Source of the DNA: Candidatus Obscuribacteraceae bacterium
GTDB taxonomy: Bacteria; Cyanobacteriota; Vampirovibrionia; Obscuribacterales; Obscuribacteraceae
DNA: 64,000 bases
NCBI GenBank assembly: GCA_044226015.1
Contig: JBGAHS010000008.1
Location: 509,462-573,461 of the forward strand
Direction: 5' to 3'
In this document: positions 1-64,000 of the stretch, one piece after another
Numbering within the stretch: position 1 is the stretch's first letter
Layout: each line of letters starts with the position of its first letter
Made by a program: the position numbers and the translations under genes
Notes under the pieces: generated by a model
Databases searched by the model: none
What the model saw: the letters and a program-made list of their open reading frames with translations, nothing else
Told to the model about the DNA's origin: nothing

Positions 1-3000
1 AAGCGACTGGCAGCGCTTACTCCGATGTTATTACCAGCAGTAAAGTCGATATCGCCAACATTAGGGGCAGAACCGCCAGGATTGAGAATATCGCGCCCAG
101 CGTTAACAACGAGCTTCCCGTTCGAATCATTAATAGTGAATCTGTTAGCGCCAACAGCACCAATACTCACGTCACCAGTAGCACTGGTTGCAGTCAACGA
201 AATAGTTCCGCCAGTGCCTGTACCTGCGGCATTCAAGGTCAGAGAAGTTGTTGGTCCAGCAAAAGTAGAAGCAAGAATGTCGATGTTTGCTCCGGCAGAG
301 GCTGTGCCGTTAGCATTTATTGAAGTAAGCGTTCCGAGGCTCACTACGCCATCGATAGCTCCAGCTGTAGCATCTACCTTGATGCTTGCAGCACCTTTGG
401 TCGCATTCGCGCTGGTGGCAGACAATGAGGTCGCAGCCCCATTGAACAAGATTCCACCGTTTGCAGCACCATTTCCGTTGTTAGCGATAGTGATGGTGTT
501 TGGTGTATCAGCTGCGCCGGCACCATTTGCGGTAAAGTTGCCGGAGATTGTAAGGAGTCCACTTGAAGCTGAATTAACAGCGATTGCACCGGCCGTGCCA
601 CCTGAGGCAGTAGAGGTGATTGCTCCCAGAGTGACGGTGCCTGTTTCACCAGCAAGTGCATTAAGAGATATGGTGACCGAGCCACCATTACCTGCAGTAC
701 CTTGTGAGTTGATGGTGCCGACAGAAATAGAACCTGCGGTGTTGGATTTGCCTGCGTTAATGATTACATTTCCGCCAGTGCTACCGGAACTGTTCAAAGT
801 GCCCGTTACAGTGACACTGCCACCGGCTTCAAGATCAATAGAATTTCCGTTAGTGATAATTGATTTGCCGCCGCCAGCTGTGAGCACCACGTTTCCGGCA
901 CTCGACGTGAAGGTTCCAGATGCAGTAATGTCGCTAGCGGTCGTGGCGATAGTGAGGTTTCCGGTTCCAGCAATCGGATTTCCAGATACAGTCAAAGCGC
1001 CAACGTTGAGCAAGTCATAACTTGTTCCAGCAGAATTGGTGCCAGAAAGTGTGAGCACGCCTGTGTTCCGTACATACACTTCACCAGCAGCTTTCGCCGA
1101 GAGAGTTCCAGCACTCGTCTGCAAGCGTGTGGTCGTTCCAGAATTACCGATGCTTCCTGCGGCATCAAGTGTCAAAGTAGTGGTCGCGGTGAGCACGTTG
1201 GCAGCTACACTGTTGATGTTGCCCGCAGCGCTCGTAGTGATGCTGATCGCATTTGCATTCACACCTGCATTTACGTCCACATTTCCTGCGGCAGTTAAAG
1301 TGAATTTGCCACCACCATTCAGGTTCACACTATTCAGAGTTACTGCGCCACCAGCATCTAGAACCAGTTTTCCGCCGCCATTCAGGGTGCCAGAGACGGC
1401 CAGACCAGTGCTGTCGGAAACGTTGGCGTTTCCAGATGTTGCCTTGACGATACTCAGCACAGGAGTAGTGACCAAAACAGGACCGGTTCCGGTGGAATCC
1501 GCAATATTGCCAGTGGGTGACGACATCGATAGAGAGGCAGTAGCAACAATTGGGTTAGCGCCGACTGTCTGAGTGATGCCGCTGTTAGTGTTCAGAACAA
1601 CCGTGGCAGCTCCGATGCCGCTTCCACTTCCAAATGAAATGGTGTTGCCTGCTCCGGCAGAATTGTCGAGAGTTACTGTACCAGTACTATTAATCTGACC
1701 ATTTACAGCTATGGCTCCATTGAGAACCGAGAAGCCGCCAGCGGTGGTACCAGCACTGAAGTTATGGCTACCCATGTTCAATGTCGAGCCAGCAAGACTC
1801 GTGTAGCCGCCTTGACTTTGAAGAACAATGTCATAGTTAACTGTAAGATTATGGCCTGCACCAGGTCCATCAGAGAAGATGCCGCCTCCAGTAAAGGCAT
1901 TCGAGCCAATCACCAGGGTCTGCGCATTGATGTTAGCCAATTCAGTGTCATCGATAACGAGGTCATAAGGCATTCCGGCGCGGCCAAATCCAATGGTCTT
2001 GCCGTTTGCGTTCTGCTGAATGTTTACACGCACTCCCGCATTGTTAGCGCTGTTTATTGTGCCAGGCATGATGAGATCAACAGTTTGAATAGTCACTTGC
2101 TTGTTAGCATTGACAGCAATGTCACCATTTACGGTAACTGTTCCCGTTCCTGCGGTCTGCAAAATGACACCGTTAGAACCGGTCACAGAGCCAACCGTTA
2201 TGTTAGCATTGTTGCCGCCAACCAGTGAAAAGACACCATTGGTAGCAGTCGCGGTGCCAACAGTCACAGACTTAGTATCTGTGACGTAAGCATCGCCATT
2301 CGAGGCAGTGATGTTCAGGGCTGGAGTCGTTGTACCAATCGCTGCGCCGGAAGAACCAACTGCAGTAGCAGCCGTGAGAGTCACACTAGTGTCGCCGGTG
2401 AGTGCTTTTCCGGCCGCCTGGGTTATCGCACCAGTGAATGACTGAACTGTCACTACACCTGTCGTACCGGTGGTTCCAAAATTACCGTTCAGAGCAACTG
2501 TTGCTCCCTTCACGCTTGCAGAAAGAGGATTGCTTACATCAAGCAGCGTCACGTTACCCTTCTGGGTATCCACGGAGAACACTTTGCCATTCATATTCAA
2601 CGCAGTGCCGGCACCACTCATGGTGAAGCCACCAGTTCCCGAAGCGCTAGACTGAACAAATGACAAATTGTAAGGGGCGGTGTAGCTTGAGCCGTAGCTA
2701 ACGGTGATGCCACCGGTGTTATTACTGGTCCCGATCTGGACCGCGCCGGCAGTGATGCTGTTGAGTTCAGCCTGGCTGATCGACATATCAGCACCGGTGC
2801 CCAAGGTGATGGTCAGCCCGTTCGTGTGCTGCCCGATGGTCACCTGTCCCGCACCCGCATTGATAGTGCCAGCACCCAGGTTGCTAATGTCGGTAGCCAA
2901 AATGGAGATGCTGTTATTAGACCCTGAGGAGATTGCGTTGTTGTAGCTTAGTACTCCAGCAACATCGAGAAATACTCCGTTAGCTCCACTTACATTGTTA

Positions 3001-6000
3001 CTGGTTGCCACACTTCCACCGAACTTGAGCGGTTGAGCTGCGGTACCGACAGACCCACCAGTAGCTGCTGCACTGAAGCTTGCAGTTGTGAGCGTTCCAG
3101 TTCCACCTATGTTTCCGGCAGAAGAAGTGAGGTTGATTGCACTGCCCGAGTTGACTGTAGTAGAAACATTGCCGTTGAAATCAATTGAGGAGCCCGAAAG
3201 CGTGAATGTATTGGCAGTGCCACCGCCTGAGCTGATGGTGCCCGTCGTGATAGCTCCACCCACGTTGACTGTGAGATTCTTGGCAGAATTCATCGTAAGA
3301 GTGCTGTTATTGGTGAATGTTCCAGCCCCGAGGAAACTCAAGTTTGAAGTTGTAGTTACTGCACCACCAATGGTGATGTCAGAACTCGCAGCTTTACCTA
3401 CGGTGACAAGTCCGCCCGTTATATTGCCGAGGGACTGCAGCAGGAAGGAACCAGCGCCTCCATTCACACCAATCGTTGTATTGGAGTTAGGTCTGATTGT
3501 CACATTGCCGCTTCCAGCATTGACAAGTCCGGTGCCCGTCAAGCTAGAACCAATTAAGGTGATTGCAGAGTTAGTGCTAGCCAACGAACCTGTGCCGGTT
3601 AACGTGATGGCACCGCCAGACGTGTCTGCGGTCTGGATGGTCATACCGGTGTCGCCTTTAGCGGTGACAGCAGTATTTACGGTGAAACCACCCGTTCCAG
3701 TTCCGGTGTAAGAGAAACTTCCTCCCGATGCGGTAGTGTTGTTTGCAATCGTAGTGGTACCGTTGTTATTGTTCAGTTGAATTGAACCGTTGACAGTACC
3801 CGCGCCAGCAGGGTTGACGGATAGATTACCGCTGCTGTTAGCCAGGAAAACGTCGCTTCCAGCGCCACCAGTTGAAAAGTTCACGCTAGAGCCGGTCATG
3901 GAAATGACGCCAGCGATGCTATTCTGGATTGGCGAATTCGTGCCAGTCGTTGATAGATTTACAGTCGTTGCAGCGTAGTTTGTTCCATTTAACTGTGTAA
4001 TTGGGTTGCTGTTGCCCTGAGTCGATAGAGTCAAAATCGAGCCGGAAATATCACCATTGGTGATAAGATCTCCAGCTTTTGCCGTGCCCGTGACTGTGCT
4101 CGTGCTGGTAATGGTATTGAGTGTGACACCAGCATCACCCTGAGCCAGCAAAGTGTGTGCCCCCATCGCGAGCGATGAGCCAGCAGCCATGCTGATGGTG
4201 CCCGTGGTGATCAGGTCAAGATTGTATCCTGGCGTCAATGAATTGGCATAAGTGATGTTTCCGGTCACCGTACCTGAGCCGATAACAAGCTTGCCAGCCG
4301 TTATGCTAGTCAAGTCAGTATTGCTTAGATCAAATGCCTGAGCGGTTGCTCCATTTAGAGATATGTTCGAAGCATTCGACTTCGGAAGCAATGTCACAGT
4401 GCCTGTGGTGCTCACTGAGCCAGCGCCACCGTTAAGAGCAATATCAGTAGCCGTGATAGAGACCGGACCAGAACCACCATTTAAAGACTTCGTGGCATTT
4501 ACTGTGAATACACCGTTGGCATCGATAGTGGCTCCCTTGGAGCCTGAAACAGCGCCGTTTATTGTTATGGCTCCTGAGCTGGTGATGCTCAAAGTACTTG
4601 CAGAAGAATCACCAACAGTCAACGTTGCAGCCGTGTTGCTAACCGATGCAGTTGAACTTGTGTTTACAGTGAGGTTGCTAGTGCTTGTCGAAACACTTGA
4701 AATAGCTCCAGATGTAGTGGTCAAGTTGACTGAAGGAGCATTCAAGCCACCAGCCCCGCTTATCGTTCCAGCACCACCATTTATATTGATAGTGCTGCTG
4801 GCAGTTATTCCATTAGTGAAAGTAATTGCGGCTGTGTCATTGATGTTGACCACGCCACCAGAAACTTTACTTGTGGCAGAAATGATGCCTACCTTGTTTG
4901 CACCGGTAGTTGAGCTGACAGTCAGTGCAGCTCCAGCAGTAAGGGTTATGGTGCCAGCTGCTCCTGTCACGCTGTTCGCGGTAATGGCACCATCCACCTC
5001 GAGGGCACCAGTTGTGGTATTGGACTTCAAAGTGATAAAGCCAGCATCTCCGGCTCCGTTACCACTGGAAGTCACAGTTCCAGACACCGTGATGTTGCCA
5101 CCAGAGCCGGCTTTACTAGTATCCAGGTTGATAGCACCACCTGTAGAGGCGCCACCGGTTCCACCAGAGGTATTGATAGCGCCGGTCGAAATCGAGCCAG
5201 AAGTCAGGACGGAGACAAAGCTTACATCAACAGCACCACCGCCATTGCTGCTTGTTCCGCCGCTTGTGTCAATACCACCAGTCGAGATTGTCGCTCCAGC
5301 TCCGGTGCTGCTGCTCTGTACCGTGACAGCCCCAGAAGCATTGGTAAGAGCGCCTACGGTGATGTTGCCTGTCGTTCCGAGAGCTTTGATGTTAATAGCG
5401 CCGCCACTGCCTTTAACCGCAGCACCACCTGTGATATCACCACCTGACAAAAGACTAATTGTCTTGGCACTTGCACTGGTCGAATTATCTACGGTGCCGC
5501 CCAAAGCCAAGCTAGAACTCGAAGAACTACCAATTGTGATGTTGCCTTTACTGTTTACAGCTCCCATGGAGATTGAGCCAGTGTCAGTCGTGTTAACGAC
5601 GATGTCACCAGTCCCCCCCGTGCTGTTTAAAGTGCCTGGATTCGTTAGAGCGCCCGACCCCGAGTGAATCGTAATGTTTCCGCTGCTTGTTACACCACCA
5701 AGAGCACTCACGCCGACCGCATTAATCGATACATCGCCTGTGGCAGTAATACCTCCAAAATTAGTTGTCGTTGTGCCACTGCTCGATGTAAATGTTGAAG
5801 CAGAGTTAACTGCAAACCCTCCACCACTAACAGAGCCCGAGGTCGCTGTGAGCTTGATGCTGCCACCGTTGGAAGTCGTCACGGCAGACCCCAGCGTTAC
5901 TCCATTGGCGCCCGTGAAATCAACATTACGGACGGTTCCGGAGAACTTGGCGGTCGCGGCTCCTGCATTAGTACTATTAACGAAAACATCAGCTGTGTTA

Positions 6001-9000
6001 GAGCCAGTGGTCATGTTGATGTTGGCTGAACTGGAGTAGACGTGCGCAGCATTTGCGCCAATCGAACCAGATTTTGTGGTCAGGTTGACGGTGGCTCCAC
6101 CGATGATAGTGGTCGCTCCAGATGGTGCCACTATACTGCCGGTGCCAGCACCCTGTGACGTGTCTAAGGTGACAGTTGCAGCGCTGGTAGTTGGGGTTGC
6201 GCCGTCTAGGCTGATATTACCGCTATCGTTTCTAACGCTGATAGAGCCTGAAGTGGTCGTGATACTCGCGATAGAGTTTACGCCTGTGCTGCCTACATGG
6301 AGAGCAGTAGCGCTGTTGTCGGTTATGGTGACAGTGCCGCTACCACTCGACAGAGCGCCGACATTGTCCAGCGTGCCTGTACCGCCTGCGAGTGTTATGG
6401 CTCCGTTGGATGTTGTGATGGTCGACCCGTGCAGGTCCATGCCTTGTGATGTTGTGATTCCAGCAGAACTACTTGCCACCGACATTACAATATTGCCAGT
6501 GCCAAGATTAATGTCAGCAGTCTTGCTGTTTATGGAAAGATTTCCGCCTGTAACAGATTGTTGAATATTTCCGTTACTGGTTGTGATAGAAACAGCACCA
6601 TTCGCTGCGGAAATGCTTCCAGCAGCGCCAGCATTGATCTGTACAAATCTTGTAGCGGTGTCAGTTTTGAGTGTTACTCCACCGCTCGGCGCCGATAGTG
6701 CGTTGTTTAATAAGATATTGCCGGTAACAGCCTCGACAGAGACACCCTTCGCACCATTTGCAGTCAGACTGCCCGTAACGGCGTTTCCCGCAGCAATCAC
6801 AGAGATTCCGTTGCCCGATGTAATCGCGGAAGAGGTAGTAGTGATAGCTCCACTGCTATTGCTGAGAATGACATCACCAGTACCTGATGAATTGTTGACG
6901 GCGCCTACAAGTGTGACGGCAGCTGTAGAGCTCGCCGTGCTAGAACCAATGACAATATCACCGGACGAAGTTAGTGTTCCTGTGCCAGTAGAACTCAGGG
7001 TGTTGCCGTTGCCACTTACTATGTTTATTGCACCTTTTGCGGCCCCAGTATTGTTCACCGCAGCCTGAATACTCACGCTTGTGCCATTGGTTATGTTGCC
7101 GATGTTGATGGCACCACCCCCGGCGGAAGTCAGTCCAGCGGTGATCGATATACCGCCAGTAGTGGCGGTGCCTATATTCATCGTGCCAGTCGGAGCAGTG
7201 AGCGCTTGCGTTACATTGAGCCCGTTGCCGCCATCGAGGGTAATGTTGTTCGCTTTGATGGTGCTACTCGTGGTGAGCGTGCCAAGAGTGCTAACCACCG
7301 ATGCACTCGATGGGGTCGTCGTGCCGCCGATAGCACCATAAGTGATGACACCGCTCGTTGAACTCACATTGACAGCCCCGCTGGCATTGATGGTTCCAGT
7401 GTTCACCGTGCCGGACCCTCCCGCCACAGTCACAGCTCCGGCACTGTTGCTGACCGCACCAACCGAGATGTTGGCAGGTGAATTCACCGAGATGGTTCCA
7501 CCAGCTGCTGTTAGAGTACCTGTCGTGACCTGCCCACCACCTGTAACAGTGATCCCAGCGTTTCCTGTGACGTTGCCCAGGCTTATATTGCCTGTCGTGG
7601 AGGCTCCTGTCGTTAATGAGCCTGAAGGAGTGATAGCTCCCCCGACCTGGTTGAGAGTGTATGAAGAGAAGTTGACCGCTGTGTTAAAGACCCCAACAGT
7701 CCCCGTGGTAGAAATGTTTCCAACATTAATAGCTGTTCCGGCAGTCGCTTCAGAAATCAAGGTCACATCGCCACTGCCTGTGCTGACAGTGGTACCTGCA
7801 CCAGTGCTGAGGTCTATGAAGCCGCTTGACCCTGTGGCCACCGCCAGGAAGTTTCCACCCTTCGTGGTGATAGTACCACCAGTGGTACCAAAGTTTATGT
7901 TCCCCCCAACGCCGGAAGAAATGTCTATATTGGCATCTGCAGCGATGGCATCACCGAATGTCGCTGCCTGGGCCTTGCTGTTAGTCAAGTTGACGTAGCC
8001 GCCACCGACAGTAACTCCGGCGAAGAGATAGAGATCACCGCTGCCAGTGTCGATGCTCACGGCTCCTGTCTTCATGTTAATGTTGCCGGCAGCCACTATC
8101 GCGAGATCAGCGTTCGTCGTGGTGATCGACCCGTTTATGCTTATATCACCGCCATTAACCGAGCCGTCATTAACCAAATACGGGTCTTCGGAAAAAACCA
8201 AGTTGCCTATTTGCAAATTATCGGCTTTGGTGACTATGTGAGCCAATCCGGAAGTGGCATTCACAACACCCGAGACATTGCCAACATTCACGTCAAGCAT
8301 GCCGCAGCCAGCATTCAGGTTCATCGTGTTAGACAACCAGTCTCCACCGACCATCTGCGTTAGCGCCTTACCAGCATAGTTCGCTTCACGAACGTTGATC
8401 GTGTTGAGCCCCTGCAAAATGCCGTTAGTATTGTCGATGATCAAATTGGTTGCAGGATTAGCTGTCGCCATGTTCAGCGTATCTAACGCACTCATCAAGC
8501 CTGAGTTGTAGATGCTTCCAGAGCCACTAATGATGTTGATGTTTTGGGCCGCCATAGTGGCAACAGCGCTGTTTGCAGCTGTTGCATTGGTTAGCACTCC
8601 TGTCACATTCAGGTTGAGGTTGCCCGGCACAGCGATGGTGCCATTGTTAGTCAAGCTTCCACCAACGTTGAGTTGCATGTTCTGCGAACCGTAGATGTTA
8701 GCGAGGTTGAGCCCCCACAGCCCATGGGTAGGAAGGTGGCCGGACAACAAGCCGCCCGCGCCTATGTTCAAGTTGCCGCCGATGTTTAACATGGCGGTAG
8801 CGTTCGGGACGTTCTGCAGCGTATAGAGGGAACCCAGGATGTTGGCAGACTGAGCAACGTTGAGCGGATTGGATGTGTTGTATCCGATGGCGTTGACTTG
8901 CAGTCCAGCTGGTACCACTAGGTTGTTGAGATTGTTAGCCCAGCTAGAGCTGACGTTAGCGGTACCACCGAATGCGGCACCTTGTGCGTTGATGAGGATG

Positions 9001-9377
9001 TGCTGACCAGCCATGGCTCCGGCTGTGTGAACTGATTGCCAGAGAGCTGCGTTCTGAGCTGGGGTTAGCAGCATCCCCTGGATGACGTTGAGCGGAGTTC
9101 CACCGGTCACGGTCCCATTCGAACCTAGCTGACCCCCGACATAGATCGTGCCCGACCTCGTCGCGGCGACGGTGCCTGTCGTAGCCGCAAAATCGAGGTT
9201 GTTAACCGCCGAGTTCTGGTTCGTTGTGCCACCACCAGCCTGGCTCGCACCAGGTCGGCCTTGACCCATAGCAGCCATCGGCAACATCAAGTTCGTCAGG
9301 AACATCATTCCTGACAGAGCCAACATCGTCGAGCTACTCGAAGATTTTTTCAGGGACTTCAGAGTTTTCCGAGCCAT
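1..9377 (-). CDS. Giant secreted Gly/Thr/Asn/Ser/Ala-rich beta-helical adhesin / filamentous-haemagglutinin-like surface protein; 5' part only (>3125 aa, runs off the left edge)
   Basis: ATG at 9377 gives MARKTLKSLKKSSSSSTMLALSGMMFLTNLMLPMAAMGQ (signal-peptide-like). The same frame reads ...GNNIGVSAASR at the window start. Spot translation gives FHA-like repeats (SISQAELNSITAGAVQIG, DLSNTDLTSITAGKLVIG). Absent from the ORF track, consistent with its stop lying outside the window. Not every codon was checked. Confidence 0.9.
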   Translation of the reverse strand, partial: MARKTLKSLKKSSSSSTMLALSGMMFLTNLMLPMAAMGQGRPGASQAGGGTTNQNSAVNNLDFAATTGTVAATRSGTIYVGGQLGSNGTVTGGTPLNVIQGMLLTPAQNAALWQSVHTAGAMAGQHILINAQGAAFGGTANVSSSWANNLNNLVVPAGLQVNAIGYNTSNPLNVAQSANILGSLYTLQNVPNATAMLNIGGNLNIGAGGLLSGHLPTHGLWGLNLANIYGSQNMQLNVGGSLTNNGTIAVPGNLNLNVTGVLTNATAANSAVATMAAQNINIISGSGSIYNSGLMSALDTLNMATANPATNLIIDNTNGILQGLNTINVREANYAGKALTQMVGGDWLSNTMNLNAGCGMLDVNVGNVSGVVNATSGLAHIVTKADNLQIGNLVFSEDPYLVNDGSVNGGDISINGSITTTNADLAIVAAGNINMKTGAVSIDTGSGDLYLFAGVTVGGGYVNLTNSKAQAATFGDAIAADANIDISSGVGGNINFGTTGGTITTKGGNFLAVATGSSGFIDLSTGAGTTVSTGSGDVTLISEATAGTAINVGNISTTGTVGVFNTAVNFSSYTLNQVGGAITPSGSLTTGASTTGNISLGNVTGNAGITVTGGGQVTTGTLTAAGGTISVNSPANISVGAVSNSAGAVTVAGGSGTVNTGTINASGAVNVSSTSGVITYGAIGGTTTPSSASVVSTLGTLTTSSTIKANNITLDGGNGLNVTQALTAPTGTMNIGTATTGGISITAGLTSAGGGAINIGNITNGTSVSIQAAVNNTGAAKGAINIVSGNGNTLSSTGTGTLTSSGDIVIGSSTASSTAAVTLVGAVNNSSGTGDVILSNSSGAITTTSSAITSGNGISVIAAGNAVTGSLTANGAKGVSVEAVTGNILLNNALSAPSGGVTLKTDTATRFVQINAGAAGSISAANGAVSITTSNGNIQQSVTGGNLSINSKTADINLGTGNIVMSVASSSAGITTSQGMDLHGSTITTSNGAITLAGGTGTLDNVGALSSGSGTVTITDNSATALHVGSTGVNSIASITTTSGSISVRNDSGNISLDGATPTTSAATVTLDTSQGAGTGSIVAPSGATTIIGGATVNLTTKSGSIGANAAHVYSSSANINMTTGSNTADVFVNSTNAGAATAKFSGTVRNVDFTGANGVTLGSAVTTSNGGSIKLTATSGSVSGGGFAVNSASTFTSSSGTTTTNFGGITATGDVSINAVGVSALGGVTSSGNITIHSGSGALTNPGTLNSTGGTGDIVVNTTDTGSISMGAVNSKGNITIGSSSSSSLALGGTVDNSTSASAKTISLLSGGDITGGAAVKGSGGAINIKALGTTGNITVGALTNASGAVTVQSSSTGAGATISTGGIDTSGGTSSNGGGAVDVSFVSVLTSGSISTGAINTSGGTGGASTGGAINLDTSKAGSGGNITVSGTVTSSGNGAGDAGFITLKSNTTTGALEVDGAITANSVTGAAGTITLTAGAALTVSSTTGANKVGIISATSKVSGGVVNINDTAAITFTNGITASSTININGGAGTISGAGGLNAPSVNLTTTSGAISSVSTSTSNLTVNTSSTASVSNTAATLTVGDSSASTLSITSSGAITINGAVSGSKGATIDANGVFTVNATKSLNGGSGPVSITATDIALNGGAGSVSTTGTVTLLPKSNASNISLNGATAQAFDLSNTDLTSITAGKLVIGSGTVTGNITYANSLTPGYNLDLITTGTISMAAGSSLAMGAHTLLAQGDAGVTLNTITSTSTVTGTAKAGDLITNGDISGSILTLSTQGNSNPITQLNGTNYAATTVNLSTTGTNSPIQNSIAGVISMTGSSVNFSTGGAGSDVFLANSSGNLSVNPAGAGTVNGSIQLNNNNGTTTIANNTTASGGSFSYTGTGTGGFTVNTAVTAKGDTGMTIQTADTSGGAITLTGTGSLASTNSAITLIGSSLTGTGLVNAGSGNVTIRPNSNTTIGVNGGAGSFLLQSLGNITGGLVTVGKAASSDITIGGAVTTTSNLSFLGAGTFTNNSTLTMNSAKNLTVNVGGAITTGTISSGGGTANTFTLSGSSIDFNGNVSTTVNSGSAINLTSSAGNIGGTGTLTTASFSAAATGGSVGTAAQPLKFGGSVATSNNVSGANGVFLDVAGVLSYNNAISSGSNNSISILATDISNLGAGTINAGAGQVTIGQHTNGLTITLGTGADMSISQAELNSITAGAVQIGTSNNTGGITVSYGSSYTAPYNLSFVQSSASGTGGFTMSGAGTALNMNGKVFSVDTQKGNVTLLDVSNPLSASVKGATVALNGNFGTTGTTGVVTVQSFTGAITQAAGKALTGDTSVTLTAATAVGSSGAAIGTTTPALNITASNGDAYVTDTKSVTVGTATATNGVFSLVGGNNANITVGSVTGSNGVILQTAGTGTVTVNGDIAVNANKQVTIQTVDLIMPGTINSANNAGVRVNIQQNANGKTIGFGRAGMPYDLVIDDTELANINAQTLVIGSNAFTGGGIFSDGPGAGHNLTVNYDIVLQSQGGYTSLAGSTLNMGSHNFSAGTTAGGFSVLNGAIAVNGQINSTGTVTLDNSAGAGNTISFGSGSGIGAATVVLNTNSGITQTVGANPIVATASLSMSSPTGNIADSTGTGPVLVTTPVLSIVKATSGNANVSDSTGLAVSGTLNGGGKLVLDAGGAVTLNSVNLNGGGKFTLTAAGNVDVNAGVNANAISITTSAAGNINSVAANVLTATTTLTLDAAGSIGNSGTTTRLQTSAGTLSAKAAGEVYVRNTGVLTLSGTNSAGTSYDLLNVGALTVSGNPIAGTGNLTIATTASDITASGTFTSSAGNVVLTAGGGKSIITNGNSIDLEAGGSVTVTGTLNSSGSTGGNVIINAGKSNTAGSISVGTINSQGTAGNGGSVTISLNALAGETGTVTLGAITSTASGGTAGAIAVNSASSGLLTISGNFTANGAGAADTPNTITIANNGNGAANGGILFNGAATSLSATSANATKGAASIKVDATAGAIDGVVSLGTLTSINANGTASAGANIDILASTFAGPTTSLTLNAAGTGTGGTISLTATSATGDVSIGAVGANRFTINDSNGKLVVNAGRDILNPGGSAPNVGDIDFTAGNNIGVSAASR

Positions 9378-9449
9378 ATTCACATCCACCTTCAGAGAAA
9401 TAAACGCACATCCACATCGCGTTTCTTGTTAGAGATGTCGTTCTCATTC

Positions 9450-9491
9450 GCCGAACCCCTTCGGCTTAACGATCGCTAATCTCCATTAGCG
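9450..9491 (-). promoter_or_regulatory. Two perfect hairpins with purine-rich loops (GGAG, GGGG) in the 5' leader of the giant gene
   Basis: Minus strand CGCTAAT-GGAG-ATTAGCG (9474-9491) and GCCGAA-GGGG-TTCGGC (9450-9465). Confidence 0.45.
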
Positions 9492-9670
9492 TAATCCCCC
9501 CCAGCGGGCCGGTATAAACTCCGTCAGTTGACCGATAAGTTCATGACAAGCGGCTTTCAAGCATTTTTCCAGTCACAGTAATGCCCCGAAACCGATTGTT
9601 TTCGGAAACAAAATTTTCCAAGGGGAAACTAAAGCGGCAGAATCGTTTTGGCAAAAATCAGTACAATGAC

Positions 9671-9710
9671 GGATGCGGTTTTGTTAACAGTTCTTAACAA
9701 AACCACATCC
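9671..9710. promoter_or_regulatory. 17-bp inverted repeat with 6-bp spacer (operator or hairpin)
   Basis: ggatgcggttttgttaa-cagttc-ttaacaaaaccacatcc, one mismatch. Confidence 0.45.
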
Positions 9711-10094
9711 TGACAATCCTTCCTTTGGAGGGACGTCACATAAAGAATTCGAGGATTAGGGGTTCAGAAACGAGTTTCGGATGATTTTCCCAAGGTGTAT
9801 CTAAAATCCAAGCGAGAACTTTGGCGTATGTGTATCTCAAAAGTTCCCGAGAAAAAGAAATTCGAAAAATCCACGAATTCGGAGACTATCCCATGAAAAA
9901 GCTCATTGAGAGCGAACGCCAGCCGGAATGAGGAATAGAATGCAAACAGTTCGAGCAAGCAATTTCTCGCGTGACAAACAGCCAATAGCTCGGAAGCCCT
10001 GTGGTCCAACGCTTCGCATGTAATACGGCGTAAGTTATGTTTGCTGTTTTACTAAAATGCTTCGAGTCTATTCCTTTAAGAAAACGCGCAAAAT

Positions 10095-10334
10095 CTAAGA
10101 AGCTTTACCCCTCTCCCAAAGCTCAATCGCACGCTTGAAATAGACAGACCCCTCAGCAGGACGACCCTGCTCAGAGCAAAGTTCACCTAGCCTGATCAAG
10201 GCGAGAGCTTTATGACTGCTTTCGCCGCTAGTCGAAAACAAAGTCCAGTAAAGCTGTTCTGCAAGCTCATGCTTGCCGCATTTCTGGTAAATGCTAGCCA
10301 TACGCTGTATTTCCGCTGGTGACCTGTCATGCAT
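10095..10334 (-). CDS. Small TPR-like protein
   Basis: 79 aa; TPR pattern ALIRLGELCSEQGRPAEGSVYFKRAIEL. Confidence 0.7.
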   Translation of the reverse strand: MHDRSPAEIQRMASIYQKCGKHELAEQLYWTLFSTSGESSHKALALIRLGELCSEQGRPAEGSVYFKRAIELWERGKAS

Positions 10335-10485
10335 TTTTTTTTGCCATTTCTAAATCGATAACCCAAGTGACTCTGATGGCGAGCGACGATGCAATTGGTT
10401 CCCATTCGAGCCCAATTCTCTACAGATTTTGCGCCACTGCGCGAAAGCTCTGTTAGTAAGCTCTTCACCTTGCTAAAATGTCTGC

Positions 10486-13400
10486 GTGAGTATGCGGATT
10501 TTACACAAGGGCATCGTTCTCGTTGCAGTACCTCTGGCACTGCAAATCGCAGTTATTGCGATATTGGCTTTCTTGCTCTTCCAAACAGACCGCGAGCAAT
10601 CGCGTGAGGCAGAACGCTGCAGGCTCTCAATGATCGGCTCTCGCTTATTATTTGCAAATTGTGACGCTGGAAATATTCTGATTCGAGCGTTCAAAATGCA
10701 AAACGTAAGCATTTTGAACAATTTCTTCGAAGTATGTGACTACATCGACAGACTCAACAAAGAAATGTCTCTTGTGCCTGTCGACGACGCAGTTGAAGGT
10801 CGCGAACTCCAACTTAAATGCCTCAAAGCTCAATCAGCAGTTACCGCTCGAATGCGCGAAATCGGCGAATTGGCTACCGGCGGATTCGGCATGGGTACAT
10901 TGCGATCTGTTCTGGAGAGCTATCGAAAACTGATTAGAGAACTCGATGAAGTTTTCAGCCTATTACGACTCCGCCACCAGGCTCTAGATTCCGGACTTCC
11001 TGAGCACTGGCATCGCCTGGACGAACTCCAGCAACAAGTCAATACAGTGTTGCTCTGCGCCTCAATTTCCACAGGGCTTATGGCAGTCTTCCTCATCTGG
11101 TATTACCGAAGTGAGTTCTTGCTTCGAATTGGCAGAGTTAGCCAGAACGTTCAATCTCTGACTCTGGGTCACAAAGCCTCCATCGAAGTCCGAGGAAACG
11201 ACGAAATAGGTGACTTCAATGCCGCCTTTCAGAGAATGAGTGCGCAACTAGCTGCGGTGGCAGAACGAGAGCGAGCACTCTTTGAAAATAGCAGTGATAT
11301 GATCTGCGTTCTAAACGAAAGGCTGCAATTTGTTCGATTCAACAAAGCTGCATCGCGTTTTTGCAACGAAGACTCTCAGCAATTGCTTCAAAAGCCCTTT
11401 TCCTCAGTTCTCAATGCTAACGAGGATGAAGCATCTCGCATCGAACATTTACTAATCAGTGCACGCACCACGGGCAGTGCATGTTCGTTCGAATCACAAC
11501 TCAATTCTCAGGGAGGCAAAGTTCTGTCTACGCTTTGGTCAGCTTTCTGGTCGCCAGACAAACTGTCATGCCACTGCGTCATTCACGATATCAGCGAAGA
11601 GCGCAAATTAGACCAGATGCGTGAGGCTTTTCTCAAACTAATCGCAGCCGACTTTTCCAAACCCTTGACTCACATTGCTGAACTAGTGGAAAAACTCTCT
11701 AGTGGCGCATCTGGTGATCTTCCTGAGAGCGCAACAAAGAAGATCTCAGGGGCGACGAGCACGCTAAGTCGAATGGTATCAATGGTCGATGAACTGATAC
11801 AGCTTGAGACTCTAAAAAGCTCTACATTGAACCTGGTCAAACGAGAAGTTAGCGTCATTGATGTACTTAACGAAACAGTGAAGGATACCGAAGCTAGTGC
11901 GGAAAAGAGACAGATTAAACTATCGGTGAATTGCGATCCGTCTCTCAAGTTCAAAGTAGATTCAGATCGAATAGTTAGAGTTCTAATGAACTTCGTGTCG
12001 AATGCAATAAAATTCTCGCCGGAAGGCTCCTCAGTCATTATTGCAGCTGAGAAAATTCAACACGACATTATTATTTCTGTGATCGACCATGGAAGAGGCA
12101 TTCCGAAAGCAGCACTCTCGAACCTTTTCCAGGCCTTCAAACAAGTTGACGTAGCAGACGGAAAGAGAGGGAAAGGAACCGGACTCGGGTTAGTCGTTTG
12201 CAAGAAAATTATTGAAGAGCACGAAGGCAAAATTGGGGTTGAAAGCGAAGAAGGTAAGGGTAGTCGATTTTGGATACAAATTCCAGAGAGTGACAATGCT
12301 AACGCGCCTTCGGAAGCGCATTGGTCCACGGCAGCCACGTTGAGAAACGAGAGCATCGTTAGTTCAGCCGATCCAAAGCTAGTGCAATTCACTGAAGACA
12401 GCTCTAATCGTGCAAGCACAGACAGCAGGAACTTCTCCTCAGAAAATGCTTCGATCAGACCGAATGGCAGCAAAGTCATCGCAGAAACCCATGACACCGA
12501 ATACGATACCAACAACAACAACAACACAACAAGAGCTGACTTACCGGTAAAGAATACGACCTCAACGCTCTCCGCCACCTCAAATTCAATCAAGCTCAAT
12601 GAAGTCAACGCAAAAGGCAATAGGAAGTTCAATTTTTGGGAACGACTATCATTCAAACAGAAAGGCTTTCTATTGGTCGGGCTTCCCATTCTCTTTCAGG
12701 GGTTGTTCATGGGAGGCATGCTCTATCTTCTAAATGAGAGCGCGCAATCTTACGCCAAACAAATGCACAACAGATTTGTCTGCCGCAATGCAATCAGAAC
12801 CGCGATGCCATTCTTCCAGTTAATGGTAAGTCTTCGAACCGAGGGACAGGCTGCGACCGGCTTGCATACATGTAGAGAGGTCCTGGCAGAAGAACGCGAG
12901 CGGGTTGTCGCGCTCAGAGACTCTGTCGAACACGACGAAATGGCAAAACAGTATTATCTTCGAATTTCACGATATCTCAAAAACACGTTGCTACCGATCA
13001 CTACTCGCCTGAACGAAGACCTGACTGAAGCTAGAGGACAGCTAGACGAATCAGAAAACCGTCGATACGCAAACATACTGATCGGTATGATAAATGGACT
13101 CTGCATGCACGTGCAAGACCTGGTTAGAGCATGCGATTTGCGCGATAAAAACACACCCATTCGACTACAAGAACTGCGCCAAATTGAAATGATCGCTCTC
13201 GGTGTCGCTCTTGTTGCTAACATAACAGCTGCAGCTTGGCTCTCAATCTTCTTTTCCTCTGACGTGGTTCGTCGTTTTCTTCTTTTGTCAGATAACAGCC
13301 AGAGACTGGCTAAAGGAGCCACGTTAAACGCACCCTTAAGCGGAAGCGATGAAATTGCACACCTCGATAAAGCATTTCACGACATGGCAAAACGACTTGC

Positions 13401-14472
13401 TAGTGCAAGAGCTACCGAAAGCACCTTTCTCGACAATGCAAACAATTTCATTTGTTCTCTAACGAGTCAGGGGCGTTTCCTCAGCTTGAATAGAGCAGCA
13501 GCGGAGAAGCTCAGTATTCCATTTGAAACCGTTGGTGAACAAAGTTTTGCGAGCATGCTACAGGAAGGGGAGCGTCCGAACTTCGAAAAATTCCTTGAGC
13601 GAACAAAGAAATCATCTGAACCAGCGGCACTGGAATTGCGAGCTCTATCCAACGGGCAACTACTCGACACAATCTGGTCGTTTATCTGGTCAGCAGCCGA
13701 ACAACAATTTTACGCAGTCGGGTACGACATTACCTCCCGCAGAGATCTCGATCGCATGAAGAAAGAATTTCTCGCCCTGGTGACACACGATCTACGCACA
13801 CCGCTAACGACAATTCAGGGTATGGCAATAATTCTTGAAACTGGCAAATTGGGCGAATTACCGCCAGCTGCCGCAGCGCAAATTGGGGAAATAAAAACGG
13901 AATCAAAACAGATTCTTGAGCTGGTAAACGACCTTCTAGATCTTTCAAAACTGGAAGCAGGAGAGCTCAGATCTGACCTGGCGGAACTAAGATTTCGCGA
14001 CTTGCTCGACAAAATAGAAGATGCGCTTGAAGAGAATAAAATCACGCTTCACATCTCAGAAGCAGAAACTTCCATTCATGAGCGCATACTAGAAGCTGAT
14101 GCAGAAAGGCTCGCGTATGCGATTGCAGGTGTAATCTCCGAGTTATATTCAGAGCAAACGGCCGTAAAAATGCAGCTTGAATGTAAGCCAACAAACACAC
14201 TAAATCTATATTTAAGCGCAAGGTCAAATGCTTCTGCCGCTAGCCTGGAAAGCGTCAATAACAGCGAGTTATCACTATACAGTGAAACCTCTGCACACCG
14301 AATTAGATTGCCATTATCGAAACGATTTCTTCAAGCACATATGGTTCTGACACATGCAGAATTTAGCGAGCCAAATAAGCTTCACCTGAGATTCACAATA
14401 CCCCTCAAAGCAAATGCATCAGCGAATGGGAGCAATGCTAGTTCAGCGGAAAACGACTCCACATCAAAATAG
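10486..14472 (+). CDS. Tandem two-module membrane sensor histidine kinase: 2x (TM-sensor-TM-HAMP-PAS-DHp-CA)
   Basis: HAMP motifs GNDEIGDFNAAFQRM and GSDEIAHLDKAFHDM, each followed by a PAS domain. Module 1 has N box (NFVSNAIKFSP), G1 (DHGRGIP) and G2 (GTGLGL) but H-box IAADFSKPL. Module 2 has H-box VTHDLRTPL but no N/G boxes. Confidence 0.93.
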   Translation: MSMRILHKGIVLVAVPLALQIAVIAILAFLLFQTDREQSREAERCRLSMIGSRLLFANCDAGNILIRAFKMQNVSILNNFFEVCDYIDRLNKEMSLVPVDDAVEGRELQLKCLKAQSAVTARMREIGELATGGFGMGTLRSVLESYRKLIRELDEVFSLLRLRHQALDSGLPEHWHRLDELQQQVNTVLLCASISTGLMAVFLIWYYRSEFLLRIGRVSQNVQSLTLGHKASIEVRGNDEIGDFNAAFQRMSAQLAAVAERERALFENSSDMICVLNERLQFVRFNKAASRFCNEDSQQLLQKPFSSVLNANEDEASRIEHLLISARTTGSACSFESQLNSQGGKVLSTLWSAFWSPDKLSCHCVIHDISEERKLDQMREAFLKLIAADFSKPLTHIAELVEKLSSGASGDLPESATKKISGATSTLSRMVSMVDELIQLETLKSSTLNLVKREVSVIDVLNETVKDTEASAEKRQIKLSVNCDPSLKFKVDSDRIVRVLMNFVSNAIKFSPEGSSVIIAAEKIQHDIIISVIDHGRGIPKAALSNLFQAFKQVDVADGKRGKGTGLGLVVCKKIIEEHEGKIGVESEEGKGSRFWIQIPESDNANAPSEAHWSTAATLRNESIVSSADPKLVQFTEDSSNRASTDSRNFSSENASIRPNGSKVIAETHDTEYDTNNNNNTTRADLPVKNTTSTLSATSNSIKLNEVNAKGNRKFNFWERLSFKQKGFLLVGLPILFQGLFMGGMLYLLNESAQSYAKQMHNRFVCRNAIRTAMPFFQLMVSLRTEGQAATGLHTCREVLAEERERVVALRDSVEHDEMAKQYYLRISRYLKNTLLPITTRLNEDLTEARGQLDESENRRYANILIGMINGLCMHVQDLVRACDLRDKNTPIRLQELRQIEMIALGVALVANITAAAWLSIFFSSDVVRRFLLLSDNSQRLAKGATLNAPLSGSDEIAHLDKAFHDMAKRLASARATESTFLDNANNFICSLTSQGRFLSLNRAAAEKLSIPFETVGEQSFASMLQEGERPNFEKFLERTKKSSEPAALELRALSNGQLLDTIWSFIWSAAEQQFYAVGYDITSRRDLDRMKKEFLALVTHDLRTPLTTIQGMAIILETGKLGELPPAAAAQIGEIKTESKQILELVNDLLDLSKLEAGELRSDLAELRFRDLLDKIEDALEENKITLHISEAETSIHERILEADAERLAYAIAGVISELYSEQTAVKMQLECKPTNTLNLYLSARSNASAASLESVNNSELSLYSETSAHRIRLPLSKRFLQAHMVLTHAEFSEPNKLHLRFTIPLKANASANGSNASSAENDSTSK

Positions 14473-14606
14473 TTCATTCGGAACCGCGCCTTAATCTATA
14501 CAGCGATCACCAAGCGCCGCGGAAACTATGCAGCAATCACCCGGAACCACACCAGAAGGTATTAACGAAGCCACCGCTTCCTGTAGCAATAAGAACAGAG
14601 CCAGAA

Positions 14607-15521
14607 TTATTCAGCGATAAGAGTCATGTTACCGCCATTTTTCTTAGCCTCAGAAACGGCGGAACGCGCATAAGAGATCAGCATTTTTCCATCCTCATCC
14701 ATGCCATCAGAAAGCTGAGAAACGCCGATGCTCACAGTAGCCTTAAAGGTTTTGTCGAGAGAATTGAAATGAGTATTCGAGATATTCTCTCTGAGACGCT
14801 CAGCAAGTTCCACAGCGCCTGCGATCTCGGTATGAGACAGGAAAAGTCCTAGCTCCGACTCAGACAACCTGACGATAATATCTGCGTCGCGATTTTGTGC
14901 ACCAATCATGCCCGAAACCTGAGTAATCAGGTTGTTCGCACCCGATTGACCGAAGTTACGCAGTATGTCTTTGTACGCATCAACTTCCATCAGTACAAGA
15001 CTCAAATTTACTTTATAGCGTCGGCACTGATTAATTTCAGCGCGCAAGAATTCTGCTAGATAACGAACACTTCTGAACGAAGTCAGTGGGTCAGTCAACG
15101 ACAGTTCCCGAAGCTGCACGTCACGCTTACGAATTTCTTTCTTGAGAGAATGCTCTCTGAGAGCAATTTTTACGCGACTCAGCAGCTCTTCTTTTGCAAT
15201 AGGCTTAGACAACACCCAATGCTCGTCTTCGGCTCCTGCTAGCTCGCTGGCCCGCTCTCCCTTTCGTCTCAGGAAGATTACTGGTATTTCTCTAGTCTTT
15301 TCGTCTGCACGCAGTCTCTTGAATACATCAAGCCCACTCATCAAAGGCATCTGCAGGTCAAGCAGAATCAGGTCGGGCATTCGCACCTTGCAAGCGGCAA
15401 TGGCCTTAAAACCATCAGTCGCCGATGCGACTGCGTAGCCTGTTGACTTAAGCAAATCTGTTATTAGCTCGATGTTTGCTGGCTCATCGTCAACTACTAG
15501 AATGCTGAGATTCGCGTTCAC
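14607..15521 (-). CDS. Response regulator receiver + degenerate GGDEF domain protein
   Basis: ILVVDDEP...PDLILLDLQMP...KP receiver. GGDEF-domain motifs TDPLT and TVSIGV are present, but the signature reads RLSESEL. RDAD I-site-like motif precedes it. Confidence 0.9.
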   Translation of the reverse strand: MNANLSILVVDDEPANIELITDLLKSTGYAVASATDGFKAIAACKVRMPDLILLDLQMPLMSGLDVFKRLRADEKTREIPVIFLRRKGERASELAGAEDEHWVLSKPIAKEELLSRVKIALREHSLKKEIRKRDVQLRELSLTDPLTSFRSVRYLAEFLRAEINQCRRYKVNLSLVLMEVDAYKDILRNFGQSGANNLITQVSGMIGAQNRDADIIVRLSESELGLFLSHTEIAGAVELAERLRENISNTHFNSLDKTFKATVSIGVSQLSDGMDEDGKMLISYARSAVSEAKKNGGNMTLIAE

Positions 15522-15657
15522 AGAGGCTCACCGTTTGGTATTTAAGCTGCCAACAAGCACAGTTTTCAATAGCTGCGCCTCGAAAAAGACGGCTAGATAA
15601 TAGCACAATAATCCGCGCTTCAATTTTCCCGCTTTAGCCGTTGTGATAGGCAGTTCG

Positions 15658-16029
15658 TTATTTCCGAGCAAGTTCATCTTCAACTTTAATTTTGGGAATA
15701 ATCAAAGCCGAATTGTCAGCACCTTGCTCAATTTTTTCCCTATCTTCTCTGACCGCTGTTAAAAATGCTTCGAGACTCAGACCAGCATGCGAAGGTAGAA
15801 AACGCTCGACTCTAGGAATGCCTCGATCTAGCAGTTTCAGCGCACCAGATCTGTTTTCTCTGAGAACATGATAATAGGCCACAGCAATCTGAATTAACCC
15901 CTGAGTAAGCTGTTTGTCCGGCTCAGACTGCTGCTTCCAATAAGCTTCCAATACTTCATGGCAATCGAAAAACTCTCTTTCATTGAAGAGCGCCACCCCT
16001 TGCCAAAACAAGTCGGTATCTAGCATCAT
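15658..16029 (-). CDS. DUF309 domain protein
   Basis: GVALFNEREFFDCHEVLEAYW...QGLIQIAVAYYH signature. Confidence 0.9.
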   Translation of the reverse strand: MMLDTDLFWQGVALFNEREFFDCHEVLEAYWKQQSEPDKQLTQGLIQIAVAYYHVLRENRSGALKLLDRGIPRVERFLPSHAGLSLEAFLTAVREDREKIEQGADNSALIIPKIKVEDELARK

Positions 16030-18161
16030 GGAATAGAAGCTATCACTATTGCAGGTGTGTCTGCCGAAACGAGATTAAGCTCAGAGCGAGCAAGCGCTTG
16101 CACCTGCCACGTGTCTTGAAGTCCCGACAAATCAACAATACGAGGACCACTAATGATCATAAAATCGGGAATAATTTTGCCAGCATCACCATACTGCGAA
16201 TGTTCCTCGGACAAGTCACTGATAGCTTTTTCGACATCAGAAGAATTTACTTGTCGAACACTTGCCGACTTCATTTTCAAACGGATGACACCCTTATTAT
16301 CCATTGCACGCAAAGCCTGCTGCTTCGTTGAAAACAACCCGAAAAGTTTCTTCTCAGTGGCATCAGTTGAGTAAATAGTAAAATAGTCAGTTTTCGCGAT
16401 AATTTTCAGTGTCTGGCTTTTAGAGCGGAAGGAAGCCGTGGCAATCTTCATCTTCTCGTCATCGCTCAAGTTTACGCCCTGCTGTTCTGTTAGCCCAGTG
16501 GCACCATATGCAGTAGCACGTAAAATATTTGCACGAGGGTCGACCTCGACATGAACTTCTATGCCTGCCGGGTCCGCCCCCATCGCAGCGACAGCGTTAA
16601 ATGCTTCTTCGCGAATTTTAATCAGATCATCTTGCTTTGGTTGCACAACCTGTCGTTCAACCGTTTCCCTTACGAGAGCAAGAGCCACACCAATTGCAGA
16701 AACGACATCGGCATTGTCTGCAAGAGCATGGTCGAGCCCCATTTTTCTTGCCACGTATGGAACTATCGCAGCAGCACCACCGCCACCACCAACCAGAGTT
16801 ATAGACTGCATGTCCAGCTTGTATTCTGCAATAAATTTCTTCAAGGCTGGAAGAACTTTCTCGTAAGCTTTTTCAAGGACCTCTTCTGCTAAAGCATCAG
16901 GAGTGGTGCCAATTTTTGCAGCAACGAGTTTAAACCCTGCCGTAATGTTATTTTTGTCACCCAAGGCGCAATCACCTTCGGGCACATAATTCAGATAATT
17001 AGATGCGCAAGTGGGCGTCAGAGTGGACTTGCCACCCGAAGACTTAATTGCAAGATGGTCCGGAGGATCGCCTTCTTTTGGGCTGATAAATTCAACTTCT
17101 GGATTAGCAAATGTTTTCACAAATGAAACGTAGGAAAGTCCTGCAATGTGAGCACTTCGTGGTCCGACCTCAGTAATGTGCTTACCGGAAATTCGAAGCA
17201 TCGAACCGCCAGCAACTCCAAGTGTATTCACATCAAGTGAGCGAACATACACGCGATGCCCGCCGATTTCTGCATCTTTGACTAGAGCCTTACCATTTCG
17301 AATTACAGATATATCAGTACTAGTGCCACCAACTTCCAGAAAGATGCCATCACTAATTCGAAGATACATCATCGCCGCCGCAACACCTGCAGCAGGTCCA
17401 GAAAGACGAGTCAGGATGGGGCGCTTACGCATGGCTTCTATATCCATGACTCCGCCATCACTACGCATGATCATGATTGGAGCTTTAATTCCTGAAGCAC
17501 GCACACTTTTCTCAGTCATGTTTGCGGTTTCAACCATTTTGGGCAGCATGGCAGCATTTATCACCGCTGTTCGCGTCCTTACCCGCAGACCATAAAGTTT
17601 GCTGACTTCCGAACCCGACGTTGCTATAAAGCCCATCTCCCTAGCTATCGCAAGCACTTCGTCTTCGTGAGCTGTGTCATCCACAGAGAAAGCTTCACTT
17701 ATCGCAATGGCCTTTGCACCGGCAGCCTTTAGACGATTGAGCGCGACCTCGACCTCTTCTCTCTTGACACCATCACCGGTGTTTAAGAATTCAAAATATG
17801 TTCGTAAAAAACGTCCCTTTACGAGTTCAATCGCCCCTATGTTCGCATGCATTCTTGCCAAAAATGAACTGGAGCCTTGCCCCATCGCCAACACACCGAC
17901 CGGCGCAACATCACCCTCTAGAAGTGCATTGGTGGCTTGCGTTGTACTGTGCGCAATGAAACTCACTTCAGACGGATCAAGCGATGCTTTCTCTAGAAGC
18001 GAGTGAAGAGAGTCGATAATGCCTTTAGCAACGCCTTCCGCAGCACTGTGGGTTGTTGGTACCTTTGACTTGGAAATCAACTCTAGGGTCGCAGCATCGA
18101 TAGCAACAGCGTGAGTAAAGGTTCCCCCAACATCTATTCCGATTCTGACAGATCTCGACAT
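16026..18161 (-). CDS. Hydantoinase A / oxoprolinase family ATP-dependent protein
   Basis: RIGIDVGGTFTHAV, HSTTQATNALLE, MRSDGG, SGPAAG and EVGGTSTDI motifs; ATG 18161 preceded by GAGGTG. Confidence 0.9.
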   Translation of the reverse strand: MSRSVRIGIDVGGTFTHAVAIDAATLELISKSKVPTTHSAAEGVAKGIIDSLHSLLEKASLDPSEVSFIAHSTTQATNALLEGDVAPVGVLAMGQGSSSFLARMHANIGAIELVKGRFLRTYFEFLNTGDGVKREEVEVALNRLKAAGAKAIAISEAFSVDDTAHEDEVLAIAREMGFIATSGSEVSKLYGLRVRTRTAVINAAMLPKMVETANMTEKSVRASGIKAPIMIMRSDGGVMDIEAMRKRPILTRLSGPAAGVAAAMMYLRISDGIFLEVGGTSTDISVIRNGKALVKDAEIGGHRVYVRSLDVNTLGVAGGSMLRISGKHITEVGPRSAHIAGLSYVSFVKTFANPEVEFISPKEGDPPDHLAIKSSGGKSTLTPTCASNYLNYVPEGDCALGDKNNITAGFKLVAAKIGTTPDALAEEVLEKAYEKVLPALKKFIAEYKLDMQSITLVGGGGGAAAIVPYVARKMGLDHALADNADVVSAIGVALALVRETVERQVVQPKQDDLIKIREEAFNAVAAMGADPAGIEVHVEVDPRANILRATAYGATGLTEQQGVNLSDDEKMKIATASFRSKSQTLKIIAKTDYFTIYSTDATEKKLFGLFSTKQQALRAMDNKGVIRLKMKSASVRQVNSSDVEKAISDLSEEHSQYGDAGKIIPDFMIISGPRIVDLSGLQDTWQVQALARSELNLVSADTPAIVIASIP

Positions 18162-18168
18162 TAGCACC

Positions 18169-19569
18169 TCACCCGACATAACCTAATGCGACTGATAGCA
18201 ACAGCCCGCCTACCACGGCGAGCCAGACATATGGGGCAGTACGCCTCAGTAGAACCAATGTGTCGGTACCCAGATAGGTTGCTATCCACACGTTGTGAGT
18301 GTTTGTTGGGTCACAAACACCTTGCAGTTGTCCAACAGACATAAGCATTCCCATAATAGCCTGACCTGACAATTTGGAGCTTTCTTTCATCAATGCCACA
18401 AGTCCGCTGCCCATGCCCCAGAGACTCAACGGACCACGATACAACGACAACGGTGCGCACAGAGTGAAAATGACTACGTAAGGCAAGGCATGCGTAGGAA
18501 CCATAGCTGCAAATACTGGCGCCAGAGAGCCCGCAATTGTCTTATGCATAACCGCGCACAGCAACATGCCGATTCCCATCATTAGAATCACAGCAGGAAT
18601 AACAGAGGAGGCACCTTCAATAATTGACCTGGTAAGTAGATTTACCGAATCTTTTTTCCATGTGGTCAATACACCATAGGTGATACCAACAATGAATGCG
18701 GAGATTATATCCCACTTGCATATCAACACAAGCATTAGTGGAATTGCCGGCGTCAGGAAAGCAAGACCGGGCAGGTCTGTCTTATGCTTGAGATGCCTGA
18801 AAACTGCGAAGATAGCCCCGAGCCCGAGGATGGCAGCAACTATCGGAAATGAAATTTCCATCGGACCTGCAGTTGCAGTAGAGGCGACGAAAGATGAGCG
18901 TGCTGCAACACCGGCAAAGAACAATCCCAAGAAAAGAAGTGATAGAGCAGCATACTTGATGTTGGAAAGTTTCTTCAGTTCAATCGTAAGGAAACAAACC
19001 AGAACTGCGCTAAGAATGCCTGCAAAAGGCAAAACAAAAGCAACGATGGTATCTTGCTGTACGTTCAAGACTTCTTTGTAGAGCACCCAGTTGGAAAGGT
19101 TAAACATGCCACCAAGATTAATACCAAGCAGGTACAGTCCTCCAGCTGTTGCAGCTGAGATACCAAGTGAAAGCATCACTGGTAGTACCACTGTTCCAAC
19201 CATAATCACGGCCCCCAGACCGCCCAGCGATGAAAACAACAACGCAGTTACAAGCGTCATCAAAAGCCCCAAAATAAAAGGGCTATCACCCGAAAACTCG
19301 GCGACCCACCTCACCATAGACTTTGCAATACCATGCTTGTTAATGAGTTCAGCAAGAACCGCACCTATCATGGTAGTCGCGTATGCAGAATGAAGCTTTA
19401 GAGCGCCAGCATTAATGACATCTTTGAGAATATCTTGAGCGGGGATGCCGCCAACAGCAGCAATCATCACCGCCATCAGTGGCAAAGCGAGCAATGCAGA
19501 TATGCGGCGCGTATACATCAATGCCGCCATCAACAAGAAAATTAGAAAACAGGCGATTCCTACTTGCAC
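18169..19569 (-). CDS. Ion-transporter (IT) superfamily permease (citrate/GntP-like)
   Basis: 466 aa with many hydrophobic TM segments; immediately upstream of the hydantoinase gene. Confidence 0.8.
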   Translation of the reverse strand: MQVGIACFLIFLLMAALMYTRRISALLALPLMAVMIAAVGGIPAQDILKDVINAGALKLHSAYATTMIGAVLAELINKHGIAKSMVRWVAEFSGDSPFILGLLMTLVTALLFSSLGGLGAVIMVGTVVLPVMLSLGISAATAGGLYLLGINLGGMFNLSNWVLYKEVLNVQQDTIVAFVLPFAGILSAVLVCFLTIELKKLSNIKYAALSLLFLGLFFAGVAARSSFVASTATAGPMEISFPIVAAILGLGAIFAVFRHLKHKTDLPGLAFLTPAIPLMLVLICKWDIISAFIVGITYGVLTTWKKDSVNLLTRSIIEGASSVIPAVILMMGIGMLLCAVMHKTIAGSLAPVFAAMVPTHALPYVVIFTLCAPLSLYRGPLSLWGMGSGLVALMKESSKLSGQAIMGMLMSVGQLQGVCDPTNTHNVWIATYLGTDTLVLLRRTAPYVWLAVVGGLLLSVALGYVG

Positions 19570-19635
19570 TCAGTACCCTGATTGAACCCAACAAAAGTAT
19601 AGCCTCATAGCAACACTAGCTGAGCCAATTTAGTT

Positions 19636-20295
19636 CTAATCATCGCCAAAAGCTTCATTGAGGTCTTGCTTGAACTGCCGCCATCCTTTGATGAATTTTT
19701 TGCCGCGCTCTTCTTCTTGCTTTTCGGTGTCAGCAAAAGGGTCTTTTGCAATCGCGCTGAAGTCATAATGAAATCTTGGCGCTGACTCGGATAGAACATA
19801 CTTTCCCATGCCGTCGTCCAATTTTCTGGCCATCTGATGCAGGCGGGGTAATAGATATGAGTCCCGGGCAGATTGCACGATCCATCTATTTTCCCAGCAA
19901 AGATGCGGTGGCTCAGGCAGTCTACTGTTTGCATACGCGACCATTGCCGCCAGAATAAATGCCCCAACGCCCTTTGCTAAACCTACGCAGCCGCCTCCGA
20001 TTTTCGACCAGAGCGGCAGGTTAGTCTCTTTTATGTAGAATAATCTGGAAAGTAAAGCTTCGGTGTATTGGACCAATCCGATCCACACAAAAAAGTAGCT
20101 GACAAAGATAGAGAAAGTAGCCTCCAGGTGCAGTGTGTCAACGAGCACTGCCGCAGTGTCAACATAAATATGCTGCGCTATGAACGTGGCAAGCAAAACG
20201 GAAAACAAAAAAGTCCAGCAGCGAAGCAGCCCCATCGACCAGCCCACCATTGAACAGAGAATCACCACCCAAGCTATCAGGCAGTCCCAGACCAT
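19636..20295 (-). CDS. CvpA (colicin V production) family membrane protein
   Basis: N-terminal WDCLIAWVVILCSMVGWSMGL and SKIGGGCVGLAKG match the CvpA pattern; about 4 TM segments. Confidence 0.75.
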   Translation of the reverse strand: MVWDCLIAWVVILCSMVGWSMGLLRCWTFLFSVLLATFIAQHIYVDTAAVLVDTLHLEATFSIFVSYFFVWIGLVQYTEALLSRLFYIKETNLPLWSKIGGGCVGLAKGVGAFILAAMVAYANSRLPEPPHLCWENRWIVQSARDSYLLPRLHQMARKLDDGMGKYVLSESAPRFHYDFSAIAKDPFADTEKQEEERGKKFIKGWRQFKQDLNEAFGDD

Positions 20296-20507
20296 AGATT
20301 CTTGCTTCCCCCCAGCCCTTTATGTGCAGGAATCAGGACTGCTAATCATATTCAACTAGATTCTAATACGAACCGATTATTTTGACCTCCTGCTGACTGC
20401 ATAGATATGCAAAACTGACCCGCAGCTCCCGCATATTTAGCAAAAGGCGTCAAATTCTTGTTGGGCTCGTATAGATTTGCCCAGGAAAGGAAACGCAGGT
20501 AAAAACT

Positions 20508-20732
20508 ATGAGCGGCGATAAAATCGAACATACCAGAGCATCAGTGCTTTCACCTCGCGAGGAAGCGATGCTGGAAAATATGGTAAAAGAAGTCTTCAAC
20601 GGCGCAGTAGAACAACCCTGGAATGCGATTGCTAAAGGACTGAACAAAATCGCTGGCACTCATTTGCCAGAGCTTCACTTGACGGGGGCTCCCGAAAAGC
20701 CGCCCAGCACGGTAAAGTTCATCAAAGCATAA
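20508..20732 (+). CDS. Small hypothetical protein
   Basis: ATG-initiated 74-aa ORF in an intergenic gap, followed by a strong hairpin and T-rich tract. Confidence 0.55.
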   Translation: MSGDKIEHTRASVLSPREEAMLENMVKEVFNGAVEQPWNAIAKGLNKIAGTHLPELHLTGAPEKPPSTVKFIKA

Positions 20733-20742
20733 GTGCCTCGTG

Positions 20743-20809
20743 AAGTCCGAAGTCGCAGGCACCTGCACCCCTGCTCGCCGGTGCCTGTGACTTCGGACTT
20801 TTATATTTT
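20743..20809 (+). terminator. Long hairpin / probable intrinsic terminator
   Basis: 21-bp arms aagtccgaagtcgcaggcacc and ggtgcctgtgacttcggactt (one DNA mismatch), followed by ttatatttt. Confidence 0.65.
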
Positions 20810-21046
20810 GGAGTTCTGGCTTAGAAACTTTTTCGACTTAGAACTTGGAACTGGGGACACTGGAACTTGGGAGGAACTTGGACTCAGGGTCCGAAATCAA
20901 AGGACCAGAACAAGAATCCAAGTCTGAATTCTAGAGCCTGAGTCGAATCCCAGAAATCTAGAGTCTGATTCTGAGTCGAAATCCAGTGCTAAGTTGCAAG
21001 TCTTGGATTTTGGAGCTTAAACTTGGCATTTACGGCTATTAAGAGA

Positions 21047-23788
21047 TTAGCTCTTCTCACACGCTGCGAGCATCAACTTCACGAGGAGAAATTGCGGCAC
21101 GCGCAAAGCCCGCTTGTCATAGTTTTCCCGGCAAAGACCAATTTTTTTGTCTGACTCTTTCAGAAATTCACGAGCACGTTGTATTTGCCCTTGTGATAGA
21201 AAGTACTTTCCGAGTTCTGCTTGCAGGGCTGCCTTTGCGGCCCCGGTCCTTTCATTAACAACAGCAGGAGCATCTAACAAGCCCAAAGCAAGATCTTCCT
21301 TTCCGCAAACCATGAGAACTCTCATGTACTCTCTTGCGCAATTATAATTATCATCTCGTCCTACACCATCGATTTGGATGAGATTGCTAAAACAATTACC
21401 GGCAACTTTCAGACAAATCTCCTCCATCTTGCTGTAGCCAGCCGAGGGATCTATCAATGAAACCTTATGATAGAGTTCGGCCAACTCCACAGCAACAAAA
21501 ACATCAAACCCGCTGATATTCTTTTTCCTAATATCTCCGTACTTGGCTAACTCGACCAGGCATTCTTTTGCGAAATCATTTTGACCAGCGAGAAGCGCAT
21601 ACTTAGCAAGACTGAGATTCATACGGATCTGGTAATCGATGTACCACTTTTTCACCGAGGAGTCGGTAGTTTCATTTAGTTCATAAAACTGCGCCCTATA
21701 CTTGAGAGCCTGCTTCAAATCACCAGCATACATAGCACTTACGGCTAGCCCTACAAGACAGGCTGACTTAGATTTGGCATAATCAGACTCACCATGTTTC
21801 CAGAGCTCACACGAGCGGAGGGCTTCATCGGCGCACCGTACAGCCAGAACTTTGTTATTCAGCTCAATCGCCATTTGAGAATAGAAAAGCAAAGAATCAT
21901 ATTTTGTAATGCGGCTCTTACCGATGTTCTGATCCAAGTTATGAAAGCTCTTGATCAAGTTATCTTGTATCTCCAAGCCCGAACTCATCTGAGAGTCAAA
22001 ACACTTTTGAGCTAACTTGTAATCCAAATACCTGATTCGAGAGATGGCAGCACCCCGTAGACTCAACTCCTGCTCTCTATGAAAGTGCTTGAAACCCAAC
22101 AACCCTGATATTTTGCTTACACTTTTGCCTTCGCTTGAGCGCAGCTGACTTGCAGGATCAAACTGCTGAATGTTCGCAAGATAATATTTCAATGCTCCAC
22201 TAGTATTCTTACAACAGAGTTCAGCATCTCCCTTGGCCAAGTTGAAGAAGCCCAAAACTACTTGATCAACATTGATCAACTCAGCATACTTCGATGAAAA
22301 GACTCGCAAATGCTCCCTTACATAGTCATAGTCTCCAACCTGCAACATAGCCAAAGACACGCCTAGCACACCGTCTTTGAATACGATTGCATCTTGAAAC
22401 TTCAGACAATAATCAAAAATCGCCTGTCCGTACTCTCTTACAATTTGCCAGTCTTCGGACTCCACCGCACTATTTACTCGATCGCGCAAGACGCGATATT
22501 TGAGAACATTGTCCTGATTGGAACTTTTTAGGTTTGTCAGTGCAACGACAACCCTTTGCCACCATTGACGAGAGTCAGGAAACATTTTTCTTTTGCTATA
22601 GGCGTCAGCAATTAGCTGCAGCATCTGAATTTTGTCCGATGGCATACAGAGGGGATCTTTGTCGTATTGATCAACCCACTTCTTTGCCAACTCAATGCGG
22701 AGAGTCAAATCATCTTCCTGAGACAAGAGTTTTGCCATTGCGACGTACTGCCTGGGCAAAACCGATGGAAGATGCGACTGCTGATTGCTCACATTCGTGA
22801 GCTTGACCGATTCAGTTTTTCGAAACCAGAAAAAGGCGGCTACTGAAGCTAAGGCAACAACAACTAGAACTGCCGTCAAGTAAAGCCCCAGAGCAGGGCG
22901 TGCATCCAGCTTATCTTTCTCGAAGACATGAGCTGATGGATCATCAAGCAGTGCCTGCCAAGCATTCGCTACTTCTTCCATCGATGCCATTCTGTCTATC
23001 GGATTTTTTTGCAACATCTTCAAGAGAACAGCTATGACTCCCGCAGGAACTCTGTTTCGAATGAGCGTCATGCGCGGAGAAGGGTCTTCGCTGGCATGCT
23101 TGAACAAGACACCAATAGCGGCGTCAGCATCAAATAAGAACTGACCAGACATCAGTTCGTAGGCGATACAAGCCAGAGCATAAATGTCGCTTCGTTCGTT
23201 AGCCTTTGATTTGGTCAATTCGGGACTCATATAGTTTGCACTGCCGATTAGCTGACCAGTCAAAGTCAACTTCTGTAAATCGTCCGTGTCGAACATTGCT
23301 TTTGAAAGACCGAAATCAACTAACTTGATTGTGTCTGGCTCAGGCTTCTGTAAAATCATCACATTATCAGGCTTCAAGTCACGATGTACAACAAGCTCAG
23401 AGTGCGCATATTCCATGGCGTTCGCGATTTGAATAACTATTCTTGCCACTCGCTGCCAGGCAAGAGAATTTTCGCGAATTAAAACACTGCGCAAACTCTC
23501 GCCTTCGATGAATTCGCAGACCGCATACGGAACATTATCTCCATCAAGGGCAAGTCCATAGATGGTCATAATATTTGGATGAGAGAGTTTCGATAAAAGC
23601 TTAAACTCACGGTAAAACCGTTCCTGCCCTTCCTCACTTAGTTCTTCACTTCGCAGCAACTTTAATGCAACGAATCGCCCAGCATCAGTTTGCTCCGCCT
23701 TGTAGACAGTGCCCATACCACCAGCACCAAGCTCAGAGATGATCTTGTACCTGTTCTGAAAAATTTCGCCAACTAAGAGTTTGCGCAT
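21047..23788 (-). CDS. Hanks-type Ser/Thr protein kinase with TM segment and C-terminal helical/TPR-like sensor region
   Basis: GAGGMGTVYKA, VALK, HRDLKPDN, DFG, YMSPE, SDIYALA; TM LGLYLTAVLVVVALASVAAFFWF; ATG 23788 preferred as start. Confidence 0.93.
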   Translation of the reverse strand: MRKLLVGEIFQNRYKIISELGAGGMGTVYKAEQTDAGRFVALKLLRSEELSEEGQERFYREFKLLSKLSHPNIMTIYGLALDGDNVPYAVCEFIEGESLRSVLIRENSLAWQRVARIVIQIANAMEYAHSELVVHRDLKPDNVMILQKPEPDTIKLVDFGLSKAMFDTDDLQKLTLTGQLIGSANYMSPELTKSKANERSDIYALACIAYELMSGQFLFDADAAIGVLFKHASEDPSPRMTLIRNRVPAGVIAVLLKMLQKNPIDRMASMEEVANAWQALLDDPSAHVFEKDKLDARPALGLYLTAVLVVVALASVAAFFWFRKTESVKLTNVSNQQSHLPSVLPRQYVAMAKLLSQEDDLTLRIELAKKWVDQYDKDPLCMPSDKIQMLQLIADAYSKRKMFPDSRQWWQRVVVALTNLKSSNQDNVLKYRVLRDRVNSAVESEDWQIVREYGQAIFDYCLKFQDAIVFKDGVLGVSLAMLQVGDYDYVREHLRVFSSKYAELINVDQVVLGFFNLAKGDAELCCKNTSGALKYYLANIQQFDPASQLRSSEGKSVSKISGLLGFKHFHREQELSLRGAAISRIRYLDYKLAQKCFDSQMSSGLEIQDNLIKSFHNLDQNIGKSRITKYDSLLFYSQMAIELNNKVLAVRCADEALRSCELWKHGESDYAKSKSACLVGLAVSAMYAGDLKQALKYRAQFYELNETTDSSVKKWYIDYQIRMNLSLAKYALLAGQNDFAKECLVELAKYGDIRKKNISGFDVFVAVELAELYHKVSLIDPSAGYSKMEEICLKVAGNCFSNLIQIDGVGRDDNYNCAREYMRVLMVCGKEDLALGLLDAPAVVNERTGAAKAALQAELGKYFLSQGQIQRAREFLKESDKKIGLCRENYDKRALRVPQFLLVKLMLAACEKS

Positions 23789-24068
23789 TTTTTCTGGAGC
23801 CCCCCCGAAACGAGCATACCACTGGTGCCTTATAAGCAGCAATGGTGCCCTTCTTTACGAGTTCTCTGAGTTGATCATGGCGAGGTTCAAGACAGGTAGA
23901 TACAATATCTGCCACTTGGTACTCTTATGCTCGCGGATTGCAACAGTCCAAATGCGTTCCAGTTATGCGAATTAGAGCATGCACAGGTTCTGTATCCCAG
24001 ATCGCAGCGGTTAGATTTCTGCATTTATTGGTAGGAATAGCATGTACTAGCTTTTCGAGGTTAGAAAA

Positions 24069-25118
24069 GTGGCACTCCAACGGCTCAATAAATTTGCTTT
24101 GTTTAGTTCGGCAACACTGCGAAGCCTTTTCTGCTCTGCAAGCATGGTTTTATTGCTCTCTGCCAGCTTGAGCGCCTGCGGCCCCAAGCCTGACGCAGAG
24201 AAGGCTGATGACGACACCGAAACCAGCACGAAAGCAGCTAGCGAAGAAGAAGTCGAAGACCTCGAAGACACTTCCTCGAAGAAGTCTCACGAACCGAAAA
24301 AACGCTTGAGCACGGAAGGCAAGCATACAGGCGAGATGGTTGATGGTTATGAAATTGAGCAGCGCAATGAATTTCTTGGACCAACGACCTTGAAAGTAAG
24401 TAAGTATGGCGCAAGACTGGAGTCGCCAAACTTGACCTGCATTATTCTTCCCGGAAAAGAAGCTATGGCTTACAATCCCGACAACGGAAATTCGATGCAA
24501 TTAACATCGCGAAGTGCAGCAATGCTTGCGGGAAAACGTCCAAACGAAGGACCATCAGTAGAAGTTACAGAAAAGAGCAAAACATCCGACTTGATTGCAG
24601 ACATGAAATGCAGCCGCTATGTCGTTCACAAACTCTTTTTAAGAAAAAGATTGAGGAAGGGCGAAGCAGTTCCTGACAGCAAAGGAAAAACCGCAAAGGA
24701 ACTAAAGAAAGATGGCTGGAGAGAAGAGTGGAGCACCGAAATTTGGGCTACCAAAGAACTTAAAGTGCCACCACAGGTTATGAAAGATTGTGCACGACTA
24801 ACTATGATGCCGCCCGACCTGGGCTTTCCTATGCGCATCGAAAAAATGAATGCCGCAGTCACTCTTGAGCAAAATGGTAGCGTGGCGAACACCCAACATG
24901 TAGCAAGTCGAATCAAATCAAAATATGTAATTGACACAAGCAAGGTCAAGCCAGCAAAGTTCGACAAGGGAGATTTTGCCCACCTTGATGGATACAAGGA
25001 AGTCAAAGACGAAATGGCGCTCATGATGAGCGGGGATGAGTCTGAGCTTGAAGATATCGGAATGGATGACGAAAGCCCAAAATCCAAGAAAAAGTCTACG
25101 ACCGCGCCTGAAGACTAA
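24069..25118 (+). CDS. Predicted lipoprotein, possibly DUF4412-like
   Basis: Lipobox-like LLLSASLSAC, acidic linker, then a beta-rich domain with IWAT...GFPMRI. Confidence 0.7.
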   Translation: MALQRLNKFALFSSATLRSLFCSASMVLLLSASLSACGPKPDAEKADDDTETSTKAASEEEVEDLEDTSSKKSHEPKKRLSTEGKHTGEMVDGYEIEQRNEFLGPTTLKVSKYGARLESPNLTCIILPGKEAMAYNPDNGNSMQLTSRSAAMLAGKRPNEGPSVEVTEKSKTSDLIADMKCSRYVVHKLFLRKRLRKGEAVPDSKGKTAKELKKDGWREEWSTEIWATKELKVPPQVMKDCARLTMMPPDLGFPMRIEKMNAAVTLEQNGSVANTQHVASRIKSKYVIDTSKVKPAKFDKGDFAHLDGYKEVKDEMALMMSGDESELEDIGMDDESPKSKKKSTTAPED

Positions 25119-25263
25119 TAGCGCAAGTGAACGGCGATGGCCACATGCATGCGTTCCTCAATTAATCTGCCTATGAGAGTTTTCTTTGACACTCTCAGTC
25201 AAATTCACATCTCGAAACCTAGACAAGAAAAGCTTCTCTGCGCCATTCTCAAGCAAAGTGATG

Positions 25264-25640
25264 CAGTCCAATTCAAGAACTACACCGGTACCGTTGCAGT
25301 TTTCCTAAAGCCACAGTGCTTTGAGCGGCGCTCGTTTCGACGATGATCAGAAAAACACTTGTGAATATCTTCGCCAAGAAATTAGCAGTCCAATTTCAGA
25401 AACTGCACCGGTACCGTTGCAGTTTTCCAAAATTCTAAGACCTTTGGTAGCAGGTGGTTTCGCCAGGAATCAGAAAAACACAAGAGATCTATTACTGTAA
25501 GAAAAACAATAGTCCAATCAAAAGACTGCGCCGGTACCGGCGCAGTTTCTAAAAGCGCCGATTCGTTTGGTAGGAGGGCGTTTTATGCCCAAGCAGAAAA
25601 AGCACCAAGAATATCTTCGAAAAAGCTTCCCAGTCCAATT
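25264..25640. repeat. Array of three ~123-bp diverged units (plus the start of a fourth), each with a palindromic core
   Basis: AGTCCAAT recurs at 25265, 25387, 25511 and 25632. Cores are aactacaccggtaccgttgcagtt (25278), aactgcaccggtaccgttgcagtt (25401) and the perfect palindrome actgcgccggtaccggcgcagt (25525). CAGAAAAA recurs in each unit. Confidence 0.85.
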
Positions 25641-25693
25641 TAACCATTTACCAAAAGAGAAAATTTGAAGGTCGACTGTGAGAGCTAAGCATT

Positions 25694-26536
25694 TTACTGC
25701 TCCCGCAGATTGGTCATTTCTGCCGCAATGCAAGCGGCAATGCAAGCTGCATTGGAAGCAGCCTCTCTGACTGCTGGAATTATTTCGCCTTTTTCCAGGG
25801 TGCCGAGATACTCATTATTTGAAATACCTCGAACCGCTAAGAATGGGACTCGATGCTTCGCCGCAATCTGTGCGACAAATGCGCTTTCCATATCTTCGCA
25901 GTCCACTCCAAATTCCGCGCGAATGAAATCCAGCTCGCGCTTATCCTTCGTCCACCCATCCTGCGAACCTAGACAAGCGAAAACTGCTTTAGGAACACGA
26001 CGGCTTTGCGCCGCCGGCCAGCCTGCAGCTGACCATGCTTGCAGCTTAGGCATCGCCTTTTCCAGCGCGACTGCAGACACCCCGAGCAGATTGCCGTCCG
26101 CTTCCAATTGTTCGACATGCACTCCCTCACCGTCCTGTGAAAATCTTATTCCTTTATTCGACAATAACAAAGACTTCCTGGCTTCCAAAATAGAAGGCGA
26201 ACATAACGGCTTATAGGAGCGCCCTATCACAATATCACCGGGCATAAGCTCGGGATTCATTGCCCCAGCAGAGCCGGAATGTAGCACCGCATCTGGTGCA
26301 AATGACATAAGACGCTCAGTGGCAGCAGCAGCATTGGCAGGACCAATATATGACACGATGAATAACAATTCCACTCCCTGATGACTCGCAGAATACCACT
26401 CCCAGGGGTGCTTTTCTATCAGATGCAAGCCAGGAAAGTGACCAAAATAAGCTTGGAGCTCAATCTTCGTAGGAATTACAAAACCTACCCTCACTGACTT
26501 TCTTTTTTCAATTAGCGAAGAAGATTCAGTCAACAA
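25694..26536 (-). CDS. MTA/SAH nucleosidase (PNP_UDP_1) family protein
   Basis: IGPANAA, HSGSAGAMNPELMPGDIVIG, EDMESAFVAQIA and AVRGISN motifs. Confidence 0.85.
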   Translation of the reverse strand: MLTESSSLIEKRKSVRVGFVIPTKIELQAYFGHFPGLHLIEKHPWEWYSASHQGVELLFIVSYIGPANAAAATERLMSFAPDAVLHSGSAGAMNPELMPGDIVIGRSYKPLCSPSILEARKSLLLSNKGIRFSQDGEGVHVEQLEADGNLLGVSAVALEKAMPKLQAWSAAGWPAAQSRRVPKAVFACLGSQDGWTKDKRELDFIRAEFGVDCEDMESAFVAQIAAKHRVPFLAVRGISNNEYLGTLEKGEIIPAVREAASNAACIAACIAAEMTNLREQ

Positions 26537-26548
26537 AAATACCCCTTA

Positions 26549-28648
26549 CTAATGGGTAATTGAATTTGCTTGCTCATGAAGTTCAATGGCTCTGAAAATA
26601 TCGCCACAATTCCATGAAGCCACTGCATATCCATCAAGAAAATGCTGCATCAATTCCGCATCGTGAGAGAATTTGTTCTTGGCATAGCTATATGCTTTCA
26701 GGTAATAAACTCTGGCCTGATTGTAGTTTTTTAGTTCCGAATTGGTAGATGCAAGAACGAGAGAAAGCTCTTTCAAAATAGGTTTGTATTTATCTGAATG
26801 CAGACTAGCAAGCACACGCTCAGCAGCATCATATTTCATTTTTGCCGTCGAATACTCGCCGTTAAATCTATAGATGTCCCCCATCAAAGCCGCAAGAATA
26901 GCGGACTCACGAGTATTAGTACCACCATTATTTACAATGTCCTCCGCATGCTGGTACTGCGTTAGAGCCAGGTCTCTGTATGATTTAGGGTTGGCTTGTT
27001 TTTCAGCTATTAGCTCAAAAACACTTCCCAAAAGAATGTACGGCTTGGCGCTCATTGCCATTTTTAATTTTTCGCGCAAGATTTCGCATTTTTGCAAATA
27101 CTTATTTGCTTCATCAAGGTTGCCCTGATAATACATGCCTTCTGCGTAGGGCTCTGCCAATTCAATAAAATTCAGGTCTTCATCCATACCCAACCGCTCA
27201 TATATTTCCATCGCAGAACGGCGAGCCGAAAGTTCTTCACCTGTAGCCCCAAGCCTGGCACAGTTCTTCGCCAGCCGCACATACTGCTCAGCAGTGTGCA
27301 CTGATATCTCCTGATGGACAAGCTTTGAAAAATGGCTTGCCAAACGCCCGCCATCGAGATCGTGCTGTATTTCTTCAGGTGCCAAATTCGCAGTCTTCTT
27401 CTTCGGCTTGAGATACTCCATCCAGTGAGTTGGTGCCGCTGCGATTTTTCTACTCTCGAAGAACCAGGAACATTTCGACCATGCGTAACTTGAGGCGCCA
27501 ACCAGTAATAAAACCAAAAAGGAATACAAAAGGACGGTTTTGGGTGTAGCGCGCAAAAATCGAAGAAAGCTACGCTGCTGACGTGCGATACCAGATTCAA
27601 TACCAATTTTAAGACCGGTACTGCGCATTCCAGAATCTAAACTTGCCAGCACAGCATTAACGTCTTTTTCAAAAGCTCCCATGGTCTGATAGCGCTTATC
27701 AGGGTCTTTCTCAAGAGCTTTGAAAACAATGGTATCAAGTCGATTTAGCAAGTTTTTGTCAAGATCAGGAATAACCAGCGATGCAGGAATCTCGCTGATA
27801 TGCTTATGAAAAGTCTCAAAAACATTGTTGCCCATGTGAGGCGGAGTACCGCCCAGAGTCTCGTACAAAACGCAGCCAATAGCGTAAACGTCCGAGCGAA
27901 CATCGACCGTACGACCCATACACTGCTCGGGACTCATGTACATCGGGCTGCCAAAAATATCACCTGTCTGCGTCAGGCGATGAGCAGCTTCACCCTCTTG
28001 AGGAAGTATTTTTGCAATACCAAAATCAACGATTTTCACCAGTGGTGGCTCACCTTCTTTATGCAAGAGCATGATGTTGCTTGGTTTCAAATCGCGGTGT
28101 ATTACACCCTTTTGATGCGCGTGTTCAAGTGCATTGCAAACTTGAGAGAAGATTTGCAGAGTCTCTTTAACAGGAACTCGACCATGAGCCTTTATTCGCT
28201 CAGATAGTGACTCCCCCTCCAGATAATCCATGACGATGTAAGGCTTGGAGTCTTCACCGCCAGTGATACCAAATTGATAAACCTTAACCACATTTGGATG
28301 TTCAAGAGCAATCGTGGCTTGCGCTTCCTGCTTAAATCGCATCAACGCATTCGTGTCACTGGCAAGATGCGCATGCATGGTCTTAACAGCTACAACTTTA
28401 TTCAAGACCACCCAATGAGCTTTGTAGACCACAGACATGCCGCCTTTTCCAAGAATGTCCGTGATTCTAAATTTGTCATCGATAATCTGTCCGATAAGTG
28501 AGCGCTCAATTCTTTCGGCGCTCATTTCCATATCCAGGCTTGAATCAACTAAATTAGCAAGTTCCAGACTCACCAATGACGGCACAGTTCCACCATCATC
28601 GACCAATGGTCTGCGCTTTTCATTATCAGACGAGTCATCTGCTTGCAT
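26549..28648 (-). CDS. Hanks-type Ser/Thr protein kinase with TM segment and C-terminal TPRs
   Basis: GKGGMSVVYKA, VAVK, HRDLKPSN, DFG, GSPMYMSPEQ, SDVYAIG; TM LLYSFLVLLLVGA. Confidence 0.95.
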   Translation of the reverse strand: MQADDSSDNEKRRPLVDDGGTVPSLVSLELANLVDSSLDMEMSAERIERSLIGQIIDDKFRITDILGKGGMSVVYKAHWVVLNKVVAVKTMHAHLASDTNALMRFKQEAQATIALEHPNVVKVYQFGITGGEDSKPYIVMDYLEGESLSERIKAHGRVPVKETLQIFSQVCNALEHAHQKGVIHRDLKPSNIMLLHKEGEPPLVKIVDFGIAKILPQEGEAAHRLTQTGDIFGSPMYMSPEQCMGRTVDVRSDVYAIGCVLYETLGGTPPHMGNNVFETFHKHISEIPASLVIPDLDKNLLNRLDTIVFKALEKDPDKRYQTMGAFEKDVNAVLASLDSGMRSTGLKIGIESGIARQQRSFLRFLRATPKTVLLYSFLVLLLVGASSYAWSKCSWFFESRKIAAAPTHWMEYLKPKKKTANLAPEEIQHDLDGGRLASHFSKLVHQEISVHTAEQYVRLAKNCARLGATGEELSARRSAMEIYERLGMDEDLNFIELAEPYAEGMYYQGNLDEANKYLQKCEILREKLKMAMSAKPYILLGSVFELIAEKQANPKSYRDLALTQYQHAEDIVNNGGTNTRESAILAALMGDIYRFNGEYSTAKMKYDAAERVLASLHSDKYKPILKELSLVLASTNSELKNYNQARVYYLKAYSYAKNKFSHDAELMQHFLDGYAVASWNCGDIFRAIELHEQANSITH

Positions 28649-28685
28649 TTAGTAAGCTCCAGCCCCTGGAACCATCGTATCGCGT

Positions 28686-29654
28686 CTACTGTTGCTGCTG
28701 TTCTTGCTGTTGTTTCAACTGCTGAATCTGTTCATCTATATTCCCAGAAAACACAGGAATATTAAGTGCTTCGGTTTTCTCAGCCGCCAGTTCTGTCGGA
28801 ATCGACTCTAGCTGCTCGGACTCCACGACTACATCTATGTCTTCAGCCCCTTCACCTTTGTATACACCTTTATTCGGAGGTACGTCCTGGTAGTTTCGAC
28901 CAACAGCCACCTTAACAAAGTTCTCTCCCACCACGCAGTTATTGGTCGGGTCGATGCCGACCCAGCCGACCGAAGGAATGTAGATTTCAATCCACGCGTG
29001 GGTTTGAGCATAGCCACGAAATCTTTGCTTATCTGGATGGATATAACCGCTCACATAACGCGCCGGTATATTCAGCGCACGAGCTAAGCCCAAGAGAAGG
29101 TGCGTAAAGTCCTGACAGACGCCTCGTCGATGTTCAAGAATCTCAGTGATTGGGCTGGCAGCAGTAGTCACGCCCTTTTCGTAGGTGAACTCTTCATCAA
29201 CAGTGCGAAGCATAGCAAGCGCTAAATCGCCCAGCTTTATGCCGCCATTTTTTGGAGCTTTATCAACTAACTGGGCAGCAAGATCACGCAAGAGAGGCGT
29301 GTCCACCACCGGACCGCCGAACTGCAAGAAGTCATAAAGCGTGTAATCCCAAACAGTTTCTCCAGTCCACTCATCGGGAAGTCTGTGCAAATCAACTGTG
29401 TACTGGTTCGTCTCTACGACACTTGTGGCAATAATCTGTATTTTGTTGTGCAAAGCATTGATAGAAAATGCGTGAACAGAATTGCCCAACCAATCAAAGT
29501 AACTCTTAACATTCGAGGCAGGACCTATCGCCAGGCTGAACGAAAGGCGATGTTGATGAGCTTCTTGTCGGGGTGCCATTCTCAATTCCATCACCGATTC
29601 GTTGATGTAATCGGAATACAAAAGGTCTGTCTGATGTTTTATAGATAAAAGCAT
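28686..29654 (-). CDS. Transglutaminase family protein (Bact_transglu_N + transglutaminase core) with Gln-rich tail
   Basis: GVCQDFTH (Cys), THAW (His), DPTNN (Asp), GRNYQDVPP; ends QQLKQQQEQQQQ. Confidence 0.93.
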   Translation of the reverse strand: MLLSIKHQTDLLYSDYINESVMELRMAPRQEAHQHRLSFSLAIGPASNVKSYFDWLGNSVHAFSINALHNKIQIIATSVVETNQYTVDLHRLPDEWTGETVWDYTLYDFLQFGGPVVDTPLLRDLAAQLVDKAPKNGGIKLGDLALAMLRTVDEEFTYEKGVTTAASPITEILEHRRGVCQDFTHLLLGLARALNIPARYVSGYIHPDKQRFRGYAQTHAWIEIYIPSVGWVGIDPTNNCVVGENFVKVAVGRNYQDVPPNKGVYKGEGAEDIDVVVESEQLESIPTELAAEKTEALNIPVFSGNIDEQIQQLKQQQEQQQQ

Positions 29655-29663
29655 AATTTCACT

Positions 29664-30710
29664 TTAGTGCAGGAAGTAGGAACGTTGAATGGCTGAGGCT
29701 GCCTGTCCGGTGTTTTCGAGAATTTGCCGCAGAACGTATTTTAGCCCGGCGCCACCAAATTCACGCGACTCAGCGTACTCGAGCTGAGAACTCAAGCGAC
29801 CCAAAACGCGCTCAGCGTGGTCAATCTCCAAAGGATGAACAGCCATTGCAATACCGGCAACAGCATCTTGAGCTTGCTTCACACAGTAACGAATAGAGCG
29901 AGGAGATTCTTTATCAAGAATCAGAAATGCAGCCAGTCTTTGCGGGTCAAGGTCTCCAACGTGCCTTCGACGAAATGCTTCAATTGAACTACACGCACGC
30001 AAGACAGCCATCCATCTGATGTTGTTCAATGGTGTTTCCAACACACTTTCGCCCCTGAGAATGTCGAACTTTGCCTCGATAGTTCGACAAGTCATATCGA
30101 CGCGTTCTAAATATTTCGCCAGCTGGATAAACTGCCAACCTTGACCGTGAGGCAAAGTTTGGTCCGATACACCCTGAAACAACATTGAACCCATCATCAC
30201 AGACTGGAATATTTGTTGAGGGCTCTCTTCTAATCGCTGCCTCGCATCATCTGCGAGTAACGACCAATACAGCGTGTTCAGAGTCTCCCACATCTCAGCG
30301 GAAATTGACTCACGAATACTTCTTGCATTTTCACGTGCTTTAGTAAGGCAATTGATCAGGCTGTTTCGATTTCGCGAATCGAAAGTCATAAAATCGCATA
30401 CACGCTGACCTATATTTCCGCCCGAATGCGAAAGCACTTGCTGACCTTCAGGCGTATTCTCCAGTCGCAAAATTCGAAATACACCCTGATATTCCTTCTC
30501 TTGCATGGAATGAGCAAGTTCACCAAGGTCCATCAACATGTTGTAGTTGACCCACACCACACGAGCCACGTGCTCGGCACGCTCCATGTAACGACTCATC
30601 CAATACATAGATTCGGCTACACGAGCTAACATCGGACGCCCCGTCGGACTGCGAGGAACGCGCCGCTCGCTGACCATAGAAACTAGAGTAGGCGCAGACT
30701 GAGTAGTCAT
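29664..30710 (-). CDS. Alpha-E (DUF403) domain protein
   Basis: MLARVAESMYWMSRYMERAE, ARENARSIRE, YLERVD and PRSIRYC motifs; start may be 30710 or 30767. Confidence 0.93.
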   Translation of the reverse strand: MTTQSAPTLVSMVSERRVPRSPTGRPMLARVAESMYWMSRYMERAEHVARVVWVNYNMLMDLGELAHSMQEKEYQGVFRILRLENTPEGQQVLSHSGGNIGQRVCDFMTFDSRNRNSLINCLTKARENARSIRESISAEMWETLNTLYWSLLADDARQRLEESPQQIFQSVMMGSMLFQGVSDQTLPHGQGWQFIQLAKYLERVDMTCRTIEAKFDILRGESVLETPLNNIRWMAVLRACSSIEAFRRRHVGDLDPQRLAAFLILDKESPRSIRYCVKQAQDAVAGIAMAVHPLEIDHAERVLGRLSSQLEYAESREFGGAGLKYVLRQILENTGQAASAIQRSYFLH

Positions 30711-30769
30711 TGCCCACTCTTCTTTTTTGAAATTGCCTTTTTTGTTTTCTGTTTCTGCTTCCGGCACGA

Positions 30770-32206
30770 TTAGTTTGTCTCCTCAAGAACCCAGGTGTCT
30801 TTGCTGCCACCACCTTGCGAACTGTTTACGACCAGGCTGCCTTCTTGAAGAGCAACTCTGGTTAGTCCACCTGGAGTCACGACAACTTTCTTACCGAACA
30901 AAATATACGGACGCAAATCAACTCGCCGACCTTCGAAGTGATCGTCTACAAGACTTGGACACTGACTGAATTCTACGACTGGTTGCGCAATATAATTTCG
31001 CGGGTCTTGTGCAATTCTTTTTGCAAATTCTGCGCGTTCACTGGCTGTGGCTTGATGACCCATCAACATCCCATAGCCTCCAGATTCGTTTGTAGCTTTC
31101 ACCACAAGCTGGTCTAGATGCTCAAGCACATACTTCTTATCTGAATCTTTCGCACACACGTAAGTAGGAACATTGTTCAGAATAGGCTCTTGTTTGAGAT
31201 AAAAGCGAATCATATCTGGAACATAAGGATAGACTGCTTTATCATCAGCAACACCAGTTCCTACTGCGTTTGCCAACGCTATGTTTCCGCAGCGATAAGC
31301 ATTCATCAAACCAGGAACGCCAAGAATACTATCTGGTCTAAAGCAAAGCGGGTCGAGGAAGTCATCATCGATTCTGCGATAAATCACATCTACCAAACGC
31401 AAACCAGCAGTCGTTCTCATATAAACTTTGCTGTCATCGAAAATCAAGTCTTTGCCTTCGACAAGCTCAACACCCATTTGCCGTGCCAAAAAACTGTGCT
31501 CATAGTAAGCAGAGTTGTAGATGCCCGGCGTTAACACCACGATGTTAGGGTCGTCAGTTCGCGAAGGAACCAATTCTTTGAGACATTGCAAAAGATTGAA
31601 TGGATAGTCCTCTACAGACCTCACGGAATATCGTTCAAAAAGTTTTGGCATCACGCGCTTCATAACAGCACGATTTTCGATTACGTAACTGACACCACTG
31701 GGAGTGCGTCCATTATCTTCAAGAACGAGATAACTTCCATCGCGATCGCGAATCAAATCAGTTCCGCAAACATGAATATAGATATCGTTAGGCACATTCA
31801 CATGAATCATTTCGCGCCTGAACATCTTGGCGCTGTATATCATTTCAGCGGGAATGATCTTCTCTCGCAAAATATTTTGCGAATGATAGATGTCTTTGCA
31901 GAACATGTTCAGCGCAATAATGCGTTGCTCAAGACCCTTCTCTATTTTTGCCCAATCAGTCGCTGGCACAATTCGCGGTACAAGATCAAACGGAAAAATA
32001 CGTTCAACGCCAGACGCATCTTTGTACACTGTAAAGGTGATTCCCTGATTTCGAAACGCAATGTCAGCCATTCGGCGACGGCGCTGGAATGACTGATCGT
32101 TGAGGCTAGTCAATTGACCAAAAACGGGCTCATAATGAGGACGTGGAACGCCCTTTTCAAGAAACATTTCGTCGAAAAGACCGTTTATTTCGTATTTGTG
32201 GAACAT
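30770..32206 (-). CDS. Circularly permuted type 2 ATP-grasp protein
   Basis: GITFTVY, PFDLVPR, LEDNGRTPSGVSY, YRRIDDDFLDP, VVNSSQGGGSKDTWVL. Confidence 0.95.
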   Translation of the reverse strand: MFHKYEINGLFDEMFLEKGVPRPHYEPVFGQLTSLNDQSFQRRRRMADIAFRNQGITFTVYKDASGVERIFPFDLVPRIVPATDWAKIEKGLEQRIIALNMFCKDIYHSQNILREKIIPAEMIYSAKMFRREMIHVNVPNDIYIHVCGTDLIRDRDGSYLVLEDNGRTPSGVSYVIENRAVMKRVMPKLFERYSVRSVEDYPFNLLQCLKELVPSRTDDPNIVVLTPGIYNSAYYEHSFLARQMGVELVEGKDLIFDDSKVYMRTTAGLRLVDVIYRRIDDDFLDPLCFRPDSILGVPGLMNAYRCGNIALANAVGTGVADDKAVYPYVPDMIRFYLKQEPILNNVPTYVCAKDSDKKYVLEHLDQLVVKATNESGGYGMLMGHQATASERAEFAKRIAQDPRNYIAQPVVEFSQCPSLVDDHFEGRRVDLRPYILFGKKVVVTPGGLTRVALQEGSLVVNSSQGGGSKDTWVLEETN

Positions 32207-32317
32207 TCCGCAGCAACTCCGAAAGCCAAGAAGCTCGCCCTGCTGCCTCTTGAAACAAGCGTCAATTGTAACCTAAGCAGCCATCAGTCGAATCGCTTGC
32301 AGACTGGAATTAAACAA

Positions 32318-33211
32318 TCATTTTCCAATTTCCATGTGCGTCGAAGAGAAGGTCCGACCAAGCGCATTAGCCCTTGTCTCATCGACTACTTGCCGACCCG
32401 CACCGTAGGTTATTTGGACATGGATGCTCTCAACCACATGCCCAGCGGAATCCTTCTTCTGGATGTCAACATGCCCACCCTTCCCATCCTGGTCGGTCCC
32501 AGTTTCAATTCGAAAACGGGTTGTGACTCTGCCAAGTGAATCTTTTACAACGGCATCAGTTAAGGTTCCATTTCCTGGAAGATTACTTGTATCGAAGTGG
32601 ACAAGCTCCCTTGCTGGACCATTTCCATCCTTGACGACAAAATCGCCACTTTGACTTGAGGCTTGCTGATAGAGATCAAGTGTTTTTACCTCGGACCCAC
32701 GCGAATTAGCATATTTGGTAACAGCTTCCGCATGAATCTGCGCTCCGTTAACCTGCGCTGAAAGCTGGCTGGACCGCTCTAGCCTACCGTTTCGATCCTT
32801 TACTGTGGATGTTGAATTGCCCTGAGCATCCGTCTCGGAATGAGTGCTTCGAAGACGCCAACCGTTGTAACCAGTACTTTCTGTATCGAAATTGTCTGAG
32901 CCGCCTGCGCCTTTGCTCTGCTTGCTCACCTGACAAAGAAGGACCTGGTCACGCACATTACTGACCGTTGCAGTTGTCACTTTGGAACCACCTTGATCTG
33001 TGGTTTCAATGTGTGTTTTCTGAACAGGAATACCTCTGGCATCTCGTCGCGTGATATCTGCAATGCCGCCGGAAATTTGCTCATTTAGCCGCAGCTCAAC
33101 ATTATTACCAAGGCTGAGATAGACAAGATTCAGGCCTTTTACACCCAACTTGTCCTCACCAGCAAGCTGAAGATTTACCTCTTCATGCTCAATATCAAAA
33201 TTTTCCGGCAT
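32318..33211 (-). CDS. Hypothetical protein with repeated beta-hairpin units
   Basis: 297 aa; GAGGGGAG SD-like sequence upstream; recurring (K/R)DxxG motif. Confidence 0.7.
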   Translation of the reverse strand: MPENFDIEHEEVNLQLAGEDKLGVKGLNLVYLSLGNNVELRLNEQISGGIADITRRDARGIPVQKTHIETTDQGGSKVTTATVSNVRDQVLLCQVSKQSKGAGGSDNFDTESTGYNGWRLRSTHSETDAQGNSTSTVKDRNGRLERSSQLSAQVNGAQIHAEAVTKYANSRGSEVKTLDLYQQASSQSGDFVVKDGNGPARELVHFDTSNLPGNGTLTDAVVKDSLGRVTTRFRIETGTDQDGKGGHVDIQKKDSAGHVVESIHVQITYGAGRQVVDETRANALGRTFSSTHMEIGK

Positions 33212-33343
33212 TTGCTCTCCCCTCGAGGCAGACGCCCAACCCTCAATTCGAGTCTATAAATCGAAGGGCGCAAATACATCCGTAAAATCCCCACTATCGA
33301 TGTGGTCAGGGATAAGTTTATTGTCATTTGCTTGAAAAAAAAA

Positions 33344-33427
33344 TCGGCGGGACAGGATTTGAACCTGTGGTGCTTTTTACGGTCTTGTTTTACAGACAAG
33401 TGCGATCGTCCTCTCCGCCACCCGCCG
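33344..33427 (-). tRNA. tRNA-Tyr(GUA), long variable region, C1:G72, A73, CCA not encoded
   Basis: CGGCGGG TG GCG-GAGAGGACGAT-CGC A CTTGT-CTGTAAA-ACAAG ACCGTAAAAAGCACC ACAGG-TTCAAAT-CCTGT CCCGCCG A. Confidence 0.85.
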
Positions 33428-33494
33428 CCATACTCTTAAATTTCCTCCTGTAATTGATTGGGCTTACTCAGCTCAAAACAGATAACACCATATA

Positions 33495-33571
33495 TGGTGC
33501 CGACGGGCGGATTCGAACCGCCAAAACGCTAGTTCTTAGCCAGCGATGTCTGCCACTTGCATCACGTCGGC
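33495..33571 (-). tRNA. tRNA-Leu(AAG), short variable loop, CCA encoded
   Basis: GCCGACG TG ATG-CAAGTGGCAGA-CAT C GCTGG-CTAAGAA-CTAGC GTTTT GGCGG-TTCGAAT-CCGCC CGTCGGC ACCA. Confidence 0.85.
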
Positions 33572-33575
33572 AAAA

Positions 33576-33649
33576 TCCCGAAAGTCAGATTCGAACTGAC
33601 ACTGAACTCGGCTTAAACGAGCCGCCTCCTGCCGTTGGGCTATTTCGGG
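33576..33649 (-). tRNA. tRNA-Leu(UAA), short variable loop, C1:G72, CCA not encoded
   Basis: CCCGAAA TA GCC-CAACGGCAGGA-GGC G GCTCG-TTTAAGC-CGAGT TCAGT GTCAG-TTCGAAT-CTGAC TTTCGGG A. Confidence 0.82.
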
Positions 33650-33651
33650 GC

Positions 33652-33948
33652 ATCGCAAAATCGGATCCCGCGAGCATCGTGAAATCAGATCCCGCTAACT
33701 TCGCAAAATCGGATCCCGCGAACATCACAAAATCGGATCCCACGAACATCGCAAAATCGGATCCCACGAACATCGCAAAATCGGATCCCACGAACATCGC
33801 AAAATCGGATCCCGCAAACTTCGCAAAATCGGATCCCGCAAACTTCGCAAAATCGGATCCCGCGAACATCACAAAATCGGATCCCACGAACATCGCAAAA
33901 TCAGATCCCACGAACATCGCAAAATCAGATCCCACGAACATCGTGAAA
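33652..33948. repeat. 24-bp tandem repeat, 12 copies plus a partial
   Basis: Unit atcgcaaaatcggatcccacgaac with minor variants, abutting the 5' end of tRNA-Leu(UAA). Confidence 0.95.
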
Positions 33949-34040
33949 CCGCCTCTCTGAGCGGCTAGGAATCAGATCCTAATCAGAGAACGATTCGAGC
34001 GTTTGTCATGTCCGACAAGACAATGGTTCAAACCAAAAGT

Positions 34041-34064
34041 TCAATAGAGATAATACAGCAGCAT
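34041..34064 (-). CDS. Putative leader peptide MLLYYLY
   Basis: GGAGG (34074-34078), 9 nt, then ATG CTG CTG TAT TAT CTC TAT TGA; upstream of and co-oriented with the Leu/Leu/Tyr tRNAs. Confidence 0.75.
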   Translation of the reverse strand: MLLYYLY

Positions 34065-34176
34065 GATAAAAATCCTCCAAAGGGCTCATGATGAGACTCA
34101 AGACCTCGTCGCGAGCAGAGAAATAAGATTACTTCAAAGAATACTTGAACTTCACTTCACTACGACGAGACAGCGC

Positions 34177-34242
34177 CTAAGCTAAATAATAGCTTGGGAG
34201 AGGCGCCACGAGGCTCAGCAGTAGTGTATTCATCTTGTTCAT
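34177..34242 (-). CDS. Putative leaderless leader peptide MNKMNTLLLSLVAPLPSYYLA
   Basis: ATG begins 7 nt after a -10 box; 6 Leu and 2 Tyr in 21 codons; 3' half folds into a hairpin. Confidence 0.55.
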   Translation of the reverse strand: MNKMNTLLLSLVAPLPSYYLA

Positions 34243-34248
34243 GATTTC

Positions 34249-34276
34249 ATCATAGCATCATAAACGAATTGATCAA
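34249..34276 (-). promoter_or_regulatory. Sigma70-type promoter with extended -10
   Basis: TTGATC (34271-34276), 16-nt spacer ending TGC, TATGAT (34249-34254). Confidence 0.6.
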
Positions 34277-34297
34277 TAGCAAAATCACGAAGCATGA

Positions 34298-35449
34298 CTA
34301 TTTATTTCTCGTCTCTTCTGACTTGATCTTAGCCACTGCAGATTTGAATTTAGCAACTTCATTAGTCAAACCAAACTCATTCAACTTGTTCGCAACCAAT
34401 TCAATACATTCCTCAGACCTGCTCGAAATTGCGGGAGTCGCCGCGAGCGACTTCGCAAATCTCTCAGCATCAATGAGTTTGCCTGTCGCCAATTCACCAC
34501 TGAGAATCATCGAAGCATACTGACTTATCTCCATCCATAGCGGATTTGATTTTTCTTGTTTGCTTGTGCTGATGCAATAGAAATTCTCAGGCGTTTGAGA
34601 ATAGAAGCCGTGATAAAAACCTTCCGGCACAAAACGATGGTGGAGAGTTGCAGGCAGAGCGGCACGGAGCTTATCGGATATTGCGTAGAGATAAACAGAA
34701 TCAAAAATCGAACAAATTCTTGCTATTCGCAAAGATTTTTCATCCTGAGGCAATCCATCAAACAAACGCAAATCTGGAACACTCACTTCAAGATCATGGT
34801 CTGAAATAAAGCGCGCCATCATTACGACCGACTTGGAAGTAGAGCCGGCAGGAAAAGCGGCAGCATGTGCATTGTTGGCGGACCGAATGGCAGCATCTAC
34901 GCTAGCTCTGAACTTTTCCCTGACACCGCTAACCAGTTGATTATTACGATCAAACCCTGGCAAAAACGCTTGTTCATTGAGAATACGCATCTCGCCCTTC
35001 GGATTTATTTCCAAAAGAACTTGCATCTGCCCCGGAACATCTGCCACCCAGGAATTAGATAAGTCCCGCGAAACCTTGCTATACCAGGACCACCAGCCGC
35101 CCTTTGACGAACGATCTTCCCGGGTTATACCAGCCGGAGTAATCATCAAAGTCCCGCCATCCTCTTTTGATTCTTTTAAAAGATCTTTCTTAGTTTCACC
35201 TTTGATGAATAGATGTTGTCCGAAACCAACTGCTTTGATTCCAACACTACAGTTATCGTATGCTGTAATGTCGGAACCGCCAAACGCAAGGTCGTAATAG
35301 CTAGCAGCCCCCTTTAGAGTGTAGCTACCATCAGTGTTAAGTATCGCCTTGATGTGTGCCTCTTCAACTGCCTGAGACAACGCAGGCTGAGCTTGCTGAA
35401 AGAGTACGAACAAAGACAATGCGAATGAACTCGCAAACCTCGTATTCAT
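34298..35449 (-). CDS. Hypothetical secreted protein
   Basis: GGAGGAG SD; signal-peptide-like MNTRFASSFALSLFVLFQQAQPALSQA. Confidence 0.8.
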   Translation of the reverse strand: MNTRFASSFALSLFVLFQQAQPALSQAVEEAHIKAILNTDGSYTLKGAASYYDLAFGGSDITAYDNCSVGIKAVGFGQHLFIKGETKKDLLKESKEDGGTLMITPAGITREDRSSKGGWWSWYSKVSRDLSNSWVADVPGQMQVLLEINPKGEMRILNEQAFLPGFDRNNQLVSGVREKFRASVDAAIRSANNAHAAAFPAGSTSKSVVMMARFISDHDLEVSVPDLRLFDGLPQDEKSLRIARICSIFDSVYLYAISDKLRAALPATLHHRFVPEGFYHGFYSQTPENFYCISTSKQEKSNPLWMEISQYASMILSGELATGKLIDAERFAKSLAATPAISSRSEECIELVANKLNEFGLTNEVAKFKSAVAKIKSEETRNK

Positions 35450-35460
35450 ATTCTCCTCCC

Positions 35461-36195
35461 TTAGATTTTCTTCTTAAGCACAAACCAATTAGTCTGCTTA
35501 TCTGTAAATATTTTGCAGTCACCAATACTTATTAGCCTGCCAGTTTTGCCGTCGCGGTACCAGCCCTCGCTCCAGGGTCCCATATCCGTATAAACTGCGT
35601 CTTCGACTCCCATTTCGACTAGATCTACGCCAAATTCGTTAAAAGTAATTTCTGTCCTACTTTCTATTACGGCAGCCGAGCCATCCTTTAGGAGGGCAAT
35701 GCATCGCCTCTGAAAATGCGATTTATCAACAAAGCTCTCCGCATGTCCACTCTTAACTACTTGAAACTGTTGAAAAAAAGATTCTTGCTTGGACTTCAGG
35801 CGCGCTATAAAATCCGAATTGAGACTAGCACCACTATTGGTATCAAATATCTTGCCTTTACCCGCTTCCATTTCGAGGGCACCGCCCATTTTCTTGTCTA
35901 TCAGGTTCTCGTTAAAAACGGCACCGTGACTGGAATAGAGCCCACAGAGACCGCCTTGTTGACTTGTGAATGCAGCAGGAATGCACAACAAAACATTGGC
36001 ATCCTTTTTTAGCGGACGAGAAAGCTCAAAATCCATTTTTGCATTGTTAGCAAAAATCATTCTATATGCTCTGCCCGAACTGCAAACCAGAGATTTAGCA
36101 CTTAGCGTGACAGTTTCATCTTGAGATAATGCGGCACTTCCAGCAAACAGGGTAATTAAGGCACCGCAAAGAATGAGCTTCAGTTTGTTTATCAC
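35461..36195 (-). CDS. Secreted protein, phosphodiester-glycosidase (NAGPA)-like
   Basis: Signal peptide; FQRRCIA...LVEMGVEDAVYTDMG resembles the NAGPA-family A-x-x-L-D-G-G region. Confidence 0.6.
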   Translation of the reverse strand: MINKLKLILCGALITLFAGSAALSQDETVTLSAKSLVCSSGRAYRMIFANNAKMDFELSRPLKKDANVLLCIPAAFTSQQGGLCGLYSSHGAVFNENLIDKKMGGALEMEAGKGKIFDTNSGASLNSDFIARLKSKQESFFQQFQVVKSGHAESFVDKSHFQRRCIALLKDGSAAVIESRTEITFNEFGVDLVEMGVEDAVYTDMGPWSEGWYRDGKTGRLISIGDCKIFTDKQTNWFVLKKKI

Positions 36196-36216
36196 AAGGT
36201 CTCCACTAAAATGTTT

Positions 36217-36792
36217 CTAGCTTAACTGAATCTTCTCGACCGTTTCCTCAACAGTATTGAACGGGCTATCCATGAGCAATTCATCGCTTGAACGCAGAGC
36301 TGCCCGTTGAAAAGAAGGGAAGCAATAACAAATTTCGCCATCGTCAGTCACATCCACATGGCACACACTGGTTGCGGAAAGCCTCTCAAATGCGCGCTTA
36401 ACGTCGGAGATGCGCATACCGCTTTCTAGAGCCATTTCAGACACAGTGATAATTCCGCCTCGACTCTTCGCTTTATTCAGAGCCGCTTGTTCTTCCTGAA
36501 GTTCCTTTATAGCAGTTCTCTCTTTCAAGCGTCCGCGAAGTTGGTAAAGTCCCGTACATAAAATGCCAGTGAGGAATGCGATCAAACCGAGTTGGGACGG
36601 AACCCCATGCCGAGTCGTTCCCGTCAGAATCTCACCAATGTAAGTGACGATTAAACCGGCGGAGAAAATAGATAAGAACATCAGAAAGCCGAAGAGCACA
36701 TCAGCCAGACCAGAGCGACCAGCACTCTTGCTGGCAGCTAGTAGTTTCTGCTCACCTGTCACTTTGGTTGTTTTGCTTGTCATCAAATTCAT
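36217..36792 (-). CDS. Two-TM membrane protein with C-terminal winged-helix-like domain
   Basis: Two hydrophobic segments, then GGIITVSEMALESGMRISDVKRAFERL...GEICYCFP. Confidence 0.7.
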   Translation of the reverse strand: MNLMTSKTTKVTGEQKLLAASKSAGRSGLADVLFGFLMFLSIFSAGLIVTYIGEILTGTTRHGVPSQLGLIAFLTGILCTGLYQLRGRLKERTAIKELQEEQAALNKAKSRGGIITVSEMALESGMRISDVKRAFERLSATSVCHVDVTDDGEICYCFPSFQRAALRSSDELLMDSPFNTVEETVEKIQLS

Positions 36793-36841
36793 CTAGACGG
36801 GGTTAGACGAATCATTATACAGGCTAGACCCTCACCAAGAA

Positions 36842-38404
36842 TTAAAGCGCAGATGGCAACTGACTCGACCGTGCTTCGCGTTTCCACTGAGGCGCCTGCA
36901 TCAGCTCATACATTCCATGAGAAGCACTGATTTGCACCAAAATGGCAGCCATCTTATTTAGTTTTTTCATGATGGATTGATCGTCGTTGTTTGAGCTATT
37001 CATCATCGCCGAAAGCAAATCAGAACTCTGAGCCAGTGACATCAAAGACACTTCTGAAAAGTGGATAACATGCTCATCACCTACTTCGGAGTAGTGATTT
37101 AATCGACGCCCTACCATGTCTCTCGACGCCGCAAGATAGATAGGACGCAAACCTTCAGCAGCAAGAGATTCATCTCCGGCTAGCACATTGAAAGTCTTGT
37201 CTCCAATTGATTGGCTCACGCTGCGCTTTTGATTTTCCCAAATGGTGCGAACTTTGCTAACGTCATCGGACACAGCTATCAGCACCACCGCGCCAGGCTG
37301 AACTTTAACCATAGAATGGGGTGTTCTAACAAACGTTATGTCCGCACTAGAAACCAAAACCTCACCGTTTTTCAAATCAGCTACCAGCGGATGTGAAAAA
37401 TCAATTTCAGTTTTGTCGTTGAATTTGATGACTGAACTTCCGCGTCTTTGACTGCGCACTGGAAGTGAATTCTGGCTGGCTTCAGTCAAGGTCACCGGCA
37501 CAATAGATTCAGCCGACTCTTCGCCGTTAAGCAATAAAAGCGGTCTCTCCGATTCCTCGCCAACACAATTAGAGAGCTTGCTCTGCTCATCGATTGTTTT
37601 GCGCAGCATATAGACTTTCCTGCGCACCTGGAAGAAACTGCTTGAATCGCACTCAAGCAAGCACTCTTTCTCAAGCATCTTTTTTGGAGCAAACTTATTC
37701 GAAAGGTGAACGATGCCCGAATCGTTTGTCTCATTGCTCACCGCAGTTCGATCTATTCCGTCATCTGGCAACAATAATTCGCGAGCCAGTCCTTTTGGCG
37801 CCAGGCAAATTTCATCACCACTACATGCGGTAAAAACCTTTGACCCTTTCCATCTCTTAACGGATACAGTCGATGGACTTCCTGTTAGATGGTCCACACG
37901 CAACAAACCATTTTCACTTTGTTCGATAATTGCAGCGCTATTAGCAGCCAGCGTAATACTTCCAAGCGGGGTTTCAACACTTACTGGCTGCTTTCCAATC
38001 ATGTAGACGCCTTTCCCATGCGTCAGAGAGATATTGCGCTTGTCGGCTTTTATGCCAGCGTCGCGGTCGCACACTATGAGAGTGTTGGGGTCGTCGACCA
38101 GCATCATGGGTACACAGGGAACTCCCGGTTTGTACTTAGCGCTTGGTCCGTTCACCAGTTGGTGCGTGCCGTCGCTTGAGCTGACTGCTCGGATCTTCTT
38201 ATCGATGGGTAGCTCAATATTGACGGTTTCGAGCAAAGGATCGTCCGAAACCTCGGATTCTAGGTCGGGAGCCACCGTCACTTCGCTGGGCTGCTCAGTC
38301 TCTTGAGCGAGCCCGCGGCTCGAAATTGAACTCAGACTAAAAGCAGCGAGAATCGACAGCGTTACCGCTGTGATAGTGCCTTTCAATCTCTTTGGAGTTT
38401 TCAT
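36842..38404 (-). CDS. Secreted protein with two FecR-like beta domains
   Basis: Signal-like MKTPKRLKGTITAVTLSILAAF; internal duplication LTHGKGVY..VETPLGSI and LKNGEVLV..VRTPHSMV; start uncertain. Confidence 0.65.
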   Translation of the reverse strand: MKTPKRLKGTITAVTLSILAAFSLSSISSRGLAQETEQPSEVTVAPDLESEVSDDPLLETVNIELPIDKKIRAVSSSDGTHQLVNGPSAKYKPGVPCVPMMLVDDPNTLIVCDRDAGIKADKRNISLTHGKGVYMIGKQPVSVETPLGSITLAANSAAIIEQSENGLLRVDHLTGSPSTVSVKRWKGSKVFTACSGDEICLAPKGLARELLLPDDGIDRTAVSNETNDSGIVHLSNKFAPKKMLEKECLLECDSSSFFQVRRKVYMLRKTIDEQSKLSNCVGEESERPLLLLNGEESAESIVPVTLTEASQNSLPVRSQRRGSSVIKFNDKTEIDFSHPLVADLKNGEVLVSSADITFVRTPHSMVKVQPGAVVLIAVSDDVSKVRTIWENQKRSVSQSIGDKTFNVLAGDESLAAEGLRPIYLAASRDMVGRRLNHYSEVGDEHVIHFSEVSLMSLAQSSDLLSAMMNSSNNDDQSIMKKLNKMAAILVQISASHGMYELMQAPQWKREARSSQLPSAL

Positions 38405-38562
38405 TTGAGCCTGGGAAGACGATGCCAAGAGCGCTGCGGAATACAAACACTCATTATTCTCATGCCCCTTGGGGGTGCTGGTAAACTCCGTCATCAGGCG
38501 GATTCTCACTTGACATACCGTCAAACCGCTCTGGATTTAGCAGCGAGGAGATTAAAAATTAC

Positions 38563-38595
38563 AAACAAAAGAGCCAGAACTATTGTCCTGGCTCT
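38563..38595 (-). terminator. Intrinsic terminator
   Basis: Minus strand AGAGCCAG-gacaatagtt-CTGGCTCT-TTTGTTT, downstream of the 38698 gene. Confidence 0.65.
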
Positions 38596-38697
38596 AATAA
38601 AAGCCGAGTCTCTCATCAGGGGAGAATGAAACAGACGAGAGACTAAGCTTTGTCGGGCAGACGCCACGCCACCGCCTGCAGTGGCGCCCGTTCAATT

Positions 38698-39105
38698 TTA
38701 ATACTTAGCGAAGAACTTCGACATGCTTGTTCGATGCGCCTTGTTATAGTTGTAAGATGACTTAGTGCCAATCTTACCCCAGCTGTAGTTGCGCACATAG
38801 GGAGCCCGCGGTCCTTTAGCGTTTTTAGCTGCCAACGCTTCTGCTTCCTCGACTGAGCGCACTCCAGTCGCTGAATAATCTTTTTGACGCGGATTCCAAC
38901 GGTCTTCTAAACCGTCATACCCGTATGTATACGCCCCAGTAGGAGTCAATACTGTTGCACCTGGTCCACCGATAACCGGGAACGGATTCGCTAAAGTGGC
39001 TTGAGAACCAGATTCTGTACCGGCAGCGAAACTCGCTTGCGAAGCGGCAATAGTTGCGATGCTCAAGAGCGCCAAGGCAAAGGCTTGTTTCGAATTTCTG
39101 TTCAT
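38698..39105 (-). CDS. Small secreted hypothetical protein
   Basis: AAGGGAGA SD; signal peptide MNRNSKQAFALALLSIATIAASQASFA. Confidence 0.8.
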   Translation of the reverse strand: MNRNSKQAFALALLSIATIAASQASFAAGTESGSQATLANPFPVIGGPGATVLTPTGAYTYGYDGLEDRWNPRQKDYSATGVRSVEEAEALAAKNAKGPRAPYVRNYSWGKIGTKSSYNYNKAHRTSMSKFFAKY

Positions 39106-39209
39106 GATTTTCTCCCTTAATTTCGAACATGGATGCAGACGCAAACATTGAAATCCGGTTCCGGCCGAATTACGACAAAAATCGATTCTTGAATGTACAC
39201 TAGAGAGTA

Positions 39210-41138
39210 TTACTCCACATCTCTAAGCCAGTCAGGCAACCCCGTAGCATCTGAGTCGGCTGAAACGACGGAGGAATCTTCCGATTTTTCAATATAGTCC
39301 TGTCCATCTTGCCCATGGGCATCTTCTTGAACCGCAGATTGTTCTGCAACGAAAGCTGCTGCTGGCGCACTGCTCCATCGCTCTGCACTTTCGATTTTCG
39401 AACGTCCATTATTAGAGAAGGGTGACGGTGGGGGCGTCGGTTCAATCAATCCGGCAGGGCGCACAGGCGATGAATCGGCTCTGGCAGCAAGTTTCCGCTC
39501 ATCTTCCAAGGGTGGAATTTCAAACAGACTTCGGGAAATGAAATCTCTAAAGATGATACTTCTCTTGCGAATTCGTTCACTGGCATGCTCAGCAAGCTCA
39601 GCAAAAATAGGCGCCCCAAGCGGATTCAAAAAATCCTGCCTATGAAAGAGAATGCTCTCCCCATCGTCATATCGCCTGTTCCACAGGTCGGGGTCTTCGG
39701 CCAAACAAACCAGTGCCGTGTCAATCGCCCACGCAGAGAAATGATCAGTCAGCTCGTTGAAGTCATGTTCGGTACGTTGCGGATGTTGATAATTTGGATG
39801 TCCCAATTCATTACTTGTGCGTTCCTTCAAGCCAGGCACGTACATGCCATCATAATCTACCAGTACAAGGTCACCGTTTCGCACCAGTATATTTCCGTGC
39901 TGTAGGTCACCATGGGCAACACCTGCGATTCGCAGACCATGACACATGCGCATAAATTTGTTGCGAAGCTGCTCAAGCCTAGCCTTATCAAAATTAGCGC
40001 AGAGCTCTGCTACGTAAATATTCAAAGGCGTTCCCTCGACCCAATCCATCATCAGAATTGGGAAAAGATCCGCGCCCACTCTTATGCCCTCTGGAAGATA
40101 TTCGAATGATACCATCCACGGTAGCACAGCAGGGTCGATAAAGTTAGACAGCATTTTATATCTGTATTCCTGATCCTTTATAGGATGCAGGAAACAACGC
40201 ACAGCTCGGTCGCCTGTACTGGACTTCACGCGATAAACACTGGCAAAAGCTCCTGACGAAACCTTAGGCATCCCCAGGTTGTCTAACTCAGTAACTCCAA
40301 TCTTTAATTCACGCGCCGCAAAACAACTAGAGGGATTTTGTATTGACTCATGATAGTCCTGAGGCGAAGGCCAGTTCACTGTACGCTTCAGCTGCTGCAA
40401 CGAAGAACTTGCTGCTGACCTACTCATTTCTTGAAAGCTAGCTCGGGTGCCGCGTTTTTTTGCTCCTGCTGGCATTTTTGGCGCTTTTGCAGCGGCCGCC
40501 GAATTTGGACGCTGGGGCGAGATGGGCGGAGCATTGGGAAAACTGTTATTAAAAGATGGTGCCACTGGAGGTGGTCCACTAATTGGATTTGGCTTGCGCT
40601 GAGTGGAGCTTTTATTCAAGTTCGCAATTACATCGCGAGTTGCCGCAATGATGCTAGATACAATCACTTCCTCATACTCAGACTTTTTGGTTGAAACAAA
40701 CCCAAGCTCTCTTTTGGTTTCCTTCTCAGAACTCAAATCTCGCCAGAGAAGCGATACCACAACTTCAATATTGTTATTTCGCAAGATTTCCTCAGTCACC
40801 CAGACAAACCCATAGCGTTTCAAAAGCGCTGTTTGCCTCTTCCTATAGAGCCCGGTGTACTTCAATTTCTCAACGAACTCAAGCGTTGCCGAAATCGTGC
40901 CTTTATACGGGTCGCTATTCTGAATTTGAAGCGAACATCGATTTAGTGGTGACGCCTTGCTTGTAGTTCTGGGAGAACAGATCATTGACTCGAGCGACTG
41001 AACAATTAACCAGAGTGGCGCCTGGCAGATGCCTTCATAGACAATATCCCGAGACTCAGATCGAGGTCTTGCGTGTATCAAGCCGGCAATGGAAAGCCCC
41101 AAGGCAACAGATGAACTTGCTAAGAAAAAGAGGTCCAT
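39210..41138 (-). CDS. Membrane-anchored atypical protein kinase
   Basis: N-terminal TM, Pro-rich linker, SSGAFASVYRV, AVRCF, MDWVEG, HGDLQHGNILV, LVDYDGMYVP, GHPNYQHP. Confidence 0.88.
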   Translation of the reverse strand: MDLFFLASSSVALGLSIAGLIHARPRSESRDIVYEGICQAPLWLIVQSLESMICSPRTTSKASPLNRCSLQIQNSDPYKGTISATLEFVEKLKYTGLYRKRQTALLKRYGFVWVTEEILRNNNIEVVVSLLWRDLSSEKETKRELGFVSTKKSEYEEVIVSSIIAATRDVIANLNKSSTQRKPNPISGPPPVAPSFNNSFPNAPPISPQRPNSAAAAKAPKMPAGAKKRGTRASFQEMSRSAASSSLQQLKRTVNWPSPQDYHESIQNPSSCFAARELKIGVTELDNLGMPKVSSGAFASVYRVKSSTGDRAVRCFLHPIKDQEYRYKMLSNFIDPAVLPWMVSFEYLPEGIRVGADLFPILMMDWVEGTPLNIYVAELCANFDKARLEQLRNKFMRMCHGLRIAGVAHGDLQHGNILVRNGDLVLVDYDGMYVPGLKERTSNELGHPNYQHPQRTEHDFNELTDHFSAWAIDTALVCLAEDPDLWNRRYDDGESILFHRQDFLNPLGAPIFAELAEHASERIRKRSIIFRDFISRSLFEIPPLEDERKLAARADSSPVRPAGLIEPTPPPSPFSNNGRSKIESAERWSSAPAAAFVAEQSAVQEDAHGQDGQDYIEKSEDSSVVSADSDATGLPDWLRDVE

Positions 41139-41197
41139 CGAGTCTCCCCGTACTCCTTACCTTAATTTACACCATGTAATTGAAAACTGCGCTTTCC

Positions 41198-42604
41198 TTA
41201 TTTGGCATACAGAGACTGAGCGATTTTTCGGCGAATGAGACGAGCATCAGTTCTCAGCTTTTTAGCTGGCTCGGATGCGTTGTTTCGTTCCATAAAGCTT
41301 GCCCAATTATCATAACTATCAGCGACAAAGGGATGGTCAGGACCAATAATGACTTTAAGCCTGGGCAAAACATCTTCGTACAACTTGTTCACGTCGACAT
41401 ACTTACCCTGGTCAGCATACACAGTGGCAAGTCTATGCACGGTTGACAAAAATTCAGCAGTGTCAATACCGATTGTTTTTTCTTGAATCGCCAGAGCTTT
41501 CTTTAAGAGTTCTTCTGCCTGGACATCCCTATTCGTTCGTTTGAATACTTGCGAAAACTCTGACATAACATTGGCAACAGCCGGGTGCTCGCTTCCATGA
41601 GCCTTTTCTGCAGCTAGTAAACATTTCTGAAAAATCGGCTCTGCCTCGGCATACCTGCGTTCAGAGTAAAGTAAAGCAGCGTATTTTTCCAGCGCATCAG
41701 CACTCAAATCACTTCTGCTGGGCAGGCTACTATCAATCAACTTGAGGGCTTCCTGATAATGGTCTTCAGAATTATCGAGATCGAAAGTGGACTTTTCTAT
41801 CAGCGCTAAAACCATCAGACTGCGAACTTTATCCACGACAAATGCTGTACCTGTATTGGCGTCTTCTATATCTAGAGCCTTTCTCACAGTGTCTCTAGCA
41901 TCTACATAAAACTCCTGCTTCTGGTAAAACAGCGCGAGATTATTGAGAATGTCCGCGAGCTGATCAAGCTCTGACTCAGACTTCTTGCAGTTTTCACAGA
42001 GATTCAACGCCCAGCGAAAATACTTTTCTGCTTCACTATCATCACCAAGTTTTTGATATATAGATGCCAGATTATTCGCTATAACAGCCAATACCAGGCT
42101 GTCCGGCTTATATAGCTTTTTCTTTATTTCAAGTTCTTCCTCATAAAATCGCTCAGCTTCCAATAGTTTTCCTTGCTTGAAGTATGCACTAGCAAGAAGA
42201 CCTATGAGATTAGCCGAGAAATCATTCTCACGACCAAAATACGGGCTGTAAGTCGCAAGAGCATTCTCCAGTATTTGCTCGGCTTGCCCATATTTTCCCG
42301 ACTCAAACAAAACGAGTGCGAGATTGTAGTAGGCATTTGAAAGTTTTTTCGCCAGCTCTTTCTCATGCTTGCTAGCAGCAGGTGACGGAGTCAGGGACTT
42401 GATCTCCTGGTAGCTGCGCTCAAATCTCTGAGTGCTATGCTGAAATATTTCAGCAGCCTTCTCGAACTTCTTCTGGCTTAACAGATCAAAAGCTCGTTTT
42501 TCTTGATAGCTATCATTATCAACAATCTGGCACGCACTTACCGCACCAACTAAAATAAGGAGTAGCAAGGGTTTAGATATCTGCAATCTAATTGACTTTG
42601 GCAC
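41198..42604 (-). CDS. TPR (kinesin-light-chain-like) lipoprotein
   Basis: Lipobox-like LVGAVSAC; ~42-aa repeats such as GSEHPAVANVMSE and GPDHPFVADSYDN. Confidence 0.9.
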   Translation of the reverse strand: MPKSIRLQISKPLLLLILVGAVSACQIVDNDSYQEKRAFDLLSQKKFEKAAEIFQHSTQRFERSYQEIKSLTPSPAASKHEKELAKKLSNAYYNLALVLFESGKYGQAEQILENALATYSPYFGRENDFSANLIGLLASAYFKQGKLLEAERFYEEELEIKKKLYKPDSLVLAVIANNLASIYQKLGDDSEAEKYFRWALNLCENCKKSESELDQLADILNNLALFYQKQEFYVDARDTVRKALDIEDANTGTAFVVDKVRSLMVLALIEKSTFDLDNSEDHYQEALKLIDSSLPSRSDLSADALEKYAALLYSERRYAEAEPIFQKCLLAAEKAHGSEHPAVANVMSEFSQVFKRTNRDVQAEELLKKALAIQEKTIGIDTAEFLSTVHRLATVYADQGKYVDVNKLYEDVLPRLKVIIGPDHPFVADSYDNWASFMERNNASEPAKKLRTDARLIRRKIAQSLYAK

Positions 42605-42653
42605 CCAGCCCTCAACGCTTCGGAAGATACAATCATACCCTCTTGTCTTGCGA

Positions 42654-44054
42654 CTAAAGCGGGCTGACTTTCTTCACCAAGCTAAGACTGCGCTTACCTA
42701 AAAAGCGTGCCAGGTCAGCAGCTGCGGTTTTATAATCATGCAAGCTGAACTCAGTCCAGGCACGAACATAATAGGCTTCATTATCGTCTGGTCCTAATTC
42801 CAGCGCGCGATTAAGATCAATCATGGCTTCATCAAGCCGCTTGAGATACTTGTAAGCAAGTCCGCGGTGTAAGTAAGCCAGAGCGAGATTAGGATTTAGT
42901 TCGATGGCACGCGAGAGGTCCTCGATGCACTCCTCCCAGCGCGATTGCTTCGAGCGAATTAGACCGCGGCTGAAGAACAAAACCGGGTCGTCTGGTTGCA
43001 ACAATAATGCCTGATTCAAATCTTCAAGCGCCGAGTCGTATTTTTTTAGCTTTAACCACGCGAGCCCACGCTCCATTAGCGTAGAGGAAGCCTTATCATC
43101 AAGGCGCAAAGCCTGACTAAAATCTTCAATTGCTTTCTTGTAATCGCGCAAAAGAAAATTCACGTGGCCACGATTTAGAAAAGCACGAGCTCTTAGAGGT
43201 TCCAACTTTATTGCTTCACTATAGTCTTGCAGCGCTTTCTTAAGCTGCCCCAGACGCACTCGACACAACCCGCGGTTGCTGAATGCAGATGAATCAAACG
43301 GATTTATCGAAATGGTGGCATCAAACTCTCTCAATGCATCGGCATTCTGTCCCGACTTCAAGAGCTCGACTCCATAAGCAAAATGCTTTCGCGACAACTC
43401 ATCCAAACCGTGTCGAGCTGTGGCGTAATCAGGATTGATCTGCAAAGCGCGCTCATAGGCAATCTTCGCTTCACGAAATTTTCCGCTTCGCAAAAGGACG
43501 GTTCCCAGATTATTCCAAATAGGAGCAAAATTAGGATTTGAACGAGCTGCCTTTTCAAAATTGTCTCGTGCTCTGTCCAGATTCATTCGATCTGACTCAA
43601 TCAACCCGAGGTTGTACCAGGACTCAGAGCAATCAGGAGAGATTCCCAGCGCGGTCTTAATTGCTTCTTCAGCTGCTTCAAAGCTTCCTGTGGCATGCAA
43701 TGCTCTTCCTAGCCCATTCCATGATTCGACATGAGTGGGATGCAGTTCAACAGCTTTAGTAAACGCTTCGGCCGCTTCAGGAAAGTTGAGCAATCGCGTT
43801 TGCGCGGCACCCAGCCCGTACCAGATTTCAGTTCGGTCTGCCAAAATTCGGCTCAACCTGCTAAATAAATCAGCAGACTCTCTGTTCTGTCCAATGATGA
43901 GATAGAGCCGCGCTAATAGTTCAAGAATCTCATGGTCATCTGCGTTGATGATTAGAGCACGCCTGCAAAAGTTCACCGATTCGCGGTACTTTTGACTGTC
44001 AAACAGCTTTTGTGCTGTTTGCTTCAATTTTTCCGCTTGCATAGTAGAATTCAT
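42654..44054 (-). CDS. Canonical TPR repeat protein
   Basis: Many 34-aa TPRs (WNNLGTVL, AFSNRGLCR, AYLHRGLAY). Confidence 0.92.
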   Translation of the reverse strand: MNSTMQAEKLKQTAQKLFDSQKYRESVNFCRRALIINADDHEILELLARLYLIIGQNRESADLFSRLSRILADRTEIWYGLGAAQTRLLNFPEAAEAFTKAVELHPTHVESWNGLGRALHATGSFEAAEEAIKTALGISPDCSESWYNLGLIESDRMNLDRARDNFEKAARSNPNFAPIWNNLGTVLLRSGKFREAKIAYERALQINPDYATARHGLDELSRKHFAYGVELLKSGQNADALREFDATISINPFDSSAFSNRGLCRVRLGQLKKALQDYSEAIKLEPLRARAFLNRGHVNFLLRDYKKAIEDFSQALRLDDKASSTLMERGLAWLKLKKYDSALEDLNQALLLQPDDPVLFFSRGLIRSKQSRWEECIEDLSRAIELNPNLALAYLHRGLAYKYLKRLDEAMIDLNRALELGPDDNEAYYVRAWTEFSLHDYKTAAADLARFLGKRSLSLVKKVSPL

Positions 44055-44364
44055 CGGAGTTACACCTTTGCGAAAGCTCTCGAATTCAGAACCTCATCAA
44101 GTTTTTCATGAGAACGTTGATGTGTCTAGCTTTAGCAAAGGCTTTTTACTGAGAATTATTGCGTCTACACGAGAAATGATTTTCACGGACAGCCCCGCGG
44201 GTTAGATAGACTTAAGCGAGACGCAATTGTGTGAGAGTGTGAGTTTACAGCCACAAAGTCCTGATTAAATATGAGCCTCGTGGTTCTCCCATTCTCTACA
44301 GGGATAACTTGAATACGATTAAGACAGGTTGTTTGAGTCTTGGCACGCCAAAGATGAGGCATTT

Positions 44365-47300
44365 GTGTCAGGGGAAAGTATAGGACTATCTCGATCTGAG
44401 TTGATCTCAGACAAAAACGCTGACCCTCGTTCTGAGGGGTGGTGGACAGATAACGTCTGGCATCCATTCGTCAATGGAACCGGCGTCACCCAAATCTGCA
44501 ACAATTTCGTCGATAAGAAAATAGAGCCAGCTTATGTCGCACCCGCCAAAACGCTCAGCACTGATTGGGCAGTTCAGAGCCTGGCTTCGGCTGGCGGTGC
44601 CATTCTCACGTACACCATAGCCGGCAAAGTAGCGGGCGCAGGACTGGATAAACTTGGTAGCTCTCTGAACTTGCAAGGCGCGAGTGCGCGCTTTCTGACA
44701 AACGCCACCACGGCTCAAATTGTTGGCGCTGCAGCTTTCGACTTTGCCAAAGCCCCTAATCCAGGAGAAACCAGATTAGGAAACACAGTCGGCTCAGTGG
44801 CAGCTTTTGGAATGTTTGCGGCAGGCAATCATCTGCTCGGAACATCACGCATCGCGCAAAGCAGCATCGCGACTGGGCTTGGAAGAATTGCGGTCGGCGC
44901 AGCTGGCGGACTCACATCGCTAGAGACTTCGCATTTCGTCTCAGGAATGCTTGGACAGAAATCTGAAATCAGCTGGGACGACCGACTCAAAGCCATGGCT
45001 AATGGTGGTTTTGTCAACTTCGCATTGCCCCCGATTCAAAAATCTGCCACCACTTTCATCGATTATGCCGTCAATGCTCAACCTTGGGGCAAAGGTATTC
45101 CCGTCGAAAGATATCTAGAATACAATCGCGAATCACTAAAAAATCAAATAGCAGATCTCGACCCTGCAGCCAAGGGAGCTAACGACAAGATAGGCTCACT
45201 TCAGCAGCAACTTAGCGAACTGGGCGACCCCACTTTGCGCGCTCTGGGAAGAGACAACCCGCTTGCTAGAGTCAAATTAGCTAATGAAGCAAGTAAAGCA
45301 GACATGGCTCGCAACACAGTTCTCTTCAATGAAGCTGAGGGTGCGGGAAAACTCGCGCACGAACTAAAACATTTGCGCATTGGAAAAATCGCAGAAAGCA
45401 GCTATCAGCAAATCGGCAAGATGCTAAAAACAGATCCGCTTCAGGCGGAAGCGAAATATTACATGCTTCGAGCAGACATGGAAGCGGCAGCCCGAGCAGC
45501 AGAGAACGCCGTTCGACCCGGCTCGACCATGGATAATCCACTCAGAGTCGGAATGGAAACAGCCAGCAATGGCAAAACATATTTCGAAAACTGGAATACT
45601 GAATTCAAACAATTCAAACAAAATACAAAGTTCAGACCTAACTTTGAATTCTCTCCCGCATCCGATCTGCCAGCTCCAAAAGCAGCAGCAGAAAACGCAG
45701 CGCTAGCCATACCTCATGCTGCAAGCGAGGCTACAGTTAAACTCGGCGCCACCGTAACTGATAAGGGAATCAACTTCTCCGTTCATGCACCAGATGCCAC
45801 AAAGGTGGAAGTACTTATTTATGACAAAGCTGGAGATAAATCGCCAAGCAAAGTCATCTCAATGCAAAAGAATGGCAATAATTGGAGCACATTTGCCGAG
45901 GGGCTACCCGAAGGCACACTTTATCAATACCGAGCAGAAGGTCCAAACACACCAGAAAAAGACGGCACTCGTTTTAACGGCAAGATTGGTCTGGTCGACC
46001 CTGAAGCCAAAGCTGTTTCAAGCAGCGAGTTACCGGTCAAAAATGGTGGCGGGCAAGTGCCCGATCATCTCGGAGATATGCCAAAATCAATCGCTCTGAA
46101 AGACACGTACAACTGGAATGGAGACAAGGCTCCGAATATTCCAATGTCAGATACGGTCATATACGAATTGAGTGTTCGTGGTTTCACAGGTGGTGACAAG
46201 ACATTGGGTCATCTCAGTGGAACCTATCGTGGCTTAATTGAGAAAATACCTCATTTGAAAGAACTAGGCATAACGGCAGTCGAGCTAATGCCAATCATGC
46301 AAGGTGACAGAGGTCCGTGGGTTCCGAAAAATCCGGAAACGGGAGAACAATTAAGAGACAGTTGGAACTACAATCAGATCAATTACAAAGCACCAGACGG
46401 CAGCCTTGCGGCTGATGGACACTTGGGGCAACAGGTCGCCGAGTTCAAGGACTTAGTTAAGGCTCTTCATGCCAGCAACATAGAGGTCATTCTCGATGTT
46501 GTCTACAATCACACCAGAGAAGGTAGCCCGCAAGGTGGTCCAACCATCAACTTCAGAGGCTTAGACAACAAAGGCTATTACCTCCTCAATCCCAACAACC
46601 CTGCTGAATACCTCGATAAAACCGGGTGCGGCAACACATTCAACGCAAACAGCCCCGCAGGCAAGCAACTGATCATGAACTCGCTCAGGTACTGGGTGGA
46701 CGAGATGCACGTTGATGGATTCCGCTTTGACCTCGCCACCACTTTCAAATATGAGCCAGATGGTTCTCAGAAAGCCAAAACAGAAATAATGCAGCTAATT
46801 GAAGCTGACCCCGTGCTCTCGAAGGTCAAACTCATTGCTGAACCATGGAGTATTGAACAGTACTACCTGGGCAAGTTCTCCGACAGACTCTGGTCTGAAT
46901 GGAACGGTGATTACCGCGATACCGTTCGCAAATTCATCAAGAGCGATCCGAACCAGACCGCGACTCTTGCTGAAAGAATAGCAGGGTCACCCCAGTGGTT
47001 TGACGCAGAGAAAGGAAGACACAGCATCAATGCTGTCACATTCCACGATGGCTTTACGATGAACGATCTCGTTAGCTACAACCAGAAACACAACCTTGCA
47101 AATGGTGAAAATAATCGCGACGGCTCCAACGATAACTTCTCCTGGAACTCAGGACATGAAGGACCTCTTCGCGATGCGCCAATTCCTGAAGCGCAAAAGG
47201 CAAGCATCGAAGCACTCAGGTCTCGCCAGGTCAAAAATCTCATGGCGATGCTCATGCTCTCTAGAGGCACACCGTTAGTTCTGGCTGGCGATGAGTTTCG

Positions 47301-47742
47301 TGCCACTAAGGAAGGCAACAACAATACATGGAATCAAGACAAACTCAATCAGATTAATTGGCAGCTCAAGCAAGACAATGCTGAAGCATTCCGCTTTTCT
47401 AAAATGATGATTGACCTGCGCAAGACCCATCAAATTGGACGACTTGGACCAAATGCCTTCCAATGGCACGGAGTAGAGCCTTTCAAACCTGATTTTTCCG
47501 ACTACGCCAGATTCATAGCGTGGCAAACGCAACCAAGCACTCAGGGCATTAAGCCACTTTACTCAGCGTTCAACTCTTATTGGGAGCCAATAACAGTTAC
47601 TCTGCCAAAAGGAAACTGGTTCAGGTTAGTCGACACCAATTTGCCAGCGGGGCAAGACATCGTAAAACCTGACCACGCAACACCCACAAGCGAAACCTAC
47701 ACCATACAGCCTCGCTCAGCCATTGTTTTAGAAGGGCGTTAA
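44365..47742 (+). CDS. GlgX-type glycogen debranching enzyme (CBM48 + GH13) fused to a ~460-aa N-terminal hydrophobic/HExxH region
   Basis: LGATVTDKGINFSVHAP, VELMPI, ILDVVYNHT, DGFRFDLA, LIAEPW, TFHDGFT, YNQKHNLANGENNRDG; in-frame GTG 44365 follows GAGG. Confidence 0.9.
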   Translation: MSGESIGLSRSELISDKNADPRSEGWWTDNVWHPFVNGTGVTQICNNFVDKKIEPAYVAPAKTLSTDWAVQSLASAGGAILTYTIAGKVAGAGLDKLGSSLNLQGASARFLTNATTAQIVGAAAFDFAKAPNPGETRLGNTVGSVAAFGMFAAGNHLLGTSRIAQSSIATGLGRIAVGAAGGLTSLETSHFVSGMLGQKSEISWDDRLKAMANGGFVNFALPPIQKSATTFIDYAVNAQPWGKGIPVERYLEYNRESLKNQIADLDPAAKGANDKIGSLQQQLSELGDPTLRALGRDNPLARVKLANEASKADMARNTVLFNEAEGAGKLAHELKHLRIGKIAESSYQQIGKMLKTDPLQAEAKYYMLRADMEAAARAAENAVRPGSTMDNPLRVGMETASNGKTYFENWNTEFKQFKQNTKFRPNFEFSPASDLPAPKAAAENAALAIPHAASEATVKLGATVTDKGINFSVHAPDATKVEVLIYDKAGDKSPSKVISMQKNGNNWSTFAEGLPEGTLYQYRAEGPNTPEKDGTRFNGKIGLVDPEAKAVSSSELPVKNGGGQVPDHLGDMPKSIALKDTYNWNGDKAPNIPMSDTVIYELSVRGFTGGDKTLGHLSGTYRGLIEKIPHLKELGITAVELMPIMQGDRGPWVPKNPETGEQLRDSWNYNQINYKAPDGSLAADGHLGQQVAEFKDLVKALHASNIEVILDVVYNHTREGSPQGGPTINFRGLDNKGYYLLNPNNPAEYLDKTGCGNTFNANSPAGKQLIMNSLRYWVDEMHVDGFRFDLATTFKYEPDGSQKAKTEIMQLIEADPVLSKVKLIAEPWSIEQYYLGKFSDRLWSEWNGDYRDTVRKFIKSDPNQTATLAERIAGSPQWFDAEKGRHSINAVTFHDGFTMNDLVSYNQKHNLANGENNRDGSNDNFSWNSGHEGPLRDAPIPEAQKASIEALRSRQVKNLMAMLMLSRGTPLVLAGDEFRATKEGNNNTWNQDKLNQINWQLKQDNAEAFRFSKMMIDLRKTHQIGRLGPNAFQWHGVEPFKPDFSDYARFIAWQTQPSTQGIKPLYSAFNSYWEPITVTLPKGNWFRLVDTNLPAGQDIVKPDHATPTSETYTIQPRSAIVLEGR

Positions 47743-47773
47743 GGTCACTGTTATCCGAAATATCAAAAGGGGC

Positions 47774-48457
47774 ATGTCCACTTTGGGGGACCCTGTCATG
47801 GATTTTTTTTCAAGCTTTCTTGCCACAGTAAAAGCCTTAGTGACAAATCCCAGGTCTTTTTTCGACCAGATTGATTGGGATTCAGGCTGGAAAGAACCAA
47901 TTCTATTTTTTGCAACTTGCTCAACAGTCTATGCACTTGGCTCTGCAATCTGCATCAGTGCAACCGTGAATTCAACTCTTTCCTACCTTCGCTCAATTGG
48001 AGCAGACACAAGCGGGTTTCCTCCGAGCAGCTTCGCCTTCGCCACAATTTTCCTATTCTCATTTGCCTCTTCGCTAATTGGCTCACAGATTTTCTCTTTT
48101 GCAACAGCATTCAGCCTGCATTTAATGGGGGGAACGGGTACTCTCCAACGCACATACCTTGCTCTGGCCTGCTGCTGGGTAGTTATGTTGGTGGTCTGGA
48201 TTCCATTCATTGGTTGGATTCCAGGTTTGTATTTCTTCTATCTTGCCTACTTGGGGCTGGCGAAAGCACACTCAGTGCCCGGCTGGAAAGCACTTCTCGG
48301 CATATCATTGGGCTCTGTCAGTGTTGCGGTATGCAGTTTTGCTCTTGCAGCATTAGTAGGACTTGCAATCTTAAAGCCACCTATTGACCCTGACGACAAT
48401 TTGCCGAAAGACCCGGAAGTACGCCGCCTCATGCAAGACTATGAGCGAAAAGAATGA
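47774..48457 (+). CDS. Yip1 family membrane protein
   Basis: ALVTNPRSFF, HLMGGTGTLQRTY, WIPFIGW, GLAKAH pattern; about 5 TM segments. Confidence 0.8.
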   Translation: MSTLGDPVMDFFSSFLATVKALVTNPRSFFDQIDWDSGWKEPILFFATCSTVYALGSAICISATVNSTLSYLRSIGADTSGFPPSSFAFATIFLFSFASSLIGSQIFSFATAFSLHLMGGTGTLQRTYLALACCWVVMLVVWIPFIGWIPGLYFFYLAYLGLAKAHSVPGWKALLGISLGSVSVAVCSFALAALVGLAILKPPIDPDDNLPKDPEVRRLMQDYERKE

Positions 48458-49075
48458 TCAATTCTGAACCTTAACCATCACGGTCAAAAGCTCTTGCCCT
48501 TTGCGATCCTTTATTGAGTCTTGAGGCTCATAGGAAATCTCGATTTGGAAGTCTCTGCGAAACAGTTCAAAAATCTCGCTTTTATCAACATGGAAGGGCG
48601 GTCCACCCTTTCTTTCCGGCAGGCACCACCATAACGAAATGAATTTTCCGCCTGGCTTTAGAAGGTCTCGCACTGTCCATGCATAACGCTGACGTTGGCT
48701 TGGGTCAATGGCACAAAACGAACAATGTTCAAGCACATAGTCGTAATAACCAAAATACTCGTGCATGTCAAAAATATTGCGCTCTAGCAAGAAGCCATTG
48801 GTTCCAAGCAGATTTGCTTTGGCAAGCTGAGCACTAGTCTCTGCCACTGCAGATGGTGCAAAGTCTACGCCTGTGACCTCAAATCCATTTTTTGCAAACA
48901 AGACACATTCATGACCACGCCCGCAACCGAGCACAGCAATGCGCCCTGGCGGAACTGCATATGGTGACTTCAGAAATGTCTGCAAAGGCGGTGCGGGCTG
49001 GCCTAAATCCCAAGGAGTTTTCTTGGTGCGATATAGGTTTTCCCAGAACTCTAGTTTCTCGGGTGTTAGTTCCAT
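48458..49075 (-). CDS. Thiopurine/thiol S-methyltransferase (TPMT-like) SAM-dependent methyltransferase
   Basis: FWENLY...TPWDLGQPAP, VLGCGRGHE, FCAIDP, LLKPGG, GGPPF. Confidence 0.9.
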   Translation of the reverse strand: MELTPEKLEFWENLYRTKKTPWDLGQPAPPLQTFLKSPYAVPPGRIAVLGCGRGHECVLFAKNGFEVTGVDFAPSAVAETSAQLAKANLLGTNGFLLERNIFDMHEYFGYYDYVLEHCSFCAIDPSQRQRYAWTVRDLLKPGGKFISLWWCLPERKGGPPFHVDKSEIFELFRRDFQIEISYEPQDSIKDRKGQELLTVMVKVQN

Positions 49076-49120
49076 GCGCAGGTCTCAAATGGCTACCTGC
49101 CTTATTCTATCGCAAGCCCT

Positions 49121-49465
49121 TTAGAATCCGAAGTTCATGACAAAGTAAGCAAAAACTGAGCCGAGTAGAAGAGTCATTGTGGCCAGAACAATCAGGAACA
49201 TTCTTTCGCTGTTAACGATGCGCTGCGTCTCTGAATTTCTCATTGTACTCATGCAGTCTCCCCGTTTAGAACGCTTCTCTTTCGACACTCCGCGCCAGCT
49301 CTGCACTAACATCTGGTCGCGACGCATTACATGGCCCCGGCGCTCATCGCCGCGCGGCACGTAAGCCGTGAACTCATTGCCTACAGATTGTGATTCATAA
49401 AACACGAGGGGATCTATATTGCAATTGCTCTGGGTCATAGACGGGTTTTTGCAAAGATGTGTCAT
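49121..49465 (-). CDS. Small hypothetical protein with C-terminal TM
   Basis: GAGGAG SD before ATG; hydrophobic C-terminus. Confidence 0.65.
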   Translation of the reverse strand: MTHLCKNPSMTQSNCNIDPLVFYESQSVGNEFTAYVPRGDERRGHVMRRDQMLVQSWRGVSKEKRSKRGDCMSTMRNSETQRIVNSERMFLIVLATMTLLLGSVFAYFVMNFGF

Positions 49466-49770
49466 AGAAAACTCCTCGCTCCACGGCAGAACAAGTCAGC
49501 CTGGAGGCACGTCAAAATGCAACGGCGTCGAACCCAAGACACCCGGTGGTAAGAATCTGCTCTGAGACATTTGCTCGAGTCCATCCTACTATCCGGGAAG
49601 AAATATTTAATGTCAAGTGAATTATTCTGAGAGCCTTACATATACACGATTTCGCGTATTACGCTCTATGTCAAAAAAACGTCGAAGCTCCTAACTAAAA
49701 TAAGATGGCCAAGCAATACACAAAAGATCTTGTTGGTGGATCGCCTGGTAAAGTCAAAGTATTAACTTGC

Positions 49771-49807
49771 AAAAAGAGGCGCCTCATTTGAAGCGCCTCT
49801 TCTTTTT
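49771..49807. terminator. Bidirectional intrinsic terminator downstream of the etf operon
   Basis: aaaaagaggcgc-ctcatttgaa-gcgcctcttcttttt. Confidence 0.8.
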
Positions 49808-49835
49808 AGTTTGTGTTGAGTTAGCTTGTGTAAGT

Positions 49836-51554
49836 TTAGAGTCCCATGAAATCAGGACCGCTGCCCTGTTCCGTCGGACGCACCCTCAAGTTCACTTCGG
49901 GGCAAACGATTTCGCAAGTACGGCACTGAACACAGTTTTCGAGTGACATGCCATGCTTATGCAAGCCGTTTACATCATCGATTCTATGCACTTCTGCAGT
50001 ACAGTCGGCAACACAAGGAGTTGTTTTGCCGAGTCCTTCATAGGTCTTGATGCACTTCACACAGGTGTCGGCATTGAACTCATCAATGTGATTGTTGCCT
50101 TCATGATATTTGGTTCCAGCAAAGAATACGGCATCAGCTCTGGAATAAATCGTAGCTTTGTCGAATCCTTTCGCTTCCACCACTGGTGGTGTGAAGTTTG
50201 GAACTATGTGCTTGTAGTCTTGGGTGTATTTGATTGGACCGATGTCCTTTCCTTTTTCCATCAGACCAAGAGCACGAAGTGCATCTCCAGCAGCCTGGAA
50301 TGGGTTCGGGAAACCAGCTTTAATGACGCCCATCATCGGATGACCGCTATCAACTCCGCGCGACACTTTAGGAATGTACTGCGAGAGCAATCTCGGATTT
50401 TCCATAAAGGTCCAACGGAAATAACGGTCCTGGTAAGACTGTTTGATAACAAAGGAATCTTCCAAACGCTTCTGATAAGGAGCAAGCGCAGCTTCATCGA
50501 ACTCGCCGCCCTTATTAAGGACATCGTTGATGACCTCTGCTGCTACGCGACCGCACTCCATTGCGCGATCGATTCCAGCAAGTGTCTTCACATTCAAGAC
50601 GCCGAGGGCATCGCCCATGAGAATTGCACCGGGAACGCAGAACTTCTTGGGCAAGCTGTAGTAGCCGCCTTCAGGAAGCAATGCTGCACCGTACTTGAGC
50701 AACTTCCCACCTTTGATCATGGATTGAATCCATGGGTGCTTCTTGTACTCTTGCAATTTCAACTGCGGGTTCATGTTTGGATCTTTGCTGTCCAAACTGA
50801 TAACCATTCCGATAGTAAGTTTTTTGTCTTTCATCCCGTAAACGAAGCCACCACCAAAGGTGCCTTCCAACAACGGATAGCCCAATGTATGCCACACTTT
50901 GCCAGCGTAGTCTTCATTTACTTGCCAGACTTCTTTAACGCCAACCGACCAAATTTGTGGGTTGTCGCGAAGGTTGAATTTATCGATGACATCGCGGGAT
51001 ACGAAGCCCTTGTCTCCGAAGCAAACGACTTTACCGTAGACGTAGTCTTCATCAGAAGCCGGTTTTTCCACAACAGAAACACCGACGACTTTACCGTTTT
51101 CCACAGCTACCGAATGAGCTGAGAAGCCGTTGAAAAGGTCGAGAGCAACATTCGGAACTTCTTTAGCGAGTTCCTGTACTTTCTGTGCAATCCACGCGAC
51201 CACATTACTAAGTGTCAAAACCAGATACCCAGACTTATCAAAAGTCTTTGGATAAAGGTTTGAAGGAATATCCCATTTCTTTTCCAGTCCGAGAACGGAG
51301 AAGTTGCTGTCATTGCAAACAGCTTCGATAGGGAATCCCATATCTTTGTAATTCGGCCAAACTTTCTCGATAACGTGAGGATGCGATACAGCACCACTCA
51401 CGATATGACCACCAAAGTCTTTTCCTTTTTCAAGGATAGCGATCGTGAATTCCTTTTTGCTTTCTTTGGCTAATTCAATTAGGCGATACGCTAACGTCAG
51501 GTTGGATGGACTTCCGCCAACGAGAAGAACATCGTACTCAATGCGAGTGGACAA
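49836..51554 (-). CDS. ETF:quinone oxidoreductase / FixC-like flavoprotein with fused 4Fe-4S ferredoxin
   Basis: YDVLLVGGSPS, LEKGKDFGGHIVSGA, GVKEVW, PEGGYYSLP, C-terminal ENCVQCRTCEIVCP. Confidence 0.92.
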   Translation of the reverse strand: MSTRIEYDVLLVGGSPSNLTLAYRLIELAKESKKEFTIAILEKGKDFGGHIVSGAVSHPHVIEKVWPNYKDMGFPIEAVCNDSNFSVLGLEKKWDIPSNLYPKTFDKSGYLVLTLSNVVAWIAQKVQELAKEVPNVALDLFNGFSAHSVAVENGKVVGVSVVEKPASDEDYVYGKVVCFGDKGFVSRDVIDKFNLRDNPQIWSVGVKEVWQVNEDYAGKVWHTLGYPLLEGTFGGGFVYGMKDKKLTIGMVISLDSKDPNMNPQLKLQEYKKHPWIQSMIKGGKLLKYGAALLPEGGYYSLPKKFCVPGAILMGDALGVLNVKTLAGIDRAMECGRVAAEVINDVLNKGGEFDEAALAPYQKRLEDSFVIKQSYQDRYFRWTFMENPRLLSQYIPKVSRGVDSGHPMMGVIKAGFPNPFQAAGDALRALGLMEKGKDIGPIKYTQDYKHIVPNFTPPVVEAKGFDKATIYSRADAVFFAGTKYHEGNNHIDEFNADTCVKCIKTYEGLGKTTPCVADCTAEVHRIDDVNGLHKHGMSLENCVQCRTCEIVCPEVNLRVRPTEQGSGPDFMGL

Positions 51555-52671
51555 CGGACTCTACCCCCTTTGGTGCTGTGGACTGTTGCTTTTTCAATGC
51601 CTTTATCATTTCAGGCAAAATATGATAGACATCACCGACGATACCATGGTGCGCAAACTTGAATATTGGCGCATCAGGGTCTTTATTGATTGCGATGATG
51701 ATATTGGACTTGGACATTCCTACACGATGTTGAATCGCACCGGAAATTCCGCACGCAATGTAGAGCTTTGGTCGAACAGTCTTACCTGTTTGACCAACCT
51801 GGTTTTCGTAAGGAATCCATCCGAGGTCTACTACTTTTCTGGACGCGCCAATTGCTGAGTTTTCAAAGCAATCTGCGAGTTCTTTCAAAAGAGTGAAGCC
51901 GTCCTGAGTGCCCATTCCGTAACCGCCAGCGACGATTACATCAGCTTCTGTGAGCTTCAATCCTTTTGATACTTCTCGGACAACGCGCTCAACTTCGAGA
52001 CGCATATCTTCGACTTTCAAATTCACTGGAACTTTGATGACTTCGCCTTTGCGACTCGGGTCCATTTTATTAGGAATCATCACTCCAGGACGTGTAGTCG
52101 CCATCTGAGGGTTCTTCCATGGTCCGAGAATTCGTGCTTTCAAGCTTTCACCGAAACTAGGACGAATTGCATACAAACAATCTGGATAGAGTCCGAGCTT
52201 GGTCGGGTCTACTTTGCTCTTGTGCTCGTAAGGTCCGATGTCCAATTCCGTGCAGTCAGCTGTCAATCCAGTCTCGAAGTGAGCTGCAATTCGAGGAGCC
52301 AGGTCGCGACCTGTTGTTGTCGAACCAAGCAACGCCACGTGCGGCGGCTCAGGCAACGATTCCAGGAAATCGATCAAAACTCTTCTGTATGTTAGTGTGC
52401 GATAGAGCGCCAACTGCTCATCATCAGCAACATACACAAAATCAGCACCGTATTGAATTAGCTTCTCCGGTATGTCAGAAAGGTTGTGTCCCATAACTAT
52501 GGAAAGAACTTTGGTACCCAACTTGTTTGCTAGCAGTGTCGCCGCACCAAGAAGTTCAAGGGTTACAGGTTGAAGTTCACCCATAATCTGCTCAGCGACT
52601 ACGAGTACATTTCCTCTCGGCGTCTCGTGCACCGGCAAGGCGGTTTCGCCAGTAGTTTTGTTCTCGCTCAT
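51538..52671 (-). CDS. etfA: Electron transfer flavoprotein alpha subunit
   Basis: TGLTADCT, QVGQTGKTVRPKLYIACGISGAIQH, AINKDPDAPIF. Confidence 0.95.
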   Translation of the reverse strand: MSENKTTGETALPVHETPRGNVLVVAEQIMGELQPVTLELLGAATLLANKLGTKVLSIVMGHNLSDIPEKLIQYGADFVYVADDEQLALYRTLTYRRVLIDFLESLPEPPHVALLGSTTTGRDLAPRIAAHFETGLTADCTELDIGPYEHKSKVDPTKLGLYPDCLYAIRPSFGESLKARILGPWKNPQMATTRPGVMIPNKMDPSRKGEVIKVPVNLKVEDMRLEVERVVREVSKGLKLTEADVIVAGGYGMGTQDGFTLLKELADCFENSAIGASRKVVDLGWIPYENQVGQTGKTVRPKLYIACGISGAIQHRVGMSKSNIIIAINKDPDAPIFKFAHHGIVGDVYHILPEMIKALKKQQSTAPKGVESVVHSH

Positions 52672-53501
52672 ACCTTTAGATATTCCTTGATGGTGCTATT
52701 TTGGATAACTTCTTGAACTAGCTCAGGTGCAGAATGTCCTTCGTACATTTTGCAGTTTCCACCGAGTTCGCCCACTTTGTCAGTGTGCGCAACAATGGTT
52801 GGAGAACCTTTCAAGCCGCAGCGCTCTGGGTCAGCACCAACAGTGTCAAGGTCTACCGTCGTGATATATTTGACCAGTTCTTCCTGGTTGCGTTGCAACC
52901 ACTGCACTTTCCACGCGCCCTTGAACGACTTGTATTCGAGGTGGTGGTAGGAGTTTGCAACAGTCACCAGCAGAGGAAATTCAGATTTCACATACTGAAC
53001 TCCACCTTCGATAATGCGGCGGGCTTTTGCCTTATCGCTCTCAATATCGAAGTCTTCACAGTAAGTGACCTGCGGCAACCCGAGTCGTTCAGCTAGCTGT
53101 GGTCCAACCTGCGCGGTGTCACCATCAGTTGTCTGCAGTCCGCAGAAGATCAAATCGAATTTACCTAGCCACTTGATCACCTTATGCAAGGCATAAGCTG
53201 TCGCCAGAGTGTCGGATGCTGCCAATCTCCTGTCGGAGAGCAGAATACCTCTGTCGACGCCGTGCTCAAGTGCGGATAACAAGACTTCTTGAGCGGCTGG
53301 TGGACCCATTGAGATAGCAGTGACTTTGCCACCGTATGTTTTTTTGGTGTAAAGAGCTGCTTGCAGCGCGTAACGGTCAAACGGGTTGAGCATGCGCTTT
53401 GCTTTTGCCCTGTCGATTGTTCCATCAGGGTTTAGACCTGCTTTGGAACTCTGGTCAGGGACCTGTTTTACCAAGACAAAAATGTCGTAGGGACCTGGCA
53501 T
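52668..53501 (-). CDS. etfB: Electron transfer flavoprotein beta subunit
   Basis: VLVKQVPD, NPFD, SDTLATAYAL, DGDTAQVGP, GLKGSPT. Confidence 0.95.
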   Translation of the reverse strand: MPGPYDIFVLVKQVPDQSSKAGLNPDGTIDRAKAKRMLNPFDRYALQAALYTKKTYGGKVTAISMGPPAAQEVLLSALEHGVDRGILLSDRRLAASDTLATAYALHKVIKWLGKFDLIFCGLQTTDGDTAQVGPQLAERLGLPQVTYCEDFDIESDKAKARRIIEGGVQYVKSEFPLLVTVANSYHHLEYKSFKGAWKVQWLQRNQEELVKYITTVDLDTVGADPERCGLKGSPTIVAHTDKVGELGGNCKMYEGHSAPELVQEVIQNSTIKEYLKV

Positions 53502-53776
53502 GTGCGTTTCCTAAAATTGGACTGTCTAAAATCTTAGCCCGTCAGCATAGAGGGATACACCATCTTTAAAGATTATGATGGATTGTGCTTATTGAACCTT
53601 CACACGGAAAAAAACTGCCATTCCTAAGCCTTTCTTTGTAATTGCAGCACACATTTCAAAGTCCACTTTGCAAGACAAAACCAGGAATTGCCCTCACGTC
53701 GGCGCCTCTGAAGCGCATAAATTTGCAATAATGTCAGCTGCTTTCCAAGTATCAAAGTCAAGCGGAGCAAGCAGAA

Positions 53777-55513
53777 GTGAAGAACAAAATTGTCAATTAC
53801 CTCACCATGGCATCCTTATCTTCTGTCATAGCAACAAGTAGCGTGAACGCAAACTCAGCTTCGCCTCAGAGTTTCGAGAAGGAATCATTTTCCGCTCTCG
53901 CTGACGAATTCATTGATTTCAAATGTCGCAATAACCCTGACTGGGCAACAGTTTTAGGCATACATAAATATGACGATCAGGCGCCCGATCTGACAAGAGA
54001 AGGTATTGAAAGAGAAATCAGCGAACTGAAGAACTTCGAAAAGTCCTTTGCTGCAATGGATAGCAAGGATCTTTCAGTCCAGGAAAAAATTGATTTGCAA
54101 CTCATAGATGCGCAAGTCAAAAGTGATTTGCTGGAATTAGCAGACATTCGAGCCTGGGAAAACAACCCCGACACCTACAGCTCGCAAGCCAGCTCTATGG
54201 TGTACGACCTGATTTCTCGTGACTTCGCCCCGCTAAACGAACGCATAAAACTTGTTATCGCAAGAGAAAAGAAGATCAACGCAATGCTCGACGCGGGCAA
54301 GAAGAATCTAAAAAATCCACCGAAAATATACACAGAGGTGGCTCTTGAACAGATGCCTGGCATCATTGATCTCTTTCGAAATTCCATTGCTGAAAAGCTA
54401 AAAGGCGTAAGCGATGAAAAATTGCAGGCGGAGTTTCAGGCGAGCAATAAAGCAGTTATAGCTCAGCTGGAAGATTATCAAAAGTTTTTGAAAGAACAAG
54501 TATTGCCACAATCAAAAGGTAATTTTGCCATTGGCGAACAGAACTACATAAAGAAACTTCGCTACGACGAAATGGAAGAGCGCTCAATCGACGAACTTCT
54601 TTCCGTTGGCGAAAAAGAAATGAAGCGATTGCAGAATGAATTCATCGCAACAGCAAAGGAGATAGATCCGTCAAAATCTCCAACTGAAGTTTTCACAGCA
54701 ATTTCAAGTGTCCATGCCAAACCCGATGAACTCATGCCAGACATCACAAAAATGCTGACCCAGTTGATTGATTTCTGCACCAAAAACAAGATCGTAAGCA
54801 TTCCTGACAGCGGTAAATTGAAGGTCGAAGAGACACCAGCTTTCATGCGGGCTCTCACGTTTGCAGCTATGGACCAACCAGGACCATTTGAGGAAAAAGC
54901 TACGGAAGCATACTACTATGTGACGTTGCCGGAAGCAGGTTGGAGCGCTGAAAGAGTTGAAGAACACATGCGAGCCTTTTGCAAGTATGACGTGATCAAC
55001 ACCAGTGTTCATGAAGCTTACCCTGGTCATTATGTACAGGGGCTGTGGACGCGGAAGGCACCATCTAAGGTATCAAAAATATTCGGCGCAAATTCAAATG
55101 TTGAAGGATGGGCTCATTACTGCGAGCAAATGATGCTTGAGCAGGGCTTGGAAAACGGCGATAAGAAGCTCAAGATGGTAATGCTTCACGATGCTCTACT
55201 TCGTTGCGCTCGATACATCGTTGGTATTCGAATGCACACTCGCGGAATGAGCATGGATGAGGGAATCGATTACTTTGTCAAAGAAGGCTATCAGGAGAAA
55301 GCAAACGCCGAGAGAGAGACTAAAAGAGGCACAAGCGATCCCACATACCTGGTTTATACTTTAGGTAAATTGCAAATTCTTGCGCTGAGAGACGATTACA
55401 AAAAGCTGAAAGGGCGAGATTTTTCACTCCAGGATTTTCACGATAAAATCATGGCAACAGGCACGCCACCAATCAAGATTATTCGCCAGATCTTGATGGG
55501 AGAGAACAAATGA
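53777..55513 (+). CDS. DUF885 family secreted putative metallopeptidase
   Basis: HEAYPGH, EGWAHY and YTLGKLQIL motifs; signal-like N-terminus. Confidence 0.92.
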   Translation: MKNKIVNYLTMASLSSVIATSSVNANSASPQSFEKESFSALADEFIDFKCRNNPDWATVLGIHKYDDQAPDLTREGIEREISELKNFEKSFAAMDSKDLSVQEKIDLQLIDAQVKSDLLELADIRAWENNPDTYSSQASSMVYDLISRDFAPLNERIKLVIAREKKINAMLDAGKKNLKNPPKIYTEVALEQMPGIIDLFRNSIAEKLKGVSDEKLQAEFQASNKAVIAQLEDYQKFLKEQVLPQSKGNFAIGEQNYIKKLRYDEMEERSIDELLSVGEKEMKRLQNEFIATAKEIDPSKSPTEVFTAISSVHAKPDELMPDITKMLTQLIDFCTKNKIVSIPDSGKLKVEETPAFMRALTFAAMDQPGPFEEKATEAYYYVTLPEAGWSAERVEEHMRAFCKYDVINTSVHEAYPGHYVQGLWTRKAPSKVSKIFGANSNVEGWAHYCEQMMLEQGLENGDKKLKMVMLHDALLRCARYIVGIRMHTRGMSMDEGIDYFVKEGYQEKANAERETKRGTSDPTYLVYTLGKLQILALRDDYKKLKGRDFSLQDFHDKIMATGTPPIKIIRQILMGENK

Positions 55514-56472
55514 AAAACACTTCGATTCCAACCGCCCTTTTATTGCTAGCGTGCGCTTCTGCTGCTTTAGCAGCCCCGTCAGCAAGCAACTCTTCTACAG
55601 GCAATTCAACCGGATCCAACGCTACTAGTTCGAAAGCAGTTGGAGCCAATTCAGCCGGAGCCAACGCTACTAGCTCGAAAGCAGCTGGAGCCAATTCAGC
55701 CGGAGCCAACGCTCCTAGCTCGAAAGCAGCTGGAGCCAATTCAGCCGGAGCCAACTCTACTAGCTCGAAAGCAGCTAGAGCCAATTCAGCCGGATCCTCA
55801 ACTTCTGCCTCCAAAAACGTGGCTCCAGAAAAGAGTTCCAGCAAGCCTGGCACTGCAGATCAAGCGACTGCGCCTAAACCTCCGGCTGCGGACGGAAAAG
55901 CAGCCACAGCCAAAGCTGGGACTGCGAAATCAGCAGCAGCAAACGTTGGAAGCACAAAACCCGCTGTAGCAAAGGCTGGTCCTGCAACTGCCAAAACAGG
56001 AACGACGAAGACCTCCTCCAATCTAAAACCGTCGCCAGTTACAAAGAATGCAAGCATAAAAGTTCCGGTAAAGGGTCCATCTACCAAAGCACCAGCAACG
56101 GTGGCAGCAGATGGTACACCTATTTGGCTTGATGTGAAATCAGCGAAACTTGCCGCTAAACTAAAAAACAAACCAATTCTTGCAGACTTCTACACTGATT
56201 GGTGCCACTGGTGCAAGGTGATGGATCGCACAACTTATCGAGACTCCGAAGTGCTCAATTACCTCGCAGCGAACTATGTTTGCATGAAGGTAGACGCACA
56301 AGATGGCGGAGACGGACAGGAACTAGCCACCAGATTTGGTATCTCAGGATTCCCAACCACGCTAGTCATTCTGCCAACAGGAAAGCCCCTTGCAGTTGCT
56401 GAGGGCTATCGCGACAAGCCAGCATTCATGAAGTTCATGAACGCTGTAGCGAAGCTACCTAAGGGAAAGTAA
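55510..56472 (+). CDS. Secreted thioredoxin-family protein with long Ala/Ser/Lys low-complexity N-terminus
   Basis: Signal peptide; DFYTDWCHWCKVM active site; GFPT cis-Pro loop. Confidence 0.9.
   Translation: MKNTSIPTALLLLACASAALAAPSASNSSTGNSTGSNATSSKAVGANSAGANATSSKAAGANSAGANAPSSKAAGANSAGANSTSSKAARANSAGSSTSASKNVAPEKSSSKPGTADQATAPKPPAADGKAATAKAGTAKSAAANVGSTKPAVAKAGPATAKTGTTKTSSNLKPSPVTKNASIKVPVKGPSTKAPATVAADGTPIWLDVKSAKLAAKLKNKPILADFYTDWCHWCKVMDRTTYRDSEVLNYLAANYVCMKVDAQDGGDGQELATRFGISGFPTTLVILPTGKPLAVAEGYRDKPAFMKFMNAVAKLPKGK
55602..55797 (+). repeat. In-frame 45-bp tandem repeat, about 4 copies
   Basis: Encodes ANATSSKAAGANSAG variants. Confidence 0.9.
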
Positions 56473-56587
56473 CACTCGATACGAGAGTATTTAGATGAGT
56501 AGGCAGAGGGTAGATAGGTGCCCATTGAATCTAGTCAGGGCGCACATTTCGAAACGCTTAGAGACCTAACAAAAAAGCGAGCGTTTA

Positions 56588-57427
56588 CTAGCTTACATCC
56601 TTCAACCAATCAGGAAAAGCACTAGTTGGATTCATCGATTGTTTTACTTTGAGCAATCGGTCATACCATGCCTCTACTTGCTTGTTGCTCTCCCAAACCG
56701 AGTCTATTGTTGCGAATTTCGGATTCAAAATGAAGACGTGTCGCTGCCCCATCTCATCGATAGTCAGCTTTATGTAACGTAGCGTAATTGGCTTTTGCCA
56801 GAAAGGATGCTTCCCAAGTTCCACTGAGACAATATTCTCAGGGGAGCAATCAAAACTAATTTTCTTTCCTCTGAAACTCACGCGCGTAGAACTCAAAGTA
56901 AATACACCGGTGGTCTCATAGAGCCAAACCAGGTTATAAGTCATAGTTTTCAAATATGACTCTCTTGAAACACAGCAGTCAGTGGTGACAACCCAATCAT
57001 TTAGTTTAACCAGACCAGTAGCTCCAGCTTTGCTATAGTCGAGTAAGCGACGACTGTAGAAGTCGGCAGCATCAAGACGTTTGAGCTTCAAATAAGCAGC
57101 AACGAGTTTCTCAAGATCTTCCATGCTCGCCTTCGAACTGTCTTGAGCAATCTTATCTTCGAGAGTGCGTACACCTACTCTTGCAGCGCCCAGGAATTTC
57201 TTGTCGACGACTCTGATTACGAGAAAAAGTCCCAAGCCAATGAAAAGACCAGAGATCATGGCGACTGGAATACCAAAGAGAAATCCTACAAACTTCAAGA
57301 GAAATGGCGCCAAGAGCCCACACATTACCGCTGCGGCAAAGTAGAGCAAGGCTGATCTCTCAGGCACCCCGTCTCTCCAGGAACCTCTCTTGAAGTGAGT
57401 TATCGCCCCAGACTGCTGCCTATCCAT
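56588..57427 (-). CDS. Hypothetical two-TM membrane protein with C-terminal PH-like beta domain
   Basis: Two TM segments, then GVFTLSSTRVSF...ENIVSVE; start uncertain (57427 or 57490). Confidence 0.7.
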   Translation of the reverse strand: MDRQQSGAITHFKRGSWRDGVPERSALLYFAAAVMCGLLAPFLLKFVGFLFGIPVAMISGLFIGLGLFLVIRVVDKKFLGAARVGVRTLEDKIAQDSSKASMEDLEKLVAAYLKLKRLDAADFYSRRLLDYSKAGATGLVKLNDWVVTTDCCVSRESYLKTMTYNLVWLYETTGVFTLSSTRVSFRGKKISFDCSPENIVSVELGKHPFWQKPITLRYIKLTIDEMGQRHVFILNPKFATIDSVWESNKQVEAWYDRLLKVKQSMNPTSAFPDWLKDVS

Positions 57428-57700
57428 CTTTGAGTTCCATGACAAAAGTGAAGAACATAAATGCATCATACCCAAAATGGGCTGCTGCATGCCTTCAGCT
57501 TAACGCCTACGTCACCGCGACGCAGACATCCCCCTTCCCTTCCTCTATGGCGCTGTGCAGAATCATTTCTGCATTATTTTGGGGTAGGCTTGCTCCATTA
57601 AATTTGAAAGCAAGAAACCCTGACTTAAGCCCAAGAAACGAAAGACTCCCGGCAGCCGCCGAGAGTCACGAACCATGCCTGACACTGTATATGGTGCGAT

Positions 57701-58033
57701 CTAAGCTTCGCCTTCAATTACTTGATTCATGGTGTAAAGCGCCAGAGCCGCACTTCCGCAATAACGAATAAACTGCCGCGCTATTTCCCTGACTGCATTG
57801 AGGTCGCCGAAGTTCGGCAAGAAACCAAAACGAGCGGCGCGCGAAATGGAGAGCAAATAACGGATGAAACGCAAGCCGCTATCACTCAACTCTTCAGGAC
57901 CTGCTCCACCTTCCATAATCGTATTCACGATCGAAGCCTCAGCAATGTCAGAAAGAGTCCTTTCAGCAGAACAAGCTTCACTCTCAGAAAATCTGGAGTC
58001 AAAATCGCCAAATCCACGTTGATGCCTGTCCAT
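57701..58033 (-). CDS. Small hypothetical protein
   Basis: GAGGGTG SD-like sequence before ATG 58033. Confidence 0.55.
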   Translation of the reverse strand: MDRHQRGFGDFDSRFSESEACSAERTLSDIAEASIVNTIMEGGAGPEELSDSGLRFIRYLLSISRAARFGFLPNFGDLNAVREIARQFIRYCGSAALALYTMNQVIEGEA

Positions 58034-58256
58034 TGATTTCACCCTCAAAGCTAAAGAAATTGTTTACGACAAAGTCAAATCTATGCGACCAACTATTACT
58101 TGGCAACTTAACAAACGCTAAGCCGGCGCGGTTTTCCGCAATTTCAACAAAATATCCACTACAAAACGCGACAGATTGCAGTTCTCGCCCTATTTGAGAT
58201 ACATTGTGCATCTGTTACATAATCTTTCGCCACAGAAACGGCAAGAGGAAGCTAAT

Positions 58257-59468
58257 ATGCAAACCGAATCCCTGGCAAGCGCGCAAGCCAAGTCAGACAC
58301 AGCAAATACATCTATGCGTTGCTTAATCAAAGAAGACCTCAATAAAGATGGTTTCACACTCAGCAATTCTCAAGCAGTTCCGAAGCCGGGCTTCGGCGAA
58401 GTGAGAATCAAAGTGTTAGCAACTGCAGTATGTGGAACTGACAAAAGCATCTACAGCAGCGCTAAGAGCGAGGGAATTCGCCGCGAGATGCAACGATATA
58501 TCTCGGGGTCAGGGGCATACAAACCAATCGTTGTTGGGCATGAGTTCTGCGGCATCATTGAAGAGCTCGGACCCGGCGTTCACGACATGGCTGTCGATGT
58601 ACCCAAGCATCTCCTTATAGAGAAGGGAGACTATGTTACTGCAGAGATGCATCTAAGCTGCGGTCATTGTGCACTTTGTAGAACAGGCAACGAGCACATT
58701 TGCACTGCCGTAAAGGTTAAGGGTGTGCATCTTGATGGTTGCTTCGCCCAGTCTGTTGTGGTGCCATATAAAAATGTGATTTTGTTAGGAAAAAACGGCG
58801 ACACCAGCCAGATTTCGCCAAAAATCGGTGCGATGCTCGATGCTTTCGGCAACGCGGTTCACACGGTGCAAGAAGCAGATGTGGCAGGCAAGTCTGTTGC
58901 GATATTGGGCGCTGGCCCCCTCGGACTGATGTCTACCTTCTTATGTAGAGCATTCGGCGCCACCAGAATTTACGTTACCGAAGCAGCAGATCTTGAGAGA
59001 CGCTCACAACTAGCAGGCGAGTTTCATGCTGACCACTTTGTTGATGTGTCGAAAGGTTCTGCACAATTGCATCAGCTGGTGAATAAATTGGAGTCGAACT
59101 CCAATGGCGTAGATGTAGTTCTCGAAATGTCGGGGTCACTGCCTGCTTACGATGACGCTTTCAAGATTGTTCGCAACGGCGGGCAGGTAATTTTGTTGGG
59201 AATAGCACGCCAACCACTTCCAAGCTTTGATATCGCCAATGGTGTCATATGGAAGGGAGTAACAGTTAAAGGAATATTTGGACGAAGAATGTTCAACACC
59301 TGGGAAACGATGCTCAGCTTGATCAAGTCAGATCGACTTGACCTGAAGAGCAAGCTTGAAAAGGTTGTTGCCCAGAAACTGTACAAGTTGGATGAGTATG
59401 AAAAGGCATTCGAAGTGCTCGGCACCGGAGAAGAACTCAAACTAATATTTAGCCCAGAACACAATTAA
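58257..59468 (+). CDS. tdh: L-threonine 3-dehydrogenase (Zn-dependent MDR family)
   Basis: CGTD, GHEFCG, CGHCALCRTGNEHIC, GNAVHT, GAGPLG, GIFGRRMFNTW; adjacent to kbl; GAGG before ATG 58257. Confidence 0.9.
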   Translation: MQTESLASAQAKSDTANTSMRCLIKEDLNKDGFTLSNSQAVPKPGFGEVRIKVLATAVCGTDKSIYSSAKSEGIRREMQRYISGSGAYKPIVVGHEFCGIIEELGPGVHDMAVDVPKHLLIEKGDYVTAEMHLSCGHCALCRTGNEHICTAVKVKGVHLDGCFAQSVVVPYKNVILLGKNGDTSQISPKIGAMLDAFGNAVHTVQEADVAGKSVAILGAGPLGLMSTFLCRAFGATRIYVTEAADLERRSQLAGEFHADHFVDVSKGSAQLHQLVNKLESNSNGVDVVLEMSGSLPAYDDAFKIVRNGGQVILLGIARQPLPSFDIANGVIWKGVTVKGIFGRRMFNTWETMLSLIKSDRLDLKSKLEKVVAQKLYKLDEYEKAFEVLGTGEELKLIFSPEHN

Positions 59469-59496
59469 TCACGACTACGCATAAGAGGTTAATGCA

Positions 59497-60750
59497 ATGA
59501 CGGCTTCAACTAGCAAGGAAACACATCTTTCATCACTTTATGCTGACCTTGGAAAAGAGTTGGAAAAAGCGAAAGAAGAGAAAACCTACAAATATGAAGT
59601 TCCACTTGATGGACATCAAGGCGGAGTAGTGCATGTCGCAGGAAAAGAATGCGTCATGCTCGCATCCAATAACTACCTGGGTTTAGCAAACCATCCCGTA
59701 ATAGTTGAAGCAGCAAAAAAAGGATTGAAAGAATACGGCTACGGGCTGGCTTCAGTTCGATTCATCTGCGGTACACAACCACTGCATAGAAATCTGGAAG
59801 AGAAGATTGCGGAGTTTCTCGGAACAGAAGACACAATTCTATTCTCTTCCTGCTGGGCAGCAAATGAAGGATTCTTCAATGCCATGCTGGGTTCAGACCT
59901 GGGCAAAAAAGACTACCGCGACATAATTTATAGCGACAAGCTAAATCACGCGAGCATCATAGATGGTGTCAGACTTTGTCGTATCGCCGTCAAAACGACG
60001 GACGCAAAAGCATACAATCACAATGACATTGCTCAGCTAAAACAATGGCTTGAAGAAGATACAAAAGAGAATCACCGCATCAAGATTATCGTTACCGATG
60101 GTGTTTTCAGCATGGAAGGCGACACAGCTCCACTTCCAGAACTGGTGAAACTAGCTCGCGAACACAACGCAATGCTTTACGTTGACGAGTCGCACTCGAC
60201 AGGTGTACTCGGAAAAACAGGACGTGGCACACCTGAAGAGCAGGGAGTTCACGGGCAGATAGATGTTATTTCTGGAACCCTGGGCAAAGCACTCGGCGGA
60301 GCCGCAGGTGGCTTCATCACCGGCAAGCGCGAAGTGGTCGATTTCTTGCGTCAGAAGGCGCGCCCTTACACATTCTCAAACACAGTGCCACCATTCATCG
60401 CTATGGCTTCTTTAGCGGCTATTGAACTGCTCGAGAAAGATAATAGCCTGGTTCAGAAGTTACAAGAAAACACAAAATATTTCCGCACCGAAATCGTCAA
60501 ACTTGGTTTCACCATTATCGAAGGCAATCACGCAATCGTTCCTGTGATGCTCGGTGAAGCTCCAGTTGCGATGGACATGTCGAAGGAATTGCTCGATCTC
60601 GGTGTTTACGTTCGGGGGCTCTGGTATCCAGTGGTTCCAAAAGGCGAAGCAAGATTGCGCGTTCAAATTTCTGCAGCACACAGAAAAGAAGATCTCGACA
60701 AAGCCCTGGATGCTTTTGCCAAAGCAGGCAAGAAGCTAGGCGTCATCTAA
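59497..60750 (+). CDS. kbl: Glycine C-acetyltransferase (2-amino-3-ketobutyrate CoA ligase)
   Basis: [71 protein letters not shown]. Confidence 0.95.
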
Positions 60751-60782
60751 TCAAACTCAAATAATTACACAAGGAGTCAATA

Positions 60783-61427
60783 ATGACTGTTCAGGAAAAG
60801 GATATCGTTGCCGACCTCGAGTGGCGCTATGCAACCAAGAAATTTGATGCCAACAGAAAAATCGATGCCAACACCTGGCAGAAGATTGAGCAAAGCTTGA
60901 TTCTTAGCCCTTCCAGCTTCGGTTTGCAACCCTGGAAATTTGTTGTCGTAACAGACCAGAAGAAGAAAGAAGAACTGGCTCGTTTCAGCTGGGCACAGAA
61001 CCAACCAGCAGATTGTTCGCATCTTGTCGTGATTTGCAGAGTCAGCAACGTTGACTCTGCATACATCGATCACTACCTCAACACGATTGCAAAAGTCAGA
61101 GGCATCGAAGCAAACTCTTTGTCAGCATACAAAGATATGATGGTGAACAGTATTCTGAAGATGGACACTGGCACACAGGCTGCCTGGACTTCCGCTCAGT
61201 GTTACATCGCGCTGGGAGTGCTGATGTCAGCTGCAGCGGCTCTTCAAGTTGACAGCTGCCCGATGGAAGGTTTTATCAAAGAAGATTATGATCGCATCCT
61301 CGATCTGAATTCGAAAGGATTGCATAGCGTGGTTGTGTGTCCGCTTGGATATCGAGCAAATGATGATAAGTATGCCTCACTCAAAAAGGTTCGCTTCCCA
61401 GCTTCCGAAGTGATTCTGCACATCTAG
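60783..61427 (+). CDS. NfsB-like NAD(P)H nitroreductase
   Basis: WRYATKKFD, SPSSFGLQPW, DSCPMEGF, KKVR motifs. Confidence 0.92.
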   Translation: MTVQEKDIVADLEWRYATKKFDANRKIDANTWQKIEQSLILSPSSFGLQPWKFVVVTDQKKKEELARFSWAQNQPADCSHLVVICRVSNVDSAYIDHYLNTIAKVRGIEANSLSAYKDMMVNSILKMDTGTQAAWTSAQCYIALGVLMSAAAALQVDSCPMEGFIKEDYDRILDLNSKGLHSVVVCPLGYRANDDKYASLKKVRFPASEVILHI

Positions 61428-61431
61428 ACAA

Positions 61432-61716
61432 TTAGACTGCTTCAGCAAAGCTATCTTCGATATCGCCCATCGCAACCAGCGCTGCTTCACCAAGTGCAAT
61501 TTCTATGAGTTCTTGCACTGAAGTATTTAGTGCGCGTGCGCAGTCTTTCAAAATTGCCGGAGTGAATTCCAAGAGCCCCTGCTCAAGGGTTCGGATGTAT
61601 GCTGCGTTCTTACCGAGTGCTTTAGAGAACTCGACAGTATTTATTTCCAACACCATTCTGCGAGTGCGAACGGTTTCGCCAAGAACAAGGTTCAAGTTCT
61701 TATCAGCGTTATTCAT
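61432..61716 (-). CDS. XRE-family helix-turn-helix protein
   Basis: LGETVRTRR...FSKALGKNAAYIRTLEQG...CARALNTSVQELI; GAGGT before ATG. Confidence 0.8.
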   Translation of the reverse strand: MNNADKNLNLVLGETVRTRRMVLEINTVEFSKALGKNAAYIRTLEQGLLEFTPAILKDCARALNTSVQELIEIALGEAALVAMGDIEDSFAEAV

Positions 61717-61960
61717 GATATTTGTACCTCTCGCCAATTTCGGGATCAATAATGTCTCACGGAAATCAGCTTGGAGATCCGTAGCAGGAATACAGGATCC
61801 CCCCAGATCCTTACATACAGAAGCCTACAGAGGATCCGATCAGATCGCCAGATCGATACATATCACATATACAGCTATCAAGCACTTCTTGCCTAATTTC
61901 CTCTGCTATATCGAATAAGAAAGACCGAGACCAGCGCTGCTAAGACATCGGATCATACTA

Positions 61961-62001
61961 GAAATTAGTCTCGGCAGTGTTGCTTGTCTTGCGAGCCTGC
62001 C
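61961..62001 (-). pseudogene. 41-bp remnant of an Rhs core
   Basis: 37/41 identical to 63537-63577 (QARKTSNTAETNF vs QARKTSNSAETNF), followed by a stop. Confidence 0.7.
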
Positions 62002-62013
62002 CGGAATGTGTCT

Positions 62014-62418
62014 CTATTCGACAGAATCTAGGCACTCTTTCATCATCTGTTGAATTAAGATCTTGTCGTCTGGTTTTCCGTATTGACTGCCGCCATGAAT
62101 AAAATTTCCATTCTTGATCCAAAAGACTTCTCCATTGCCCTGAGGTTTTATGCTCAGTTTGCATAAAACCTCATCTGTTATGCTCTCGTCAGCATCGACA
62201 AACAAAACTGTGAAACCAGCTGATGGCATGTAGTGGCAAACATTTTTTAGAAAGAAACGAAGGGATTGCACTGATGGACCACTCCAGGCCGCATGAACAA
62301 AGAGGGCTCCTGCCTTTATGTAAGATAAATCAAGATTCTTCCAGTAGACAATTTCATATTGCCCTGTAGACAGGCCGTTCTTTTCGCAGTAAGACTTGAT
62401 ATCACCAAGGAAAGACAT
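62014..62418 (-). CDS. Putative Rhs immunity protein, thioredoxin-like fold without CxxC
   Basis: Starts immediately after the Rhs stop; LFVHAAWSGPS...LFVDAD...GEVFWIKNG. Confidence 0.7.
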   Translation of the reverse strand: MSFLGDIKSYCEKNGLSTGQYEIVYWKNLDLSYIKAGALFVHAAWSGPSVQSLRFFLKNVCHYMPSAGFTVLFVDADESITDEVLCKLSIKPQGNGEVFWIKNGNFIHGGSQYGKPDDKILIQQMMKECLDSVE

Positions 62419-62419
62419 T

Positions 62420-64000
62420 TTATTTTCCAACCACCATTCTAATTATCTGGAATAAAACTGGCATGCCACCAGCTGAAAGAGGATTACCTATACTTGAGTT
62501 GGTTCCTAAAACTGCTTGGGGTCCGGCGGTTACGGTTGCTCTATTACCGATGGCATTTGCTACCTCTGCGCCTTGGAAAGAACCTGCTGGCTGCATTATC
62601 GTTATGTTAGTTCTGGGTCCGGATAACCTCTTAATTTCTGAAAGAGTTTGAGGGTTAATGGGAGAACTTCTTAGGAATATGTCGCTAGCGGATCCGTTCA
62701 TCATGTTGCCAGTCGACGGACGACCGTTTATTAGATGCTCCGGCGTACCTGGCGTAACGACATCACGAAAATTGGGTGCGGCCTCCATTTCTCCGAATAT
62801 ATTTATTTTCTGCCCAACTTGATTGGGATTAAGAAGCGCAAGGGCCGCTGTTGCTACTGAATCTGCAATACTTTTCCCAAGCTTGTTTAGTGGGGAGATG
62901 GGATCGCCCCAGTCGGTTTTTCCAAATGGTCTTCCACTGGACAAACCTCTAAAAAATTCCAGAGTTTCTCGTAGGATCGGATCATCGATGGAGTTTTGAA
63001 ATACAGGAGAGCTAGGTGCTCGATAAGAGCCGGTTAAGCCGAAGGAATCCGAAAAATTCACAGCATCATTTGCAACGTAAGCATATAGATTAAGATCTCC
63101 AGCATCAAACCCAATGGGATCTGGCTGCAAGAACCTTCCTATTGACGGTGAATAAATGCGTGCCTTGTAATTGTACAGCCCCACTTCAGAGTCATAGCGT
63201 TGCCCTGTATAGCCGAATGGCGTGCTGGTAAGGCTTGGGGTTTCACCAAAGATTCCGTATTCCCACTTCAGAGTCATAGCGTTGCCCTGTATAGCCGAAT
63301 GGCGTGCTGGTAAGGCTTGGGGTTTCACCAAAGATTCCGTATTTGTAGCGATTCAAGACGGCACCTGAATTATCTGTGCGGGCAATCACTGATCCTAGCC
63401 TATCATGATGAAGGTAAGTCTTGGTAGAGCCAGAAATTTTGATGAGGATCTCGTCTGCCCTGTTTCCTCTGATATACCTGTTTACCAGCGCATCTCCGTC
63501 ATCAAATTCGGCAATCATCTGCTGCCCGTCATATAGGAAATTAGTCTCAGCAGAGTTGCTGGTCTTGCGAGCTTGCCTGTTGAGCGGATCAAGAATGTAG
63601 TCGTTAGTCGTTCCTCCAAGCACGACTAGAGTCATCCGATTGAGCACATCAAAAGTTGCTGCGAATGGTCCGCCGGTCAAGCAGCCATTTTTGTTGTAAG
63701 AATATCCGGTGCCCGCAACTGAGGGATACTGATTGAGGTTGTTCGCAGCGGAATACACCGTGGTGGCAGATGCACCTGGAGTCCAAACGAATGCCTTGTT
63801 GCTGCAAGACATGGCAATCGCCTGGTGCACTTTGTTATAACTGTACGCGAAGTTTACACTGCTTCCGGTGAACTCTTGATTCAGTGCAGTCAAATCATCA
63901 TTAATTGCGTATGCATAGTCGCATGTGCAGCCATTCTCATAGGTAACTAGAGTTCGCCTGGAGAGATCGTCGTAATCAAAATGGACAGCTGCCGTGCTGC
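62420..64000 (-). pseudogene. Rhs/YD-repeat toxin gene, 3' part, frameshifted by an 82-bp tandem duplication; open to the right edge
   Basis: YLHHDRLGSV, FGYTGQRYDSEVGLYNYKARIYSPSIGRFLQPDPIG, NLYAYVANDAVNFSDSFGL, then a variable C-terminal domain; split across ORFs 63243.. and 62420.. Confidence 0.88.
63180..63343. repeat. Exact 82-bp tandem duplication
   Basis: 63180-63261 equals 63262-63343 (cccacttcagag...gattccgtatt). Confidence 0.95.

Follow-up and report, generated by a model that had tools for sequence, protein, structure and literature searches.

A conserved Leu/Tyr-rich leader frame and a Shine-Dalgarno-like box precede accessory Leu/Tyr tRNA genes in a Rho-less bacterial lineage

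Little is understood of how bacteria adjust their supply of tRNAs to the demand for single amino acids. The stretch of Candidatus Obscuribacteraceae DNA analysed here (the window, 64,000 nucleotides; its genome is G000 below) contains a very short frame ahead of tRNA genes. A first-pass annotation had reported a seven-codon frame, here ORF2, made only of Leu and Tyr after its Met, behind a perfect Shine-Dalgarno (SD) sequence and about 390 nt ahead of tRNAs for only Leu and Tyr, and had taken it for the strongest single clue to a Leu/Tyr-sensing system. The frame and its SD were found as reported, on the minus strand, which the annotation had left unstated: the GGAGG occupies 34078-34074, nine nucleotides separate it from the ATG at 34064, and six Leu/Tyr codons lead to the TGA at 34043-34041. 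The distance was also correct, with the first tRNA starting at 33649, 392 nt on from ORF2, and most of the intervening sequence being a 24-nt repeat. The features of this part of the locus are as follows.

34074..34078, minus strand: GGAGG (SD2), 98 nt past the ORF1 stop, equivalent to the ribosome-binding site position (99 nt) of a protein gene in G114
34041..34064, minus strand: ORF2, seven-codon Leu/Tyr frame, its composition not conserved
33651..33943, no strand: 24-nt tandem repeat, 12.2 copies, one locus in the genome and unseen in homologous leaders
33576..33649, minus strand: tRNA-Leu(TAA), short variable arm, 74 nt
33495..33571, minus strand: tRNA-Leu(AAG), short variable arm, 77 nt, A34 anticodon
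33484..33501, minus strand: small hairpin with an AT-rich loop, overlapping the CCA end of tRNA-Leu(AAG), with look-alikes behind many related leaders
33344..33427, minus strand: tRNA-Tyr(GTA)

The composition of ORF2 is unlikely to have arisen by chance. Among 197 short frames (6-15 aa) of the form GGAGG-N5..11-ATG in the 8.19-Mb genome it was the sole one with two or fewer amino-acid types after Met, and six Leu/Tyr codons directly after an ATG were found at 3 of 265,761 ATGs genome-wide. When the 233-nt region was shuffled by dinucleotides, such a Leu/Tyr run arose in 2 of 20,000 cases and a run combined with an SD-like word in none. The SD itself had been overrated: five of its bases pair with the organism's own 16S tail (-9.3 kcal/mol), compared with 10-11 bases (-16 to -20 kcal/mol) in five of six homologues retaining the box. 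On its own terms the earlier proposal would fall if there were no initiation at 34064 and homologous loci lacked the frame; the second half of this held, since an all-Leu/Tyr frame was present in 0/6 SD-keeping homologues and the SD was absent from two of the nine Leu-tRNA loci (G097, G098). In a near-identical strain the first Tyr codon of ORF2 reads Phe (a single RNA contig, depth 5.1). Two of the three ORF2 Leu codons are CTG, which has no standard match in the anticodons TAA or AAG, and the Leu-Leu and Tyr-Tyr codon pairs of ORF2 recur inside ORF1. A pattern scan of metagenomes returned 62 stretches, none with a tRNA downstream. In the genome collection 7 of 35 matches were tRNA-linked; with identical leaders and tRNA order these were apparently the same loci as in our comparison genomes, and they therefore give no independent support. 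As the key sensor, the seven-codon frame is secondary and specific to this genome.

The conserved element that tracks the tRNAs lies 113 nt further upstream, at 34242-34177, and it displaces ORF2 as the principal clue. The idea of a Leu/Tyr-sensing system survived in part: a translated Leu/Tyr leader does appear to control the tRNAs, and the likely sensor is this conserved 21-codon frame, ORF1, rather than ORF2. The leader region contains the following features.

34249..34257, minus strand: extended -10 promoter element; a similar hexamer at similar spacing in 8 aligned leaders (by eye)
34177..34242, minus strand: ORF1, likely sensor, a conserved leader peptide of 21 codons (6 Leu, 2 Tyr)
34221..34226, minus strand: segment 1, within ORF1, predicted to pair with segment 2 (5/300 shuffles as strong)
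34158..34169, minus strand: segment 2, directly past the ORF1 stop, predicted partner of segment 1 or segment 3
34117..34123, minus strand: candidate anti-SD, weak in this genome (best partner in the stretch; 45/300 shuffles)
34105..34111, minus strand: segment 3, predicted to pair with segment 2 when the ribosome stalls (32/300 shuffles in G000, ≤5/300 in 7 of 9 leaders)

Because ORF1 starts just 7 nt past the -10 element, the transcript is likely leaderless. Homologous ORF1s of 17-21 codons also begin a few bases past a -10 element and lie ahead of related short-arm Leu/Tyr clusters. A covariance model of the ORF1 leader gave 32 matches in 28 of 107 genomes, and inspection of every match placed nine ahead of Leu(+Tyr) clusters, 16 ahead of a single tRNA-Tyr and four ahead of phosphoesterase-like genes, the remainder being a mixed array in G025, its upstream duplicate and one match without an intact leader. 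The Leu and Tyr counts of ORF1 follow the downstream tRNAs. Six to eight Leu codons were present in all nine leaders ahead of Leu-tRNA clusters and one to three in all 20 ahead of tRNA-Tyr alone (16) or phosphoesterase-like genes (4), while at least two Tyr codons were found at 22/22 loci with tRNA-Tyr and at most one at 7/7 loci without it. This tally was made by eye, carries no statistic, omits the three remaining matches, and includes a partly masked leader (G067) and a tRNA-Tyr that was identified by eye rather than called (G098). Kin are not independent in it, nor are the leader counts, as two genera supply 15 of the 16 Tyr-only loci. The mixed-array leader in G025 is an exception, with two Leu codons against four downstream Leu tRNAs. 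Helix 1:2 constrains some of the ORF1 Leu codons, and these are present in non-tRNA leaders too. In general, ORF1 has the short, conserved and codon-rich character of the leader in a transcription attenuator, a description that ORF2 fails on conservation.

The leader RNA is predicted to form two mutually exclusive helices. Helix 1:2, between the 5' part of ORF1 and the segment after its stop, had 87.7% of cells paired, compared with 16-42% in slid controls, and two-sided changes at 5 of 17 pairs (7/500 shuffles), figures counted on the same alignment from which the structure was derived. The alternative helix 2:3 is predicted to be weak in G000 and in G006 (13/300 shuffles), the two exceptions among the nine leaders, and ranks 6/9 in cross-pairing in G000. 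When a stalled ribosome was masked, the minimum-energy fold contained 2:3 in G000, G002, G013, G067, G068 and G097, and lacked it in G003, G005 and G006. Folding further predicted that, at 10/10 loci, opening SD2 would be cheaper when the ribosome has stalled late in ORF1 than when it has reached the stop codon. Stall-specific opening exceeded 24-25 of 25 shuffles of segment 2 at 7 of 9 loci; it was not supported in G000 (0.4 kcal/mol; 17/25 shuffles as high) or G002 (6/25).

Of 16 family leaders, two (G003, G005) had a clear 3:4 hairpin followed by a U-run and G006 had a looser candidate, compared with 4/4 Thr-family controls, and with so few clear terminators the output in many members is unexplained. 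No clear intrinsic 3:4 terminator was found in G000 outside the 24-nt repeat. A second terminator under ORF2 control was also considered and rejected: in G000 the downstream fold was the same whether the ribosome mask represented initiation or stalling, and G005 and G068 showed nothing of the kind. Rho was found in 0/151 genomes of the class by a search that was positive in 8 of 14 controls, and Rho-dependent (tnaC-type) leader control was rejected. T-box and other Rfam RNAs were rejected as well, the sole window matches at gathering score being the three tRNAs. RNase J is present in G000 (match over cut-off), providing the 5'-3' exonuclease against which an SD-bound ribosome of the hbs or STAB-SD type could stabilize RNA. 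The Leu/Tyr family is therefore odd in that it is mostly terminator-free in a Rho-less lineage and keeps a translational-attenuator architecture ahead of untranslated genes. This terminator-poor, Rho-less, translational-attenuator-like arrangement suggests that the family is controlled through RNA stability.

We next consider SD2, the position of which is conserved. An SD-like box lies 94-125 nt past the leader stop at the ten loci measured (seven tRNA, three phosphoesterase), including 7 of the 9 Leu loci; the distance is 98 nt in G000 and 99 nt in G114. Five of six SD2 homologues at tRNA loci pair with the 16S tail over 10-11 bases, and all six SD-keeping tRNA homologues have ATG or ATT exactly 7 nt past the box. 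The frames that follow are unrelated between loci. In G114 and G098:C5 SD2 directly opens a protein gene, the start of which is similar to the Metallophos proteins found in G013 and G094; in G000 it opens the seven-codon frame. Besides its absence from G097 and G098, SD2 is missing from G006, and none was seen by eye at that place in the other 15 Tyr-only loci. SD2 is therefore dispensable for the leader to precede tRNAs.

The same leader family, with mixed codons, also precedes calcineurin-like phosphoesterase genes at L247, L260, L246 and L263; the L260 and L246 proteins match Pfam Metallophos. An NCBIfam search found no match for three downstream proteins of relatives. These leaders may possibly serve as a general translation-stress switch for a repair-type enzyme.

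Taken together, we propose that SD2 is the likely output of a ribosome-stalling switch whose sensor is likely ORF1, and that this switch would raise the level of spare Leu/Tyr tRNAs when Leu and Tyr codons are read slowly. We give this reading a probability of about one half. In the folding model, segment 1 would pair with segment 2 when no ribosome is present. A ribosome that reaches the ORF1 stop would cover segment 2, leaving the downstream RNA to hide SD2 and, in G003 and G005, also to form the terminator. One stalled on the late Leu/Tyr codons of ORF1 would instead free segment 2 for helix 2:3, which would open SD2 and, at loci possessing a terminator, abolish it. We infer that the leader is translated, that its output is induced under shortage and that a second ribosome, loading on ORF2, would shield the pre-tRNA from 5'-to-3' decay by RNase J. 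ORF2 would thus probably be a ribosome landing pad, and its all-Leu/Tyr composition a local tuning in G000 that would hold the second ribosome in place under the same shortage. As the SD2 mask is weak in G000, the Leu/Tyr frame may stand in for it locally by making the ribosome dwell longer. Carried to its full extent, the model would be a two-ribosome relay in which a stall on the leaderless Leu/Tyr leader unmasks a second ribosome-binding site and a Leu/Tyr-only mini-ORF parks a shielding ribosome on the tRNA precursor in a starvation-dependent manner, as one of at least three codon-matched leader families that set tRNA supply from ribosome speed in a Rho-less lineage. This fuller version is speculative, and we hold it only tentatively.

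Three other explanations bear on the same observations. The GGAGG could belong to a terminator-like stem, as its 3' arm, with a U-rich tract behind it; ORF1 would then control termination there and ORF2 would remain untranslated, its composition arising incidentally from the T-rich tract or from ORF1 words copied into it. The shared Leu-Leu and Tyr-Tyr pairs and the Tyr-to-Phe change in the near-identical strain fit this explanation, as do the 5-7 T residues in the 8 nt after GGAGG in G000, G003 and G005, the non-SD arm with a T-tract at the same place in G006, and three Thr-family leader terminators that likewise end in GGAGG and a T-run. The G006 stem, however, was not significant (168/300 shuffles), and a terminator arm would not be expected to show the long 16S complementarity and fixed start-codon spacing of the homologues or to open a real gene in G114 and G098:C5. 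Shuffles that preserved T-richness also yielded such a frame at the low rate given above (2/20,000). We therefore consider a terminator arm unlikely. If ORF2 were the main Leu/Tyr sensor, as the first-pass annotation had it, and had taken over in G000 from an ORF1 switch that had decayed, stalling on ORF2 would control tRNA output directly. Its unique and improbable composition speaks for this, together with the prediction that SD2 is almost open in G000 (1.8-3.7 kcal/mol) and the number of Leu/Tyr residues in the first five codons after the start at the seven SD-bearing tRNA loci, which is 5 in G000 and 4, 3, 2, 2, 0 and 0 in the six homologues (by eye). Yet ORF1 is intact with its 6 Leu and 2 Tyr codons, the fold downstream of ORF2 in G000 did not respond to the ribosome when initiation and stall masks were compared, and neither the homologues (0/6) nor the Tyr-to-Phe variant preserve the frame, so that we find a sensor role for ORF2 improbable.

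Alternatively, SD2 could be a vestige of a leader that came from a translationally attenuated, phosphoesterase-type operon in which tRNA genes replaced the protein gene, SD2 and ORF2 being idle at the tRNA loci. The four family members ahead of phosphoesterase-like genes would be explained in this way, in two of which (G013:C48 and G094) no long frame follows SD2 and the gene is located beyond it, as would the absence of SD2 from many tRNA loci and the eroded look of the G000 locus, which has two Leu tRNAs rather than three to five and a repeat insertion. An idle SD2 would nevertheless leave the Leu/Tyr-only frame unexplained, and the longest 16S matches and strongest predicted switches occur at tRNA loci in three genera (G003, G005, G068). 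We regard this history as improbable too. The ribosome-stalling switch, with ORF1 as likely sensor and SD2 as likely output, is the reading that we prefer.

This proposed switch has counterparts in several known systems. The thrL, ilvL and leuL leaders, and pheM before pheST, are multivalent leader-peptide transcription attenuators, with which the locus shares a short ORF rich in the sensed codons and exclusive 1:2 and 2:3 helices beside the stop codon. It differs from them in that the targets are tRNA genes, the transcript probably lacks a 5' leader ahead of ORF1, only 2 of the 16 leaders in this family have a clear 3:4 terminator (4/4 in the Thr family), and there is a second, masked SD. The ermC and cat systems are translational attenuators, and here too stalling on the leader is predicted to expose an SD further downstream, which opens a protein gene in G114 and G098:C5. 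In contrast to ermC and cat, the SD in G000 opens a seven-codon frame ahead of non-coding genes, the signal is apparently tRNA supply rather than an antibiotic, and unmasking is unsupported in G000 itself. For Bacillus subtilis hbs mRNA, an SD-bound ribosome is described in part of the published account as a roadblock to RNase J1 (PMC5737220). A strong SD, a frame that seems unimportant and the presence of RNase J are points of likeness (PMC5737220), whereas hbs, in the same part of that account, is a protein-coding mRNA with no leader switch (PMC5737220), and at our locus such protection is conjectural.

In the main texts on the Anabaena trn operon (L-array), its 26 tRNA genes are controlled by TrcR, a repressor acting at the promoter (PMC8421152, PMC10272220). 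There, as here, accessory tRNAs occur in a cyanobacterial relative, plausibly for translational stress, and the repair-type gene rtcB is co-regulated in Anabaena where phosphoesterase-like genes are found in our family. The Anabaena array is switched as a block by its repressor (PMC8421152, PMC10272220), while in our lineage small clusters have translated leaders; three tRNAs lie behind the leader here, and neither main text contains the words 'leader' or 'attenuat' (PMC8421152, PMC10272220). Three tRNAs also fall short of the long array typical of the TrcR type; an 18-tRNA array is located elsewhere, on C10. A literature search at record level found no description of leader-peptide control of tRNA genes. 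The new elements are the lineage, the masked SD with its mini-ORF, and a single leader family ahead of both tRNA and enzyme genes.

Housekeeping tRNAs for five Leu anticodons and for Tyr are encoded elsewhere in the genome, and the Leu/Leu/Tyr cluster is therefore accessory. The Leu tRNAs of the cluster measure 74-77 nt, against 80-88 nt for the housekeeping Leu set. An AAG anticodon is rare in bacteria; it is also present in G002, and tRNA-Leu(AAG) may require A34-to-inosine editing. The exact word of the small hairpin at 33484-33501 was found at 3 of 265 loci, every one a copy of this locus; relatives have variants, which were seen by eye behind leaders in G006, g15 and g20 genomes, G094, G013:C48, G025, and G000 C1 and C10. 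This hairpin could possibly be a processing or antitermination signal. A further GGAGG is located at 33448-33444, with an ATG 12 nt on at the 5' edge of tRNA-Tyr.

The 24-nt repeat (33651-33943) was ruled out as a dispersed element by its single locus. Its frame is open on both strands and it forms stable hairpins. A GC-rich repeat with a unit of about 20 nt also precedes the 18-tRNA array on C10, and the window contains further tandem repeats at 25263-25556 (period 123 nt), 55602-55794 (45 nt) and 63180-63343 (82 nt). The flanking ORFs (34298-35449, 32318-33211, 35461-36195 and 36217-36792) had no match in a Pfam search. A three-gene run on the minus strand (28686-32206) is headed by a circularly permuted ATP-grasp gene (Pfam). 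An RNA run from the near-identical strain (word share 0.23) gave four contigs over 19.9 kb, two of them covering the leader with the tRNA-Leu pair and the others a nearby gene. These contigs carry no strand, level or end information and may be DNA; we therefore excluded them as support, and gaps in their cover are uninformative.

Two further codon-matched leader families lie ahead of other tRNA clusters in the same genome. A Thr-Thr-Gly tRNA cluster (L039, G000:C1:808072-808500; homologues L146-L148 and L150) has a Thr/Gly/Phe-rich leader and a classical terminator, and in G002 Lys codons in the leader accompany a tRNA-Lys in the cluster. Exceptions in this family are Phe codons without a tRNA-Phe in G000 and G025 and the lack of a leader within 420 nt in G096 (L149). 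A Glu-Asp-His cluster (L040, G000:C9:547013-547500; homologues L176-L194) has a His/Asp/Glu/Gln-rich leader of about 41 codons with an SD, and Asn, Tyr and Leu codons arise in the leaders where matching tRNAs join. Here the exceptions are a Tyr codon without a called tRNA-Tyr in L187 and L194, and several leaders were seen in part. That leader codons change as tRNA genes come and go points to a direct feedback from decoding speed to tRNA amount.

Longer arrays can also have a leader. The 13-tRNA array in G025:C56 (L042) follows a 17-codon leader made mostly of the array's amino acids, which ends 8 nt ahead of the first tRNA and has a duplicate about 600 nt upstream. A 10-tRNA array in G121:C12 (L151) has a leader and a terminator-like hairpin. 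In two of seven viral matches (contigs L227 and L231, by eye) a short leader and a terminator-like hairpin come before tRNA arrays of the Leu/Ser/Tyr or Tyr/Leu kind.
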